NCBI GenBank assembly: GCA_963828165.1
Contig: CAWHDR010000001.1
Location: 1,568,001 to 1,632,000 of the forward strand
Direction of reading: 5' to 3'
DNA: 64,000 nt
From: an uncultured Chloroflexia bacterium
Lineage (GTDB): Bacteria > Chloroflexota > Limnocylindria > Limnocylindrales > CSP1-4
Below are positions 1-64,000 of this stretch, piece after piece. The position numbers were made by a program, and so were the translations under genes. Each line of letters begins with the position of its first letter. Position 1 is the first letter of the stretch. The notes under the pieces were generated by a model that made no database searches, was not told where the DNA came from, and saw only the letters and a list, made by a program, of their open reading frames with translations.

Positions 1-280
1 GGTCGCGCAGTGCGGTGGCGCTGGCGCGGGCGATGCGCACGGCCTCGCCCGCGACGCGGTCCGCCTCGGGCATCGTCAGGATGTGGCTGCTGGCGAAGCC
101 CCAGGCCCCGTCGACCAGGACACGGATCCCGAACCCTTCGCTCTCCCCGGAGGCGACGCCCTCGACCCGACCGGTCTTGATGGCGATCGATTCGTCGAGC
201 CGGCGGACGACGCGTACGTCCGCATACCCCGCGCCCCGGGAAGTGGCCGTATCAAGGGCGCGCTGGGTCAGGTCTCGCAT
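1..280 (-). CDS. tldD: TldD/PmbA family metalloprotease, N-terminal part (runs off window start)
   Basis: Manual translation from ATG at 280: MRDLTQRALDTATSRGAGYADVRVVRRLDESIAIKTGRVEGVASGESEGFGIRVLVDGAWGFASS, a typical TldD N-terminus (YADVR...GFGIRVLVDGAWGFAS). Confidence 0.85.
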   Translation of the reverse strand, partial: MRDLTQRALDTATSRGAGYADVRVVRRLDESIAIKTGRVEGVASGESEGFGIRVLVDGAWGFASSHILTMPEADRVAGEAVRIARASATALRD

Positions 281-336
281 GCGGCGGCCAATCTAGCAGA
301 GGGTTTGACGAGCGACAGTCGGGCGAATGACCTATT

Positions 337-2805
<2,469 letters not shown>

Positions 2806-2809
<4 letters not shown>

Positions 2810-3447
2810 GCGAGTCCACTGATCCGCTCCGGCTGCGCGTGGCGTCGGTCACCGACGATGCGGATCGCGCTGTCCTGGTTCGAATCGCAAACGGAGAGCT
2901 CGGAGCCCTTGATGACCTGTACGAGCGTTACAAGACGATGGCCTTTTCGATCGCCTACCGCATCACGAACGATCCGACCCTCGCCGAGGATGTCGTCCAG
3001 GAGGCGTTCCTGGGCGCGTGGCGGAATGCCGCCCGCTACATCGAGGGCCGCGGCAGCGTGAAGACCTGGCTGCTGTCGATCGTCCATCACCGTGCGATCG
3101 ACGCCGTGCGACGGCGACGGCCGACGTCCGAGCTTCCCGAACGCGAGGACGTGCCGCCGGCCGCACTGCGGCTCCCGGACGTGTGGGCGGAGGTCTCCTC
3201 GCGTCTGGATGTCGAGATCGTCCGCGAGGCGCTGGCCGTGCTGTCCGATGTCCAGCGCGAGGCCATCGAGCTCGCCTACTTCGGCGGGTTGACCCAGGTC
3301 GAGGTCGCCGAGCGGACCGCAACGCCTCTCGGGACCGTGAAGAGCCGGATGCGTCTCGGACTGCTCGCGATGCGCCAGCGCCTGCTCGCGGCGGAGGGAC
3401 CCACAGCGTCCGGGACCGGGGCCGATTTGGGGGCCGAACCACGATGA
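2806..3447 (+). CDS. ECF RNA polymerase sigma factor (SigK-like)
   Basis: AEDVVQEAFL, WLLSIVHHRAID, region 4 QREAIELAYFGGLT...LGTVKSRMR. Confidence 0.92.
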
Positions 3448-4325
3448 CCGACATGACCCGGCCGACCCGTCCCGATCTGAGTTGCGACGAGGTGCGCGAG
3501 CTCGCCGCCTCGTTCGTGCTGGGCGCGCTCGATGCCGACGAGGCCGATGCCGTGCGGGCGCACCTGGCGTCGTGCGCCGATCCGCACGTCGAGATGGCCG
3601 AGCTGGGATCGGTCCTCCCGGTCCTCGCGGGGAGCGTCCCGATCGTCGAGCCTCCGGCGGCCCTGAAGGGGCGGATCCTGGCGGCTGCGGCCGCCGAGCT
3701 CGAGACCCGCGGGGCCGGGGCTGCCGAGCCACCCCGGTCGCAGGTCCCGCCAGGCGCGCCGGTCGTGCCAGATGCCCCACCGAGCCCCACGCCGACCCCG
3801 TTCCCGACCGCAGACGAGCGTCAGCGACGGGCCGCCAGCCGATCCGGCATGGCGACCTGGACGATGCGGATCGCGGCCGTGCTGGCGATCGCCCTGCTCG
3901 GCGGCTGGGGCTTGCTGCTCCAGAGCCAGCTCGAGGGCGCGCGACGCTACGAACAGAGCGTCGCGGGCGTGCTCGACGTCGCCGGTCAGCCGGGCTCCCT
4001 GACGGCGGTCCTCACCCCCGACGGCGGCGATGGGCCGGCGGGACTCGCCGCGATCGCGAGCGATGGGACGGTCCGAATCGCGATGCGCGACCTCCCGGCG
4101 ACCAGCGGCAATCAGGTCTACGAGGCGTGGGTGATCGGCAGCGATGGGGTCCCGAAGCCCCTCGGCGGCTTCGCGGTCGGTGAGACCGGGACTGCCTACT
4201 TCGAGGGTGGTGGGCTGCCGACCGAGGAAGGGGTCGTGCTGGCGCTCACGCTGGAACCGGGTCCGGGCGCCACGGCACCGTCGTCGACGCCGGTCTCACT
4301 CGGTACGGCGGTCGCCGCCGGCTAG
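3444..4325 (+). CDS. Anti-sigma factor (RskA-like, zinc-finger N-terminus)
   Basis: ATGA overlap with the sigma gene; HLASCAD motif, one TM helix, RskA-type C-terminus (YEAWVI...LALTLEP). Confidence 0.88.
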   Translation: MTDMTRPTRPDLSCDEVRELAASFVLGALDADEADAVRAHLASCADPHVEMAELGSVLPVLAGSVPIVEPPAALKGRILAAAAAELETRGAGAAEPPRSQVPPGAPVVPDAPPSPTPTPFPTADERQRRAASRSGMATWTMRIAAVLAIALLGGWGLLLQSQLEGARRYEQSVAGVLDVAGQPGSLTAVLTPDGGDGPAGLAAIASDGTVRIAMRDLPATSGNQVYEAWVIGSDGVPKPLGGFAVGETGTAYFEGGGLPTEEGVVLALTLEPGPGATAPSSTPVSLGTAVAAG

Positions 4326-5357
4326 GTTCCCGCGCCCTGGGTTCCCGCGACCGGCTCCGGCGTGTCCGCGACCGATCCGGCACCCTCGGCCCTGGCCCGC
4401 GTCAATGCGGCCGTTGCGGCTGCGATCAGCGCCTCCGAATCCGTGCCGTCTGCGGGGAAGCGCGCGACACCCGCCGACACCGACACGGTCCGCCCGGCGA
4501 CCGCGGGGAGCGCCGCGATGCCATCGAGAACGCGGCGGGCGACCATCGCGCCGGCCGAGCCTGGCGCGACCAGGACGAACTCGTCACCGCCGATCCGCCC
4601 GACCGTGTCGACGAGGCGAACCGATTCGGCCAGGACCGCCGCGACCTGGCGCAGCACCTCGTCGCCGGCCACGTGCCCGCCTTGCTCGTTGGTGGCCCGG
4701 AAGTCGTCGACATCGAACATCGCGAGGGATAGCTCGCTGCCCTGACGCCCCGCCCGAGCCAGCTCGAGCTCGAGGATCCGTGACGACCGTCCGCTCGTTG
4801 GCGAGCCCGGTGAGCGGGTCGGTGTGGGCCATCCGCTCGAACCATTCGGATCGCTCGGACGCGGTGGACGCGAGGCGCGCCCGGTCCACGGCCAGCGCCG
4901 CGAGCGACGCGAGCGCGGTCAGGGCCTCCCGGTCCTCGTCCGAGAGCGGGTGGGGCGCGGGCCAGACCATCCCGACCGATCCGAGCACGGCCTCCACGCC
5001 GCCGCTCGCAACGACCAGTGGCAGGTACGCGCCCACGAACGAGCCGCCCGACGCCGCCGTGGCCTCTCGATCGAAGACTGCTGCCCGCCCGGTCGCCGCT
5101 TCGGAGAACGGGTGGTCCGGGTCCTGGGCGTCGGCGATGAGGGGGCTGCCTTCCTCGATGCCGTGCGAGGCCGCAAGCGCCAGGCCGGGCCGATCCGGAT
5201 CGGACAGGAAGATCGCTGCGGCCGCCGGCGAGAACGCCGCCACGCCGGCGGCAAGGATCGCCTCGAGCGCGGCGTCGCTGTCATCGCTTGCCGCTGCGGC
5301 GGCGATCGCAGCCGGCAGGTGGGTGCGTGGATCGCGGGACGGACCGTTGACGGGCAC
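4322..5357 (-). CDS. GAF-GGDEF diguanylate cyclase (one +1 frameshift near 4783)
   Basis: GAF-like region, AHTDPLTGLAN, then MFDVDDF...GHVAGD...RLVDTVGRIGGDEF (RxxD I-site present); AGGAG RBS before GTG 5357. Confidence 0.82.
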
Positions 5358-5466
5358 GGGGCGGACTCCTGCGAACGGAACGGACTTCGGAGCGCGCATC
5401 GTACACCGCCCGAATCGGAGCGGAATCGCGTTGACCCCGTCTCGACCGGCACCGATACTCCCCCGG

Positions 5467-5796
5467 ATGAAGCTCGTCGTCGCCATCGTCCACAACGAGG
5501 ATGCCGGGGCGCTCGTCGACGCCCTGCTCGAAAAGGAATTCCGGGCCACGCGTCTGCACAGCTCGGGCGGCTTCCTGAAGCAGTCGAACGCGACCATCCT
5601 GCTGGGTGTCGAGGACGCCGAGGTGGACGAGGTCATGGGCATCGTGCGCGAGCGCTGCACCTCGCGGACCCAGGTCGTCAACCCGATGCCCCCGATCATG
5701 GAGCCGGGCGAGTTCTTCATGCCCTACCCGCTCGAGGTCGAAGTCGGCGGGGCGACGGTCTTCGTCGTCCCGGTCGAGCGGTTCGAGCGGCTGTAG
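5467..5796 (+). CDS. darA: PII-like cyclic-di-AMP receptor (DarA/PstA/YaaQ family)
   Basis: MKLVVAIV...ATRLHSSGGFLKQSNATILLGV...EVEVGGATVFVVPVERF, 109 aa. Confidence 0.88.
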   Translation: MKLVVAIVHNEDAGALVDALLEKEFRATRLHSSGGFLKQSNATILLGVEDAEVDEVMGIVRERCTSRTQVVNPMPPIMEPGEFFMPYPLEVEVGGATVFVVPVERFERL

Positions 5797-5802
5797 TCCG
5801 CG

Positions 5803-6225
5803 GTGGCCTGGACGCCGCCGGCCGTCGGCCAGCGTGGGACGTGGACCAGGACGTTCACGGCCGAGGACGTCGACCGCTACGCCCTGATCACCGGCGACCG
5901 TAACCCGCTCCATTTCGATCCTGATTTCGCCGCCCGCACGCGGGCAGGCCGGCTCATCGTCCATGGCGGGCTCACGACCGGTCTGTTCAACGCACTCGTT
6001 GCCGAAGTACTGCCGGGGCCCGGCAGCGTGTTCCTGCACCAGGAGTGGGACTACCCGGCACCCGTCTACATCGGCGACACCGTGATCGCCGAGGCCGAGG
6101 TGATCGAAGCCCGCCCGGACAAGCCCATCACCACGCTGCGCTGTGTCGCGCGCCGAGACGATGGCACCGAGGTCCTCCGGGGGACGTGCGTCGTCTACAC
6201 CCACCGACCGACCGACTCGAGGTGA
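5803..6225 (+). CDS. MaoC family dehydratase (hotdog fold)
   Basis: TGDRNPLHFD...IVHG...LPGPGSVFLHQ...PVYIGDTV. Confidence 0.9.
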   Translation: MAWTPPAVGQRGTWTRTFTAEDVDRYALITGDRNPLHFDPDFAARTRAGRLIVHGGLTTGLFNALVAEVLPGPGSVFLHQEWDYPAPVYIGDTVIAEAEVIEARPDKPITTLRCVARRDDGTEVLRGTCVVYTHRPTDSR

Positions 6226-7463
6226 GTCGGGCGCTCGAGAACGAGCCGGCCGCTCGCTGGCCGCAGCTGACGATCCTCGGGTTCGGGATGGTCCTGGCGA
6301 TGTCCCCATCGTTCGCGGCCGCGGCGGTCGCCCCGATCCTCCGCGAGGAGTGGACCGTCGGGACCCTGGAGCTGCCGTTTCTGACCGTCGTGGTGCAGCT
6401 CGGTTTCGCCGTCGGCGCACTGGGCTTGGCCGTGATCGGCGCGCCTGATGTCATCTCCGGACCGAAGCTCTTCGCTGCGGGAGCACTCGTGGCGGCCGTG
6501 GCCAACCTTGGGTTCGGGCTCTTCGCGAACGACCCGGCCTCGGCCGTCCCGTTCCGTTTCCTGACGGGCATGGCCCTTGCCGCGGTCTATCCCGTCGCGA
6601 TGAAACTGGCTGCCGGATGGTTCCGGCGCGACCGAGGACTGGCCATCGGCGTGGTCAACGGCGCCCTGACCGTCGGGGTCGCGCTGCCCTTCCTCTTCCG
6701 GGCGATCGGCGCGTACGCGGGCGTCGACTGGCGCCCGGTGGTCGTTGCGGCCAGCGTCGCTGCCGTGGCCGGGGCGCTGCTCGTCGGGTTCGCCGCGCGG
6801 AGCGGGCCGCTGGAGGTCGCGGCCCCGCGCTTCTCGCCGGCCATCGCCGCCGCCGCGTTCCGTGAGCCGTCGGTTCGTCTCGCGTCGATCGGCTATTTCG
6901 GGCACATGTGGGAACTCTTCGCGATGTGGACGTGGATCCCGATCTTCCTGATCGCGAGCTTCGCCGTCGCCGGCGTGGATGACCCGGCTCTCGCTTCCCT
7001 GACGGCGTTCGGCGTCGTCGCCGCGGGTGGTGTCGGATCCGCCGTCGCTGGGGCGATCGCGGATCGTGTGGGGCGCACGACGACGACGATCGCGGCTCTG
7101 GCGATCTCCGGGACGTCCGCGGTGATCGCCGGGATCCTGTTCGGCGCGCCCGTGCCGATCATCGTCTTGGTGGCGATCGTGTGGGGCGTGTCCGTCGTCG
7201 CCGACTCGGCGCAATTCTCGTCTGCGGTCTCGGAGCTGGCTCCGCCGGGGACGGCAGGGTCCGCCCTCTCGGTCCAGACCGCCGTCGGCTTCACCTTGAC
7301 GAGCGTCACGATCCTCGGCGTCGGGCTGCTGGACCCGACCGGGGCGGATGGCTGGCGCCTCGCGTGGATCATCCTCGCCCTTGGCCCGGTCGTGGGGATC
7401 GTCGCGATGGTCCGCCTGCGTCATCGACCCGACGCCACCAAGATGGCCAACGGCCACCGATGA
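6222..7463 (+). CDS. MFS transporter
   Basis: About 12 hydrophobic segments; GYFGHMWELFAMW, ADRVGR, VADSAQFS. Confidence 0.88.
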   Translation: MSRALENEPAARWPQLTILGFGMVLAMSPSFAAAAVAPILREEWTVGTLELPFLTVVVQLGFAVGALGLAVIGAPDVISGPKLFAAGALVAAVANLGFGLFANDPASAVPFRFLTGMALAAVYPVAMKLAAGWFRRDRGLAIGVVNGALTVGVALPFLFRAIGAYAGVDWRPVVVAASVAAVAGALLVGFAARSGPLEVAAPRFSPAIAAAAFREPSVRLASIGYFGHMWELFAMWTWIPIFLIASFAVAGVDDPALASLTAFGVVAAGGVGSAVAGAIADRVGRTTTTIAALAISGTSAVIAGILFGAPVPIIVLVAIVWGVSVVADSAQFSSAVSELAPPGTAGSALSVQTAVGFTLTSVTILGVGLLDPTGADGWRLAWIILALGPVVGIVAMVRLRHRPDATKMANGHR

Positions 7464-7556
7464 CGGCCTGCGTCGGGGCGCTGGAGCATGGCGCCCCGGA
7501 CATCGCCGGTGCCACGACCTGATGCACCTCGACCAGCTGCACCCCATCATGGCCGA

Positions 7557-8063
7557 GTGAGCCCGTTCCGCCCTGACCTCGTCGACTGCTGGATGTTCCG
7601 GGTGGGCCGGACGGCACGAGGGGTCGCTCGTCCCGAGATCCTCCTGCTGCGCCGCTCCGCCGGCCGGATCCTGCCGGGGCTGTGGCAATGCGTGTCCGGT
7701 TCGCTCGAGCCCGACGAGCGCATCGCCGCGGGCGCGCTGCGCGAGCTGGCGGAAGAGACGGGGTTCGGCGTCACCGACATCGAGGCGTTCTACGACCTCG
7801 ACCTCGTGAACCAGTTCCACGAGCCGTCCATGGACGGAGTCGTGACGGCGGCCGTCTTCGCGGTCTGGCTTCGACCCGACTCGGAACCCAGCCTGTCTCA
7901 CGAACACGACGACGCCCGCTGGATGCCGGTCGAGGAGGCCCACCGCAACGTCATCTGGCCGGGCTACCGGACCGCTATCGAACGCATTCGCGACGACCTC
8001 TCCGACCCGGAGCGCGCTCCATGGTTCGAGCTCACCATGGCCGGCGACCGACACCCGCGCTGA
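7557..8063 (+). CDS. NUDIX hydrolase
   Basis: Nudix box GSLEPDERIAAGALRELAEETG; LSHEHDDARW. Confidence 0.88.
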   Translation: MSPFRPDLVDCWMFRVGRTARGVARPEILLLRRSAGRILPGLWQCVSGSLEPDERIAAGALRELAEETGFGVTDIEAFYDLDLVNQFHEPSMDGVVTAAVFAVWLRPDSEPSLSHEHDDARWMPVEEAHRNVIWPGYRTAIERIRDDLSDPERAPWFELTMAGDRHPR

Positions 8064-8159
8064 CCGCAGGCGGGATCGAGCGTCCGGCGTCCTTCGTGGC
8101 GTCGCTGGTAGACTCGGGTTCGAGAGGCAGCCCACCGTGAGGCGGCACAGGAGGGCCAC

Positions 8160-9347
8160 GTGATCGACCGAACCGAGTTACCCGAGGCCACCTCCGCGGC
8201 CAGCCGGCGCGTCTTCCACTCCAAGGTCGACACGATCCGGCCCACCTATGGCTTCGAGGACGTCTCGCTGGCGCCCGGAACGGACACGGTCGAGCCGTCG
8301 GACGTCGACCTCACGCAGACGTTCTGCGGCATCCGGCTGGAGATCCCGATCCTGGCCTCCGCGATGGACGCCGTCGTCGATGTCCGGATGGCCGGCGAGC
8401 TCGCACGTCTCGGCGGTCTCGCGGTCCTCAACCTCGAAGGCGTCCAGACCCGCTACGACGACCCCGACGCCGTCCTGGAGCGGATCGCCACCGCGCCCGA
8501 CGGCAACGTCCAGGAGCTCCTCGCCGAGGTCTACCTGCAGCCGATCCGGGAGGACCTGATCGCAGCCCGGCTCGAGGCCATCCACGCCGGAGGCTCCAAG
8601 GCCGCCGTCGCCGCCACCCCCGCGGCTGCGCGAAGGTTCGGTCCGTTCTGCGCCGAGCATGGTGCCGACCTGTTCCTCGTCCAGAGCCAGGTGTCCTCCG
8701 CCCGGCACCTTGCGACGGATTACGACCCGCTTTCTCTCGGCGAGTTCACGCGCTACATGCCGATCCCCGTCGCAGTCGGCAACACGACCAACGCCGAGGC
8801 AGCCTTCGCGCTGATGGAGCAAGGGGCGGCGGCGGTCTTCGTCGGAGTCGGGCCGGGCGCCGCCTGCACGACGCGCGAGGTCCTCGGCATCGGGGTCCCG
8901 CAGGTCACCGCGATCAGCGACGTCGCCGCGGCTCGCGACGCCTACCACGCCGAGACCGGGCGCTACGTGCCGGTCGTCGCGGACGGCGGGATGCGCCGCG
9001 GCGGCGAGTTGGCGAAGGCCGTGGCCGCGGGCGCCGACGCGCTGATGATCGGCTCGCCACTGGCCAAGGCGGATGAGGCTCCCGGTCGGGGCACGAACTG
9101 GGGGATGGCCGCACCCTCGCCGACGCTCCCGCGTGGCACGCGCATCAAGGTCGGCACGACCGCGAGCCTGGAGCGCATCCTGCTCGGCCCGGCGCACGTG
9201 ACCGACGGCAGCGAGAACCTCGTCGGAGCGCTCCGCCAGTCCATGGCGGCGCTTGGCGCCCGCACGATCCGCGAGATGCAGGCGGTCGAGATGGTGTACG
9301 CGCCGTCGACCCAGACCGAAGGCAAATCCTGGCAGCGCGCCCGCTGA
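8160..9347 (+). CDS. guaB: IMP dehydrogenase family protein (GuaB3 type, no CBS domains)
   Basis: [15 protein letters not shown], catalytic [21 protein letters not shown]. Confidence 0.88.
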
Positions 9348-9385
9348 GCGGGCCGGAGCACACCACGACCGACATCGGCAAGACC

Positions 9386-9721
9386 ATGGCCGGACACGGG
9401 AAGGTCGTCTGGCTGACGACCCGGGGCCGCAGGACGGGTCGACCCCGCTCGGTCGCGATCGGGTTCGCGGACGAGCCGGATGGTTCGGTGCTGGTGGCGG
9501 CCAACGACGACAGCACGGCCTGGGCCCGGAACTTGCTGGAGCAGCCAACCTGTCGAGTCGACATCGGCGGACGGCACTTCAACGCCATCGCGGAGCCGCT
9601 CGAAGGCGCCGACCACAACCGGGCCATCGCGGCCCTGATCCTGCGTTACGGGACGCCGGCCGAGAAGCTCGGGCATGGGCCGTCGTTCCGTCTCCGACCG
9701 GTACCCGACGAGCCGAACTGA
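9386..9721 (+). CDS. Deazaflavin (F420)-dependent nitroreductase family protein
   Basis: LTTRGRRTGRPR...AWARNL motif. Confidence 0.75.
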   Translation: MAGHGKVVWLTTRGRRTGRPRSVAIGFADEPDGSVLVAANDDSTAWARNLLEQPTCRVDIGGRHFNAIAEPLEGADHNRAIAALILRYGTPAEKLGHGPSFRLRPVPDEPN

Positions 9722-10177
9722 TGGCGATCGCCGTCACGATCGAGACGACGATCATGCGGCCGCCAGCGGAGGTGTTCGCGCGCATCGCCGACATCGATGC
9801 CTGGCCGTCGTGGCTCATCGCCAGCGGCATCGTCCGCGTCGACCGCGCGTCCGACTGGCGCGCTCATCGAAGGGGAGCGTCTGACGGTCGAGCAGCGCGC
9901 CGCGGGACGCGCCGGGACGTTCGAGGCGAGGGTTACCGCGCTCCAGCCACCGACCCGCTTCGCGCTCAACGGCAAGGACGGCGACGGCGTGAGCATCGAC
10001 ATCGATGCGGCCCTCGGGCCCGAAAGTGATGGCACGCGCCTGCGCTGGTCGATCCGCATCGGCCTGCCCTTGCGCTACCGGATGTTCGAGTCGATGGCGC
10101 GGCCCCAGGTCGAGCGTGCTGCCGCGCTCGATGTCGAGGCGCTCAAGCGACGCCTGGAGTCGACATCCACGGACTGA
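9721..10177 (+). CDS. SRPBCC/polyketide cyclase family protein (+1 frameshift near 9856)
   Basis: MAIAVTIETTIMRPPAEVFARIADIDAWPSW in one frame; ...GTRLRW...LKRRLE in the next. Confidence 0.75.
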
Positions 10178-10277
10178 CATCTGTCCATGCCGGTTGACGG
10201 CTGCGGTCGATGCCGCCGCGGGGGAGTGGCGCCCATCCTCCGCGTGACGACCCGAAGTCACCAGGAGCCTGACCGAG

Positions 10278-10928
10278 ATGACCGCGCCCGACCGCACCTA
10301 CGATCGAGTCCGTTTCCACCGTGGCAGCCGCGGGTTCGCGGCCTTCGTGACCGGTCTGAACGGAGCCATCCTCCTGGGCCTCGCTCTGTTCGCGACGCCC
10401 GCCCTGGGCCTCGACCAGCCGGCCTCCAGCTGGTTCGTGATCCTGGCGGGTGGCGCCGGCATCGGCCATCTCGCGGCGGTCGTGGGTCTGATTCGGGGCC
10501 GCGCTTGGAGCGGCGCCCTCGTCGGCTATCTCGCCGCGGCGGGGATCGCGGTCGCCGGGTTCGGCGCCCTTGCGGCCATCACGGGGCTGGACATCTTCGG
10601 CGCTCGGCGGGGCACATCGGTCGGGTTCTTCGTCTGGATGATCGGCTCGTGGCTGGTGGCCACGCGGTTCGCGCTCAAGGCCTTCACCTACACCCGGCCG
10701 GCCCCGCGGCACGCAAGGCGCCGGGTCGAGCGACCCGCACCGGATGCTCGTCCGCTGACCGGCCTGCGCAAGGTCCGCCGGCCGGCTCTCCTCCAGCCGG
10801 CAACCCGGCCCGCCCGCCTGGCGCGTCCCCTGCCGACCCCGCGGATCGTCCAGCCGACGCCGCGGCGCCTGCCGCAGCCCGCTCCGAGCGCGATCGTCCT
10901 GAACCCGATCTCCACGCCGTTGGCCTGA
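10278..10928 (+). CDS. Hypothetical four-TM membrane protein with Arg/Pro-rich tail
   Basis: AGGAG RBS, four hydrophobic segments. Confidence 0.65.
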   Translation: MTAPDRTYDRVRFHRGSRGFAAFVTGLNGAILLGLALFATPALGLDQPASSWFVILAGGAGIGHLAAVVGLIRGRAWSGALVGYLAAAGIAVAGFGALAAITGLDIFGARRGTSVGFFVWMIGSWLVATRFALKAFTYTRPAPRHARRRVERPAPDARPLTGLRKVRRPALLQPATRPARLARPLPTPRIVQPTPRRLPQPAPSAIVLNPISTPLA

Positions 10929-11102
10929 CCCGGCGTGCGGCCCGTCGCCGCGGGCCGGCCCGGTCGCCCGGCCGGTATGCGTCGTCGCCACGACCGTGGC
11001 GGACCGGCGGCTTCCGGTGCGGTTGCGTACGTCATCTGGCCTACCTGCGACATGACGTTCGCCCGGTTTCCGGCGGTCGCGTCGCGGCGCAGGATGGCGG
11101 CC

Positions 11103-11225
11103 ATGGATACCTTCGGGATGGTCATCCTCGCGATCAGCGCCTTTGCCCTGCTGGAGCTCGCCGCAGCGAACCTCCGGGGCGAGGAGCGGCAAGCTCGCGC
11201 TCGACGGCACGCCGTCCGCCGCTGA
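11103..11225 (+). CDS. Small single-TM protein (40 aa)
   Basis: MDTFGMVILAISAFALLELAAANLRGEERQARARRHAVRR; -10-like CAGGAT 7 nt upstream; hairpin directly after. Confidence 0.5.
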   Translation: MDTFGMVILAISAFALLELAAANLRGEERQARARRHAVRR

Positions 11226-11252
11226 CCCTCCGTCGACCCCCCGGGGGTCAGC
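11221..11252 (+). terminator. Stem-loop, putative terminator
   Basis: GCTGACCC...GGGTCAGC inverted repeat at the stop of the small ORF; no U-tract. Confidence 0.4.
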
Positions 11253-11299
11253 GCCATCCCCGCCGGCGACCCCCGCGTCGTCTCCATACACTTCCCACG

Positions 11300-11680
11300 A
11301 TGATCGACGAGCCGACCCTGTACGACCGTGCCGGCGGCATGCCGTTCTTCGACGCGCTGGTCGCGCGGTTCTACGCCGGGGTCGCGGACGACCCGATCCT
11401 TCGGCCGATCTACCCGGAAGCGGACCTGGCGCCTGCCCAGCGCCGGCTGACGCTCTTCCTGGCCCAGTACTGGGGCGGTCCGCGGACCTATGACGCGGAG
11501 CGCGGCCACCCACGTCTGCGGATGCGCCACTTCCCGTTCGCCGTCGATGCCGTCGCGCGCGATCGCTGGCTGCTGCACATGCGTGCCGCGATCGCCGAGC
11601 TCGCCCCACCTGCGGACGTCGCGGACGCCCTGGAGCGCTACATCGCGGCCGCAGCCGAGGCGATGCGAAACCGCGACTGA
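11300..11680 (+). CDS. glbO: Truncated hemoglobin, group II (trHbO)
   Basis: TLYDRAGG...FLAQYWGGPRTY...GHPRLRMRHFPF...RDRWL. Confidence 0.92.
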   Translation: MIDEPTLYDRAGGMPFFDALVARFYAGVADDPILRPIYPEADLAPAQRRLTLFLAQYWGGPRTYDAERGHPRLRMRHFPFAVDAVARDRWLLHMRAAIAELAPPADVADALERYIAAAAEAMRNRD

Positions 11681-11711
11681 CTCACCTCCGTGCGATCCGC
11701 TTCGCGATCGA

Positions 11712-12359
11712 CTACGCCCCGCGCAGGTACGTCAACACGGCCAGCACGCGACGGTGGTCATCGACGGCCGGCTCCAGGCCCAGCTTGCTGAGGATCACTC
11801 GGACGTTTCCCTCGACCGTCTTCTCGGTCAGGCCCAGCCGACTGGCGATCGCCAGGTTCGACCGACCCTGCGCCATCAGCTCCAGGACATCCCGCTCCCG
11901 CGGGGTCAGATCGTCCAATGGACCCCGGGGACGGGCGCGCCCGAGCAGCGTCGCCACGACCTCCGGGTCGACCACGGACCCACCGCTGCCGATCCGTCGG
12001 ACGGCGTCCGTGAACTCGGCAAGGTCCGTGACCCTGTCCTTAAGGAGGTATCCCATGCCTTCCGGCGCATCGCGCAGGAGGTTGAGCACGTGACGCGTCT
12101 CGATCACGCTCGAGAGGATGAGGATCCCGATCCCAGGTCGCTCGGCGCGGATACGGACCGCTGCGTCAAGGCCCTCCGTCGTTCGAGTCGGCGGCATCCG
12201 CACATCGATGATCGCCACGTCCGGCTCGGTCGCGGTCAGCACGTCGAGCAATCCATCGACATCACCGGCTTGGCCGACGACGTCGAACTCTGCTGCGGCG
12301 AGCGCCGCAGCCAGGGCCTCGCGTAGCAGGACCGCATCGTCGGCGAGGACTACGCGCAC
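11712..12359 (-). CDS. NarL/LuxR family response regulator
   Basis: VVLADD, DVRMPP, GYLLK, HTH LTPRERDVLELMAQGRSN. Confidence 0.92.
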   Translation of the reverse strand: MRVVLADDAVLLREALAAALAAAEFDVVGQAGDVDGLLDVLTATEPDVAIIDVRMPPTRTTEGLDAAVRIRAERPGIGILILSSVIETRHVLNLLRDAPEGMGYLLKDRVTDLAEFTDAVRRIGSGGSVVDPEVVATLLGRARPRGPLDDLTPRERDVLELMAQGRSNLAIASRLGLTEKTVEGNVRVILSKLGLEPAVDDHRRVLAVLTYLRGA

Positions 12360-14113
12360 GGCAGGTCCGCCCGGATCGTGGTCCCTTCCCCGGGCCGGCT
12401 CGTCACCGTAAGCCGGCCACCGGCCGCGGCGACGCGGTCATCGAGACCCCGGATGCCCGATCCGCGACCCGGGTCCGCCCCGCCCACACCGTCGTCGACG
12501 ATCTCGACGACGAGAACGCCATCGCGTCGGTCGATGGCCACGTGGGCGCGCGTCGCGCGTGCGTATTTGGCCACGTTGGTCAGCGCCTCGGCCACGACGA
12601 AGTACGCGGTCGCCTCCAGTTCCGGCACCAAACGGGTGTCCGGAGCACTGACACTGACCGGCACAGGGGAACGATCCGCGAGCGACTCGACGGCAGCGCC
12701 GAGGCCATCCTCGACGAGGACGGTCGGATGCAGCCCGCGGGCGAGCTCGCGAAGCTCCCCGAGTGCCAGCTCGAGCTCGGTCGTGGCCCGGTCGAGCGTC
12801 CCCGGCAGGCCGGGGTCGGACCGGCCCGCCTGAACCTGGGCGAGCTGCAGGGCGAGCGCCAACGTGACGAGACGCTGTTGGGCGCCGTCGTGGAGATCGC
12901 GCTCGACGCGGCGCCGTTCGGCGTCACCGGCGGCCACGATCCTGGCCCGGGAAGCGCGGACATCCTCGAGCTGGGCGCGGACCTCGGCCTGCAGCCGCTC
13001 ATTGTCGAGCGCCAATCGCGTAGCCGCCGAGACCGATCCCAGGAGTTCAGGCTGTTCCATGAGCGCCGGATCGTGGATCAGCAGTGCGACCGTGTCGCCG
13101 TCCCGCTCGATCCTCGTCACGGAGCGCTCCGGGTCAGCGGCCGCGGGGATCTCGAGCGTGCGGCCGTCAAGGTCGACAAGATCAGCCGTCCCCGGCACCG
13201 GGTAGGCGACCTCGAGAGACGGGTCTCCCAGGGTCTTCGCAAGCACCTCCCGGAGCGTCGGTTGATCGGGCCTTGCCCCGAGCTGCAGGACGAGGTCGGC
13301 GACGCCGCCTCGTGCGATGCGAGCTCTCGTGAGCCCGACGACGAAGCCGATCGGCACGACCGCCGCCGTGACGACCGTCAGGTATTGCCCCAGATCGTCG
13401 ATGGCAAAGCGGTCGAAGATGTTCGTCGTCGGCACGAAGCCCGTCGCGTATTCCACGACGATCCCGATCGCGAACGCCAGTCCGCCAAGCAGGATCGGTC
13501 CGGCGACACGGCGACCGACCGTCGTCTGGGTACGCCAGCGGTCGATGACGAGCACCACCACCGCAACGGCGAGGATCGCGATGATCGTGGAGAAGACCGC
13601 GTCGCCATCGGCGCGCAAGGTGACATCGGAGACGTAGCGATCCGCGACCGCGGGGTCGGTGAGGTCACCGTACTCCGTGGTCGGTCGGATGATCGCGATC
13701 CGGAATACCGTGCGGACGGCAAGGACGCCGAAGAGGCCGCCCACGACCGCGCGCGAAGACCGTGAAGCGAGGCGTCCGGATGGATAGGCCAGGATCAGCC
13801 ACGCCAGCAGGGCGTCGTAGTAGCCCTGGAAGGCATAAGCGGCCTCCGTGATGGCCGGCTCGGCGATCGCCCCGTACGTGCCGACATACCAGGCAAACGC
13901 GATCGTGACCATCAACGGCCCAACGCGGTTACCGGGCCGTCGTTGCCAGGCGATCTGACCACAGACAAGAAACGCGATCCCCGGCAACAGGTCCGCGATG
14001 ACCCAGACCAGCGGCCAGCCAGCCTGCAGGCGAGCCACCTCCGCGCCCAGCCCGAACGCGATCCCCAGCGGCAGCAGGGCGAGGCGGGCAGGGCGCGGCA
14101 GGGTGCTGGTCAC
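12350..14113 (-). CDS. Membrane sensor histidine kinase (HisKA_3)
   Basis: Multi-TM N-terminus; ERRRVERDLHDGAQQRL; EALTNVAKY; DDGVGG. Confidence 0.92.
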   Translation of the reverse strand: MTSTLPRPARLALLPLGIAFGLGAEVARLQAGWPLVWVIADLLPGIAFLVCGQIAWQRRPGNRVGPLMVTIAFAWYVGTYGAIAEPAITEAAYAFQGYYDALLAWLILAYPSGRLASRSSRAVVGGLFGVLAVRTVFRIAIIRPTTEYGDLTDPAVADRYVSDVTLRADGDAVFSTIIAILAVAVVVLVIDRWRTQTTVGRRVAGPILLGGLAFAIGIVVEYATGFVPTTNIFDRFAIDDLGQYLTVVTAAVVPIGFVVGLTRARIARGGVADLVLQLGARPDQPTLREVLAKTLGDPSLEVAYPVPGTADLVDLDGRTLEIPAAADPERSVTRIERDGDTVALLIHDPALMEQPELLGSVSAATRLALDNERLQAEVRAQLEDVRASRARIVAAGDAERRRVERDLHDGAQQRLVTLALALQLAQVQAGRSDPGLPGTLDRATTELELALGELRELARGLHPTVLVEDGLGAAVESLADRSPVPVSVSAPDTRLVPELEATAYFVVAEALTNVAKYARATRAHVAIDRRDGVLVVEIVDDGVGGADPGRGSGIRGLDDRVAAAGGRLTVTSRPGEGTTIRADLPCA

Positions 14114-14123
14114 CGGCGGAGCA

Positions 14124-14630
14124 TCACTCGGCCGGCTTCCACGGGTGCATCTCGGTCATCATCCCCAGGACCGGGTCCGGTGGCTCAGGTACGCCGAGAA
14201 CCAGCGTGCCGTTCTCCATCCGCCAGGTGAACCGGACGACGTCGCCGGCATAGTCGGGTGGGAAGGTCGTGGTCTGATCGATGACTCCGTCACCAACGAC
14301 CGTGTACGTGCCGCGGAACAGCGGCCATCTGATCGGCGCATCGGTCGCCTGCGCTGTTGACCAGGTGCCGTCCGACGCAAACGTCGTCGTGAACACTCCG
14401 GCGTTCTCCTTGATCAGCCCCGCGTCCGTCATCCCAGCCCCCCGAAGGTCTTCCTCGGTGATCGTCGAGGTCCACGAGCCGACGGGAAAGCCGTCTGGCA
14501 GCGCAGCGAGGCTGGGGGCCGGGACGTTCGGCGCCGATGCGGGCGCGCTCGGGGTGGCGGCCGTGCATGCCATGGCCACCACCGCAAGCGCGGCGATGAG
14601 CGTGCTTCGGTAGATGCGCTTGGTCGTCAT
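14124..14630 (-). CDS. Putative lipoprotein
   Basis: MTTKRIYRSTLIAALAVVAMAC lipobox-like signal; GGAGG RBS; ATGA overlap with the upstream gene. Confidence 0.7.
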   Translation of the reverse strand: MTTKRIYRSTLIAALAVVAMACTAATPSAPASAPNVPAPSLAALPDGFPVGSWTSTITEEDLRGAGMTDAGLIKENAGVFTTTFASDGTWSTAQATDAPIRWPLFRGTYTVVGDGVIDQTTTFPPDYAGDVVRFTWRMENGTLVLGVPEPPDPVLGMMTEMHPWKPAE

Positions 14631-15007
14631 GTCGTCGTACCTCCGCTTGCCCCCTGGAGGATCGCTCGCAGCGTATCTCCGGAGAGTCTCGATTTGGTGA
14701 TGAATCCCGCGGCCCCACTGACGCCGACGCGACGGCCGTAGTCGGACGCGTCTCGAGTCGAAACGAGGACGACCGCCGGGGGCGCGGGTCCCTTCAGCAG
14801 CTCGCGAGCGACGGCGAACCCGTCCAGGTCGGGCAGCTGCACGTCCAACAACACCACCGCCGGCCGGATCCGATGCGCCTGGGTCAGAGCGGCGCCCCCG
14901 TCCGCGGCCTCTGCGACCACGTCGAAGCCCGCCAGCGACAGGAGATCCCGGGCGAATGCCCGGAACCCGTCGTGGTCGTCGACGATGAGGACGGTAGGTC
15001 GGTGCAT
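14627..15007 (-). CDS. Stand-alone receiver-domain response regulator
   Basis: VLIVDDH, LLDVQLPDLDG, GFITK; no output domain. Confidence 0.88.
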   Translation of the reverse strand: MHRPTVLIVDDHDGFRAFARDLLSLAGFDVVAEAADGGAALTQAHRIRPAVVLLDVQLPDLDGFAVARELLKGPAPPAVVLVSTRDASDYGRRVGVSGAAGFITKSRLSGDTLRAILQGASGGTTT

Positions 15008-15169
15008 GACGGAATCCTGGGCGGGCGCGATCGATCAGGGAACCGTGCTGGCACCCGGAACCTCCCGCGTGCCGGATGCGTGGTGGCGCGGCAGACGCGA
15101 CACGCCGCACGCCCGACGCTGTCGTCCAGGCCCGTTGTATCGGGCCACGTACGTCGGAGGAAGACCCCC

Positions 15170-15658
15170 ATGCGTCGATCGTTCCTCTCAGCCGCCATCG
15201 CGATGGCGTTCATCCTGGCCACCGTGGCTCCCACGCTCGCGGGTGGCACGCGGTCGGTCCGGTTCAGCGGGAGTGACCACTACACGGTCGCTCATCCCTG
15301 TGGAGTCGTCGAGAACACCAGCGTCACCGTTCGCGGGACCGCGTTCTTCGACGCCTCTGGCGCCTGGATCCGAGATCTCGTCGTCTTCGCCTACGACGGT
15401 GTCTACACCGGTCCCTCGGGCTCACTCGCCAATCGGTCACACCAGACGGCCGAATACACACCCGAGACTGGCACCCTGCGCGGGCAAGGCACGTTCATCC
15501 ACGGGGGCCACGTCGGCGTGCTGGCGTACGACGTCGGTCGGCTCGTCTTCGACAGGAGCGACGGCTCGACACTCTTCGCAACGCCGAAGGTCATCCGGCT
15601 CGACGACCCGGGCGCGATGGAGGCGCTCGACGAGGCTCTCTGCGACCTCCTGTCCTGA
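15170..15658 (+). CDS. Secreted hypothetical protein
   Basis: GGAGG RBS; signal peptide MRRSFLSAAIAMAFILATVAPTLA; two Cys. Confidence 0.7.
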   Translation: MRRSFLSAAIAMAFILATVAPTLAGGTRSVRFSGSDHYTVAHPCGVVENTSVTVRGTAFFDASGAWIRDLVVFAYDGVYTGPSGSLANRSHQTAEYTPETGTLRGQGTFIHGGHVGVLAYDVGRLVFDRSDGSTLFATPKVIRLDDPGAMEALDEALCDLLS

Positions 15659-15710
15659 GGGACCCTTGACCAATCGCCGACCGCCACCACCACGCGGCTG
15701 TCCTTCACGC

Positions 15711-15740
15711 GCCGGCCCGGGCCTCGAGACCCGGGCCGGT
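15711..15740. terminator. GC-rich stem-loop
   Basis: GCCGGCCCGGG-N8-CCCGGGCCGGT inverted repeat between the secreted protein gene and guaA. Confidence 0.45.
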
Positions 15741-15788
15741 ACACTGGTGCCTGGCGGGTGACTCGGCGAGCGGAGGGCGGCATCGACG

Positions 15789-17582
15789 ATGACGGAGGCG
15801 ATCGAGGACGAGGCGAGTCGGCCAGCGGAGGACGCGGCGACGATGCCGGCGCCCTCCGATCGCGACCGCGGCAAGACGATCCACGGGGACGCGGCGAACT
15901 CGGGCCATCGCGTCCTGGCCCCGGACGACGCGGAGGTCGAGGCCTATCTCGAGACCGCGCTCAAGGCGCCGGCCCCCGACCGCTCCTCCGATGATCAACG
16001 GGCCGGCGCCGCGGCTTCGGTACCGGGACCCGTCGTCGTCCTCGATTTCGGCAGCCAGTTCGCCCAGCTCATCGCTCGCCGGGTCCGCGAGCTCGACGTG
16101 TACTCCGAGCTGCTCCCGCACGACACACCGTACGAGGAACTGGAACGCCGCGGCACGCAGGCGATCATCCTCAGCGGCGGCCCCAATTCCGTCTACGACG
16201 ACGATGCCCCGAAGCCGGATCCGGCCGTCTGGGGCGGGCGGATCCCCGTACTGGGCATCTGCTACGGGGCGCAACTCATGGCTCGCGAGCTCGGTGGCGA
16301 TGTCCTGGCGGCCGGCAAGCGCGAGTACGGCCCGGCGAACGTCACGATCACGACCGGCGACGGCCTGTTCGACGGCATCGAGCCCAACCAGCCCGTCTGG
16401 ATGAGCCACGGCGACTCGATCACGAGGCTGCCGGAAGGGTTCGCGTCGACCGCCCAGACCGATTCGACCCCGTTCGCCGGCCTGCAGGCGCCAGACCGGA
16501 ACCTGTACGGGATCCAGTTCCACCCGGAGGTCGTCCACACGCCACGCGGCAAGGACGTGCTGCGCAACTTCGTGGTCGGCATCGCCGGCGTCGAGCCGTC
16601 GTGGACGGCATCCAATTTCATCGACACCACGGTCGCAGGGATCCGCGAGCGCGTGGACGCCCACGCGACGGAGACCGGCTCGGACGGCAAGGTCATCTGC
16701 GCCCTGTCGGGCGGTGTCAATTCAGCCGTGGCGGCGGCGCTGGTGCACCGGGCGGTGGGGGATCGGCTGACCTGCATCTACGTCGATCACGGGCTGATGC
16801 GCAAGAAGGAATCGGAACTGCTGCGCGTCACCTTCGAGCGCGATCTCGGCATGAACCTCGTCATGGTCGATGCGCGCGACCGATTCCTCACCCGCCTCTC
16901 CGGCGTCGAGGACCCGGAGCAGAAGCGCAAGATCATCGGCGACGAATTCATCCGGGTCTTCGAGGAAGAAGCCGCGAAGATCGGGGCCATCGATTTCCTC
17001 ACCCAGGGCACGCTCTACCCCGACGTCATCGAAAGCGCGACCTCCGAGACGAAGGCTGCCCAGAAGATCAAGACGCACCACAACGTCGGCGGCCTGCCGG
17101 CCGACCTGCGCTTCCAGCTCATCGAGCCGCTGCGCTACCTGTTCAAGGACGAGGTGCGCAAGGTCGGCCAGGAGCTGGGCCTGCCCGATGCCATGGTCCT
17201 GCGCCAGCCCTTCCCGGGGCCGGGTCTCGCGATCCGGATCATCGGCGAGGTCACGCGCGAGCGACTGGAGACGCTGCGCGAGGCAGACTGGATCGTCATC
17301 GACGAGATCAAGGCGGCGAACCTGTACCGCTCGTTGTGGCAGAGCTTTGCGATCCTCACGCCGGTCCGCTCGGTCGGGGTGATGGGCGACGGGCGCACCT
17401 ACGCCAACGTCGTCGCCATCCGCGCCGTCACGTCCGAGGACGGGATGACCGCCGACTGGGCCAAGCTGCCGTACGACGTGCTCGGCAAGATCAGCAGTCG
17501 CATCGTGAACGAGGTTCCCGGCGTCAACCGGGTCGTGTACGACATCTCCTCCAAGCCGCCGGCCACCATCGAGTGGGAATGA
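15789..17582 (+). CDS. guaA: GMP synthase (glutamine-hydrolysing)
   Basis: [48 protein letters not shown]; N-terminal extension. Confidence 0.97.
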
Positions 17583-17660
17583 TCGCCCGGCCAAGGGTTC
17601 ACGCCCGACCCTGACCGATGGGGTATTCCTGGCGGCATCCGGCGGGGTAGCATGCACGGC

Positions 17661-18266
17661 ATGACCGAGGAAACCTTGTCCGGCGAGGCGGAAGCCTCCA
17701 TCTGCCCTTGGTGTTCCGCCACATACACGGGCGAGCGGGAGACGTGCCCCTCGTGTGGCGCGGCCCTGACCGCCGACCCGAACACGGACCCGTCACTGCC
17801 GGGGCTGACCGCCATCGACACCGCGGCGATCGTGCGCGCCAAGACACCGAGCCCACGGCCGCGCAACCGGATCATGTCGTGGATCAGCGGCGAATACCCG
17901 GACGAAGGCGGCGGCGTCCCCGCCGAGGCCGGCGCGCTGGCTCCCCCTGACCTTGCCGTCCGGCGCGAGATCCTGCGGCTCGAGCTCGAAGCAGAGGTGG
18001 CGAATCTCCAGGCCGAGGCCGACGCGCTCCTTGCCGAGGCCAAGGTCGAAGGCCGCGCTCCCGGAGTGTCAGAGGAAGACGCGGCGGCATCTGAGGCCAT
18101 CGTCCATGAGATCGAGCGGGTCTCGGCCGGGCTGGACGCGGTCGATGAGGAGCTCGGCGAGACCGCAGCCGAAGTCGCCGAGCCGGTGGCCACGACTCCG
18201 GTCGTGCCCGCGGCTCCGGACGTCGAGGCGTCGCGCGCCGGCGACGAGGCCGCTCCGCCAGCCTGA
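17661..18266 (+). CDS. Zinc-ribbon-containing hypothetical protein
   Basis: CPWC...CPSC then coiled coil; TAGCAT -10 seven nt before ATG 17661. Confidence 0.7.
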   Translation: MTEETLSGEAEASICPWCSATYTGERETCPSCGAALTADPNTDPSLPGLTAIDTAAIVRAKTPSPRPRNRIMSWISGEYPDEGGGVPAEAGALAPPDLAVRREILRLELEAEVANLQAEADALLAEAKVEGRAPGVSEEDAAASEAIVHEIERVSAGLDAVDEELGETAAEVAEPVATTPVVPAAPDVEASRAGDEAAPPA

Positions 18267-18293
18267 CGGACCCTGGCCGCTATCCTTGCGGCC

Positions 18294-18752
18294 GTGCCCG
18301 ACCGACTCCCACCTCCTGGACCCTCCTTCCTGCGCGAGCACGAGGTTCGCGTTCGCGACCACACGTACCGGGCGGGCATGGCCCGGCCATCCGACGCGCC
18401 CGACGGCTGGTGGCTCACGCTGATGTGGGTGGCCGACGACGAGGGCGTCGTCAGCTTTCGGGACGTGGCCCCGGCATCCGGCCCGCCGCCCGACCCCCCG
18501 CTCGGCCGACTCGGCCCGGCGCTCGCCGGCGCGCTTTCCGGGCTCATCCTCGAGGACGCCGGCCGCTTGCAGCTCCGCGTGGCGGCGCTCGTGCCGCCCG
18601 ACGACGAGACCCGGCCGTGGCGCGCGCCCCTCGCGGTTCGGGCTGCGTTCCGGTTCGAGCCGGCGCGCGCCGCGGCGATGGGCGCCAACGAGCTCGCCGA
18701 CACCGTGCTGGCCGGGTTCCGGAAGGCGGTCGAGGGTCTCGGACGACCCTGA
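18294..18752 (+). CDS. Hypothetical protein
   Basis: Coding-like ORF with TATCCT 7 nt upstream of GTG. Confidence 0.6.
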   Translation: MPDRLPPPGPSFLREHEVRVRDHTYRAGMARPSDAPDGWWLTLMWVADDEGVVSFRDVAPASGPPPDPPLGRLGPALAGALSGLILEDAGRLQLRVAALVPPDDETRPWRAPLAVRAAFRFEPARAAAMGANELADTVLAGFRKAVEGLGRP

Positions 18753-18802
18753 CCGGCCTTCGGGCATGAGGTTCGGGCCGACCGGCTAGACTCAGCGGAC
18801 CG

Positions 18803-21800
18803 ATGCGCGACCTGTTCGACGATTTCCTCGAGGACCTTCGCCGACGGGAGGCGGCTGCCCGCGGAGAGGATCCCGACGCAAAGGCGCCGCCTCGTCGCCG
18901 CGCTTCGGGCGACGGTGAACCTGACCCGGACGACCGCGAAGAGGATGACGGCGACCGCGAGCGGGGCCGAAGGTCTCCGCCCCGTGAGCCCAGTCCTCCG
19001 CGCCGTCCGCGAGTGGTCCGGGATCAACGTCGTGGCGGTCGCCGCCGGCGGGTGACCTGGTGGGCCGCCGGGCTCATCCTCCTGCTCGTATTCATGCTCT
19101 TCAGCTTCGGGCTGGACCTCTGGACCGACGCGCTGTGGTACCGGAGCGTTGGTTTCGACGCCGTCTTCTGGACGCGCCTCGGTGCCCAGGTCGGGCTGTT
19201 CGCGGCGGCGCTGATCGGGAGCCTCGTGATCCTGCTCCTGAATATCTACCTGGCCGGTCGGCTCATGCCGCCACCCGACCCGAACCGCACCGGCGGTTCG
19301 TTCCGGAACCTGATGGATCGCATCAACGAGGCGGCTCAAGCGGCCGATCCGGATCGCGGCCCCGGCATGCGTCGGGATGCCGGTGCGGCGCGCCCCGTCA
19401 CGTTCGACTCCGGCGACATCCCCGATCTCACGCCGATCGCCGGCGTGGCGCTCGTGGTCCTCGCCGGGCTCATCGCCCTGGCGATCGGCGGCTCGGTCGC
19501 GAGCGTCTGGGAGACCGTGCTGCTGTGGGTCAACCGTGTGCCGTTCTCGCCCGATGGGGCAGCCGCGATCGCCGATCCCGTCTTCGGGCGGGACATCGGC
19601 TACTTCCTGTTCGAGCTCCCGTTCCTGCGGCTCGTCCAGGCGCTCTTCAACGGCATCGTGCTGGCGTCGCTGGTCCTGGTCTTCGCCCGGTATCTCGTCG
19701 GGGCCTCGCGTGGGAGCCTCGTGTTCACGACCCCGGTCCGGGTCCACCTGGCGATCCTCGGTGGGCTGTTCCTGCTGTCGGTGGCGTTCGGCTACCAGCT
19801 CGACAAGTACGAGCTCGTGTACAGCAATCGCGGCGTCCTCTTCACCGGCGTGAGCTTCACGGACCAGAGCGCGCAGTTCCTGGCGTATGACGTACTGACT
19901 GTCCTGTCCGGCCTTGCCGGTGCCTTGCTGGTCGGCGGTGCGTTCACCCGGATGCTCTGGCCGCTGGGCCTGGTGATCGGCGTGTGGTTGCTGGCCTCCT
20001 TGATCATCGGGCGGTTGTACCCCGAGGCCATCCAGCGCTTCACGGTCCAGCCCAACCAGTACGCGCAGGAGCAGACGTACATCGCCAACAACATCGCGAT
20101 GACGCGACTCGCGTACGGGATCGACCACTGGGAAGACGACCGGCTGTTCCAGGGGGAGGCCGTGCTGGACGAGGCGGTGATCGAAGCCGAGGCGGCGACG
20201 TTCCGCAACGCCCGGCTCTGGGATTACCGGCCGCTCGGTGACACCCTCGACCAGCTCCAGCGCATCCGCCGCTACTACGACTTCCACGACGTGGACACCG
20301 ATCGCTACATCATCGACAGCGTCCAGCGCCAGGTCATGTTGTCCGCCCGCGAGCTGGACCTCAGCCAGAACCCTGCGGCGGCCGGCTTCGTCAACCAGCG
20401 GATCGTCTACACCCACGGCATCGGCGCCGCGCTGGTCCCGGTCAACGAGGTGACCAACGAGGGCCAGCCGCGACTGTTCATCCGCAACCTCCCGCCGGTG
20501 TCGACCGAAGGGGCGCCCGAGATCACCGAGCCGCGGATCTACTTCGGCGAGAAGCCGAGCGGCTACGTGATCACCGGCGCCCGGCAGGCCGAGTTCGACT
20601 ACCCGACGGGCGAAGGGGAGGGCGGGGCCGATCCGGGCACGGAGACGCGCTGGCGGGGTACGACCGGTATCAGCCTCGACACGACCCTCCCGCGACTGCT
20701 GTTCGCGTTGCGCTTCCGCGATCTCGACCTGCTGATCAGCGACCAGATCACCGCCGAGAGCCAGCTCCTGTTCCACCGCTCGCTGGCGGACCGGCTGGAG
20801 CACATCGCGCCGTTCCTGCGCTACGACAAGGATCCGTATCTGGTGATTCGCGATGACGGCACGCTGACCTACGTGCAGGACGCGTTCACCGTGTCCGACC
20901 GCTTCCCCCACGCGCAGGGCTTCGATCCGGCCGGATCCGGACTCGAAGGGTCGCGACTCGGCGACCCCTTCAACTACATCCGCAACAGCGTGAAGATCAC
21001 GATGGACGCCTACGACGGGACGATGAACTTCTACGTCGCGGACGATCAGGACCCGCTCATCCGCGCGTACAGCGGCGTCTTCCCGACGATGTTCCAGCCC
21101 CTGACGGCCCTCCCGGACGACCTGCGGCCGCACCTGCGGGTCCCCGAGGAGCTGTTCAACGTCCAGACGCGCGTGTTCGGGCGCTACCACGTCCGCGACC
21201 CGCTGCGCTTCTTCCAGAGCGACGACCTGTGGACCGTCCCGCAGGCGCAGGGCAGTCAGCAGTCACTGCCCAACGAGGCGTACTACGTGATCATGCGCAT
21301 GCCCGGCGAGGAGGAGGCCGAGTTCCTCCTGCTCCAGCCGATGGTCCCCCTCAACCGGCCCAACATGATCGCCTGGGTCGCGGCACGCCAGGACGAGCCC
21401 AACTACGGCGCGACGCGGGTCTACCGCTTCCCGGCCGACACGACGATCTTCGGTCCTGCCCAGATCGAGGCGCGCATCGTCCAGGACCCCCAGATCAGCC
21501 AGCAGTTCACGCTCTGGAGCCAGGGCGGCAGCACGGTCATCCAGGGGAATCTCATCGTGGTGCCCGTGGGCGATTCACTGATCTACCTCCAGCCCGTCTA
21601 CCTGCAGTCGCAACAGTCCGCGTTCCCCGAGTTCCAGCGGATCATCGTCGCCTCGCCACGCGAGGTCGTCTGGTCCGAAACGCTGGCGGAGGCGCTCGAT
21701 CTCCTGCTGGCGGCCGAGGGCAGCGCGCCCGGGCCGACCGAGCCACCGACGCCGACGCCGACGCCGTCGCCCGGCCCGACGCCAACCCCCGGCCCGACCC

Positions 21801-22021
21801 CGTCGGGTGGCGCGACCGATGAGTTGCCGGCCGACGTCCCGGGCCTGGTCGAGTACGCCAACCGTCACTTCGAGCTCGCGCAGGCGGCGTTGCGCGACGG
21901 GGACTTCGCCCGATACGGCGAGGAGATCGACAAGGTCGAGGCCGCCCTGCAGAGGCTTGGCGAGCTCGCACCCGAATTGGGGCTCGGGTCGCCCGCGCCG
22001 TCGGTCAGCCCCGCGCCATGA
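18803..22021 (+). CDS. UPF0182 family membrane protein
   Basis: WTDALWY, DPVFGRDIGYFLFELPF, DVDTDRY, YTHG, NYIRNSVK, GNLIVVP. Confidence 0.92.
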   Translation: MRDLFDDFLEDLRRREAAARGEDPDAKAPPRRRASGDGEPDPDDREEDDGDRERGRRSPPREPSPPRRPRVVRDQRRGGRRRRVTWWAAGLILLLVFMLFSFGLDLWTDALWYRSVGFDAVFWTRLGAQVGLFAAALIGSLVILLLNIYLAGRLMPPPDPNRTGGSFRNLMDRINEAAQAADPDRGPGMRRDAGAARPVTFDSGDIPDLTPIAGVALVVLAGLIALAIGGSVASVWETVLLWVNRVPFSPDGAAAIADPVFGRDIGYFLFELPFLRLVQALFNGIVLASLVLVFARYLVGASRGSLVFTTPVRVHLAILGGLFLLSVAFGYQLDKYELVYSNRGVLFTGVSFTDQSAQFLAYDVLTVLSGLAGALLVGGAFTRMLWPLGLVIGVWLLASLIIGRLYPEAIQRFTVQPNQYAQEQTYIANNIAMTRLAYGIDHWEDDRLFQGEAVLDEAVIEAEAATFRNARLWDYRPLGDTLDQLQRIRRYYDFHDVDTDRYIIDSVQRQVMLSARELDLSQNPAAAGFVNQRIVYTHGIGAALVPVNEVTNEGQPRLFIRNLPPVSTEGAPEITEPRIYFGEKPSGYVITGARQAEFDYPTGEGEGGADPGTETRWRGTTGISLDTTLPRLLFALRFRDLDLLISDQITAESQLLFHRSLADRLEHIAPFLRYDKDPYLVIRDDGTLTYVQDAFTVSDRFPHAQGFDPAGSGLEGSRLGDPFNYIRNSVKITMDAYDGTMNFYVADDQDPLIRAYSGVFPTMFQPLTALPDDLRPHLRVPEELFNVQTRVFGRYHVRDPLRFFQSDDLWTVPQAQGSQQSLPNEAYYVIMRMPGEEEAEFLLLQPMVPLNRPNMIAWVAARQDEPNYGATRVYRFPADTTIFGPAQIEARIVQDPQISQQFTLWSQGGSTVIQGNLIVVPVGDSLIYLQPVYLQSQQSAFPEFQRIIVASPREVVWSETLAEALDLLLAAEGSAPGPTEPPTPTPTPSPGPTPTPGPTPSGGATDELPADVPGLVEYANRHFELAQAALRDGDFARYGEEIDKVEAALQRLGELAPELGLGSPAPSVSPAP

Positions 22022-23035
22022 CCGTGGGGGCGACCCTGGTCGCCTCGCTCCTGCTCGCGCTGGGGGGACCGCGGACCTGGCCGTTGGCCCTCGCCACGTT
22101 CCTCCTTCGCGGTGGTTTCCTGCTCGTTCTCGCTCCGATCGTCGTGCTGCCGAGCGCGGTCGCCGTGGGGAACGTGCTCACGCCGCTGCTGTCGACGGTC
22201 GTGTTCCGCGGCTTCGCGACGATCGCTGCGCCGCTGGCCTTCGTCGGTCTCTCGGCACTCCTGTGGCTGTGCGGTGGGGGCCTCGTCGCTGCCGCCGCGG
22301 AATCGGAGCTGGCCCGAACGGTCGCGCGAGACGACGAGGCCTGGCCTGCGGGTCGGGCTCCGCACGATCCCCTCCCGGCCGGGCACCCGGCCCCCCGCGT
22401 GCTCGCCGCTCGGCTCATCGCCCACCTGCCCTTGTTGCTCGCCCTGGCGTGGGGAGCGATCCGCATCGTGGCCGTCACGTACCGCGAGCTGACGGTGCCG
22501 TCGGACGTTGGCGTGGCGCTCGTCATCCGGGTGGCTGGCGGCGCCACCGGACGCGGTCGTCGCGGTCGTCGCGGCATGGCTGCTGGGAGAGACGATCGGC
22601 GGGATCGCCGCTCGCCGGGTCGTCCTGCTGGGCGAACGGGTCCCGAGCGCGCTGGGCCGGGCGACCATCCGACTCGTGCGAAACCCGCTGCGCTGCGGCG
22701 TATTGGCCGCGGTCCCGCTCGTCGTGCTGCTGCTCGTGCTCGTCGCCGTTGGTCTGGCGGGTTCGGCGACGTGGGACGCGCTTCGAGCATCGTTGTCGTT
22801 CGGGACGGAGGGCGTGGTGGCGCTCGCGCTCGTGGCGATGCTCGTGGCGCTATTCGCGGGTGGTCTGGTGCTCGTCGCGGTCATTTCGGCCTGGCGCGCG
22901 GCGGTTTGGACCGTGGACTGGGCCGGGACGTTCGGGGGAGCGGGGTATGACCCAGAGGGGCAGTGGAACAGCGGCGTCGACTCTGCCACGCTGCAGGACT
23001 TGCGGCCCCGAGGGGTCGATCCGGACCCGAGGTGA
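22018..23035 (+). CDS. Multi-TM membrane protein (+1 frameshift near 22545)
   Basis: Hydrophobic ORF 22018 continues in ORF 22508..23035 (PDAVVAVVAAWLLGE...). Confidence 0.6.
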
Positions 23036-23038
23036 TGG

Positions 23039-24089
23039 ATGTCCCCGCAGTCGATCGTCTGCGCAACGTGTAACGCCAGCGTTCCGTACGGACGGCTGTC
23101 ATGCCCGTCGTGCGGTGAGCTCCTGGCCTCGGTCGCCGGTGCGGCTCGATCGGCCAATGGGCGTTCGAAGGGTCGGGCATCGGTCGCCGAGCACGCTGCG
23201 CCCGTGGCTCTGACCGACGTGCCGCCGCAGGCCACGGCCACCGCGCCCCCGGAGACCGAGCGCGGGGCACCCGGGTGGGAGCCTCCGATCTTCCAGACGG
23301 TGTCCAGTACGACCGCCGCCGCCCCGGTCGCTGACACGGCATCGGACGCTGACTCCGCCGACAACCCCGGCTCGCCTGTGGGTACCGGGGCCGGTGCCGC
23401 TCCAGCGTCCGCGGTCGCCTGGCCCGCCGATTTGGTCCTCTCCGACGCCTGGCTGCCCGCCAACGCCATGCAGCCGGCTCCAGCGCCAGCCGTTGCCCGC
23501 CCTCCTGTGCCGATCCCCGCGTGAACCGGGTGCGCCGGGCGCGTATGTCCCGCCGATCGTCCGCGCGGAGCCATCGGGTCCTCCGGCCCCGGCTCGGGCG
23601 TGGGCCGGCCAGGCTGCCGTCGCAGCAGCAGCCGTCTCCAAAGACGACGGACCGCGAACCTCCGCGCGTGACCTCATCGATGCCACGCGTCTCACCGAGT
23701 TCGTCGGCTGGCTGGCCGTTGCCGGTTCGGCCATGGCCGCTGTCGGGTTCCTGCTCCCGTGGGGCATCAGCGTCATCGGGGCCACGGGCATCGGCTACTT
23801 CGATCGCTGGGGTCTCGCTGGCCCGTTCCACCCGATCGTCTTGCTGAGTCTGCTGGCCGTGCTCGGGCTCTCGCTCGTCCGAAACCCCGTGCCGCTGTGG
23901 CTGCGCGTAGGCGTGCTGGGTCTCGGCCTTGGCGCGCTGCTGCTCGGCCTTACCTGGCCGTACATCGTGGCCCTGTCCGGCACCGGCCCCGGGGCGATCG
24001 TCGTTGCGATCGGTGCGGTCGTCCTCGGTGCTGCCGGCGTGGGAGCACTGGCGTCCGACCGTCACGCCGGCGAGGATCAAGCCGTCTGA
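23039..24089 (+). CDS. Zinc-ribbon plus Pro/Ala linker plus 4-TM protein (+1 frameshift near 23515)
   Basis: CATC...CPSC N-terminus; the TM domain lies in ORF 23394..24089; extra C in a C-run. Confidence 0.62.
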
Positions 24090-24219
24090 GCCCGGTGGCC
24101 GGCGGGGCCCGCACGGCGTGGATCGCCGGGGTCCCCTGCTACACTGCCGCGCAACATCGACCTGACAATTCACGAGCGTCCGGCCGGTCCAATCCACGTT
24201 CACGGAGGCCCGCCCGGGC

Positions 24220-24888
24220 ATGGATCAGATCCTCGAAGGTATCGGCGATACGATCGGCGACATCATCGCGAGCGACGTCGTCCAGATCGGCGGCCGGATC
24301 ATCTTCGTCTACATCGCGGTGCTGTGGATCGCGTCCGCGTACTGGGCATTCCGCGACATGCAGCAGCGCTCGGACAACGCGATCCTGCCCTATCTCGTCG
24401 CTGCCGGGATCATCCTGTTCACCCCGTTCTTCTTCATCCTCGCCGTGTGGGTCTACAAGATCGTCCGGCCCCACGAGAAGATCGGCGAGGTCTGGGAGCG
24501 CAACCTTGCCGAGGAAGCGCTGCTCGCCGAGGTCGAGGCGATCCACCACTGCCCGACCTGCGAGCGACGGGTCGACGATGAATGGATCATCTGCCCGTCC
24601 TGCCGGACACGCCTGAATCGGGTCTGCCCCAACTGTTCGCGCCTGGTCGGCCTGGACTGGTCGCTGTGCGCCTGGTGCGGCAAGGACTTCGAGCGGCGTG
24701 AGATCGCGGCGGCCGCGACGATCGAGCCGCTGCCGTCCGGCCTGGAGCCGACCGGTCGCATCGCAGCGCCCGCGAGCGCCTCGACCCCGGCCATCCCGGC
24801 ATCGATCCAGACGACCGTCCGGTCACGCGGCACCTCGCGCGGTCCGGGCCGCTCCGCCGCTACCGGGGATCCGCTGCCCGAGCGTTGA
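24220..24888 (+). CDS. Membrane protein with double zinc ribbon (DZR)
   Basis: Two TM segments then CPTC, CPSC, CPNC, CAWC; GGAGG RBS. Confidence 0.82.
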   Translation: MDQILEGIGDTIGDIIASDVVQIGGRIIFVYIAVLWIASAYWAFRDMQQRSDNAILPYLVAAGIILFTPFFFILAVWVYKIVRPHEKIGEVWERNLAEEALLAEVEAIHHCPTCERRVDDEWIICPSCRTRLNRVCPNCSRLVGLDWSLCAWCGKDFERREIAAAATIEPLPSGLEPTGRIAAPASASTPAIPASIQTTVRSRGTSRGPGRSAATGDPLPER

Positions 24889-25927
24889 TCCCATCCGAGC
24901 CGGGCTCCTCGGATCCCGTCGAACACCCTGACGGCCCTCCTGCCAAGGATCTTTCTCCCGCGCGCCCGGGGGCCAGCACCTTCACCATCGAGGGCCGGGC
25001 AGCGCCCGCCCTGTTCGTCGTGGGCTGGCTCGCCACCCTCATCGGCTTCGGTGCCATCTTCGTCGCGCTCCTGGCCGGCGGGAACCCGGGCGCCGCGATC
25101 CTGCTCGCTGCGGGCCTCGCGTTGCTGTCGATCGGGCTGGTCGCTGGGCGCCGGTGCGCAGGGGATCGAGCGACGATCCCGGGCCGACCAGCTCTACAAG
25201 GGTCCCTCGCCGATCCTGGTGTTCGTGGCGTCGGTGCCGGTGTCGCTGCTCGCGGTCCTGGTCATCGCCATCCCGCTCACCATCGTCGGCATCGCCGGTC
25301 GACGGGCCGGTGGGGCGGCTTGCATCGGTCGCGGTCCAGGCGGTCATCTACGCCGGCCTGATCCGCCTGCTGGTCGTCGACACCGGTGCGCTGTCCTGGG
25401 CCGAGATGGGCCTGCGGCGGTTCGATCGCCGGGCGCTCGGCGAGCTGGCCAGCGGCGCACTGTGGGCCGGCCCGGTCATCCTGCTCACGATCCCGGTCGC
25501 GGCCATCCTCAGCCAGATCTTCCCGGTGACCCCGGTCAGCCCGCTGCCCCCGACCGGCGAGGTCCTGGGCTTCGCGATCCACCTCCTGGCGGGGGCCGTC
25601 ATCGCGCCGGTCGGGGAGGAGCTGCTGTTCCGCGCGTTCGCTACGACCGCCTGGGCGCGGTCGCTCGGAGATCGACGGGCGCTCATCCGGGGCGCCCTCT
25701 TCTTCGCCCTCGTCCATGTCCTCACGATCAGCGGGGCGTCGGCCGGCGAGGCGCTCTCGCTCGCGATCGTCGGGTTCGCATCGCGGATCCCCGTGGCGCT
25801 CGCGCTCGGGTGGCTGTTCCTCAAGCGCCGCAGCGTGTGGGCTCCGATCGGACTGCATGCGACGTTCAACGGGATCCTCCTGGCGCTCGGCGAGTTCGCG
25901 GCCCGTAACGGGGTCGTGCCCAGCTGA
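24885..25927 (+). CDS. CPBP/Abi (CAAX-type) intramembrane metalloprotease (two +1 frameshifts near 25147 and 25294)
   Basis: APVGEELLFR, FFALVH, IGLHATFN motifs. Confidence 0.82.
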
Positions 25928-26107
25928 CGGTCGTGCTCGGCCCCGGCTGGGTTAGCGGTCGCGAAGGGGCGGTTGAGCCCCCGGTGAGGGCTCCTGACTA
26001 GGCTCTGCGTCGTCCCCGAGGTCCGGATGGCGGGGGGAATCGGCGGGCTCTCGTCGTCCGGGCCCTCGGGGACACCTTCGGCCTGCGTCGTCCCAAGGAG
26101 GTTCGCG

Positions 26108-26857
26108 GTGATCGATCCGCAGGTTCCCGCTAGCGTTCGCGGGCACACGATCCGCGAGCTCCCGGCCGCCGAACGACCCCGTGAGCGGCTCGCCCAGCGC
26201 GGGCCCGGCGGGTTGACGGCCGCGGAGCTGATCGCCCTGCTGTGGGGGAGCGGCGTGCGTGGACGGTCAGCGGTGGACCTCGCGACGGATGCCCTGAGCG
26301 GTCACGACGGACTGGCCGGGCTGGCGCGCGCCAGCGACCTCGAACTGGCGGCCATCCCCGGCATCGGCCAGGCCAAGGCCGCCCAGCTCCTGGCCGCCTT
26401 CGAGCTCGGGCGTCGATTGATGGCCGACTGGCCCGCCGGTCGCTGGTCGATCCGCGGACCGCACGACGTCGCGGATCGCCTGATCCTCCAGATGGGCCGC
26501 CTCGAGCGCGAGGAGCTGCGCGTCGTGATCCTCGACACGAAGAACCACGTGCTGCGCGTCGAGACCGTCTACCAGGGCAACGTGAACTCGTCGCTGGTCC
26601 GCGTCGGCGAGCTGTATCGCGACGCCGTCCGGCTCAATGCCGCGAGCATCATCCTCGTTCACAACCACCCGAGCGGTGATCCGACGCCGTCCCCGGACGA
26701 CCTGCACCTGACTGCGGAGGCCCTGGCTGCCGGTCGGCTGCTCGACATCGGCCTGCTCGACCACCTCGTGATCGGGCACGACGCGTACGCCTCGCTCCGC
26801 GATCGGGGAGTGGCGTTCGATCGCCCGACGAACGGTGTCCCTGCACGCGCCGACTAG
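26108..26857 (+). CDS. radC: RadC family JAB-domain protein
   Basis: ERPRERL, HhH IPGIGQAKA, HNHPSGDPTPSPDD, LLDHLVIG; AAGGAGG RBS. Confidence 0.93.
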   Translation: MIDPQVPASVRGHTIRELPAAERPRERLAQRGPGGLTAAELIALLWGSGVRGRSAVDLATDALSGHDGLAGLARASDLELAAIPGIGQAKAAQLLAAFELGRRLMADWPAGRWSIRGPHDVADRLILQMGRLEREELRVVILDTKNHVLRVETVYQGNVNSSLVRVGELYRDAVRLNAASIILVHNHPSGDPTPSPDDLHLTAEALAAGRLLDIGLLDHLVIGHDAYASLRDRGVAFDRPTNGVPARAD

Positions 26858-27132
26858 GCATGACCGATCGCGGAGGGTCATGTCCCCGACCGGTTCAATT
26901 GCCAGCGGTGGGGGGACCACGGCGGTCGCCAGCGTCGGGGACGAGACTAGTGTAGGGGCGGGGGGAAGGACCCGAGCGATCCGGCCGCGGGCGGTCACGT
27001 CCGGGGCCTCTGGTAGACTGCGCGGGCTGCCCGGCCCCGTGACATCGGCGCGACCCCGGCCTCATCCCGGCCCGGCGGTCCGCCCGCGACCCGCCCGACG
27101 ACCCCCGTATCGACGAGGACTCTCTCCCTACC

Positions 27133-28185
27133 ATGCTCGACCGCCTGCTCGGCCTCTTCTCCCGCGACATCGGTATCGACCTCGGGACCGCCAACACCCT
27201 GGTCCATGTCCGCGACCGCGGGATCGTCATGAGCGAGCCGTCCGTCGTCGCGATCGATGCCAAGACCAAGCGCGTGCTCGCCATCGGCGCGGAGGCGAAG
27301 CGGATGGTCGGGCGCACGCCGGCCAACATCATCGCGGTCCGACCGCTGCGCGACGGCGTCATCAGCGACTTCGACGTCACCGAGCAGATGATCAAGTACT
27401 TCGTGAACCGCGTGCACGACCGCATCGGGCTCATCCCGCGACCGCGGATGCTGCTCGGCATCCCGTCCGGCGTCACCGAGGTGGAGAAGCGCGCCGTCAA
27501 GGACGCTGCGCTCAACGCCGGGGCGCGCTGGGCACGGCTCATCGAGGAGCCGATGGCCGCGGCGATCGGGGCCGGGCTCCCCGTCTCTGAGCCGTCCGGC
27601 AGCCTCATCGTCGACATCGGTGGCGGCACCACGGAAGTCGCCGTCATCTCGCTCGGCGGCATCGTCGTCTCGCGTTCCATCCGCATCGGTGGCGACGAGA
27701 TGGATCAGGACATCGTCACGTTCGCCCGCCGCGAGTACAACCTGTTTCTGGGCGAGCGGACGGCGGAGGACATCAAGATCGCGATCGGATCCGCCTACCC
27801 CGGGGAGTGGGACGCCCAGCGTGTCACGCTCCGCGGTCGCGACCTGCTGACCGGGCTGCCGCGGAGCGTCGAAGTCGGCGCCGACCAGATCCGCGAGGCC
27901 ATCGAGCCGTCCGTCGCCCAGATCGTCGATACCGTGAAGGACACGATCGAGGAGACGCCGCCTGAGCTCGTGGCGGACATCATGGATCAGGGCATCGTCG
28001 TGGCCGGTGGCGGCGCGCTGCTGGCCGGGCTCGATCGGCGGATCGCCGAGGCGACCCAGATGCCGGTCCACGTCGCGGACGACCCGCTGACCTGCGTCGT
28101 GCGCGGCACTGGCCTTGTCCTCCAGGAGCTCGATGCGATGGATCGCGTCCTCGTCTCGGAGACCTACGCGCGCCCCCCGCGCTGA
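27133..28185 (+). CDS. mreB: Rod shape-determining protein MreB
   Basis: IGIDLGTANTL, RPLRDGVISDF, EEPMAAAIGAG, VDIGGGTTE. Confidence 0.97.
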   Translation: MLDRLLGLFSRDIGIDLGTANTLVHVRDRGIVMSEPSVVAIDAKTKRVLAIGAEAKRMVGRTPANIIAVRPLRDGVISDFDVTEQMIKYFVNRVHDRIGLIPRPRMLLGIPSGVTEVEKRAVKDAALNAGARWARLIEEPMAAAIGAGLPVSEPSGSLIVDIGGGTTEVAVISLGGIVVSRSIRIGGDEMDQDIVTFARREYNLFLGERTAEDIKIAIGSAYPGEWDAQRVTLRGRDLLTGLPRSVEVGADQIREAIEPSVAQIVDTVKDTIEETPPELVADIMDQGIVVAGGGALLAGLDRRIAEATQMPVHVADDPLTCVVRGTGLVLQELDAMDRVLVSETYARPPR

Positions 28186-28209
28186 CGGGGTCCGTACGAT
28201 GACGGACCG

Positions 28210-29199
28210 ATGACCTCCCTCCTATCCACCCGAGCCGGCCGCCGCCGAAGCATCGCCTTCACGGTGCTCATCGCTGTCAGCCTCGTCCTCATGGCGTTCT
28301 CCACCAATCCGCTGGTGCGCGACCTCCAGAGCGGCGTTGGCTTTGCGTTCCGGCCGATCCAGAGTGCGCTGGACGAGGTGGCCGGCGGCGTCGCGTCGAT
28401 CGGGGCCGCCATCGCCGAGATCGATCGGCTGCGGGTCGACAACGCGGCCCTGCGGGACGAGAACGAGCGCCTGGCCATCCAGGAGGCCGTCTCCGAGGAG
28501 GTCATGCGCGAGAACGAGCAGCTGACGGCGCTGCTCCAGCTCCGGGCGGGCTTCGAACACGAGACCGTGGCGGCTGCCGTCATCTCGCGCGAGTCGTCGG
28601 AGTTCCGTCGGGCCATCGGGCTGGACAAGGGCTCCAACGACGGGATCTCCGAAGGCGACGTCGTGGTCGTGGCTGGCGGTGCGCTCGCCGGTCGCGTCAC
28701 GCAGGTCGGACCGGACAGCGCGATGGTCGTCCTGCTGACCGACGGTACCTCGACGGTCATCGGGCAGCTCGTGTCGAACGCCGCGAGGGGCCAGGTCGTC
28801 GGCCAGCTCGGCGGCGTGCTCGTGATGGAGCAGATCGACTCCGGCGAGGTCGTCGTCCAGGGCGACGAGGTCGTCACGGCCGGACTGGAGCTGGGTGGTG
28901 GCGTCCGGTCGCCCTATCCGAAGGGCCTGCTCATCGGGCAGGTCGTCGACGTCCGCCGTGACGCGAATGCCGTGGTGCAGACGGCCTACCTGCAACCGGC
29001 GGCGAACCTCGACAAGCTCGAATTCGTGCTCGTGATCACCGACTACGAAGGCGGATTGCCCCCGGTCGAGGAACAGCCGATCGACTGTGGCGAGGGCGGG
29101 GAAGGCACCCTGCCGGAAGGGGAGCAGCCGTGCCTCGACCCGACGCCGCGCCCGACCGCCACGCCGCCCAGCACGCCGCGACCGTCCACGGCGCCGTAG
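28210..29199 (+). CDS. mreC: Rod shape-determining protein MreC
   Basis: TM, coiled coil (LRDENERL), LDKGSNDGI, VVTAG...YPKGLLIGQV; follows mreB. Confidence 0.92.
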   Translation: MTSLLSTRAGRRRSIAFTVLIAVSLVLMAFSTNPLVRDLQSGVGFAFRPIQSALDEVAGGVASIGAAIAEIDRLRVDNAALRDENERLAIQEAVSEEVMRENEQLTALLQLRAGFEHETVAAAVISRESSEFRRAIGLDKGSNDGISEGDVVVVAGGALAGRVTQVGPDSAMVVLLTDGTSTVIGQLVSNAARGQVVGQLGGVLVMEQIDSGEVVVQGDEVVTAGLELGGGVRSPYPKGLLIGQVVDVRRDANAVVQTAYLQPAANLDKLEFVLVITDYEGGLPPVEEQPIDCGEGGEGTLPEGEQPCLDPTPRPTATPPSTPRPSTAP

Positions 29200-29269
29200 G
29201 CCGGGCCAAGCCGGCCCGTACTTTCGGGAGGTCCGGTCCGCGCCACGAGCCCTGCTACGCTTCGCGGCC

Positions 29270-30031
29270 ATGAAGGGCATCGTGCTCGCTGGCGGGACCG
29301 CCACGCGCCTCTTTCCGCTCACGATCGTCACCAACAAGCACCTGCTGCCGATCTACGACCGGCCGATGATCTACTACCCCATCGAGACCCTTGCCTCGAT
29401 GGGCATCCGCGAGGTCCTGGTCGTCGTTGGTGGCAAGAGCGTCGGTGACGTCGTGGAGCTGCTCGGCGACGGCTCGCATTTCGGCCTGGACCTGACGTAC
29501 CGCTATCAGGCCGGTGCCCAGGGCATCGCCCAGGCCATCGGCCTGACCCGCCAGTTCGTCGGTGACGATGCCTTCTGCTGCGTCCTGGGGGATAACATCC
29601 TGCGCGGTCCGGCCCTCGCCGATGTCGCCCGCGAGTTCGAGGAGAGCGACCACGGCGCCGGCACGCTGCTGTATCGCGTCCCGGACCCGGAGCGCTTCGG
29701 CGTCGCGGAGCTGGACGAGAGCGGCAAGGTCGTCGGTTTCGAGGAGAAACCGAAGGTGCCCAAGAGCGACCTCATCCCGATCGGCGTGTATTTCCTGCGT
29801 CCGGACGCGTTCGATGTCATCGGCCGTCTCGCCCCCTCGAAGCGGGGCGAGTTCGAGATCACCGACGTGCTGAATCACTACATCCCCGACGGACGGCTGT
29901 TCACGCGGGTGTACGAAGGCCACTGGACCGATGCCGGGACCGTGCCGTCGCTGCTGCGCGCGTCGGAGCTGGCGCGCGACGACGACGCGGTGGGCCGGCT
30001 GCCGCCACCGTCGGAGCGTCCGATCGGATGA
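29270..30031 (+). CDS. rmlA: Glucose-1-phosphate thymidylyltransferase
   Basis: MKGIVLAGGTATRLFPLT..NKHLLPIYDRPMIYYP, ERFGVAE, EEKP, WTDAGT. Confidence 0.92.
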   Translation: MKGIVLAGGTATRLFPLTIVTNKHLLPIYDRPMIYYPIETLASMGIREVLVVVGGKSVGDVVELLGDGSHFGLDLTYRYQAGAQGIAQAIGLTRQFVGDDAFCCVLGDNILRGPALADVAREFEESDHGAGTLLYRVPDPERFGVAELDESGKVVGFEEKPKVPKSDLIPIGVYFLRPDAFDVIGRLAPSKRGEFEITDVLNHYIPDGRLFTRVYEGHWTDAGTVPSLLRASELARDDDAVGRLPPPSERPIG

Positions 30032-31113
30032 CCGAAGGCCCCACGGATCCCGCCACCGACCCCACGGGGGCGGCCCGCGACTATCGCCGCCTCCTCGTCA
30101 CCGGAGGAGCCGGGTTCATCGGCTCGTGCTTTGTCCGTGACATCCTCGGGCGACGCGACGGCACAGAGATCACCGTTCTCGACAAGCTGACCTACGCCGG
30201 CAACGAGGCCAACCTCGCCGCGATCCGTGCCGACCCGGAGATGGACGCTCGACTGCGCTTCGTGGTCGGCGACATCGCCGACCGGGATGTCGTGAACGAC
30301 CTCGTGCGCGACGTCGATGCGGTGCTCAACTTCGCGGCGGAGTCGCACGTCGACCGGTCCATCCTTGACCCGGAGGCGTTCCTGGTGACCGGGGTCATCG
30401 GGGTCCACATGCTGCTGGAGGCCTGCCGGACCGCGCCACAGCGGCCGCGCTATCTCCAGGTCTCGACCGACGAGGTCTATGGCTCGGTGGCGGAGGGGCA
30501 GTCGCGCGAGACCGACGTCCTGGCGCCGCGCTCCCCGTACGCGGCGGCGAAAGCCAGCGGCGAGCTGCTCGTGCGGAGCTACGTCGTGACCCACGGGCTC
30601 GATGCGGTCGTCACCCGCGGCTCGAATACGTACGGGCCATATCACCATCCAGAGAAGCTCATTCCGTTGTTCGTCACCAACGCGATCGACGACCTGCCGC
30701 TGCCGCTCTACGGCGACGGCCTCCAGCGACGCGACTGGCTGTACGTGTCGGACCACGCCGCGGGCATCGATCACGTGCTCCGTCACGGCCGGACGGGCGA
30801 GACGTACAACATCGCCGGGGGCGTCGAGATGACGAACCGCGATACCGTCGGCCTCCTGCTCAAGCACCTCGGCAAGCCGTGGTCGCTGGTCCGCCACGTC
30901 GAGGATCGGCCCGGGCACGATCGACGCTACGCCATGGACGGTTCCAAGCTGTCCGAGCTCGGTTGGCGCGCGCAGACCACCTTCGAGGACGGCCTGGCCC
31001 GGACGATCGACTGGTTCGTCGACAACGAGCCGTGGTGGCGTGCCGCCCGAACCGGGGACTGGGACGCCTACTACGAGCGCCAGTACGGGCAGCGGCTGCG
31101 GACCGCGACCTGA
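30028..31113 (+). CDS. rmlB: dTDP-glucose 4,6-dehydratase
   Basis: VTGGAGFIG, DKLTYAGN, AAESHVDRSI, STDEVYG, DRPGHDRRY. Confidence 0.96.
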   Translation: MTEGPTDPATDPTGAARDYRRLLVTGGAGFIGSCFVRDILGRRDGTEITVLDKLTYAGNEANLAAIRADPEMDARLRFVVGDIADRDVVNDLVRDVDAVLNFAAESHVDRSILDPEAFLVTGVIGVHMLLEACRTAPQRPRYLQVSTDEVYGSVAEGQSRETDVLAPRSPYAAAKASGELLVRSYVVTHGLDAVVTRGSNTYGPYHHPEKLIPLFVTNAIDDLPLPLYGDGLQRRDWLYVSDHAAGIDHVLRHGRTGETYNIAGGVEMTNRDTVGLLLKHLGKPWSLVRHVEDRPGHDRRYAMDGSKLSELGWRAQTTFEDGLARTIDWFVDNEPWWRAARTGDWDAYYERQYGQRLRTAT

Positions 31114-32048
31114 TGCGCGTCGCGGTCACGGGCTCGACCGGCCGGCTCGGGTCCGCCCTGGTCACCGCCCTCGGCGAGGCGCCGTTCACGGGCCCGCGCG
31201 GGCCCCTCGCGTGGACCCGGGCGGACCTGGATCTCGACGTACCGGACGGCGTGACCACTGCGCTCGACCGAGACAAGCCGGAGGTCGTGGTGCATACCGC
31301 GGCCTGGACCGACGTCGATGGCTGCGCCCGAGAGCCCGACGTCGCCCAGCGTCGCAACGGCGACGCGACCGGGGTTCTGGCTGCGGCGTGCGCGGCTCGG
31401 GGCGTCGAGCTCCTGGTCGTCTCGACGAACGAGGTGTTCGCCGGGGATCGCGACAGTCGGGTGGGGTACGCGCCCAGCGATCCGACGTCGCCCCCGAACG
31501 CCTACGGCCGCTCGAAGCTGGCCGGCGAACGGGCTGCCACCGAGGCGTTCGGGGAGGCCGGCCGGGACGGCAGTCTCGGGATCGCGCGGACCGCCTGGCT
31601 GTTCGGGCCTCCCGGGCGCGACTTTCCGCACAAGATCCTCGACGCCGCGGCGAAGGCGCAGGCCGAGGGGGCGCCGCTGCGCGTCGTCGGCGACGAGTGG
31701 GGCACGCCCACGTACGCCGCCGACGCCGCCGACGCGATCGTCGAGCTGCTGGGTGCCGACGCCCTCGCCGGTGTCCATCACCTCGTCAACGACGAGGTCG
31801 CCACCCGAGCGACCTGGGCCGAGGACATCCTGGATCGGCTCGGGGTGGGCTGGGCCGTACAGCCCGTGCCTGGAACCACGTGGGCGCGCGCGTCCGTGCC
31901 ACCGCGTTGGGGCGTGCTCGCCGCGACGCCCCTCCCGAGTGGCGAGCCCATGCGTTCGTGGCGCGCGGCGATGGCCGACTACGCGCCCGTGCTCAGGCGC
32001 GAGCGGAAGCTGACGGCGGCCACTGCCACGACGGAGTCGCGGCGTTGA
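31113..32048 (+). CDS. rmlD: dTDP-4-dehydrorhamnose reductase
   Basis: VTGSTGRLG, AAWTDVDGC, YGRSKLAGE, RTAWLFG, GTPT. Confidence 0.92.
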   Translation: MRVAVTGSTGRLGSALVTALGEAPFTGPRGPLAWTRADLDLDVPDGVTTALDRDKPEVVVHTAAWTDVDGCAREPDVAQRRNGDATGVLAAACAARGVELLVVSTNEVFAGDRDSRVGYAPSDPTSPPNAYGRSKLAGERAATEAFGEAGRDGSLGIARTAWLFGPPGRDFPHKILDAAAKAQAEGAPLRVVGDEWGTPTYAADAADAIVELLGADALAGVHHLVNDEVATRATWAEDILDRLGVGWAVQPVPGTTWARASVPPRWGVLAATPLPSGEPMRSWRAAMADYAPVLRRERKLTAATATTESRR

Positions 32049-32644
32049 CCGACCTCGACCGCCCCGCCTCGACGCTCGACGGCGTCCGCTACGGGGCGAT
32101 CGCCCAATTCGACGACCCGCGCGGGTCCTTCCGCGAGATCTGGCGCGACGACACGTTCGGCCCGATCGACCCTGCCGATGCCGGCGCGCCCCCCGGCAGC
32201 GATGCACGCTTCGTCCAGGCCAACCTCTCGACCTCGGCGGCCGGCGTTCTTCGCGGCCTGCACCTCCACCAGCGCCAGCTCGACCACTGGGTCGTTGCCT
32301 CGGGCCGAGCGTTCGTCGCCCTCGTGGACGTGCGCCCGATGCTCCGCGGCCACTCCGACCGCCCACTGGTCGAAACGCGTGAGCTCACCGCCGACGAATG
32401 GGTCGACATCCCGATCGGCGTCGCCCACGGGTTCCTCGCGCTCGAGCCCCTGCAGCTCATCTATCTCGTGACCAACGCGTATGACGGCAGCGACGAGCTG
32501 GGGTTCGCCTGGGACGATCCCCTGGCCGCGGTGGCCTGGCCGGCCGTCCACGAGACGCCGGACGGCAGCCCGGTCCTGTCGGACCGCGACCGCACGAACC
32601 CGTCGCTGACCGAGCTCCTGGGGCGGTTGCGCACCACCGGCTGA
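32045..32644 (+). CDS. rmlC: dTDP-4-dehydrorhamnose 3,5-epimerase
   Basis: DPRGSFRE, QANLSTS..GVLRGLH, GVAHGF, WDDP. Confidence 0.92.
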   Translation: MTDLDRPASTLDGVRYGAIAQFDDPRGSFREIWRDDTFGPIDPADAGAPPGSDARFVQANLSTSAAGVLRGLHLHQRQLDHWVVASGRAFVALVDVRPMLRGHSDRPLVETRELTADEWVDIPIGVAHGFLALEPLQLIYLVTNAYDGSDELGFAWDDPLAAVAWPAVHETPDGSPVLSDRDRTNPSLTELLGRLRTTG

Positions 32645-32812
32645 CCGGCCTCTGGTGAGCACAGACCGGACCGAACCGCACCCTGCCTGACCAGGCAGGT
32701 CCATCTCGCGACCCGATGGGGCTACAGCCGTCGGGACCATGGCGCGATTGAGCCGGGCGCCCACTTCGGTGAGGCTGGGACCACGGACCCCTGCCCCCAA
32801 CCCGGAGTTCCC

Positions 32813-34168
32813 TTGCACAAGACCCTCGCCGCCCTGTTCCTCGCCGTGACGGCCGCTGTCGGAACGTTCGCCATGCCCGCCACCGCGCGTGCCGCCCAGA
32901 CGTCCGATGCCAAGGTCGTGATCATCGTCGGGGCGACACACGGCGCGACGTCGGACTACCGCTCCAAGGCTGATCAGGCCTACGCGGAAGCGAAGCGGCA
33001 CACGCCGAACGTTTACAAGGTCTACAGCCCCAACGCCACGTGGTCGAAGGTCAAGAGCGCAACGGTCAACGCATCGGTGGTCATCTACTTCGGCCACGGC
33101 AACGGCTGGCCCAGCCCGTATCCGAAGGATTCCGCGTACACGACCAAGGACGGGTTCGGCCTGAACGCGACCGCGGGCAACGGCGACAACAACACCAAGT
33201 ACTACGGCGAGCCCTACGTTTCCACGCTCGATCTGGCGCCGAATGCGGTCGTGCTGCTCCATCACCTCTGCTACGCGTCGGGCAACTCGGAGCCCGGGCA
33301 CGCGGCGCCCACCCGATCGGTCGCCAAGCAGCGTGTCGACAACTACGGGGCGGGCTTCCTGCGGGCCGGCGTGAGCGCTGTGATCGCCGACGGCCACCGC
33401 GGAGCGGTCGACTACCTGCGCGCTCTGTTCACCACCGACCAGCGCCTGGTCGACCTGTGGCGCACCCAGCCGAACTACCACGGCAACGAGTTCTCCTTCG
33501 CGTCCACGCGGACGTCGGGCAAGACCGCGCTCATGGATCCGGACACGTCGACGTCGGGCTACTACCGGTCGATGGTCGGTAACCCGAACGTGACGACGAC
33601 CCAGGTTCTCAGTGGCGCTCCGGCGACTCCGCCTCCGCCGGCCTATGCCGTCATGAGCGTCTTCAGCGACCTCGGGAAGTCCAAGTTCGTGGGATCCATC
33701 CAGTGGATCTACGACGAGAAGATCACGAACGGCTGCACGGACACCCGCTACTGCCCGGTGTCCGCCGTCACCCGCGGCCAGATGGCCAGCTTCATCGCCC
33801 GGGCGATGCAGCTCCCAGCGGCCACCAAGGACTACTTCAGCGACGACAACGGGAAGACGCACGAAGCCGACATCAACAAGATCGCCGAGGCCGGCCTGAC
33901 TGTCGGCTGCGCGCCCGGCCTCTATTGCCGGAGCGACTCCGTCAATCGTGCCCAGATGGCGGCGTTCCTCGCCCGTGCGCTGGACCTACCCGCCGCGACC
34001 AAGGACTACTTCAACGACGACAACAGCTTCTCGCTCGAGCCTGAGATCAACGCCGCCGCTGAGGCCGGCCTGACGGGTGGCTGCGGGGACAACCGCTACT
34101 GCCCATCGGCCGCGGTCACCCGCGAGCAGATGGCGGCGTTCATCCTGCGAGCCTTCAAGCCCGACTGA
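32813..34168 (+). CDS. Secreted protein with three SLH-like repeats and a putative clan CD peptidase-like N-terminal domain
   Basis: Signal peptide; IYFGHG and LHHLCYA motifs; C-terminal GC-x4-YC...TRGQMA/NRAQMA/TREQMA repeats. Confidence 0.78.
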   Translation: MHKTLAALFLAVTAAVGTFAMPATARAAQTSDAKVVIIVGATHGATSDYRSKADQAYAEAKRHTPNVYKVYSPNATWSKVKSATVNASVVIYFGHGNGWPSPYPKDSAYTTKDGFGLNATAGNGDNNTKYYGEPYVSTLDLAPNAVVLLHHLCYASGNSEPGHAAPTRSVAKQRVDNYGAGFLRAGVSAVIADGHRGAVDYLRALFTTDQRLVDLWRTQPNYHGNEFSFASTRTSGKTALMDPDTSTSGYYRSMVGNPNVTTTQVLSGAPATPPPPAYAVMSVFSDLGKSKFVGSIQWIYDEKITNGCTDTRYCPVSAVTRGQMASFIARAMQLPAATKDYFSDDNGKTHEADINKIAEAGLTVGCAPGLYCRSDSVNRAQMAAFLARALDLPAATKDYFNDDNSFSLEPEINAAAEAGLTGGCGDNRYCPSAAVTREQMAAFILRAFKPD

Positions 34169-34298
34169 GTCGCGGACGGCGGGACGACCACACCCGATCC
34201 CACCGGACTACCCTGTACCAGTCGCGAACGGGACCTTTGTCCGGTTGCCCGCGCTTGACCGTCCGCCCTATGGTTTGGAACCCGTCACCGAGGCTGTC

Positions 34299-36530
34299 TT
34301 GACGTTCGTCCGTCGCCGCCACGCCACGAATCTCCTCGTATTCCTGCTGCTGGCGACGTCCGCGATTCCGGTCGCAGCCGCGAATCCGATCACTGACCCC
34401 GCGCCCACCGCGCCGGCCCTCGGTGCCGCCCGCGTCGCTCCCGCCGAGCAGCCCTCGAGCCCGGGGGACGACGCCGGTCTCCGCTCGAGCATCCACTGGG
34501 AAGAGATCCAGAAGCACGCGAACGACAAGATCGATTTCGCGCCGGGCGGCCGGGTCACGGTGCCGTTCCGGCCACGTGCACACGATCGATGGAGCGTCGG
34601 CGGCGTCCTTCCCCGCGCCCTCCCCGAGGGTCGGCTCTCGGGTCGTCAGCTCCGCGACGCTCTGAAGCCGACGACCGCCGCCGATCCTGCGTCAACCCCG
34701 GCGCCGGAGGCCGAGCCGGCACCCGCGGTCGAGCCGACGCCGACGGTCGCGCCGACCGAAGCGCCGACTGAAGCGCCCACGGAAGCGCCCACCGACCCGA
34801 GCCTGGACCCATCGACGGAGCCGACGGCAACCCCGGCGGCCACCGACACGCCCGTCGACCAGCCAGTCGTCGACGAGGGCGAGGCCATTCCGGCGGAGGG
34901 CGTCTCCTGGTCGCCCGACCACGCAGCCGAGAGTCTCACGGAGCCCGCCGCGGCCATCTCCCCGAGCGGCCTGAAGCGCGAAGTCTTCGGCTTCCTGCCG
35001 TACTGGGAAGTCAGCGACAGCTCGACCACGATCGACTACTCGAAGGTCTCGACGATCGCCTACTTCGGCATCGGCGCGGCCGCCGACGGCACGTTCGAGA
35101 AGACCGGCCCGGGCTGGAGTGGCTGGACGAGCTCGGCCCTGACCAACGTCATCAACAAGGCCCATCAGAACAAGACGCGCGTCGTGTTGACGGTGCAGAG
35201 CTTCGCCTGGTCGTCCGGCGGCTCCACGAAGCAAAAGGCGCTCCTCGGCAGCAGCACCGCCCGTGCCAGGCTCGCCAAGACCATCGCCATCGCGGTCCGT
35301 GACCGCGGCGCCGATGGCGTGAACCTCGACTTCGAGCCCCTTGCCGCCGGCTACGCCGACGAATTCGTCGCGCTCGTGAGGCGCGTTCGGACGGAGCTCA
35401 ACGCCGTCGCCAAGGGCTACCAGCTGACCTTCGACACGACCGGTTACATCGGCAACTACCCGCTCGAGGCCGCCACCGCCGCGGGCGGCGCCGATGCCAT
35501 CTTCATCATGGGCTACGACTACCGCTCGTCGGGCTCGAGCCCCGTTGGCTCGATCGCCCCGATGGGTGGAGCCGCCTACGACATCGTCGACACGGTCAAG
35601 GCCTACACGGCGCGCGTGCCGGCATCCAAGCTGATCCTCGGCGTGCCCTACTACGGCCGCGCCTGGTCCACGGACACCGACAAGCTGAACGCCAAGAACA
35701 CCAGCGGCACGAAGTACGGCTCGTCGACAACGGTGATCTACGACAGCGGCATCGTGGTCCTGCAGGAACACGGCAAACGCCGCGATAACGTCGAAGACGT
35801 GGCCTGGACGGCCTACCGCCGCGAGAACTGTTCGAGCACGTACGGCTGCGTGACGTCGTGGCGGCAGCTGTACATGGACGATGCCTATTCGCTACGCGTC
35901 AAGTACGACCTCGTGAATAACTACGGTCTGCGCGGGGCGGGGATCTGGGCGCTGGGCTACGACAACGCTCGCCCCGAGCTGTGGGCCGCGATCAAGGATA
36001 AGTTCGTGGCCACGACGCCTTTCACGGACGTCAACGGCTTCGCCACCGAGATCGAGTGGCTGTACAAGTCCGGCATCACGGCCGGTTGCGAACCGACCCT
36101 GTTCTGCCCCAAGGGCAAGGTCACGCGCGCCCAGATGGCGATGTTCCTGGACCGCGCGCTGGACCTGCCGGCGGCGACGGTCGACTACTTCGACGACGAC
36201 GACGGCAAGACCGGCGAAGGCAGCATCAACGCCCTGGCCAGGGCCAAGATCACGGGCGGCTGCGGGCCGCGCCGCTTCTGCCCGAGCGCCAGTGTCACGC
36301 GCGCCCAGATGGCGATGTTCCTGGACCGCGCCCTGGCCCTGCCCAACGCCACGACCGACTACTTCGACGACGACGACGGCCGGACCGGCGAAGGCAGCAT
36401 CAACGCCCTCGCCCTGTCCAAGATCACCGGTGGCTGCGGCGAACGGCGCTACTGCCCGACGAGCTCGGTCACGCGCGAGCAGATGGCCGCCTTCCTGTAC
36501 CGCGCCCACCTGCAGGGCCGCCTCGACTGA
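34299..36530 (+). CDS. Glycoside hydrolase family 18 protein with SLH-like repeats
   Basis: Signal peptide, Pro/Thr linker, DGVNLDFE, IMGYD, GVPYYGR, GIWALG; three TRAQMA/TREQMA repeats. Start codon uncertain. Confidence 0.87.
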   Translation: MTFVRRRHATNLLVFLLLATSAIPVAAANPITDPAPTAPALGAARVAPAEQPSSPGDDAGLRSSIHWEEIQKHANDKIDFAPGGRVTVPFRPRAHDRWSVGGVLPRALPEGRLSGRQLRDALKPTTAADPASTPAPEAEPAPAVEPTPTVAPTEAPTEAPTEAPTDPSLDPSTEPTATPAATDTPVDQPVVDEGEAIPAEGVSWSPDHAAESLTEPAAAISPSGLKREVFGFLPYWEVSDSSTTIDYSKVSTIAYFGIGAAADGTFEKTGPGWSGWTSSALTNVINKAHQNKTRVVLTVQSFAWSSGGSTKQKALLGSSTARARLAKTIAIAVRDRGADGVNLDFEPLAAGYADEFVALVRRVRTELNAVAKGYQLTFDTTGYIGNYPLEAATAAGGADAIFIMGYDYRSSGSSPVGSIAPMGGAAYDIVDTVKAYTARVPASKLILGVPYYGRAWSTDTDKLNAKNTSGTKYGSSTTVIYDSGIVVLQEHGKRRDNVEDVAWTAYRRENCSSTYGCVTSWRQLYMDDAYSLRVKYDLVNNYGLRGAGIWALGYDNARPELWAAIKDKFVATTPFTDVNGFATEIEWLYKSGITAGCEPTLFCPKGKVTRAQMAMFLDRALDLPAATVDYFDDDDGKTGEGSINALARAKITGGCGPRRFCPSASVTRAQMAMFLDRALALPNATTDYFDDDDGRTGEGSINALALSKITGGCGERRYCPTSSVTREQMAAFLYRAHLQGRLD

Positions 36531-36553
36531 GGAGCGCGGCTACACTGCCGTCG

Positions 36554-37204
36554 ATGATCGACCCCGCCGCGCGTGTCCATGCGTCCGCCGAGCTCGAGGA
36601 CGGCGTCACTGTCGGGGCCGGCAGCGCGATCTGGCAGCGGGCGCAGGTCCGAACCGGCGCGCGCATCGGTAGCGAGTGCGTGATCGGGCGCGACGCGTTC
36701 ATCGACCAGGGCGTCGAGATCGGCGACCGCGTGAAGATCCAGAACGGAGCGCTCGTCTACCACGGCGTCACGGTCGCCGACGGGGTGTTCATCGGCCCTG
36801 GCGCGATCCTCACCAACGACCGTTACCCGCGGTCGATCACCGCCGAGGGCGAGCTGGCCCGGGCCGACGACTGGGAGGTCATCCCGATCCGCCTCGAGCA
36901 CGGCAGCTCGATCGGCGCGGGCGCCATCGTCGTCGCCGGGTGTGACGTCGGGCCGTTCGCGATGGTGGGCGCCGGAGCCGTCGTGACGCGCACGGTCCCC
37001 GGGCACGCGCTGGTTGCCGGGAGCCCCGCGAAGCGGATCGGCTGGGTCTGTGCCTGTGGCGACCGGCTCATGGACTCCGAGGGGCATCCCGCGCCGGCGG
37101 AGATCGGGCGCTACACGACGGACCCGGAGCTCACGTGCGCGCGCTGCGGCCGCCACTACGCCTACGAACGCACGGGCGACACGCTCCGCGAGGCGACCGC
37201 GTGA
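36554..37204 (+). CDS. Hexapeptide-repeat N-acetyltransferase (WbpD-like)
   Basis: VKIQN, VFIGP...TND.YPR, AGSPAKRIGWVCACG with C-terminal CxxC. Confidence 0.88.
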   Translation: MIDPAARVHASAELEDGVTVGAGSAIWQRAQVRTGARIGSECVIGRDAFIDQGVEIGDRVKIQNGALVYHGVTVADGVFIGPGAILTNDRYPRSITAEGELARADDWEVIPIRLEHGSSIGAGAIVVAGCDVGPFAMVGAGAVVTRTVPGHALVAGSPAKRIGWVCACGDRLMDSEGHPAPAEIGRYTTDPELTCARCGRHYAYERTGDTLREATA

Positions 37205-38301
37205 TCCCGGTCGCTCGTCCCGACATCGATGACGCCGAGATCGCCGCCGTCACCGAGGTCCTGCGCAGCGGGATGCTGGCCGGAGGCCGCCGGGTCGCGG
37301 AGCTGGAGGAACGATGGGCGGCGTTCATCGGCGTCCGCCACGCGATCGCGGTGAGCAACGGGACCGTTGCCGAGATGTGCATCTTCGCGGGCATGGACCT
37401 GGAGCCCGGCGACGAGGTCATCACCGTCGGCCACACCTTCAATGCGACGGTGTCATCGATCCTGTACGCGGGTGCCACGCCGGTGTTCGTGGACATCGAC
37501 CCCGAGACCTACGACATCGACCCGGACCGGGTGGCCGCGGCCATCACGCCCCGGACGAAGGCCATCTGCCCGGTCCACCTGTTCGGCCTGCCGGCCGACA
37601 TGGACCCGCTCCTGGAGCTCGCCGACCGCCACGGCCTCGCCATCGTCGAGGACGCCTGCCAGGCCCACGGCGCCGAATACCGCGGGCGGCGGGTCGGAAG
37701 CTTCGGGCACGGCGCGTTCAGCCTGTACGGCACCAAGAACATGACGACGGGCGAGGGCGGTCTCATCACGACCGATGACGACGCCCTGGCCGACTGGATC
37801 CGGCTGTACCGCAACCAGGGCATGCGCGAGCGCTACCGCCACGACATCCTGGGCTACAACTTCCGCCTGACCGATGTCGCGGCCGCGATCGGCCTGTGCC
37901 AGCTCGACAAGCTCGAGCGGAACACCGCCCGTCGCCAGGCGATCGCGAAGCGCTACGACGAGGCCCTGGCGGACCTGCCGGTCGTCGTCCCGAGCGTGCC
38001 CGCCGACCGGACGCACGTCTACCACCAGTACACCCTCGACGTCGGGCCCGCACGCGACGCGATCGTGGCCGACCTCGCCGCGGCCGGAGTCTCGACCGGG
38101 ATCTACTACCCGATCCCCGTCCATCGCCAGCCGTACGTGCTGGCGCTCGGCATCCGCGCCGACCTGCCGGTCACGGACCGCGCCGCTGCGCGCAGCCTCT
38201 CGCTGCCGATGTTCCCGGGCCTCACCGGCGACGACCAGACGACCGTGATCGAGGCGGTCCGTGCCGTCGTCGGGCGGCACGCGGCCATCGCCGAACGATG
38301 A
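37201..38301 (+). CDS. DegT/DnrJ/EryC1/StrS aminotransferase (WbpE-like)
   Basis: PVHLFG, EDACQAHGA, FSLYGTKNMTTGEGG, GYNFRL. Confidence 0.92.
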   Translation: MIPVARPDIDDAEIAAVTEVLRSGMLAGGRRVAELEERWAAFIGVRHAIAVSNGTVAEMCIFAGMDLEPGDEVITVGHTFNATVSSILYAGATPVFVDIDPETYDIDPDRVAAAITPRTKAICPVHLFGLPADMDPLLELADRHGLAIVEDACQAHGAEYRGRRVGSFGHGAFSLYGTKNMTTGEGGLITTDDDALADWIRLYRNQGMRERYRHDILGYNFRLTDVAAAIGLCQLDKLERNTARRQAIAKRYDEALADLPVVVPSVPADRTHVYHQYTLDVGPARDAIVADLAAAGVSTGIYYPIPVHRQPYVLALGIRADLPVTDRAAARSLSLPMFPGLTGDDQTTVIEAVRAVVGRHAAIAER

Positions 38302-39335
38302 GCGGCTGGGAGCCCATCGGCGAGCGCCCGGCGCGAGTCGGGCTGATCGGTCTTGGGGCGATGGGGCGGAATCACCTGCGGCTGCTGAGCGCCCGCGAGG
38401 ACGTCGAGCTCGTGGCGATCTCGGATCCGCTCCCCGAGGCGCTGGAGGCGGCACGCGGGACGACCGATGCCAAGGTCTACGTCGAGCCGCGGGACATGCT
38501 CGGCAACGACGCCCTTGATGCCGTCGTCATCGCCTCGCCGACGACGACCCACCTTGGGCTCGGGCTCGCCGCCGTCGAGCGTGGGGTCGCCGCGCTCATC
38601 GAGAAGCCGCTTGCGGCGACCCCGCAGGAGGCCGACGGCCTGGTCATGGCCTCGGGCGAGACCGGCGTGCCGATCCAGGTCGGCCATGTCGAGCAATTCA
38701 ACCCGGCGGTGCTGGAGCTTGGCCGCCTCCTGGATGACGGCTGGCTCTCGACGGTCTACGCCATCACGAGCCGTCGCGCCGGCCCGTTCCCGGCGCGCAT
38801 CCGCGACGTGGGGGTGACCATCGATCTCGCGACCCACGACGTCGACATCCTGTCGTTCGTCGCGGCCGAGCGGCCGACCCGCGTCTCGGCCGAGACCGCC
38901 CAGCGCGTCCACCAGGACCACGAGGATCTGCTGTTCGGACTCCTGTCGTTTCCCTCGGGTTCGGTCGGGATGCTCCACGTCGACTGGCTGACGCCGGCCA
39001 AGCGCCGGACGCTGACCGTGGTCGGCGAGGAGGGCATGTTCGAGCTCGATTACCTCAGCCAGCGGCTGACCTTCACGCGCTCGACCGATACGACGAACCC
39101 GCACCTGATCCGCGGATATGCCCCGACGTTCGAGGGCGAATCGGTCGAGCTGCCACTTGCGAGCGGGGAGCCGCTGGCCGCCGAGCTGGACGCGTTCTTC
39201 ACCGTCGTTCGAGAGGGCGGTCGCCCGGTCGTCAACGTGGAGGACGGGCGCTGGGCGGTGGTCGTCGCGGATGCCCTGCTGCGCGCGGCGCGCGAGCGCC
39301 GGACCGTCGAGCTCGACGAGGTCCTGGCAACGTGA
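38298..39335 (+). CDS. Gfo/Idh/MocA oxidoreductase (WbpB-like)
   Basis: GLGAMGRNH, EKP, VGHVEQFNP, DLATHDVD. Confidence 0.88.
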   Translation: MSGWEPIGERPARVGLIGLGAMGRNHLRLLSAREDVELVAISDPLPEALEAARGTTDAKVYVEPRDMLGNDALDAVVIASPTTTHLGLGLAAVERGVAALIEKPLAATPQEADGLVMASGETGVPIQVGHVEQFNPAVLELGRLLDDGWLSTVYAITSRRAGPFPARIRDVGVTIDLATHDVDILSFVAAERPTRVSAETAQRVHQDHEDLLFGLLSFPSGSVGMLHVDWLTPAKRRTLTVVGEEGMFELDYLSQRLTFTRSTDTTNPHLIRGYAPTFEGESVELPLASGEPLAAELDAFFTVVREGGRPVVNVEDGRWAVVVADALLRAARERRTVELDEVLAT

Positions 39336-40745
39336 CGATCACCGACCGGCCGTCCAGCACCGCTGACCTCACCGGCGGCTCAATCACGTCCGAGCCGAAC
39401 CCGTGCCGCCACCCGTTCGCGCGGCCCGTGCGGCCGTGGCGCGGTGAACCCGGAACGGCAGGGATCGTGGCGGTGGTCGGGGCGGGGAAGATGGGCCTGC
39501 CGCTCGCCGCGCAATTCGCGTCGCACGGGTGGGACGTCATCGCGGTCGACATCGACGAGGCGGTCGTGGCCGCGATCAACGAGGGTCGCTCGCATGTCGA
39601 CGAGGAGCCCGGCCTCGCGGAGCTCGTGGCGACCGCTCACGGCGACGGCATGCTGCGTGCGACGACGGACGGCGCGGCGGCCGCGCGCGAGGCCGACGTC
39701 GTCGTGCTCATCGTGCCGGTGATGCTGGACGCGGAGTCGCGGCCGGACTACCGCCACATGGATGCCGCCACGGACTCGATCGTGCCGGGCATCCATGCCG
39801 GGTCGCTCGTGATCTACGAGACGACGCTCCCCGTCGGGGACACGCGCGGGCGCTACGCTCCGCGCCTGGAGGCGGCCAGCGGGCTGCGCGCCGACGTCGA
39901 CGGCGACAACGGGTTCCTCTTGGCCTTCTCACCGGAGCGGCTGTACAGCGGTGCCGCACTTCGCAATCTGGCGACCTACCCAAAACTTGTCGGCGGCGTT
40001 GGGCCTGCTTCTCGGGACCGCGCCGCCGCGTTCTACGACAGCGTGCTCGATGCCGAGATCGTGGCCATGTCGTCGGCCGAGGCGGCCGAGTTCTCGAAGC
40101 TTGCCGACACGACGTACCGCGACGTGAACATCGCGCTCGCCAACGAGTTCGCGAACTACGCCGACCGGATCGGCGTCGACCTGACCGAGGTGATCGCCGC
40201 GGCCAACAGCCAGCCCTACAGCCACATCCACCAGCCGGGGATCGGTGTCGGTGGCCACTGCATCCCGGTCTACCCGCACTTCCTGCTCGATCGAGCGCCC
40301 GAGCTGTCGCTCGTGGCCCGAGCCCGCGAAGTCAACGACGGCCAGGTCGACGTGGCGATCGAGGCGCTGAAGGCCGAGCTGGGTTCGCTCGACGGTGTCG
40401 GGGTGCTCGTGCTCGGGCTGACGTACCGCCACGGCGTCAAGGAGCTGGCCTACTCACGGGCGCTGCCCCTGATCGAGCAGCTGCGGGCGGCGGGCGCCCA
40501 GGTGCTCGCCTACGACCCCTTGCTCACCGAAGACGAGATCCGCCAAACCGGCGCCGAACCGTGGACTTGGGGAACGCCGGCACCGGGAGTCCGCGCCGTG
40601 GTCACGCAGACAGCCGACCCGAACTGGCAGCAAATTGGATGCGGGCTGGTTCCCGGAGCTACGTGTCGTCCTGGACGGCCGCAATAGCCTCGGCGGCCTC
40701 GCCCTGCCGGATGGCGTGACCCGCCGCGGTATCGGGAGCTCGTAG
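39332..40745 (+). CDS. UDP-N-acetylhexosamine 6-dehydrogenase (WbpA/WecC-like; +1 frameshift near 40635)
   Basis: VGAGKMGLP, FSPERL, YRDVNIALANE, GVGGHCIP. Corrected C-terminus ...VVLDGRNS...GIGSS ends at TAG 40745. Confidence 0.88.
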
Positions 40746-40760
40746 ACGCTCGAGCTGATC

Positions 40761-40785
40761 GTCCGGCGAGATCACGCATTGCGAC
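40761..40785 (+). repeat. Cassette site 0 (right half only) GTCCGGCGAGATCACGCATTGCGAC
   Basis: CACGCATTGCGA is identical to the right half of the last site. Confidence 0.6.
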
Positions 40786-40893
40786 CAACATGCCTTGTAC
40801 CGTGCAGCGTGCGGATTCGCCCTTTCACCGGTTGACGCCAATTGGTCATCGACCCATGCTCAGGCGCAGGATTCCGCCGAGGGAAGTCAACCG

Positions 40894-41010
40894 ATGGTCA
40901 ATGACAGCGGCGCTTTCGCCGTGCCCGTCTACGAGATCGTCCTGGCTGTGCTCGTGGTGGGGCTGGCACTCGCAATTCTTCGAGTCCTGCGACGCCGGGG
41001 AAGGCGATGA
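40894..41010 (+). CDS. Small single-TM protein (38 aa), cassette 1
   Basis: MVNDSGAFAVPVYEIVLAVLVVGLALAILRVLRRRGRR; GAGGGA RBS-like sequence. Confidence 0.5.
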   Translation: MVNDSGAFAVPVYEIVLAVLVVGLALAILRVLRRRGRR

Positions 41011-41101
41011 CCACGACTCCGAGCCGGATGGACTGACAGCCGGCTGCCGTCTCGGGATTCAAACTGAACGCTACCGACACCCTGTGCTCGCTCGACGTCT
41101 A

Positions 41102-41126
41102 GTGTCATTGACGCACGGTTTGCGAC
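41102..41126 (+). repeat. Cassette site 1 GTGTCATTGACGCACGGTTTGCGAC
   Basis: Matches the consensus. Confidence 0.75.
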
Positions 41127-41156
41127 CACTGGTTGATCGGCTGGGGGTGAGCCGCC

Positions 41157-41954
41157 TCACAGCCGTTCGTTAATAGAGCGTACGAACCGTGCGGCCGCAG
41201 ATCGAGTTGGCGCGTCATGGAAGCCGATCTTGCCTCCGGACCGACGACACCCCAGCGCCCTGTCCAGCAGCCACGTGTGTTGGGGCGCGTGTGCCCGGAG
41301 CCACGCCGCGCCCTCCTGCTTCGAGCACGGTTGGCCCGTCCGGATCGTGCAAATCGCTCGGCATTCTGAAAGCACGGCATACGCGAGCGATCCAGGCGAG
41401 AGCGTGTCAAGGTCCTGGGTCGCGAGCCAGCGGGCATAGGAGGCTACGGCTCCGAGGTATTCGGCGTGGCTAATCGGCGGCACCACGTCGGCCGCCGTCC
41501 TGCCCGCCAGGGTGACGCCCGTCTCCCGGACGAGATACCAGTTCTGCAACCAGTCACTCACCGGCCCAGATAGGTGAAACGGCTCCCCTGGGCTGATGAC
41601 TGCCAGATCGGCCTCCGAGGCACGGAAGCCGCGAAGGTCGGCTGATCCGATGTAAACAATCTCCAGCCTGTTCTCCCACGCTGCATGCCGCCTCACGAAC
41701 TCCCGATGGACGTGGTCGAGGGCCTCGAAGTCGAGCGCGGTCGCGGGGTGCGCGGTGACGGCTACGAGATCGATGTCGCTCACGCCGGGGTCGAACCCAC
41801 CCGACACGGCCGATCCATACGCATACAGGCCGACAAGCTCGTTGCCCAGTGCATCAGTCAGGGCATCGGAGAGCACCGCGACGGGGACGTCGGGGTGGAT
41901 CGCTCCAAGCATCGATGCAGCGTCGGCCACGAACCGGACACGGTCAAGCGCCAT
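41157..41954 (-). CDS. Aminoglycoside nucleotidyltransferase-like protein (ANT(3'')/ANT(9)-type NTase plus DUF4111-like C-terminus), cassette 2
   Basis: LVGLYAYGSAVSGGF..SDIDL; GVTLAG; YAVLSECR...CSKQEGAAW. Start uncertain. Confidence 0.78.
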   Translation of the reverse strand: MALDRVRFVADAASMLGAIHPDVPVAVLSDALTDALGNELVGLYAYGSAVSGGFDPGVSDIDLVAVTAHPATALDFEALDHVHREFVRRHAAWENRLEIVYIGSADLRGFRASEADLAVISPGEPFHLSGPVSDWLQNWYLVRETGVTLAGRTAADVVPPISHAEYLGAVASYARWLATQDLDTLSPGSLAYAVLSECRAICTIRTGQPCSKQEGAAWLRAHAPQHTWLLDRALGCRRSGGKIGFHDAPTRSAAARFVRSINERL

Positions 41955-42094
41955 AGCCTGCGACCGCGTCGCGTGAGAGGGGGCGTCTGATGTGCCGACG
42001 ACGAATGAGCGAGACGGGCCGGTGGGCGTGTCCCCCACATCCTGAAGTGAAGGCCGGGACATCGAGCATGGGATCGCCCTCGTGATTCCATCGG

Positions 42095-42119
42095 GTGACA
42101 TTCCCGGACACTTTGCGAC
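42095..42119 (+). repeat. Cassette site 2 GTGACATTCCCGGACACTTTGCGAC
   Basis: Best match to the consensus; imperfect dyad GTnnCA-N13-TGnnAC. Confidence 0.85.
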
Positions 42120-42144
42120 GCTGGCGGCACGTACCATCGCGACG

Positions 42145-42447
42145 ATGGAATGGCTTCCGATCCTCGAGTATCGCGAGTTCTACGACTTGCCTCGCCTGAT
42201 TCTGGTGGAGACTGATGACCGCTTTCTCCTGCTTGACTGCCCGTTCGAGGACGGTTTCGACGATTACGCGGCCGACTTCTTCGTCTACCAGTTGGAGTCC
42301 GACCCTCGCCTGAGTTTCGGAGCCGATTGGAGTGGGCTTCCGGCGACCGGCAGACTTCTCGGGCAGGTGTCAGTCAATTCGATCACGTTCGATTCCACTC
42401 GACGTGAGGCGCTCAAATCGCGCGAGCTGGCGACATTGCTCAGGTGA
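42145..42447 (+). CDS. Small acidic hypothetical protein, cassette 3
   Basis: MEWLPILEYREFYDLPRLILV...LLDCPFEDGFDDY; TACCAT -10 seven nt upstream; stop codon lies inside the next site. Confidence 0.72.
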   Translation: MEWLPILEYREFYDLPRLILVETDDRFLLLDCPFEDGFDDYAADFFVYQLESDPRLSFGADWSGLPATGRLLGQVSVNSITFDSTRREALKSRELATLLR

Positions 42448-42468
42448 CATTGGCGGACACTCACTGAC
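42444..42468 (+). repeat. Cassette site 3 GTGACATTGGCGGACACTCACTGAC
   Basis: Left arm and core match; right arm degenerate. Confidence 0.75.
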
Positions 42469-42581
42469 GCTTGCGTGCCCTGCATCGGAAGGTGTCGACG
42501 ATCGCGACCCGATGAGTCAGGCCCGATTCGGACCGGCCGAGCGCGCCGAGGCGTGGACTCCACAACGGCAGGGCCCGTGGC

Positions 42582-42995
42582 TCAGGTCGTGGCGAACAGT
42601 TCCCCGGTGTATGAGCGGCTGACCCAGAATCCGAGCGCTTCGAGGGCGGCCTCCCGCTCGTCGAGCTCTGCAAGGGTGTCCGCTGCCGGGAACAGGACTC
42701 CGTAGATCCCCAAGGCGTCGACGTCGGTCTCGATCCGTCCTCCGAGCGGTTCGATGGCGCGTTCGAGGTCCGTGCGAGATTTGCCGCCGGAAGGCGCGCC
42801 GGTCATGACGATGAGCGTGCCTCGGGCCATGCAATCGCGGTCGGAATCGCGCATGAACTCTGGCGCCGGACATTCCGCGTCGACCACACGGTGAGGCCAG
42901 CTCGTCGGGCCGAGAGTCACCAAGCTGACGGAAAGGACCACGAGCACCGCTAGGAGCAACGGCGACCTGCCACCGTGCGCGGCCTGCGGAGGCAT
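42582..42995 (-). CDS. Membrane-anchored or exported hypothetical protein, cassette 4
   Basis: Hydrophobic N-terminal helix, Cys pair, small alpha/beta domain. Start uncertain. Confidence 0.55.
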   Translation of the reverse strand: MPPQAAHGGRSPLLLAVLVVLSVSLVTLGPTSWPHRVVDAECPAPEFMRDSDRDCMARGTLIVMTGAPSGGKSRTDLERAIEPLGGRIETDVDALGIYGVLFPAADTLAELDEREAALEALGFWVSRSYTGELFATT

Positions 42996-43154
42996 CCTGT
43001 CTGACGGTCTTCTCGCGTCCGGGAGCGTCTCCGTCCTCCAATCTCGGAGCGCTGCCGTTGAGCATGACTCAAGCAGCCCCCACATGGAACGACCCAACCG
43101 CGTTGTCGGGTACGAGCAGGCACGCGTACACACTAGTTTCTCCATGTTCGTCAG

Positions 43155-43179
43155 GTGACATTTCCGGACGCTTTGCGAT
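43155..43179 (+). repeat. Cassette site 4 GTGACATTTCCGGACGCTTTGCGAT
   Basis: Matches the consensus. Confidence 0.85.
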
Positions 43180-43264
43180 GCAGCCCGCGTCGTGACTCCT
43201 CGCTGCGACCGGGGCGTATGCTGCCCGGACCGAGAAGGCTTGGGCGTGGCTAACGGGAGGCGAG

Positions 43265-43561
43265 ATGGCCGAGTCGCTTACGGCGTCGCTGAACCGATGG
43301 CGAACCGGCATGCACCCCCGTGCGACTGAGATGCGGATCACCTCCCTTGGTCGCGTTCACCCTCAGCTAGGTGAAGCGCTGCGCCTGGAGATGACCCCCG
43401 CCGGTCCCGGCGGAGAGGACAGCATTCACCTGCAGTACTACATCGCGACGGACCTGGGACCTTGGGCGCTCTGGCTCTCGTGCGCACGAGAGGATGTTGC
43501 CGACTGCGAGGCTGCTCTTCGGGAGCTCACTCCTCCGTTCGCTGAGGAGCGCCAGACCTAG
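43265..43561 (+). CDS. Hypothetical protein, cassette 5
   Basis: GGAGG RBS; 98 aa; stop 10 nt before the last site. Confidence 0.62.
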   Translation: MAESLTASLNRWRTGMHPRATEMRITSLGRVHPQLGEALRLEMTPAGPGGEDSIHLQYYIATDLGPWALWLSCAREDVADCEAALRELTPPFAEERQT

Positions 43562-43571
43562 CCCGCAGCGA

Positions 43572-43596
43572 GTGACATTCCCGCACGCATTGCGAG
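43572..43596 (+). repeat. Cassette site 5 GTGACATTCCCGCACGCATTGCGAG
   Basis: Matches the consensus. Confidence 0.85.
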
Positions 43597-43677
43597 ATCG
43601 CCAGCCTGTAGCCCAAAGGTGATGCCGATAGCGGCACGGGGCCACGCGGAGCCCGCTCGCGTCAGTACGCTACACGC

Positions 43678-44556
43678 ATGGAGTCCGAGGAAGCCTGGCT
43701 GACCGAGACGCTGTACGACGACGTTCGGATGTCGATCAAGGTGGATCGGGTGCTGTTCGACAGCCAGACCGGGCATCAGCATCTCGTCGTCGCGGAAAGC
43801 GAGCGATTCGGGCGGATGTTCACGCTCGATGGCGTCACGCAGCTGACGATGGCCGACGAGTTCGTCTACCACGAGATGCTGGCGCACGTGCCGATTCTTG
43901 CCCACGGCGCGGCGCGCGACATCGGGATCGTCGGGGGTGGTGATGGCGGCCTCGTCGAGGAGGTCCTCAAGCATTCGTCGGTCGAGCACGTGACGATCGC
44001 CGAGCTCGACGCCGGCGTCATCGACTTCGCCCGAACCTACCTCCCGGACCTCAGCCACGGGGCGTTCGACGATCCTCGCGTGGAGATCGTCCTTGGTGAC
44101 GGGGCCGACTTCGTCGCGACGACCGACCAGCGGTTCGACGCCCTCGTGGTCGACTCGACCGACCCGATCGGTCCGGGCGCGGCCCTGTTCAGCCTCGACT
44201 TCTACACGAACTGCAAGCGCGTGCTGCGGCCGGGCGGCGTGCTCGTGACCCAGAACGGCGTCCCGTTCTTCCAGCCCGAGGAGCTCGAGTCATCGATGCG
44301 CTTCTTCGGCGGTCTGTTCGCCGACGCGACCTGCTACCTCGGGGTGGTGCCGACCTACGTCGGCGGGTTCATGGCCTTCGGTTGGGGCACGGATGACGTC
44401 GCGCTCCGGACCGTGCCGGTCGACATGATCCGGGAGCGGTTCGATGCGGCGGGCCTCGACACCCGTTACTACACGCCCGAGGTCCACCGGGCGAGCTTCG
44501 CCTTGCCGAGGTTCATCGGCGACATCGTGGAGCGAGGCCGCGGGTTCGGCGCCTGA
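43678..44556 (+). CDS. speE: Spermidine synthase (polyamine aminopropyltransferase)
   Basis: LDGVTQ...DEFVYHEMLAH, GGGDGG, VDSTDPIGPG, VPTY.GG, YYTPEVHRASF. Confidence 0.95.
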   Translation: MESEEAWLTETLYDDVRMSIKVDRVLFDSQTGHQHLVVAESERFGRMFTLDGVTQLTMADEFVYHEMLAHVPILAHGAARDIGIVGGGDGGLVEEVLKHSSVEHVTIAELDAGVIDFARTYLPDLSHGAFDDPRVEIVLGDGADFVATTDQRFDALVVDSTDPIGPGAALFSLDFYTNCKRVLRPGGVLVTQNGVPFFQPEELESSMRFFGGLFADATCYLGVVPTYVGGFMAFGWGTDDVALRTVPVDMIRERFDAAGLDTRYYTPEVHRASFALPRFIGDIVERGRGFGA

Positions 44557-45300
44557 TCAGCGTCGGCTGAGCCAGTCGTCCAGACGCGTCGGGGCGATGC
44601 GGGCGTCCGGTCCCGGGGTCAGGGTCCGATCGTCGAGGTGGGCGCCGAAATACGGCACGGTGTCGTCGGTGACGACCGGACGCGGGTCGCCGGCCGCGGA
44701 CAGGACCCGCCGAACCAGCTCGTCCAACCCGATCGCCTCGGGGCCAGCCACCTCAACCGTGCCGTCGATCGGCGATCCCTCGACGACGTCCGCCACGGCG
44801 ACGGCCAGGTCGCTGACCGCGATGGGCTGGAGGTTGGCCGACGGGAGTCGCACGGTGCCGTCGGTCGCGGCGGAGTCGGCGATCCCGCCGAGGAACTCGA
44901 AGAACTGGGTGGCCCGGATGATGGTGTACGGGACGCCGCCGTCCGCCACGAGGCGTTCCTGCGCGACCTTGGCCCGCATGTAGCCGCTGTCGGGCGCGCG
45001 ATCCGCACCGACGATCGACAGCACCACGTGGTGCTTGGTGCCCGCCTCGCGCTCGGCCGCCAGCAGGGTGCCGGTCGAGGTCTGGAAGAACTCGAGCACC
45101 GCGGCCTCCTCGAACGATGGCGCGTTGGAGACGTCGACGACGATCTCCGCGCCCGCCAGGCCTTCGGCCACGCCAGCACCGGAGATGGTGTCAAAGCCTG
45201 TGCTCGGTGCCGCCGCCACCGCTTCGTGCCCTCGGCGTTCTAGTTCGGCCACCACCTGCGAGCCGAGTCGCCCGGTCCCACCCACGACCACGACCTTCAT
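44557..45300 (-). CDS. NAD(P)H-binding atypical SDR (NmrA-like)
   Basis: MKVVVVGGTGRLG, LSIVG, YMRAK, RATQFFEF. Confidence 0.87.
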   Translation of the reverse strand: MKVVVVGGTGRLGSQVVAELERRGHEAVAAAPSTGFDTISGAGVAEGLAGAEIVVDVSNAPSFEEAAVLEFFQTSTGTLLAAEREAGTKHHVVLSIVGADRAPDSGYMRAKVAQERLVADGGVPYTIIRATQFFEFLGGIADSAATDGTVRLPSANLQPIAVSDLAVAVADVVEGSPIDGTVEVAGPEAIGLDELVRRVLSAAGDPRPVVTDDTVPYFGAHLDDRTLTPGPDARIAPTRLDDWLSRR

Positions 45301-45347
45301 TCGCGTTCCCCTCTGCTTCGCCGGGCTCATCGAGGGGAGAATGCTAT

Positions 45348-45773
45348 ATGTCCCGACGCAGGAAGGCTCTGACCGCGATCGTAGCGACGGGCGTGTTGGC
45401 CCTCGCGCTTGTGGCCATCAGGGTGGCGCCGCTGTTCACCGGTCCGGCCCTGCCCGCCGGCGCCGAGCGGCTGCACATCACCACGGCCGCCCCAAACCTG
45501 AACATGGGTTGCGCGACCGCCTTGCTTTCCCCAGTCCGTGTTTCGACTGACGGCGACTCGCTGACGCTTGTTGTCGTCGAATCGGGCGAGCCAGTGCGTG
45601 TCGTCTGGCCGGCCGGCTTCGGCGCGTGGCGGATCGACGGCAAGGCGGTGGTCGCCGATCCGTGGGGCAGCGTCGTCGGCAGAGAGGGGAACGTCCTCGA
45701 CGGTTTCGGTGGAGGCTACGGCTCGGACGATGTCTTCCATATCTGCCCGTTCGGCATCGTGACCGAGCGCTGA
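45348..45773 (+). CDS. Exported hypothetical protein
   Basis: N-terminal TM/signal, Cys pair, VVWPAGF. Confidence 0.6.
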   Translation: MSRRRKALTAIVATGVLALALVAIRVAPLFTGPALPAGAERLHITTAAPNLNMGCATALLSPVRVSTDGDSLTLVVVESGEPVRVVWPAGFGAWRIDGKAVVADPWGSVVGREGNVLDGFGGGYGSDDVFHICPFGIVTER

Positions 45774-45826
45774 AGCGAAGGTCAGAATGCTGGTCCTCGG
45801 GTAGGTGTAGTCAAGGGAGGCTCGCG

Positions 45827-46297
45827 ATGGATCAGGTCCCGGGTGGCGCTTTCGTGCTCGGTCCGGGCGAGGGGCGCTCGATCGACCTCGGCAACTTCAG
45901 GATGTCGGTGAAGGCGACTGGCGATGACACCAGCTCGGCGTTCACCCTGCTGGAGGCCGCCGAGCCGGCAGGTTTCGGCCCGCCGATGCACATCCACCAC
46001 GACGCGGCCGAGGCCTTCTACGTGCTCGCCGGGGAGTACCTGATCTTCCTCGAGGACCGGGAGTTCACCTGCCCGGCCGGCTCATTCATCTACATCCCGA
46101 TCGGGCTCCGCCACGGCTTTCGCGTCGGTCCCGTGCCCAGCCGGAAGCTGAACCTGTACAGCCCAGCAGCGATGGTCGGCTACTTCGATGAGCTCAGCGC
46201 GGCGATCGCGGCCGCACAGCCCGAAGCGGACCTCGACGCGATCGCGAGCCGCCACGGCATGGAGGTCGTCGGACCCGTGCCAGAGGGATACCTGTAG
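45827..46297 (+). CDS. Cupin domain protein
   Basis: GPPMHIH...EAFYVLAG...IPIGLRHGF; GGAGG RBS. Confidence 0.88.
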   Translation: MDQVPGGAFVLGPGEGRSIDLGNFRMSVKATGDDTSSAFTLLEAAEPAGFGPPMHIHHDAAEAFYVLAGEYLIFLEDREFTCPAGSFIYIPIGLRHGFRVGPVPSRKLNLYSPAAMVGYFDELSAAIAAAQPEADLDAIASRHGMEVVGPVPEGYL

Positions 46298-46299
46298 CC

Positions 46300-47074
46300 A
46301 TGCTCGATCGGGCGCGTCGGTTGCTCCGAGGCGGCGCCTCCCCCGAATCGGCGACGCGTGCCACCGGCGACGACGCGTTGACCGAAGGGCGTCTATGCGG
46401 GACCCGGACGCATCACCCACTACGTGCTCGACGGCCGGACGACGACGCTCTGCGGGAAGCAGCCCAAGGGACTGCATCGATGGGCGAGCTCGTGGTCCTT
46501 CGTCGAGCCCGGCAAGCGGTGCAAGCGCTGCGACGCGCTGATCGGGGACCGCGCGAACGAGCGTCACGGCCCGCCGACGTACGCCGACACGGCCCTGTTC
46601 GGGGTCGTGCCCCCCGGGCTCTCGGGGGAACAGCAGGTCGCGTTCCGGGCTGACTGGGAGCGGGATGCGGCCAGGCGGCGGGGCGACCCTCCACCACCGG
46701 CTGGTGCCACGTTCAGCGATCCGCCGTTCCTGTACGCCAAGGATCCATTCCGGCGGCACGGGACACGCGAGTCGACGTATGACCGGGTGATCAACGACGT
46801 GTACGTCCGGATCGGGAACGGCAAGAAGTGGCATCGGATCTACGAGACCCACCTGCCAAGCGAGAACCCGGTCCTCGCTCCGTACGGGCGGAGCTTCCTC
46901 TGCCCCTGCGGCGATGTCGCCTCGGACCTCTTCAAGGACGACAAGGGAGAGCTCTACCCGCTGCCCCTTCGAACCGACGTCCCGGATGCAGCCGAGATCT
47001 GTAAAGGCTGCGCGCAGTCCGACGCGAAGCAGGGCAAGCTGGGCGACCTCCCGACGCATCGCTGGGACCGGTGA
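46300..47074 (+). CDS. Hypothetical protein with two His/Cys zinc-binding-like modules (probable +1 frameshift near 46388)
   Basis: THY..LCG..CKRC and WH..LCPCG..CKGC; the main ORF 46424 joins ORF 46300 if one G is removed. Confidence 0.55.
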
Positions 47075-47116
47075 CAAGGGTAGGGTCATGCCGTACGATC
47101 GGTGCAGGGAGGCACC

Positions 47117-47491
47117 ATGACCAAGAAGATCGAGGGCGACGGCCCGACCACGGCCGAAACCCTGCAGGACTGGCGCAGCGCTGAGCGCGCCGCCGCCGTC
47201 GCGAGGCGAGGCCGTGTCGCCGCGGAGGCTTCAGCGGCCGCAGCGACCGATGCCGCCGACGCGGCTCTCGCCACCGCTGAGGCGGCCAAAGGTGCCCTCG
47301 AAGCGATGGTGCTCGCAGAGAAATCCGCCGCCAAGACGGCCGAGGCCGCAAAACTTGCGGCGCTCTCGGCGCGCGCCGATGTGGCCGATGCGGAGTCCGA
47401 ATCGGCGATGGCCGACGTTGACGAGGCCGAGAGCCACGATCGCTACACCGAGGCGAGCAGCCGCGCCGCACAACGCACGACCAAGTCCTGA
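47117..47491 (+). CDS. Ala-rich coiled-coil hypothetical protein
   Basis: GGAGG RBS; helical Ala/Glu-rich sequence. Confidence 0.7.
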
Positions 47492-47518
47492 GGGCACCCC
47501 TCAGCAGGTCTCGCTGGG

Positions 47519-47830
47519 TCAGCTCCGGCGAACCGTCGGTCCGCGATGCACGGCCGAGGTCATCGGTGTGTCCGGACCGGTGATCTCGACGACTTCGGGG
47601 TCGGGCGTGGTGCCTGGAGCGCCGTCCATGGCGCCGCCCGGTCCCCGAGGCACCGACAACGAGTAGTGGACCGGCTCTTCCTCTTGAACGCCCTGGGGCC
47701 ATCCCGCGCCCCGATACGGCACGAATCCCGCCCCGAAGGTGTCAAGGCCGCGGGCCGTCGTCGGACTGGCGACGTACGCAACCAGCGCGGCGCCGAGGAT
47801 GACGAAAACGACAGCGGCGAAGATATCCAT
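47519..47830 (-). CDS. Small membrane-anchored hypothetical protein
   Basis: GGAGG RBS; MDIFAAVVFVILGAALVAYV; GWPQGVQEE. Confidence 0.6.
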   Translation of the reverse strand: MDIFAAVVFVILGAALVAYVASPTTARGLDTFGAGFVPYRGAGWPQGVQEEEPVHYSLSVPRGPGGAMDGAPGTTPDPEVVEITGPDTPMTSAVHRGPTVRRS

Positions 47831-47966
47831 GGTTCCTGTGCCTCCGTCGACTGTGCGCTTCTCGTACAGGACCGTCAACCGCTCTCGACCCGCTGAAAGG
47901 CGGACCGGGACGATGGGAGGCAGACTCTGCCTACGCTCAGCCGGAACAATCAGAAGGAGCGACACC

Positions 47967-48548
47967 GTGAACCTCTTCGGCCGCCGCGATCCTGAGCCCG
48001 CCACCGACCAGACCACCGACGAACAGGCCCTCGCGCGCTACCGCTACATGCTGGCGACCGCGCCGCCCGAGGACGTCGAGCGCGCCCACGAGGAAGCGTT
48101 CGCGAAGCTGACGCCGGAGCAGCGTCAGCAGGCGCTTCAGGCCCTCGCACAGCATGTCCCGGACGGCGAGATCCGCGGCGACGATCCAGCCTCGCTCGCC
48201 CGCGCGGCGACGAGGGCCGAGATCCGCCAGCCGGGCACCATCGAGCGCGCCTGGGGCTCGGGCGGTGCCGGGTTCGGCTTGGGCAGCTGGTTCATGACGA
48301 CGCTGGCCGCGAGCTTCATCGGGACCGCGATCGCGCAATCCTTCTTCGACAACGATCCGGGTACTTCCGGCGACGGGCAATCGGCCGACGACGGCAGCCA
48401 GGGCTCGGACGGCGGCGAGACGGCGGATACCGGCTCGACCGACTCAGGGGATGGTGGTGACTTCGGCGGCGACGCCGGGGGAGGCGACTTCGGCGGCGGC
48501 GATCTCGGGGGAGGCGACTTCGGCGGCGGCGACTTCGGCGGCTTCTGA
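47967..48548 (+). CDS. Hypothetical protein with Gly/Asp-rich GGGDF-repeat tail
   Basis: AAGGAG RBS; ARYRYML.TAPPE.VERAHEEAFAKLT; 15-bp repeats at the 3' end. Confidence 0.75.
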   Translation: MNLFGRRDPEPATDQTTDEQALARYRYMLATAPPEDVERAHEEAFAKLTPEQRQQALQALAQHVPDGEIRGDDPASLARAATRAEIRQPGTIERAWGSGGAGFGLGSWFMTTLAASFIGTAIAQSFFDNDPGTSGDGQSADDGSQGSDGGETADTGSTDSGDGGDFGGDAGGGDFGGGDLGGGDFGGGDFGGF

Positions 48549-48560
48549 GCGTGGCGGCGT

Positions 48561-49760
48561 TCAACGCCCCGTGGACACCCTGCTCTCGAATCCCTCGATC
48601 AGGTCGAACAGCTCGTCCGCAGCGTACTGCTTGTCGTAGCCGCCCTGGCTGATCTGCCGGATGACGCCGGCTCCGGCGAGGACCTTGAGGCCCTCGAGTG
48701 CCCGTTGGTGGCGCGCGCCGATCGCGGCCCGGATCGTCGACGCAGACGTGATCGGTTGGGCCGGCAGCACGCCGATGATCCGCGCGGCCGCGGAATCGCG
48801 GCGCGGTCGCCCGGCTCGCTCGTACCAGGCGGCCTCGAGGTCCGCGACCCGCCCGGCGAGGTCGACCGACGATTCGGCGGCCCGGGTGCAGGCAGCGGCG
48901 AACGACGCGCACCACTGGTCCAGTCGACCGTCGCGGAACCCGACAAGGCCGTCGACGTAGGCGTGCGGCCGAGCGGCCAGTACGATCGAGACCGGCGGCA
49001 CGAACGCCGGGGCGATCCCGCGCCGGCGCAACAGCACGTGGATGAGCGCCCGGCCCACGCGCCCGTTGCCGTCGACGAAGGGATGGATCGTCTCGAACTG
49101 GGCATGGGCGATGGCGGCCTGGGCCACGGGCGGCAGGTCGTCGCGGTTCATGAAATAGACCAGGTCGAGCATCAGCGACTCGACCTCATCCTCCGGCGGC
49201 GGGACGTAGCGGGCGTCGGCCGGCGTCGTGAGTCGGCCACCGAGCCAGTTCTGTTCGCGACGGAACGAACCGGGCATGATCCGCGGCGATTCTGCGGCCA
49301 TGAGTGTCCGATGGATCGCCAGGACATCCTCCGTCGTGAGCGCGGACCCTCGATCGCCAAGGGCGATGGCCTCTTCCATCGCGACGACATTGGCGGCGAC
49401 GGCTCGTGCGCTTCCCTTGGCGGCACGAGGGTCGATCAGCGCGCGAGCGAGGTTGCGTTGGCTGAGCTCGATGCCCTCGATGCGGCTCGACGCGATCGCC
49501 TCCGAGCGCAGGAGGAGCGGCCCGATCGCCTCGAGTCCTCGCACGCGTTCGTCGGCGTTGAGCTGCCCGATCGCGAGCTCGGCGTCGTTGATCGAGCGTG
49601 CCGTGTCGAAGCTCACCGCCGGATCGATCCTCGCGATCAGAGCCGGCAGGAACGCGCGGTAGACGAAGCCTTCGCCGCGCTTGCGGCCACCCGCGACACC
49701 GAGATCGCCCTCCCAGTGCCGCTCGACCCAACTCACGTTCCCGTCATTCCTCCGTGCCAA
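48561..49760 (-). CDS. Fic family protein
   Basis: HPFVDGNGRVGR Fic motif; N-terminal inhibitory SSRIEG motif; C-terminal wHTH-like region. Confidence 0.92.
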   Translation of the reverse strand: MARRNDGNVSWVERHWEGDLGVAGGRKRGEGFVYRAFLPALIARIDPAVSFDTARSINDAELAIGQLNADERVRGLEAIGPLLLRSEAIASSRIEGIELSQRNLARALIDPRAAKGSARAVAANVVAMEEAIALGDRGSALTTEDVLAIHRTLMAAESPRIMPGSFRREQNWLGGRLTTPADARYVPPPEDEVESLMLDLVYFMNRDDLPPVAQAAIAHAQFETIHPFVDGNGRVGRALIHVLLRRRGIAPAFVPPVSIVLAARPHAYVDGLVGFRDGRLDQWCASFAAACTRAAESSVDLAGRVADLEAAWYERAGRPRRDSAAARIIGVLPAQPITSASTIRAAIGARHQRALEGLKVLAGAGVIRQISQGGYDKQYAADELFDLIEGFESRVSTGR

Positions 49761-49822
49761 GCGTGACGCCTTAAAGCGAAACCATAGCCTAAACCGTCAA
49801 AGTGCGGGTCCAAAGTGACGGG

Positions 49823-51097
49823 TTAGCCGAGTCGCTGGCGCAGCGCCGTGGCGAATCGGCGGCTGATCGTGTCGGGGTCGAACCGCCGAGCGGTTGCGAG
49901 GGCCGCATCCCGGGCGGTCGTGGTCAAGAGACCATCCACGCGCCGGAGCGCCGCACCGAGGGCGGCCCGGTCTTCGGGCTCGAAGGTGATGGCGGCGTCA
50001 GACCCGACGGTCTCCGAGACATGGGGCGAAGCGGCCGCGATCACAGGTCGTCCGAACGACAGCGCCAGCAACAGCGCGCCCGAGTTCAGCGAGGACCGAT
50101 AGGGCAACACGATGACGTCGCTGGCACGCAGCGGGGTCGACAGCTCGTCGACCGGGATGCGACGCGCATCGACGACGACATCGGGATGGGCTCGCGCCCG
50201 CGCAAGGAGCGCCTCGATCGACGGATCGGCACTCGGTGTCCCGGCGATCAACAGTCGACGTCGCCGCGTGTCCGGTGGCGCGGCCGCCACCGACACGAAC
50301 GCGTCGAGCAGCTCGTCGAGACCCTTGTATGGGCGGAGGTGACCGACGAGCGCGAACACGATGTCGTTCTCGCCCAGGCCGTAGGTGCGCCGTGCATCCG
50401 CATCCGACACGTCGTCCGGGTAGACCCCGAGGTAGGCGGGGTGGGGGAGGTGGAACACCTTGTCCGCCGGGATCTCGTACAGGGATGCTGCTGCCGCCAC
50501 CGTGCCCTCGGACAGGACATGCACGACGTCGGCGCGGGCCACGACGCCACGTCGCAGCTCGACGTCCACAGTCGGGAACGGCGTGTCGTGGGGGAGGACG
50601 TTGTGTGCCGTCCAGACGATGCGCCCACCGGCCGCCCGGAACGCGTCGAGCGCGCCGAGGAAGGCCGCGACGCGCTGTCGCCCGTCGTTTTCGGACGTTG
50701 CGCCACGCAGCACGCGGGCGAGCCAATGCAGGTGCAGGACGACGTCCACGTCATCGGCCTTCAGCGCGACGAGCGCCGGCAGCGCGACGGGATCGTCGAG
50801 GTCGGCCAGACGGTCCATGCCGACCGGCACGAGCCCGGCCTCCTCGAAACGGCTGGTGAGCAGGGCCTGGAACGGGTTCTGGGCATCGAGCGGCCAGGTC
50901 GCCACGACCATCGGTCGGTCGTGGCCGGCAGCGCGGACGCGCGCGATCCCCTCGGTGGCGTCGGCGAGGTAGCGGCGTTTCGGTCGCGACCCGCCCGGCC
51001 CGCTCGGCCCGCTCGACCCGCTCGGCCCGCCTGGCTCGGCCTCGTCGCTGGCGGCTCCGCGCAGCAATCGGCGGATCGTCTGGCGAAGGTCCGGCAT
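49823..51097 (-). CDS. Glycosyltransferase family 4
   Basis: HLHW, WTAHNVLPHD, GHLRPYKG, LPY..SLNSGALLLALSFG; TATCCT 8 nt upstream of ATG. Confidence 0.87.
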   Translation of the reverse strand: MPDLRQTIRRLLRGAASDEAEPGGPSGSSGPSGPGGSRPKRRYLADATEGIARVRAAGHDRPMVVATWPLDAQNPFQALLTSRFEEAGLVPVGMDRLADLDDPVALPALVALKADDVDVVLHLHWLARVLRGATSENDGRQRVAAFLGALDAFRAAGGRIVWTAHNVLPHDTPFPTVDVELRRGVVARADVVHVLSEGTVAAAASLYEIPADKVFHLPHPAYLGVYPDDVSDADARRTYGLGENDIVFALVGHLRPYKGLDELLDAFVSVAAAPPDTRRRRLLIAGTPSADPSIEALLARARAHPDVVVDARRIPVDELSTPLRASDVIVLPYRSSLNSGALLLALSFGRPVIAAASPHVSETVGSDAAITFEPEDRAALGAALRRVDGLLTTTARDAALATARRFDPDTISRRFATALRQRLG

Positions 51098-51142
51098 ACC
51101 GGCGAAGGATAGGTGACGGACGCGTCGTTCATACTTGGGCCG

Positions 51143-52246
51143 ATGCCCCGACACCTCGCCCACGTCATCGGCGCTCGCCCGAATTTCATCAAGGCGGCAC
51201 CGGTCATCCGGGCCCTGCGCGAGCGCGGCGTACCCCAGCGGATCGTGCACACCGGCCAGCACTACGACGAGCTGATGTCGGACGTGTTCTTCCGCGATCT
51301 CGAGATCCCGGCGCCGGACGTGAACCTCGCCGTCGGCTCGGGGACGCACGGGGAGCAGACCGCAGCGGCGATGGTCGGTCTCGAGCGCGAATGGACGGCC
51401 GATCCGCCGGCCCTCGCCGTCCTCTACGGCGACGTCAACAGCACACTCGCCGCGAGTCTCGTGGCGGCCAAGCTTGGCGTACCGAGCGCACACGTCGAGG
51501 CCGGACTGCGCTCGTTCGACCGCTCGATGCCCGAGGAGATCAACCGGGTCGTCAGCGACCTGCTGGCGGAGCTGCACTTCACGACGAGCCCGGAAGCGGA
51601 GGGCCTGCTGCGGGCGAGTGGCGTCCCCGCGGACCGGATCCGCTTCGTCGGCAATCCGATGATCGACACGCTGCTCGTGCAGCGCGCACAGTTCGATCCG
51701 GCCGGCGAGCGCGAGCGTCTCGGACTGCCGGAGGCGTACGGGGTCGTGACGCTGCACCGGCCCTCGAACGTGGACGGCGAGGCGAGCGCTCGCGCGGTGG
51801 TGGCGGCGCTCGACGGCCTCTCGGCGCTGCTGGCGCTCGTGATCCCGCTGCACCCGCGCGGACGATCCACGCTGGAGGCGGCGGGTCTGCGCGACAGCGA
51901 TCGACTGCGCATCGTGGAGCCGCTGGGGTACGTGGCGTTCCTGTCGCTCGTCGCCGGGGCGCGGCTCGTCCTCACGGACTCGGGCGGGATCCAGGAGGAG
52001 ACGACGATGCTCGACGTCCCGTGCCTGACGATGCGGCCCAACACGGAACGGCCGATCACGATCTCGCACGGCACGAACCGGCTGGTCGCGCCCGGCGAGG
52101 TGGTGCCGGCCGCGCGCGAGATCCTGGATGGACCGGTGCGGCCAGGCGGTCCGCGACCGCCCTTGTGGGATGGTCACGCGGGCGACCGGATCGCAGACGA
52201 GATCGTCGACTGGCTGGCGCTTCGCGCGGCCGGTTCCGCCGCCTGA
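51143..52246 (+). CDS. wecB: UDP-N-acetylhexosamine 2-epimerase, non-hydrolysing (WecB/WbpI-like), copy 1
   Basis: GARPNFIK, HTGQHYD, GDVNST, HVEAGLRS..MPEE.NR, TDSGGIQEE. Confidence 0.9.
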   Translation: MPRHLAHVIGARPNFIKAAPVIRALRERGVPQRIVHTGQHYDELMSDVFFRDLEIPAPDVNLAVGSGTHGEQTAAAMVGLEREWTADPPALAVLYGDVNSTLAASLVAAKLGVPSAHVEAGLRSFDRSMPEEINRVVSDLLAELHFTTSPEAEGLLRASGVPADRIRFVGNPMIDTLLVQRAQFDPAGERERLGLPEAYGVVTLHRPSNVDGEASARAVVAALDGLSALLALVIPLHPRGRSTLEAAGLRDSDRLRIVEPLGYVAFLSLVAGARLVLTDSGGIQEETTMLDVPCLTMRPNTERPITISHGTNRLVAPGEVVPAAREILDGPVRPGGPRPPLWDGHAGDRIADEIVDWLALRAAGSAA

Positions 52247-52247
52247 C

Positions 52248-53342
52248 ATGCGGCTGGCGAACGTGGTCGGCACACGGCCGCAGCTCATCAAGGCCGCGGC
52301 CCTCCAGTCGGCGCTGCGCGAGCGGAACGACGAGGTCTTCATCGATACCGGGCAGCACTGGGACGAGGCGATGGCGGGCAGCTTCTTTCGCGAGCTCGGG
52401 CTGCGGCCGCCCGACGTGACGCTGGGCCTCGGCGGTGGGACCGGGGCCGAGCAGACCGGCCGGATGCTGGTCGCGCTGGAGGGGACGCTGCGAGACGTTG
52501 CGCCCGATGCGGTCGTGGTCTACGGCGATACGAACTCGACGCTGTCCGCGACGCTCGTGGCGGCCAAGATGGACGTGCCAGTCGCGCATGTGGAAGCCGG
52601 ACTGCGCTCGTTCGATCGCCGGATGCCGGAGGAGGTGAACCGCATCGTCACGGATCACCTGGCGCGCTGGTGCTTCGCCCCGACCAATGCCGCCGTCGAG
52701 AACCTCGCCGCCGAGGGTCTGACCGACGGCGTCCATCTCGTCGGCGACGTCATGCGGGACCTGGCCGCGCGGACCCTGGCGGAGGTGCGCCAGCCGTCAG
52801 CGCTCGCGGGTCTGGCCGGCGGTGGGCTGCGCACTGGCGAGTTCCTCTTCGCGACCGTCCATCGAGCCGAGAACCGCTCGCCGGACGCGATCCGCGGCTG
52901 GGTCGGGCTGCTGGAGGCATTGGCCCGTGCCGATCGACCGGTCGTACTCGCCCTGCATCCGGGGACGCGGGCCGCGATCGACGCGCTCGGCCTCGAGTCG
53001 AGCCCGAACGTCATCGTTGTCGAACCGCTTGGCTACCGCAGCTCGCTGGCCGCTCAGCTGCACGCGGCGGCCGTCGTGACCGACTCGGGTGGGGTGCAGC
53101 GCGAGGCCGCCTGGCTCGGAACGCCCTGCCTCGTGCTTCGCAGCTCGACGGAATGGCTCGAGACGACCCAGGGTGACGAGGCCACCTCGGTCCTGGTCGG
53201 CACCGACGCGATGCTGGCGCGCGAAGCGCTCGATCGACTGGCGCCGCCCGACCAGGCTCCGGCCGACGCCGCGCGACGGGCGCGGGATCAGACCATCGAG
53301 ACGGACGGCGCGACGGGTTCGATCGCGAGGCTCATCGCGTGA
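52248..53342 (+). CDS. UDP-N-acetylhexosamine 2-epimerase, non-hydrolysing (WecB/WbpI-like), copy 2
   Basis: GTRPQLIK, TGQHWD, GDTNST, HVEAGLRS, HRAEN, TDSGGVQRE. Confidence 0.9.
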   Translation: MRLANVVGTRPQLIKAAALQSALRERNDEVFIDTGQHWDEAMAGSFFRELGLRPPDVTLGLGGGTGAEQTGRMLVALEGTLRDVAPDAVVVYGDTNSTLSATLVAAKMDVPVAHVEAGLRSFDRRMPEEVNRIVTDHLARWCFAPTNAAVENLAAEGLTDGVHLVGDVMRDLAARTLAEVRQPSALAGLAGGGLRTGEFLFATVHRAENRSPDAIRGWVGLLEALARADRPVVLALHPGTRAAIDALGLESSPNVIVVEPLGYRSSLAAQLHAAAVVTDSGGVQREAAWLGTPCLVLRSSTEWLETTQGDEATSVLVGTDAMLAREALDRLAPPDQAPADAARRARDQTIETDGATGSIARLIA

Positions 53343-54799
53343 GCGACCGAGCCGGGACGGAGGGCGTGGCGCCCGGCTTCGGATCGCCCGAGCCGATCGT
53401 CCCGCAGCACCTCGTGCTCGTGCTGCCCACGACCGGCGAGTTCGACTCGCGGACATACCGGATCGCGACGACCTGCCTCGCCCGTGGTCACACCGTGACC
53501 GTGCTGTCACGGCACAAGGGCGACCTGCCCTGGCGTGAGGACCATCCCGCGGGATTCACGATCATCCGCGTCCTCGCCACGGCCGAGGATGGGATGCCGC
53601 TGCGCCGTCTGGTGCGGGCCGGCCGCGTGCTCGTCCGGCGGCTGGAATCCATCGTCACCCGCCGCCCGTATGTCCCGCCCAGCGTCCCGCGGGCCGTGGC
53701 GGCGGCGCCACCACCACCGCCGGGCACCGGCGTGGACGGTGCGCCGGCCGCGACGAAGGGCGTCATGGACTCCCCGGCCGAGACAAAGAGCCGCGTCCCG
53801 TTGCACGTTCGAGGCTGGATGGGCATCTACCGTCGGCTCGCCATCCCGCTGCAGATCCGCTCGCATCGCAAGAACGCCCGGAAGGTGGCGCCCCGCGGCG
53901 ACCTCGTCCACGGGATGGCGTTCATGGGCATCCCGGTCGCCCTGACCGTGGCCAAGCGCGACGGCATTCCGGTCGTCTACGACGCCCGGGACATCCACCT
54001 CGACGCTCGGAACATGGCGCGCATGGGACGGCCCGCGCGCTGGTTCCTTGGCCGGGCCGAACGCGGCTGGGCCGGGGCCTCGAGCAAGGTCATCACCGTC
54101 AACGACTCATACGCCGACGTGCTCGCGTCCCGCTGGCCGGGCGGGCGCCCACTGGTCGTCATGAACTGCTCCTACCGGTTCACGCCGCCGGTGCCGCGCG
54201 AGCGACGTTTCCACGCGGCCCTCGGGCTCCCGGAGAGCCAGCGGGTGGTCCTGTACCACGGCGGCCTGTTCCCCTGGCGTGGCATCGAGCAGCTGATCGA
54301 GGCCATCCGTGACATCCCCGACGCCACGCTCGTGCTGATGGGGTATGGCGTCCTCGAGCCGACGCTCCGCGCGTGGGAGGCGGACCCGGCACTCGGCGGG
54401 AGAGTCCGGGTGATGGGCCCCGTGCCGCCCGCCGAGCTGCACGACTGGGTGGCCAGCGCCGACGTCGTCGGGATGCCCATCCAGGGCGACACGCTCAACC
54501 ATCGGCTCACGACCCCGAACAAGCTGTTCGAGGCGATGGCCGCGGGCGTTCCGGCCGTCGTGTCCGACCTGCCCGGGATGAGCGCGGTGGTCAAGGATGC
54601 GGGCTCCGGGGTGCTCGTCGACCCGACGGACACGGTCGCGATCGCGGCGGCTATCCGCCAGATCCTCGACCTGCCAGAGGCCGAATGGCTGGCCTGGAGC
54701 CAGCGCTGCGTCGCGGCGGCGCACGACCGCTACAACTGGGAGACCCAGGTCGAGCGGCTCCTCGACGCCTACACCGAGCTGACCGGGAAGCGCTGGTGA
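53339..54799 (+). CDS. Glycosyltransferase family 4
   Basis: DSR, VVYDARD, YHGGL..RGIE, PNKLFEAMAAG. Confidence 0.9.
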   Translation: MSDRAGTEGVAPGFGSPEPIVPQHLVLVLPTTGEFDSRTYRIATTCLARGHTVTVLSRHKGDLPWREDHPAGFTIIRVLATAEDGMPLRRLVRAGRVLVRRLESIVTRRPYVPPSVPRAVAAAPPPPPGTGVDGAPAATKGVMDSPAETKSRVPLHVRGWMGIYRRLAIPLQIRSHRKNARKVAPRGDLVHGMAFMGIPVALTVAKRDGIPVVYDARDIHLDARNMARMGRPARWFLGRAERGWAGASSKVITVNDSYADVLASRWPGGRPLVVMNCSYRFTPPVPRERRFHAALGLPESQRVVLYHGGLFPWRGIEQLIEAIRDIPDATLVLMGYGVLEPTLRAWEADPALGGRVRVMGPVPPAELHDWVASADVVGMPIQGDTLNHRLTTPNKLFEAMAAGVPAVVSDLPGMSAVVKDAGSGVLVDPTDTVAIAAAIRQILDLPEAEWLAWSQRCVAAAHDRYNWETQVERLLDAYTELTGKRW

Positions 54800-56119
54800 T
54801 CGACGGCACGACCACCGAGCGCGCCGGGCCCGCCCGCCGGCCTCGTGCTGTCGTGCTGGTCGGCAACACCGCGAGCCCGTACTCGCGGGCCATCCGCCTG
54901 GGGCGCGCCCTGGTCGACGAGGGGTACGCGGTCGAGATCGCGTCGGCTCACGAGCCCGGTCTTGCGCTCGAGGAACGCGAGGGCGACATCGTGCTGCGGC
55001 GCTATCCGGCGAGCGGTGTCTTCGGTCGCTTGACGGCCGTCGATCGAGCGGGGCCAGGTGCCGCCGGGACCGTCGGGCGCCGCCCGCTGCCGTCGCGACT
55101 CCTGCGGGCGCTTCGCTCGGGACCGGCCGAATGGATCCTCTGGCCCCATACGGTCCGTGGCTGGTGGCACACCCTGGCCACGGAACTCGCGCCAGCGGAC
55201 CTCTATCATTCGTGCGGGACGTTGCCCATCGCAGCCGCACTCGCGGCCCGGCGGCGCGATCGCAAGGCCGGGCGCGATCCGAAGGTCATCTTCGACGTGA
55301 TCGATATCACCACCGAGTCGAACAACGTCCTGCGCATCCCGGGCCTCGTCCGTCGGCTGCTCGCCCGGCGCGAGCGGGGCTGGGCCCGGGCGGCCGATGC
55401 CCACACCGCGGTCAACGACGCGTTCGCCGACTGGGCGGTCCGCCACTGGCGGCTCGAGCGACGACCGACGGTCGTGCCCAACTACCCCGAGCCATGGACG
55501 CCCACCGGCCGGGCCGCGCCCGGACCGCATCCGCGCCGCGACCGGCCTCCCCGCGACGACCCGGATCTGCCTGTTCTGGGGACGCCTGGGGCCCTACGTC
55601 GGGCTCGACCAGGCGGCCGAGGCGGTGCTCCTGGTGCCCGACACGGCGCTCGTGCTGCTGGGCTTCGGGCGGGGCTGGGCGGCGAGCGTGGCGCGCGACG
55701 CCGAGCCGCGCTTCGCCGGGCGCCACTTCACCCTGCCCGCCGTGCACCCCGACGAGCTGCCGGCCTGGGTCGCCTCGGCCGATGTCGCGATGAACAGCCT
55801 GCCGCCCCTGTCGTACAGCAGCCGCTACACCTTCCTCAACAAGTTCTTCGAGGCCATGACCGGCGGCCTGCCGATGGTCCTTGGGCCCGACCTGCCGACG
55901 ATGGAGGCGGTCCTGCGCCAGGAGGACCTGGGGCGCGTGGCGGCGTCGATGGAGCCGGCCGCCATCGCGGCCGCCATCCGCGCCATCCTCGATCTCGACC
56001 CGGCCGAGCGCGACGCCTGGCGGGCGCGCATCGCGGCCACCGCCCGCCAGCACTACAGCTGGCCCATCGCCGCGGCCGCCTATCGCGAGCTCGTCCGCGG
56101 GCTGGGGGCGCCGGCATGA
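54796..56119 (+). CDS. Glycosyltransferase (GT4-like), paralog A (+1 frameshift near 55500)
   Basis: PYSRAIR...VVPNYP...NKFFEAM; frame restored by comparison with paralog C. Confidence 0.85.
55349..56110 (+). repeat. ~760-bp direct repeat, copy 1
   Basis: Near-identical to 58012-58772. Confidence 0.93.
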
Positions 56120-57498
56120 CCGGACCCGCGCCGGGCCCACGTCCCGATCCGGCCCTGGCACCGAAGCCGGTTCCGGCGCCCGATCCTGCCCGCCCCACAC
56201 CGCCCGCGAAGCGTCGGCGCGCCGTGATCCTGGTGGGCAACCCCGCCAATCCCTACTCGCGCGCCATCCGTATCGGGCGGACGCTGTCCGAGCAGGGTTT
56301 CGACGTCGAGATCGCCGCGACGTTCGAGGAGGACGCCCCGCTGGAAGAGCACCACGGCGACATCGTCCTGCGGCGCTACCCGCCCACCGGGCGGTTCGCG
56401 AGCGTCGCCGCGACGTATGGGAAGGTGCCGCCACGACGGCTGTCGCTCTTCGCCCGGATCCTCCGTGCCCCGAAGATGCGCTTCGTCGCGTGGTTCTACT
56501 GGCCGCACATCGTCCGTGGCTGGTGGCACACGCTGTCCACGGAGCTCGAACCCGCCGACCTGTACCACTCCTGTGGCACGTTGCCGATCGCCGCTGCGCT
56601 CGCCGCCCGGGAGCGCGATCGACGGGCGGGCCGTGACTCCAAGGTCATCCTCGATGTCATCGATATCACGATGGAGTCCAACAACGTCCTCCGGATCCCG
56701 ACGCTCATCCGACGGATGCTCGGTCGACGGGAGCGGGGATGGGCGCGGCGCGCGGACGCCCACACGGCAGTGAACGAGGTGTTCGCCAGGAAGGCCGCGG
56801 CGCGCTGGCGTCTCGCCCGTCAGCCAACGGTCGTCCCGAACTACCCCGAGCCGTGGGACCCGGCCCCCGGCACACCACCGGCCGATCGCATCCGCGCGGT
56901 CACCGGGCTGCCGCCAAGCACCAGGATCTGTCTGTTCTGGGGTCGTCTCGGGCCGTACGTCGGGCTGGACCAGGCCGCGGAGGCCGTGCTGCAAGTCCCG
57001 GACACGGCCCTCGTGGTCATCGGGTTCGGCCGCGGCTGGGACCGCAGCGTCGCCCGCGACGCGGACCCGAAGTACGCCGGTCGCCACTTCACGCTGCCGG
57101 TGGTCCATCCCGACGAGCTCGCCTCGTGGGTCGCGTCGGCGGACGTCGCCTTGTGCACGCTGCCGCCGCTGTCCTACAACCAGCGGTTCACGACGCCGAA
57201 CAAGTTCCTCGAGGCGATGGCCGGCGGGACGCCGATCGTGCTGGGGCCCAGGCTCCCCACGATGGAGAAGCTGCTCCGCCGCGAGGATCTCGGCCGGGTG
57301 GCCGCGTCGATGGAACCCGCCGACATCGCAGCCGCCATCCGCCAGATCCTCGACCTTCCCGCGGCGGAGCGGGCAGCGTGGCGGGAACGCATCGCGGCCA
57401 CGGCCCGAGCGAACTACAGCTGGCCGCTCGCCGCGAACGCGTACACGGGCCTCGTGGCGTCGCTGGGGCTGATCGACCCACCTCCGGCGACCACATGA
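56116..57498 (+). CDS. Glycosyltransferase (GT4-like), paralog B
   Basis: Same motifs; TPNKFLEAMAGG. Confidence 0.88.
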   Translation: MTGPAPGPRPDPALAPKPVPAPDPARPTPPAKRRRAVILVGNPANPYSRAIRIGRTLSEQGFDVEIAATFEEDAPLEEHHGDIVLRRYPPTGRFASVAATYGKVPPRRLSLFARILRAPKMRFVAWFYWPHIVRGWWHTLSTELEPADLYHSCGTLPIAAALAARERDRRAGRDSKVILDVIDITMESNNVLRIPTLIRRMLGRRERGWARRADAHTAVNEVFARKAAARWRLARQPTVVPNYPEPWDPAPGTPPADRIRAVTGLPPSTRICLFWGRLGPYVGLDQAAEAVLQVPDTALVVIGFGRGWDRSVARDADPKYAGRHFTLPVVHPDELASWVASADVALCTLPPLSYNQRFTTPNKFLEAMAGGTPIVLGPRLPTMEKLLRREDLGRVAASMEPADIAAAIRQILDLPAAERAAWRERIAATARANYSWPLAANAYTGLVASLGLIDPPPATT

Positions 57499-58799
57499 CC
57501 CGGCGTCGGGCGGTCATCCTCGTCGGGAACCCCGCGAGACCGTACTCGCGGGCCATCCGCCTGGGGCGCGCCCTGCTCGACGAGGGCTACGAGGTCGAGA
57601 TCGCGGCCACGCACGAGGAGGGCGCTCCGCTCGAGGAACGTGACGGGGACATCGTGCTGCGGCGGTATCCGGCGATTGGCCCCTTCGCTGGCCTCGCGGC
57701 GTCGCACGGCAAGCGGGTGCCGGCCGCCGCACCGGCTCGCCGGCCACCGATGCCCGTCCGCGTCTTTCGGGCGCAGAAAGCCAGGCTGACCGAGTGGATC
57801 CTTTGGCCACAGACCGTGCGCGGCTACTGGGCGACGCTGGCCCGGGACCTCAAGCCCGCCGACCTGTATCACGCCTGCGGGACCCTCCCGATCGCCGCGG
57901 CCCTGTCCGCGCGAGCGCGCGACCGCAAGGCTGGCCGGACGTCAACGGTGATCTTCGACGTCATCGACATCACGCTCCGATCGAATAATTCGATGCGGTT
58001 GCCATCGACGATCCGTCGGCTGCTCGCCCGGCGCGAGCGGGGCTGGGCCCGGGCGGCCGATGCCCACACCGCGGTCAACGACGCGTTCGCCGACTGGGCG
58101 GTCCGCCACTGGCGGCTCGAGCGACGACCGACGGTCGTGCCCAACTACCCCGAGCCATGGAGCCCACCGGCCGGGCCGCGCCCGGACCGCATCCGCGCCG
58201 CGACCGGCCTCCCCGCGACGACCCGGATCTGCCTGTTCTGGGGACGCCTGGGGCCCTACGTCGGGCTCGACCAGGCGGCCGAGGCGGTGCTCCTGGTGCC
58301 CGACACGGCGCTCGTGCTGCTGGGCTTCGGGCGGGGCTGGGCGGCGAGCGTGGCGCGCGACGCCGAGCCGCGCTTCGCCGGGCGCCACTTCACCCTGCCC
58401 GCCGTGCACCCCGACGAGCTGCCGGCCTGGGTCGCCTCGGCCGATGTCGCCATGAACAGCCTGCCGCCCCTGTCGTACAGCAGCCGCTACACCTTCCTCA
58501 ACAAGTTCTTCGAGGCCATGACCGGCGGCCTGCCGATGGTCCTTGGGCCCGACCTGCCGACGATGGAGGCGGTCCTGCGCCAGGAGGACCTGGGGCGCGT
58601 GGCGGCGTCGATGGAGCCGGCCGCCATCGCGGCCGCCATCCGCGCCATCCTCGATCTCGACCCGGCCGAGCGCGACGCCTGGCGGGCGCGCATCGCGGCC
58701 ACCGCCCGCCAGCACTACAGCTGGCCCATCGCCGCGGCCGCCTATCGCGAGCTTGTCCGCGGGCTGGGGGCGGGGTCAGCTGGTGGCGACCGCTCCTGA
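57495..58799 (+). CDS. Glycosyltransferase (GT4-like), paralog C
   Basis: Same motifs; C-terminal half nearly identical to paralog A. Confidence 0.88.
   Translation: MTRRRAVILVGNPARPYSRAIRLGRALLDEGYEVEIAATHEEGAPLEERDGDIVLRRYPAIGPFAGLAASHGKRVPAAAPARRPPMPVRVFRAQKARLTEWILWPQTVRGYWATLARDLKPADLYHACGTLPIAAALSARARDRKAGRTSTVIFDVIDITLRSNNSMRLPSTIRRLLARRERGWARAADAHTAVNDAFADWAVRHWRLERRPTVVPNYPEPWSPPAGPRPDRIRAATGLPATTRICLFWGRLGPYVGLDQAAEAVLLVPDTALVLLGFGRGWAASVARDAEPRFAGRHFTLPAVHPDELPAWVASADVAMNSLPPLSYSSRYTFLNKFFEAMTGGLPMVLGPDLPTMEAVLRQEDLGRVAASMEPAAIAAAIRAILDLDPAERDAWRARIAATARQHYSWPIAAAAYRELVRGLGAGSAGGDRS
58012..58772 (+). repeat. ~760-bp direct repeat, copy 2
   Basis: Differs from copy 1 by about one indel and two substitutions on manual comparison. 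Confidence 0.93.
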
Positions 58800-59372
58800 C
58801 GCGACCCCGATGAGGTCGAGCAATGCCTGGTCGGAGCGCCTGACCTCCACGAGCGTCAGCGGGTGGAGGATGGCCCGGATCATCGGCTCCGAAAGCGGTG
58901 GCTGGTGGGCGGTCAGCGCGGCCAGCACGAGCCGGCGCGGGATGCCGGGCTCGGCGGCCAGATCCTGATCGAAGGCCTCGAGGCGTCCAGCGAGCGCCTC
59001 GGGATGCCGGTCCGCGCCCAGCACGACGTCGACCTTCTCGTCCGGCCACAGGCCAAGCTCGTATCGGGCCGCCAGCCAGGCGCCATCGCCTCGGGGCGCA
59101 CCGACATTTCCGAGGTCGGTCGCGGCGCGAACCACACGGGCGCCAACCGCCCGGGCGACGCCCAGCGCAGCGGCCTCGGCTTCGGGACCGTTCACGCGGA
59201 CCAGCGCGATGCCATGATCCCAGGCCGCGGTCGCATCGAACCTGGTCGTGCCGCGAGCGACCCATACGGCCGGCGCGGCAACACGGGCCGCCTCCAGGGT
59301 GCGCAAGGCGGCGGTCGTGGCCAGCGCCGCACTCGCGCCATCGGTGGCGATGCCGCGCCGGACGAGGTTCAC
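58776..59372 (-). CDS. Hypothetical protein
   Basis: GTGA-coupled to the upstream GT; MNLVRRGIATDG...RYELGLWP. Confidence 0.55.
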   Translation of the reverse strand: MNLVRRGIATDGASAALATTAALRTLEAARVAAPAVWVARGTTRFDATAAWDHGIALVRVNGPEAEAAALGVARAVGARVVRAATDLGNVGAPRGDGAWLAARYELGLWPDEKVDVVLGADRHPEALAGRLEAFDQDLAAEPGIPRRLVLAALTAHQPPLSEPMIRAILHPLTLVEVRRSDQALLDLIGVASGAVATS

Positions 59373-61003
59373 GAGGGGTCCTCGGGCTGCCGTCGGTCTC
59401 GTCGCCCAGCCAGCACGGACTCGTAGATCTCGGTCCAGCGCGGGCCGTTGGACGCCCAGGTCCGCTCGCGCGTGACCCATTCGCGTCCGTTCTCGCCCAG
59501 CCGGGCGGCAAGATCCGGGTGGTCCATCAACCGGACCACGGCCGCCGCCAGCGCCATCGCGTCCTCGGGCCGATAGGCAAGGGAGCGCTCGCCATCGGGG
59601 GCGACCTCGGTGAGCGCCGGCAGGTCCGCGACGATCATGGGTCGGCCCATGGCCATGGCCTCGAACGGCTTGAGCGGCGTGACCAGCCGCGCGGCGCGCT
59701 CGTCCCGACGCGGGACGACGAAGGCATCGAGCAGCGCGTACATCGCCGGGACCTCGTCGTGCGGTACGGCGCCGGTGAAGACGATCCGGTCCGCGGCGCC
59801 AGAGGCCGCGGCGACAGCCTCCACCTCGGCCCGGCGCTTGCCCTCCCCGACGATCAGGCACGCGACATCCCGCCCGGCCTTGGCCAGGATCGCCGTCGCC
59901 TCGATGAGGGTCTCCTGGCCCTCGCGCACGTGGTCGAGATTGCTCACGTACCCGATGACGAACCGCCCGCCCAGGCCATACCGTGCGCGCAGTTCTGGAT
60001 CTGGCGAGCGCGGCTGGAACGCCTCGGGATCCACGCCGTTGGGCACGATGTGGACACGGTCGGCCGGAACGCCACGGGCCACCATGTCCGACTTCATCGT
60101 GGCGGCCAGCGTCACGATGGCGTCCGCCGCGAGCATCGTGCGCACCTCGGTCGCGTCGCGGCGCCGATAGCGCTCGCGCGTCGAGGTGGCGTCGGACACG
60201 GATCCCGACGCCGACCCGGCCGGAGCCGGGCCATCGAACAACGAGCGAACCTCGTAGACGACCGGCAGGTCCAGGTGCTCACCGAGGGCCAGCCCGACGA
60301 GGGCGGTCTCGTAGCCGCGTCCCCCCGACGAGGCGTGCACGATCGCGGGCCGCTCCTCCCGGGCGACCGCGGCGGCGCGCCAGGCGTAATCCTCCAGGTA
60401 CAGGTCGGCCGGGCCATCGGACGGATAGCCGGCGCCCAGATCCAGCCGATGGTGGCGGATGCCGTCGACCTCGTCGACGGGCGCGACCGAGGTGCCGCCC
60501 GAGCGCGGGAAGCCGAGGGCCGTGACGACGACCGGGTCCCAGCCAGCGGCTCGCTGGGCGAGCAGGTTGTCGTGGCTGCGCATCGTGAAGCCGTTCTGGC
60601 GCTGCGGCCGCGACTCCTTGAGCAGGTGCAGGATGACGCGATCGGATCGAGGCTTGGTCGGCTGGCGGTCGCCACGGACGCGGGGTCGCCAGCGCGCGTC
60701 GGTCTCGGCCAGGTCGCCGTGCAAACGACGCTCCGTCTCGGCCAGGGCGTCGCCCCCGCCCGTTCGGCGCAACGCGGCGATGGTCGCGGCGACGTTGCTC
60801 ATGTCCCCGCGCGCGGAGAATGCACGGCGCCGGATGCCCAGCACGGCGCGGTCGCCGGGATGCTCGCGGATCATCGACTCGGTCAGCTCGAGTGCGAGAT
60901 CGGCGTTGCCGGCGGCGAGTGCTCCCTCGGCCTCGCGCACCCCCGAGCGCAGGCTCGCAAGCCGGCGGCCGACGGCTGCTGAGAGGCGGTTTACGGTCGG
61001 CAT
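59369..61003 (-). CDS. Glycosyltransferase family 4 with helical (TPR-like) N-terminus
   Basis: GFTMRSH, VVYEVR, VPNGVD, REGQE, VTPLKPFEAMA. Confidence 0.9.
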   Translation of the reverse strand: MPTVNRLSAAVGRRLASLRSGVREAEGALAAGNADLALELTESMIREHPGDRAVLGIRRRAFSARGDMSNVAATIAALRRTGGGDALAETERRLHGDLAETDARWRPRVRGDRQPTKPRSDRVILHLLKESRPQRQNGFTMRSHDNLLAQRAAGWDPVVVTALGFPRSGGTSVAPVDEVDGIRHHRLDLGAGYPSDGPADLYLEDYAWRAAAVAREERPAIVHASSGGRGYETALVGLALGEHLDLPVVYEVRSLFDGPAPAGSASGSVSDATSTRERYRRRDATEVRTMLAADAIVTLAATMKSDMVARGVPADRVHIVPNGVDPEAFQPRSPDPELRARYGLGGRFVIGYVSNLDHVREGQETLIEATAILAKAGRDVACLIVGEGKRRAEVEAVAAASGAADRIVFTGAVPHDEVPAMYALLDAFVVPRRDERAARLVTPLKPFEAMAMGRPMIVADLPALTEVAPDGERSLAYRPEDAMALAAAVVRLMDHPDLAARLGENGREWVTRERTWASNGPRWTEIYESVLAGRRDRRQPEDPS

Positions 61004-61025
61004 CGTCGCCCGCCTGGCGGGGCGA

Positions 61026-61838
61026 TCAGATCGCCGCCGAGCCGAGCTGCGCGGCCCGCTCCGCCTTGCGCGCCTTGGAGCGCTCGATGTGCGTCCGCAC
61101 GACCTCCGACGGATCGCCTTCGATGATCACGCGGCCCTTCTCGAGCAGCATCGCGCGGTTGCAGTACTCCTCGACCCAGGCCATGTCGTGGGTGACGAGC
61201 ACGATGCCCTTGGCCGCCTTCACGAGCTCGATCACCCGGGTCCGTGACTTCTCGCGAAATTCGGCGTCGCCGGTCGCGAGCACCTCGTCGAGCAGGAGGA
61301 TGTCCGGATCCACCGAGGTCGCGATGGCGAATCCCAGCCGCGCGCGCATGCCGGACGAGTAGGTCTTGATGGGGGCATCGATGAACTGGCCGAGGTCCGC
61401 GTAGTCGACGATGGACGGCAGGAGATCGCGGACGAGCCGGTCGTCGATGCCCATGAACGCGCCCGCCAGCAGGATGTTGTCCCGTCCGCTGAGGTCCTGG
61501 TCGAACCCCGCGCCGAGGGTCAGCAGGCTCGAGACGTGGCCGTTGACCTCGACGCTGCCCTCCGACGGCAGGATGATCCCGGCGAGGACCTGGAGCAGCG
61601 TGGACTTGCCGGCGCCGTTGGGCCCGATGACGGCGAGCGACTCGCCATGCACCAGACCGAAGGAAACGTTGCGAAGCGCCCAGAACGGCTCGTCTGAATC
61701 ACGCGAGAGCATCTGTCCGAGGGAGTTGCGGAACGTCGTCTTCTTCGTGAAGCGCAGCGAGTAGCGGACGCCGATGTCCATGGCATCGATGGCGTGCGGG
61801 CTGCTGGCGGAGATCGGGGGCGGGGATGCGATGGCCAT
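61026..61838 (-). CDS. wzt: Polysaccharide ABC exporter, ATP-binding subunit (Wzt/TagH-like)
   Basis: FWALRNVSF, GPNGAGKST, YSSGMRARLGF, LLDEVLATGDAEF. Confidence 0.93.
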   Translation of the reverse strand: MAIASPPPISASSPHAIDAMDIGVRYSLRFTKKTTFRNSLGQMLSRDSDEPFWALRNVSFGLVHGESLAVIGPNGAGKSTLLQVLAGIILPSEGSVEVNGHVSSLLTLGAGFDQDLSGRDNILLAGAFMGIDDRLVRDLLPSIVDYADLGQFIDAPIKTYSSGMRARLGFAIATSVDPDILLLDEVLATGDAEFREKSRTRVIELVKAAKGIVLVTHDMAWVEEYCNRAMLLEKGRVIIEGDPSEVVRTHIERSKARKAERAAQLGSAAI

Positions 61839-61840
61839 GG

Positions 61841-62725
61841 CTACAGGACTTTCGCGTAGGTCGGCTCGAGCCGCTTGAAGACGATGGCCCCGATCGCCAG
61901 CAGGACGATGCTCGCGCCCAACAGGCCGATGAGCGGCAGCCAGTCGGGGGCATGCGGCGATCCCACAGGCTCGCCGTAGATCACCGCGCGATACGACTCG
62001 AACAGGACCGCGAAGGGATTCGCGTGGGCGAGGGTGCGCAGCAACGGATTGTTCTGGAAGGTGGCGCTCGCATCGACGACGGCCATGCTGTACAGGGCGG
62101 GAGACAGGTAGAACCAGAGGCGCAGGACGTGCCGCAGGATGTTGCCCAGGTCGCGGAAGAACACGTTGATCGCCGAGACCAGGAACGACATGCCGAGCGT
62201 GAACACGTACTGCACGAACGCGATCACCGGGATCAGGATCAGGAATGGCGAGATCCGATCCTGGTACAGCAACATGATGGCACCGAGCGGCAGCAACCCG
62301 AACGCGAAGCCCACGACCCCGGCCGTCGTGGCCGCGACCGGCAGGACGAGCTTGGGAAACTGGATCTGCTTGATCAGCTTCTCCTGGCTGACCACGGAGC
62401 TCGCAGCGTCGCCGATGCTGGTGGTGAACCACTTCCAGGGCAGGATCGCCGACAGGATGAACAGCGGATAGTCGTCGATCTTGACGTCGAGGATCAGCGA
62501 CACGAAGACGACGTAGACACCCATCTGGAGCAGCGGATCCAGGACCCACCAGAAGTTGCCGAGGAACGTGTCCGCGCCCTTCTTCTTGATATCGGCCTGG
62601 ACGAGGTAGCGGACCAGGCGTCGTCGAGAGCGGATGTCTTCGATGGCTTCGCCGATGAGCCGCAGGGGACCCGGCCGGGCCGCTGCGTGACGGAACGCGG
62701 CGGGGGCCTCACTCGTGGCGGACAT
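61841..62725 (-). CDS. wzm: Polysaccharide ABC exporter, permease (Wzm/TagG-like)
   Basis: LGNFWWVLDPL, LPWKWF, FFRDL, WFYLSP, NPF. Confidence 0.92.
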   Translation of the reverse strand: MSATSEAPAAFRHAAARPGPLRLIGEAIEDIRSRRRLVRYLVQADIKKKGADTFLGNFWWVLDPLLQMGVYVVFVSLILDVKIDDYPLFILSAILPWKWFTTSIGDAASSVVSQEKLIKQIQFPKLVLPVAATTAGVVGFAFGLLPLGAIMLLYQDRISPFLILIPVIAFVQYVFTLGMSFLVSAINVFFRDLGNILRHVLRLWFYLSPALYSMAVVDASATFQNNPLLRTLAHANPFAVLFESYRAVIYGEPVGSPHAPDWLPLIGLLGASIVLLAIGAIVFKRLEPTYAKVL

Positions 62726-62826
62726 CGCCGCGAAGGGTAGCACCTCACCCGCTCGGGCCCTCCCGGCCCGCGGGCGCTGCCACGGTCCGCCCGGTATCCT
62801 CTGGCGCGACCATCTGAGGAGGGATC

Positions 62827-64000
62827 GTGACCCAAGACCGTCGAGTGGCCGTGATCGGCCTGGGCTACGTCGGCCTGCCGCTGGCCATCTCGTTCGTGGA
62901 GGCCGGGCTGGAGGTCGAGGGCATCGACGCGTACGCCGGCCGGGTCGAGGAGCTCAACGCCGGTTCCTCCCCGATCGACGACGTCACGAACGATCGCCTG
63001 GCCGCCGCCCTTCGTAGCGGCATGCGGGTCTTGCTGCCGGAGGGGGCGGACCTCGCCGCGGCCGACGCGATCTTCGTGTGCGTCCCGACTCCGATCAAAT
63101 CGACGAAGGATCCGGACCTGTCCCCGGTGCTCGCGGCGGCCGAGACCATCCGCGGAGCGCTCCGGAAGGGCCAGCTCATCGTCCTTCAGTCGACGACCTA
63201 CCCCGGCACGACGATGGGTCCGTTCCGCGAGGTCCTCGAAGGGAGCGGTCTCAAGGCCGGCGAGGACTTCGACCTCGCCTTCGCCCCGGAGCGTGTCAAC
63301 CCCGGTGATCCGGCGAGTGCCAGCAAGGGTGTCCCGCGGCTGGTCGGTGCGACGACGCCGGAGGCCACGAAACGCGCGGCCGCGCTCCTCGCGAACATCA
63401 ACGATCACGTCATCGAGATGAGCTCACCCGACGCGGCCGAGCTCAGCAAACTCCTCGAGAACGTGTTCCGCAACGTCAACATCGCGTTCGTCAACCAGCT
63501 CGCGCTGCTGTGCGAGCGCATGGGGCTCGACGCGTGGGAGGTCATCAACGCCGCCGCCACGAAGCCCTTCGGGTTCATGAAGTTCACGCCCGGCCCAGGC
63601 GTCGGCGGCCACTGCATCCCGGTCGACCCGTACTACCTCTCCTGGCGGGCACGCGAGTTCGACTTCATCGACCGCTTCATCGAGCTCGCGGGCGACATCA
63701 ACTTCGCGATGCCCCGCCACGTCGTCGGGCTGGTCGCCGATGCGTTGAACGACCGCGGGAAGGCGATGAAGGGTGCGAAGGTCGGGATCCTCGGCGTGGC
63801 GTTCAAGCCGAACGTGCGCGACGCCCGCAACTCCCCGGCCGCGGACGTCATCGCCGGCGTCGCGGAGCGTGGCGCGGAGGTGCGCTTCCACGACCCGCAC
63901 GTGGCGTCCTTCACCGACGGGTCAGGCGTCGTGCGCGAGGAGACCGGGCTCGACGAGCTGCTCGCCTGGGCCGACGTGATCGTCGTGGTGACGCCGCATC
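62827..64000 (+). CDS. Nucleotide-sugar dehydrogenase (WbpA/WbpO/WecC family), runs off window end
   Basis: GAGGAGG RBS; VIGLGYVGLP, CVPTP, STTYPGTT, PERVNPG, KLLENVFR.VNIA, GVGGHCIPVDP, FKPNV.D.RNSP. Confidence 0.92.
   Translation, partial: MTQDRRVAVIGLGYVGLPLAISFVEAGLEVEGIDAYAGRVEELNAGSSPIDDVTNDRLAAALRSGMRVLLPEGADLAAADAIFVCVPTPIKSTKDPDLSPVLAAAETIRGALRKGQLIVLQSTTYPGTTMGPFREVLEGSGLKAGEDFDLAFAPERVNPGDPASASKGVPRLVGATTPEATKRAAALLANINDHVIEMSSPDAAELSKLLENVFRNVNIAFVNQLALLCERMGLDAWEVINAAATKPFGFMKFTPGPGVGGHCIPVDPYYLSWRAREFDFIDRFIELAGDINFAMPRHVVGLVADALNDRGKAMKGAKVGILGVAFKPNVRDARNSPAADVIAGVAERGAEVRFHDPHVASFTDGSGVVREETGLDELLAWADVIVVVTPH

Follow-up and report, generated by a model that had tools for sequence, protein, structure and literature searches.

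The stretch of DNA analysed here (64,000 nucleotides, referred to as the window) contains a row of single genes separated by a short direct repeat. This row is probably one of five chromosomal cassette arrays that are integron-like, use attachment sites of the large serine recombinase (LSR) type and are driven by such an enzyme. By comparing sequences between arrays and genomes, it could be confirmed that the repeated motif delimits small, exchangeable gene cassettes stacked at several chromosomal places. Integrons are the textbook route by which bacteria stockpile and shuffle single genes, and they depend on one family of tyrosine integrases; to our knowledge, they are essentially unknown in the Chloroflexota. 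Here, an integron-like outcome (small swappable genes, turnover and a special head) is apparently reached by a different enzyme class acting on plain duplex sites. If this is confirmed, gene-cassette capture has evolved more than once.

The repeat site and its distribution

The five full sites listed in a first-pass annotation of this DNA are indeed present on the + strand, with starts at 41102, 42095, 42444, 43155 and 43572, and each of them matches the degenerate pattern with 0 mismatches. The loose pattern is weak evidence by itself, because 3 of 100 shuffled sequences also reached 5 matches when 2 mismatches were allowed. More decisively, a PWM was built from the five sites, as that annotation had suggested, and scanned across the source genome (G000; 3.31 Mb, 87.7% complete). 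It returned 53 matches of at least 14 bits, 46 of which lie inside five clusters, while at a threshold of at least 20 bits all 44 matches do so. Within each cluster the sites share a single strand. The source genome is thus confirmed to hold five arrays with about 46 same-strand sites, a larger system than was first described.

The motif is also found beyond this genome (relatives carry G numbers and loci elsewhere carry L numbers in the following). Sites are present in 12 of the 41 genomes of the genus, with arrays of 13 and 6 sites in G059, and a reversed-pattern control gave 0 matches across the 41 genomes. Hundreds of public contigs, with titles that mostly name Chloroflexota or Limnocylindrales, contain the same motif in one-strand arrays, and at 103 loci one strand per locus was observed for 253 of the 254 sites. 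The carriers of the arrays are a group of soil and freshwater bacteria.

The long site has the consensus TCrG-GTGWCATT-ssCGn-ACRC-nnn-GC, followed by the crossover GA, and constitutes a left arm of 27-28 nt at the 3' end of a cassette. Its conservation holds across the 232 copies of the sequence logo. The site had been described as an imperfect dyad similar in size to the core sites of tyrosine recombinases such as dif, and neither the dyad nor a dif-like character was borne out. The dyad inside the 25-mer is not the relevant symmetry; the symmetry is centred on positions 23-24, where the motif ends on its right side. A dif-like or tyrosine-recombinase-like site could be rejected: an 11-6-11 dyad is absent and the geometry matches LSR half-sites instead. 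Two loose patterns revealed no canonical dif-like core in the genome. The absence of an attC-type hairpin was correctly noted, since none was predicted in 10 single-strand folds of the five window sites (z-scores -1.2 to +1.5).

The array in the window

The array is located between two housekeeping genes and consists of a head site, five cassettes with their long sites and a short tail:

39332-40687, + strand: left flank, gene of the UDP-glucose/GDP-mannose dehydrogenase family (ugd), housekeeping, outside the array (Pfam PF03721/PF00984/PF03720)
40766-40784, + strand: array head, short site GCGAGATCACGCATTGCGA (19 nt) with a putative attB-type (B) left arm (short-site pattern match at C1:1608766)
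40785-41125, + strand: cassette 1 (341 bp) with a weak small ORF at 40795-41010 (coding score -3.8)
41099-41125, + strand: long site 1 (positions -3 to 24; 25-mer from 41102), 3' end of cassette 1
41126-42118, - strand: cassette 2 (993 bp) with a nucleotidyltransferase ORF at 41157-41957 containing an AadA_C-like domain, on the opposite strand
42092-42118, + strand: long site 2 (pattern and PWM match)
42119-42467, + strand: cassette 3 (349 bp) with a 100-aa ORF at 42145-42447, no assigned function
42441-42467, + strand: long site 3, the ..CTCACTGA variant, which accompanies cassettes of the cassette-3 family
42468-43178, - strand: cassette 4 ('Y', 711 bp) with an ORF of up to 187 aa at 42582-43145, on the opposite strand
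43152-43178, + strand: long site 4 (pattern and PWM match)
43179-43595, + strand: cassette 5 (417 bp) with a 98-aa ORF at 43265-43561, no assigned function
43569-43595, + strand: long site 5, the final site of the array (pattern and PWM match)
43596-43627, + strand: tail, putative right (B'-type) arm or cassette-start remnant past the last crossover (comparison with G042)
43678-44556, + strand: right flank, spermidine synthase gene (speE), outside the array (Pfam PF01564)

Each cassette extends from position 25 of one site to position 24 of the next, and the units have a median size of 578 bp. The proposal that every interval holds exactly one ORF, oriented +,-,+,-,+, is roughly right in the window, but the ORF of cassette 1 is small and weak. 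This cassette, for which no Pfam match was found, possibly encodes a 38-aa membrane peptide from the ATG at 40894, and a TACCGT is located 12 nt past the head site. The ORF of cassette 2 matches PF13427 (at 1.9e-08) and PF01909; its product is only a distant relative of the ANT enzymes, the best NCBIfam ANT score being 37 bits against a cut-off of 193. The contigs of run X2 align solely over 41122 to 42118, which corresponds to cassette 2. In cassette 3, a -10 hexamer (TACCAT, 42132-42137) precedes a leaderless ATG at 42145 and the TGA stop falls within the next site; its ORF has no Pfam or NCBIfam match. An N-terminal membrane segment is predicted for the product of cassette 4, which has no assigned function. 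The spermidine synthase gene has its own -10 (TACGCT) and a leaderless ATG, and its synteny is maintained in G042, G024 and L109. Over 149 intervals from 103 loci, the best ORF was co-oriented with the site in 79 cases, opposite in 20 and unclear in 50.

Cassette recurrence, locus turnover and the position of the breakpoint

The cassettes recur as units from site to site. Cassette 4 has copies of 85-90% identity in two other arrays of the source genome, recurring site-to-site in A3 (87%) and C5 (85%). L046 contains it site-to-site as well, and part of it is present in a fourth array. Homologues of cassette 3, again site-to-site, are present in L046, L047, L038, L074 and L109, and their neighbours differ each time. 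For cassette 5, a 94.6% identical site-to-site copy occurs in L046 at a different chromosomal locus, and the two copies have a T at site position 25 in common.

The loci themselves turn over as well. In G042 the region to the left of the array is syntenic (84% over 36000-40735), with homology up to about 40735-40745 that restarts at about 43628. Here, ugd and speE are about 30 bp apart, and both the array and the head site are absent. L109 contains the same head site after ugd, followed by a cassette-3 homologue as first cassette. A six-site array in G042 corresponds to 472 bp without sites in the source genome. At the lysA-S4 locus, the heads in three genomes are identical up to GCGAC and the tail arm is common, with unrelated cassettes beyond the head. 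The head site of this locus overlaps the 3' end of a lysA-like housekeeping gene.

The central proposal of the first-pass annotation, a cassette array bounded by a direct repeat and served by a recombinase in trans, is supported by this recurrence and turnover and by the fixed breakpoints described below. Comparison across relatives revealed different cassettes at the same locus and one relative that lacks the array. None of the counter-evidence named in that annotation was encountered: relatives do not hold the five genes in a constant order, the motif is not placed upstream of core genes, and no matching IS end was seen. Neither circular contigs (among 120 metagenome loci) nor informative recombination joints (in the contigs examined) were found.

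The breakpoints were mapped with two sets of pairs, which were drawn from few cassette families and are not independent. The first set comprises 19 pairs that share a cassette but differ in what precedes it; here, the identity within the site remains at background through position 24 and rises to 0.63-0.84 at positions 25-28 (background 0.25-0.35). The second set comprises 22 pairs that differ in the downstream neighbour; here, the identity is elevated from -3 to 20 and is at background again from position 25. All informative families place the breakpoint between about positions 20 and 25, and the 232-site logo contains 2.49 bits of information at position 24 and no more than 0.09 bits at position 25. 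Judging from these alignments, the homology break, and presumably the crossover, is fixed near positions 24|25.

Head sites and half-site geometry

Arrays start with a shorter site (consensus GyGAsrT-n-ACRC-nnn-GC plus GA), in which the outer motif is 5 bp closer to the crossover than in the long arm. In the window, what had been taken for a half site at 40761 is real, but it is a separate kind of site, namely a short site of 19 nt (40766-40784) with which the array begins. The short-site pattern gave 6 matches in the source genome (reversed control: 0); three of them head arrays, and the remaining two array heads are near variants. Among 256 loci, 14 of the 15 matches are on the array strand and precede the first long site by 267-673 bp, one cassette length, and 0 were found within or past an array. 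As the pattern was written from few examples, the length of the short site was imposed and only the head position is an independent result.

The 5-bp shift can be related to a published rule for LSR sites. According to PMC3783163, the ZD motif of attB (half-site bp 11-19) is 5 bp closer to the centre than that of attP (bp 16-24). Here, the long sites have their outer motif at half-site positions 16-23 and the short sites have it at 11/12-18. According to this rule, the long arm would be a P-type half-site (attP) and the short arm a B-type half-site (attB), and the protein domain that binds each motif may be assigned by the same analogy. A 5-bp shift of one motif should then be sufficient to turn a cassette site into a head site.

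On the other side of the crossover, both motifs were scored as reverse complements. The best start was position 25 for the inner motif (-12.7 versus about -18) and position 34 for the outer motif (-19.9 versus about -26), the latter being the B'-type position. The right arms at the cassette 5' ends are only weakly conserved and coincide with the -10 signal at T38, which makes the B' reading tentative: the 5' end of a cassette may represent a weak, inverted B'-type arm. The head junction would then read B-O-B' (attB-like) and the internal junctions P-O-B' (attR-like).

The LSR-Rep element and other recombinases

No recombinase was found in the window. Directly past short-type sites elsewhere, an element of 2.3-2.8 kb is located that contains the genes of an LSR and a rolling-circle Rep. 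In 5 of the 6 full copies the order is LSR, convergent Rep, about 0.75-2.3 kb, and then sites in the orientation of the LSR; the sixth copy stops at a contig end, and one extra Rep fragment is likewise followed by a site. The left end of the element adjoins site-like right halves, with GYGT at h7-10 and AATGTCAT or AATGTTCC at h16-23. This end is a clear mirror of the long arm and would represent an inverted P'-type (long-type) arm. Since it follows a short site, the junction would read B-O-P', a canonical attL.

In an intact LSR homologue, each of the domains Resolvase, Recombinase and Zn_ribbon_recom scores higher than its cut-off; G058 is one of the genomes with an intact copy. The LSR of the source genome is split over two frames, which could reflect either a pseudogene or a mistake in the assembly. 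Membership of CcrA/B/C was rejected, as the scores are far under the model cut-offs (CcrB 52.4 bits/900, CcrA 45.5/700, CcrC 32.7/900). The Rep protein belongs to PF23343 and is always paired with the LSR next to arrays; the element has its own inverted repeat near Rep (GTCAAGGG...CCCTTGAC). No gene family recurs beside the arrays, the maximum being 5 loci out of about 100; whichever enzyme is responsible therefore has to act in trans.

This last observation would also suit a different recombinase in trans, be it a host Xer-type or another protein, with the LSR-Rep element as a passenger that targets the same site. Such a scenario is unlikely, yet it can account for arrays being far commoner than the LSR (a homologue in 2 of the 41 genomes, versus sites in 12), for the large arrays of G059 and G061, incomplete MAGs in which no LSR match was found, and for the three PF00589 genes of the source genome, two XerC/D-like and the third weak, none of them near an array. 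An Xer protein is difficult to reconcile with a site that has no 11-6-11 dyad and no hairpin and in which conservation stops at the crossover, unlike in an Xer/dif core. An integron integrase does not fit either. The first-pass annotation saw none in the window, and none was found in the genome (87.7% complete), where the TIGR02249 scores of 112, 115 and 33 bits fall short of the 265-bit cut-off. LSR half-sites specifically predict both a 5-bp difference between short and long arms and mirrored arms; the former is seen here, and the latter is clear for the arm of the element and weak at the cassette 5' ends.

Promoter phase and the remaining alternatives

From the placement of sites between genes of any orientation, the first-pass annotation had argued against a transcription-factor operator. 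As an argument against any role in transcription, this goes too far: a TAnnnT hexamer starts at offsets 11-13 past the site in 46 of 231 cases, compared to about 1 per other offset, and many cassettes have such a -10 hexamer 12-13 nt beyond the crossover. For 29 of these 46 phased -10 hexamers an ATG or GTG follows within 5-9 nt and opens at least 40 codons, and this distance between -10 and start codon occurs in strong excess throughout the genome. A protein bound to the site would be expected to cover the -35 region of the downstream gene.

This arrangement is reminiscent of the promoter/stem-loop (PeSL) cassettes of T4-like phages, and the motif could mainly be a regulatory element (an operator, or the upstream part of a promoter) for a regulon of small accessory genes, with homologous or microhomology recombination from one motif copy to another as the means of shuffling. 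According to PMC2839356, conserved promoter motifs in these phages flank small ORFans, recombine and yield mini-circles; both systems share a short motif between small ORFans that is in promoter phase and bounds modular shuffling. The leaderless starts at fixed distance, and the motif in the place of a -35 region, agree with such a mechanism. We nevertheless regard it as rather improbable. The 260 housekeeping leaderless promoters of the source genome have no -35 consensus, hence the motif is not a general promoter part; about 80% of the sites have no phased -10 hexamer; and 20 of the 99 confident cassette ORFs are reversed. Furthermore, the breakpoints are not scattered over the 28-nt motif but fall at about positions 20-25 in all informative families, and a PeSL-like mechanism leaves both the head variant (exactly 5 bp shorter) and the insertion of the LSR element exactly at the breakpoint unaccounted for. 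The present arrays further differ from PeSL in their location in cellular chromosomes, their lack of a stem-loop and their association with a site-specific recombinase.

Nicking of the motif edge by an HUH Rep is very improbable. Cassettes would then move when strands are transferred from one tandem site to another in a rolling-circle or relaxase-like manner. This would be in line with the constant pairing of the PF23343 Rep with the LSR and with conservation on just one side of the break, a typical property of HUH nick sites. On the other hand, the site has no hairpin, the inverted repeat near Rep is the likelier origin, Rep is as rare as the LSR, and the 5-bp rule and mirror arms would be meaningless for an HUH enzyme. 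A plain operator or regulon motif, with arrays as ordinary tandem genes, would explain the fixed phase of the -10 hexamers, but is already contradicted by the identical cassettes with differing neighbours in different arrays and genomes, by the relative without an array at the window locus and by the turnover of loci among relatives.

Proposed cycle

If the arrays are LSR-driven, the LSR-Rep element would be the autonomous driver. It would integrate at the head of an array (attP x attB), and upon excision its attL could pair with any downstream attR-like junction. Intervening cassettes would be taken along and delivered at the head of another array, and once the element is gone a recombinase-free array would stay behind, as in the window. 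Canonical LSRs require a directionality factor for attL x attR, and no such factor was identified here. With their phased -10 and leaderless start, many cassettes would bring their own expression signals.

A more far-reaching reading, which we put forward tentatively, is that of a 'serine integron': the small, replicating element would shuttle leaderless single-gene cassettes among attB-headed arrays, choosing among the stacked attR-like junctions at excision, with the site gating transcription. The platform may then extend across a class of Chloroflexota, independent of integrons. If cassette capture by an LSR is confirmed, the arrays would be a natural case of one LSR serving many stacked sites, which is relevant to genome engineering with serine integrases, and they would open a large, uncharacterised pool of cassette genes in abundant soil and freshwater Chloroflexota.

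Comparison with known systems

Integrons use the tyrosine integrase IntI, attI and folded attC sites (imperfect palindromes with R''/L''-L'/R' boxes and variable sequence). The present arrays resemble them in their one-strand organization, their mostly single, small and uncharacterised genes, the site at the cassette 3' end, the distinct head site and the cassettes common to several arrays; like CALINs, they have no neighbouring integrase. In contrast to integrons, there is no IntI, the 28-nt duplex site is conserved and has no attC hairpin, and several arrays per genome are each located between housekeeping genes. There is also no common Pc promoter, as many cassettes carry their own -10 and leaderless start, and the best candidate for the enzyme is a serine recombinase, encoded by a separate element that resembles a replicon.

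The pdif modules of Acinetobacter plasmids have XerC/XerD sites of alternating orientation with an 11-6-11 core. They likewise consist of short recombination sites that bracket small gene modules, with the recombinase in trans, but the sites found here are direct (253/254) and, from their logo, not Xer-like.

In phage and plasmid integration by LSRs (A118/LI, phiC31, Bxb1), attP x attB yields attL and attR. The similarity to these canonical sites includes the position of the outer (ZD-type) motif (bp 16-23 for P-type arms, 11/12-18 for B-type arms), the inner motif beside the central dinucleotide and the B-O-P' element junction. The difference is that tens of P-type arms would be stacked in the chromosome. 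We know of no description of alternative attR sites that load and unload cargo in canonical LSR systems, and a literature search returned nothing on this use.

The composite islands of the staphylococcal cassette chromosome (SCC) are formed by Ccr LSRs through tandem insertion at one chromosomal attB, where direct repeats bound units of kilobases in length and recombinase-free units are moved in trans. The present arrays share the direct repeats, the recombinase-free units and probably the LSR-driven tandem insertion with SCC, as well as, at one locus, the overlap of the head with the 3' end of a lysA-like gene. They differ from SCC in their one-gene units (median 578 bp), their five loci per genome, their Chloroflexota host, their non-Ccr LSR (52 bits versus 900) and the promoter phase of their cassettes.

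Arrays of sites in the genome

The five 25-mers that the first-pass annotation had placed at 41102, 42095, 42444, 43155 and 43572 are indeed found there, all on the + strand. By itself this is a weak test, as 3 out of 100 shuffles also reach five matches when a loose pattern is applied to the window alone. The genome scan proposed in that annotation was carried out with a PWM built from the five sites. In the genome holding the window (G000; 3.31 Mb in 6 contigs, 70% G+C, 87.7% complete) it yields 53 matches of at least 14 bits, 46 of which fall in five clusters, each with its sites on a single strand. All 44 matches of at least 20 bits lie within these clusters:

Arrays of G000 (contig:coordinates, number of sites)
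Array W, in the window; C1:1609102-1611572; 5 sites
Array A2; C1:585583-591158; 10-12 sites
Array A3; C1:965241-971758; 12-13 sites
Array A4; C1:1778062-1778743; 2 sites
Array C5; C5:13384-22612; 17-20 sites

A reversed-pattern control gave 0 matches among 41 genomes. Across 103 loci, 253 of the 254 PWM sites keep to a single strand within their locus. Site-to-site intervals at these loci, 149 in all, have a median length of 578 bp (quartiles 392-738), and their best ORF has the same orientation as the site in 79 cases, the opposite one in 20 and an unclear one in 50. The arrays are flanked by ordinary housekeeping genes, and no gene family recurs beside them in more than 5 loci. An ORF resembling an ECF-type sigma factor (267 aa) lies within 8 kb of sites at five loci (L071, L083, L084, L091 and L111), accompanied in three of these by a candidate partner ORF; this recurrence is probably synteny among relatives. 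Fold prediction gave no hairpin at the site, and a search of 39000-45500 against Rfam returned nothing at E up to 1.

Cassettes as modules

As the first-pass annotation had suggested, the loci were compared across relatives, and both the content and the presence of cassettes were found to vary between genomes. Cassette 4 of the window (42468-43178) is repeated from site to site in arrays A3 (87%) and C5 (85%) of the same genome, with a fragment in A4. A further copy (88.6%) occurs at L046, a different chromosomal locus, which also holds a copy of cassette 5 (94.6%). Homologues of cassette 3 are present at L046, L047, L038, L074 and L109, with different neighbors in each.

In the related genome G042, the ugd-family gene and speE, which flank array W, are syntenic with the window (84% and 89%) and lie about 30 bp apart, the stretch corresponding to 40746-43627 being absent. 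Both genes are retained at L109, where a short head site follows ugd, the cassette-3 homologue comes first and there is one long site only. The locus between a lysA-like and an S4-domain gene (array A2) is common to three genomes with an identical head up to ...GCGAC. Past the head their sequences are unrelated, and at the tail unrelated sequence meets the common arm and flank. The PHP-YmdB locus (array C5) has just two sites in L100. The locus of a six-site array of G042 measures 472 bp in G000 and has 0 sites.

Two further features were observed upstream of array W. The ugd-family ORF as called ends at 40687, and the homology with G042 extends to a TAG at 40743-40745 in another frame, owing either to a frameshift close to the 3' end or to a mistake in the assembly. 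The gene upstream of ugd contains internal repeats of about 260-380 bp (36065-36513, 70-78% identity), which appear as multiple cross-matches among the window, G042 and other genome places.

A fixed breakpoint at the end of the site

The logo of 232 non-redundant sites displays high information from position -3 to 24 (TCrG GTGWCATT ssCGn ACRC tkw GCGA) and falls to 0.09 bits at position 25. The same edge is observed when homologous cassettes with a non-homologous neighbor on one side are paired. In 19 left-site pairs, which like the right-site pairs derive from few cassette families and hence are not independent, identity stays at background through position 24 and amounts to 0.63-0.84 at 25-28 (background 0.25-0.35). 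In the 22 right-site pairs, it is above background from -3 to 20 and at background from 25. Site variants at positions 1-24 go with the upstream cassette; in the cassette-3 family, for example, five of six members terminate in ..CTGACTGA or ..CTCACTGA. The base at position 25 goes with the downstream cassette (T25 in both copies of cassette 5).

The internal duplications of array A3 were left out of this analysis, as they include a chimera and offer no clean site-to-site unit. The chimera is a 301-bp cassette (L003, a region of contig C1, 968077-969993), in which the first 47 nt of a 1158-bp cassette are followed by the last 251 nt of a 353-bp one (97.5% identical). It is a rearrangement other than site-to-site.

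A short site at the array head

The first-pass annotation had also reported a half site ahead of array W. The element is real but is in fact a 19-nt site, GCGAGATCACGCATTGCGA, at 40766-40784, which equals the long (cassette) site minus five bases between the outer motif and ACRC. The short-site pattern has 6 matches in G000 (0 in the reversed control), three of which begin arrays W, A3 and A4. Arrays A2 and C5 open with near variants of the pattern, A2 with one mismatch and C5 with two extra bases. Among 256 loci, the pattern has 15 matches, of which 14 share the strand of the array and precede its first long site by 267-673 bp (two of the 14 being one G042 region counted twice); one lies on the other strand, and none is found inside or behind an array. 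The length of the pattern was imposed from few examples, and the independent result is the position of the matches.

A serine recombinase unit upstream of the largest array

The sole PF00239 gene of G000 is located directly upstream of its largest array. Its homologues form a conserved unit of 2.3-2.8 kb, comprising a large serine recombinase (LSR) of about 465 aa (Resolvase, Recombinase and Zn_ribbon_recom above cut-off in intact copies), a convergent gene for a PF23343 rolling-circle Rep and an inverted repeat, GTCAAGGG...CCCTTGAC. The unit was found complete six times: in G000, G058 (two copies), G057, G060 and metagenome locus L156. Five of these copies have at least one site in LSR orientation 0.75-2.3 kb past Rep; the sixth is cut off by the end of its contig. 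L211 provides a seventh, partial copy, with the beginning of Rep and a site similarly arranged. At its left end, the unit begins at or beside the GA of a site-like right half:

Sequence before the LSR-Rep unit
G000: ..GGACGCTTTGC
G060: ..ACGCTGAGCGA
G057: ..CCCTGACTGA
L156: GTGAGATCACGCTGTCCG

Both G058 copies adjoin degenerate sites only. The first 23 bases of the unit carry GYGT at half-site positions 7-10 and AATGTCAT or AATGTTCC at 16-23, so that the left end itself reads as an inverted arm of the long type.

Several observations count against the LSR as the driver of the arrays, namely its rarity, the split copy in G000 and the fact that neither a circle nor a joint was seen. Of 41 genomes in the genus, 2 yielded an LSR, as did 3 of 5 other genomes with arrays; as all of these are MAGs, such absences are soft. 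The G000 gene is split over two frames (L001, on contig C5, 5211-6308 and 6215-6631) and its start region is off by one base compared to intact homologues, which makes it either a pseudogene or the product of a long-read indel error. No terminal overlaps occur in the metagenome contigs among the matches listed (120 loci), and thus no assembled circles. Contigs from four sequencing runs, short and of low depth, contain no joint at a site; three joints in them are located within the flanking genes and have short sides spanning 21-22 letters. The sole hint from the run contigs comes from two contigs of run X2 (depth 3-3.6), which match cassette 2 over 41122-42118 only and have unlike flanks. The DNA runs with window sequence contain small shares of it (0.13, 0.12 and 0.07), and no RNA run with window sequence was found among the runs listed.

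Site geometry and a proposed loading cycle

According to PMC3783163, the zinc-ribbon-domain motif of attB is 5 bp nearer to the central dinucleotide than that of attP (bp 11-19 compared to 16-24), and attB sites are about 10 bp shorter. The outer motif of the long sites (GTGWCATT) occupies half-site positions 16-23, counted from the GA crossover at 23-24, and that of the short sites 11/12-18. These positions match that rule, and the long sites would thus carry P-type (attP-like) arms and the short sites B-type (attB-like) arms, the pairing of motif and domain being putative. In 232 right flanks, the reverse-complemented inner motif peaks at position 25 (-12.7 versus about -18) and the outer motif at 34 (-19.9 versus about -26), which is the B'-type position. 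T38, C39 and C41 are still present in the 186 sites lacking an in-phase -10 hexamer. The arms suggest three types of junction:

Putative junctions (B/B' and P/P', left/right arms of attB and attP type; O, crossover)
Head and first cassette: B-O-B', attB-like
Internal junctions: P-O-B', attR-like
Head then LSR-Rep unit: B-O-P', attL

In the proposed cycle, the LSR-Rep element would integrate at the array head via attP x attB. On excision, the partner of its attL would be either the element's attR or one of the attR-like junctions further along the array, and pairing with one of the latter would load the intervening cassettes onto the circle. Integration elsewhere, followed by excision at a nearer junction, would leave these cassettes at the new head. 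Such a cycle would need canonical LSR reactions only. It would give rise to one-strand arrays, a head-specific short arm, a fixed break, weak B' arms at all cassette starts, recombinase-free arrays and the movement of cassettes between arrays. It leaves the first gain of a long arm by a gene and the origin of a new head unaccounted for, and it would also require a directionality factor.

Three solitary short-type sites lie away from the arrays of G000, at C1:2278475 (+), C1:2853691 (+) and C1:7497 (-). In the first (GGGAGAT...GGGA, then ...TCTCCC) a mirrored outer motif follows on the right, spaced approximately as in the B type, and this site could be an unoccupied attB. A generic palindrome search for empty attB sites was non-specific: at a gap of 22 it gave 4 matches (0 in the control), all without the inner motif.

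Comparison with known systems

The arrays share their way of working, as a cassette system, with integrons, and their putative enzyme class with SCC islands and LSR prophages. However, neither IntI nor attC was found and the system is therefore not an integron; the first-pass annotation had already noted the lack of attC features and of an integrase in the window. The LSR is not a Ccr recombinase as in SCC, and the break is too fixed for homologous shuffling of the PeSL type. The same annotation had compared the sites to dif, which does not hold: both the logo and the one-strand arrangement show that they are not of the Xer type. A search of the genome with two loose dif patterns gave nothing convincing. 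PMC7771536 deals with tRNA-targeted islands and is not relevant to these arrays. No description of such arrays was found in the literature searched; most subscription journals fell outside its scope, so novelty is unproven. There is a substantial chance that the proposed loading and unloading mechanism represents a novel mode of gene capture.

Promoter phase of the sites

A TAnnnT hexamer is located 11-13 nt past position 25 in 46 of 231 sites (3, 12 and 31 at offsets 11, 12 and 13; about 1 at each other offset). In 29 of the 46, an ATG (23) or GTG (6) that opens at least 40 codons follows 5-9 nt after the hexamer. The intact LSR genes (G058, L156) have the same layout, with TAATGT 12 nt past the crossover and ATG 6-7 nt on. 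Among 2,194 long ORFs of contig C1, TAnnnT is enriched about eight-fold at 6-7 nt before candidate starts (146 and 114, compared to about 15-20 at other spacings), suggesting that leaderless genes are normal in G000. In the window, speE provides an example (TACGCT-6 nt-ATG, around 43663-43680). No -35 consensus is apparent in 260 leaderless promoters of G000, and hence the site does not belong to promoters in general. Its position does coincide with the -35 region in many cassette genes, which a protein bound there could gate. The stop codon of co-oriented ORFs is the TGA at site positions 2-4 in 16 of 79 and lies at 18-20 in 7.

Three promoter readings of the site itself were rejected: TTGCGA as -35, as this leaves a spacer of just 13 nt before the -10; GTGACA as -35, with a spacer of 31 nt; and, by eye, a sigma-54 element, given the variable position of GG (positions 9-10).

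Distribution

Scanning one genome per prokaryote species for exact matches to the pattern returned at least 115 stretches; MAG contigs whose titles name Chloroflexi, Chloroflexia, Chloroflexota or Candidatus Limnocylindrales make up the majority of the matches listed. At least 120 stretches with the motif were found in metagenomes. In the genus of the window, sites occur in 12 of 41 genomes (32 in G000, 9 in G042, 4 in G001 and 1-2 in each of the others). Among viral contigs there is 1 exact match only, and so no sign of a phage-borne motif. Good sites are also present on a few contigs titled as other phyla (L008, L057, L063 and L026; MAGs of about 67-69% G+C), the titles being Verrucomicrobiia (2 sites), Candidatus Eisenbacteria (up to 6 sites in one array) and Myxococcales. 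These are either mis-binned Chloroflexota contigs or the result of transfer between phyla.

Cassette content

Most cassette products have no match in Pfam or NCBIfam. Cassette 2 of the window encodes a distant nucleotidyltransferase (AadA_C/NTP_transf_2); its score with the ANT models, 37 bits, falls short of the cut-off of 193, so resistance is not claimed. The other matches are DUF4279, DUF7674, DUF6869 and one Glyoxalase_3 protein. Several products start, by eye, like signal peptides or lipoproteins. Look-ups in the Atlas returned "hypothetical" clusters and a weak TIMP lead only. The latter concerns the last cassette of the C5 array, which encodes a secreted-looking protein of 230 aa; among the Atlas clusters nearest to it is a TIMP-like family (14% of members), and the link to TIMP is a lead only. 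A Peptidase_M43 gene is located near this cassette (L001, 16923-17615 and 18903-19529).
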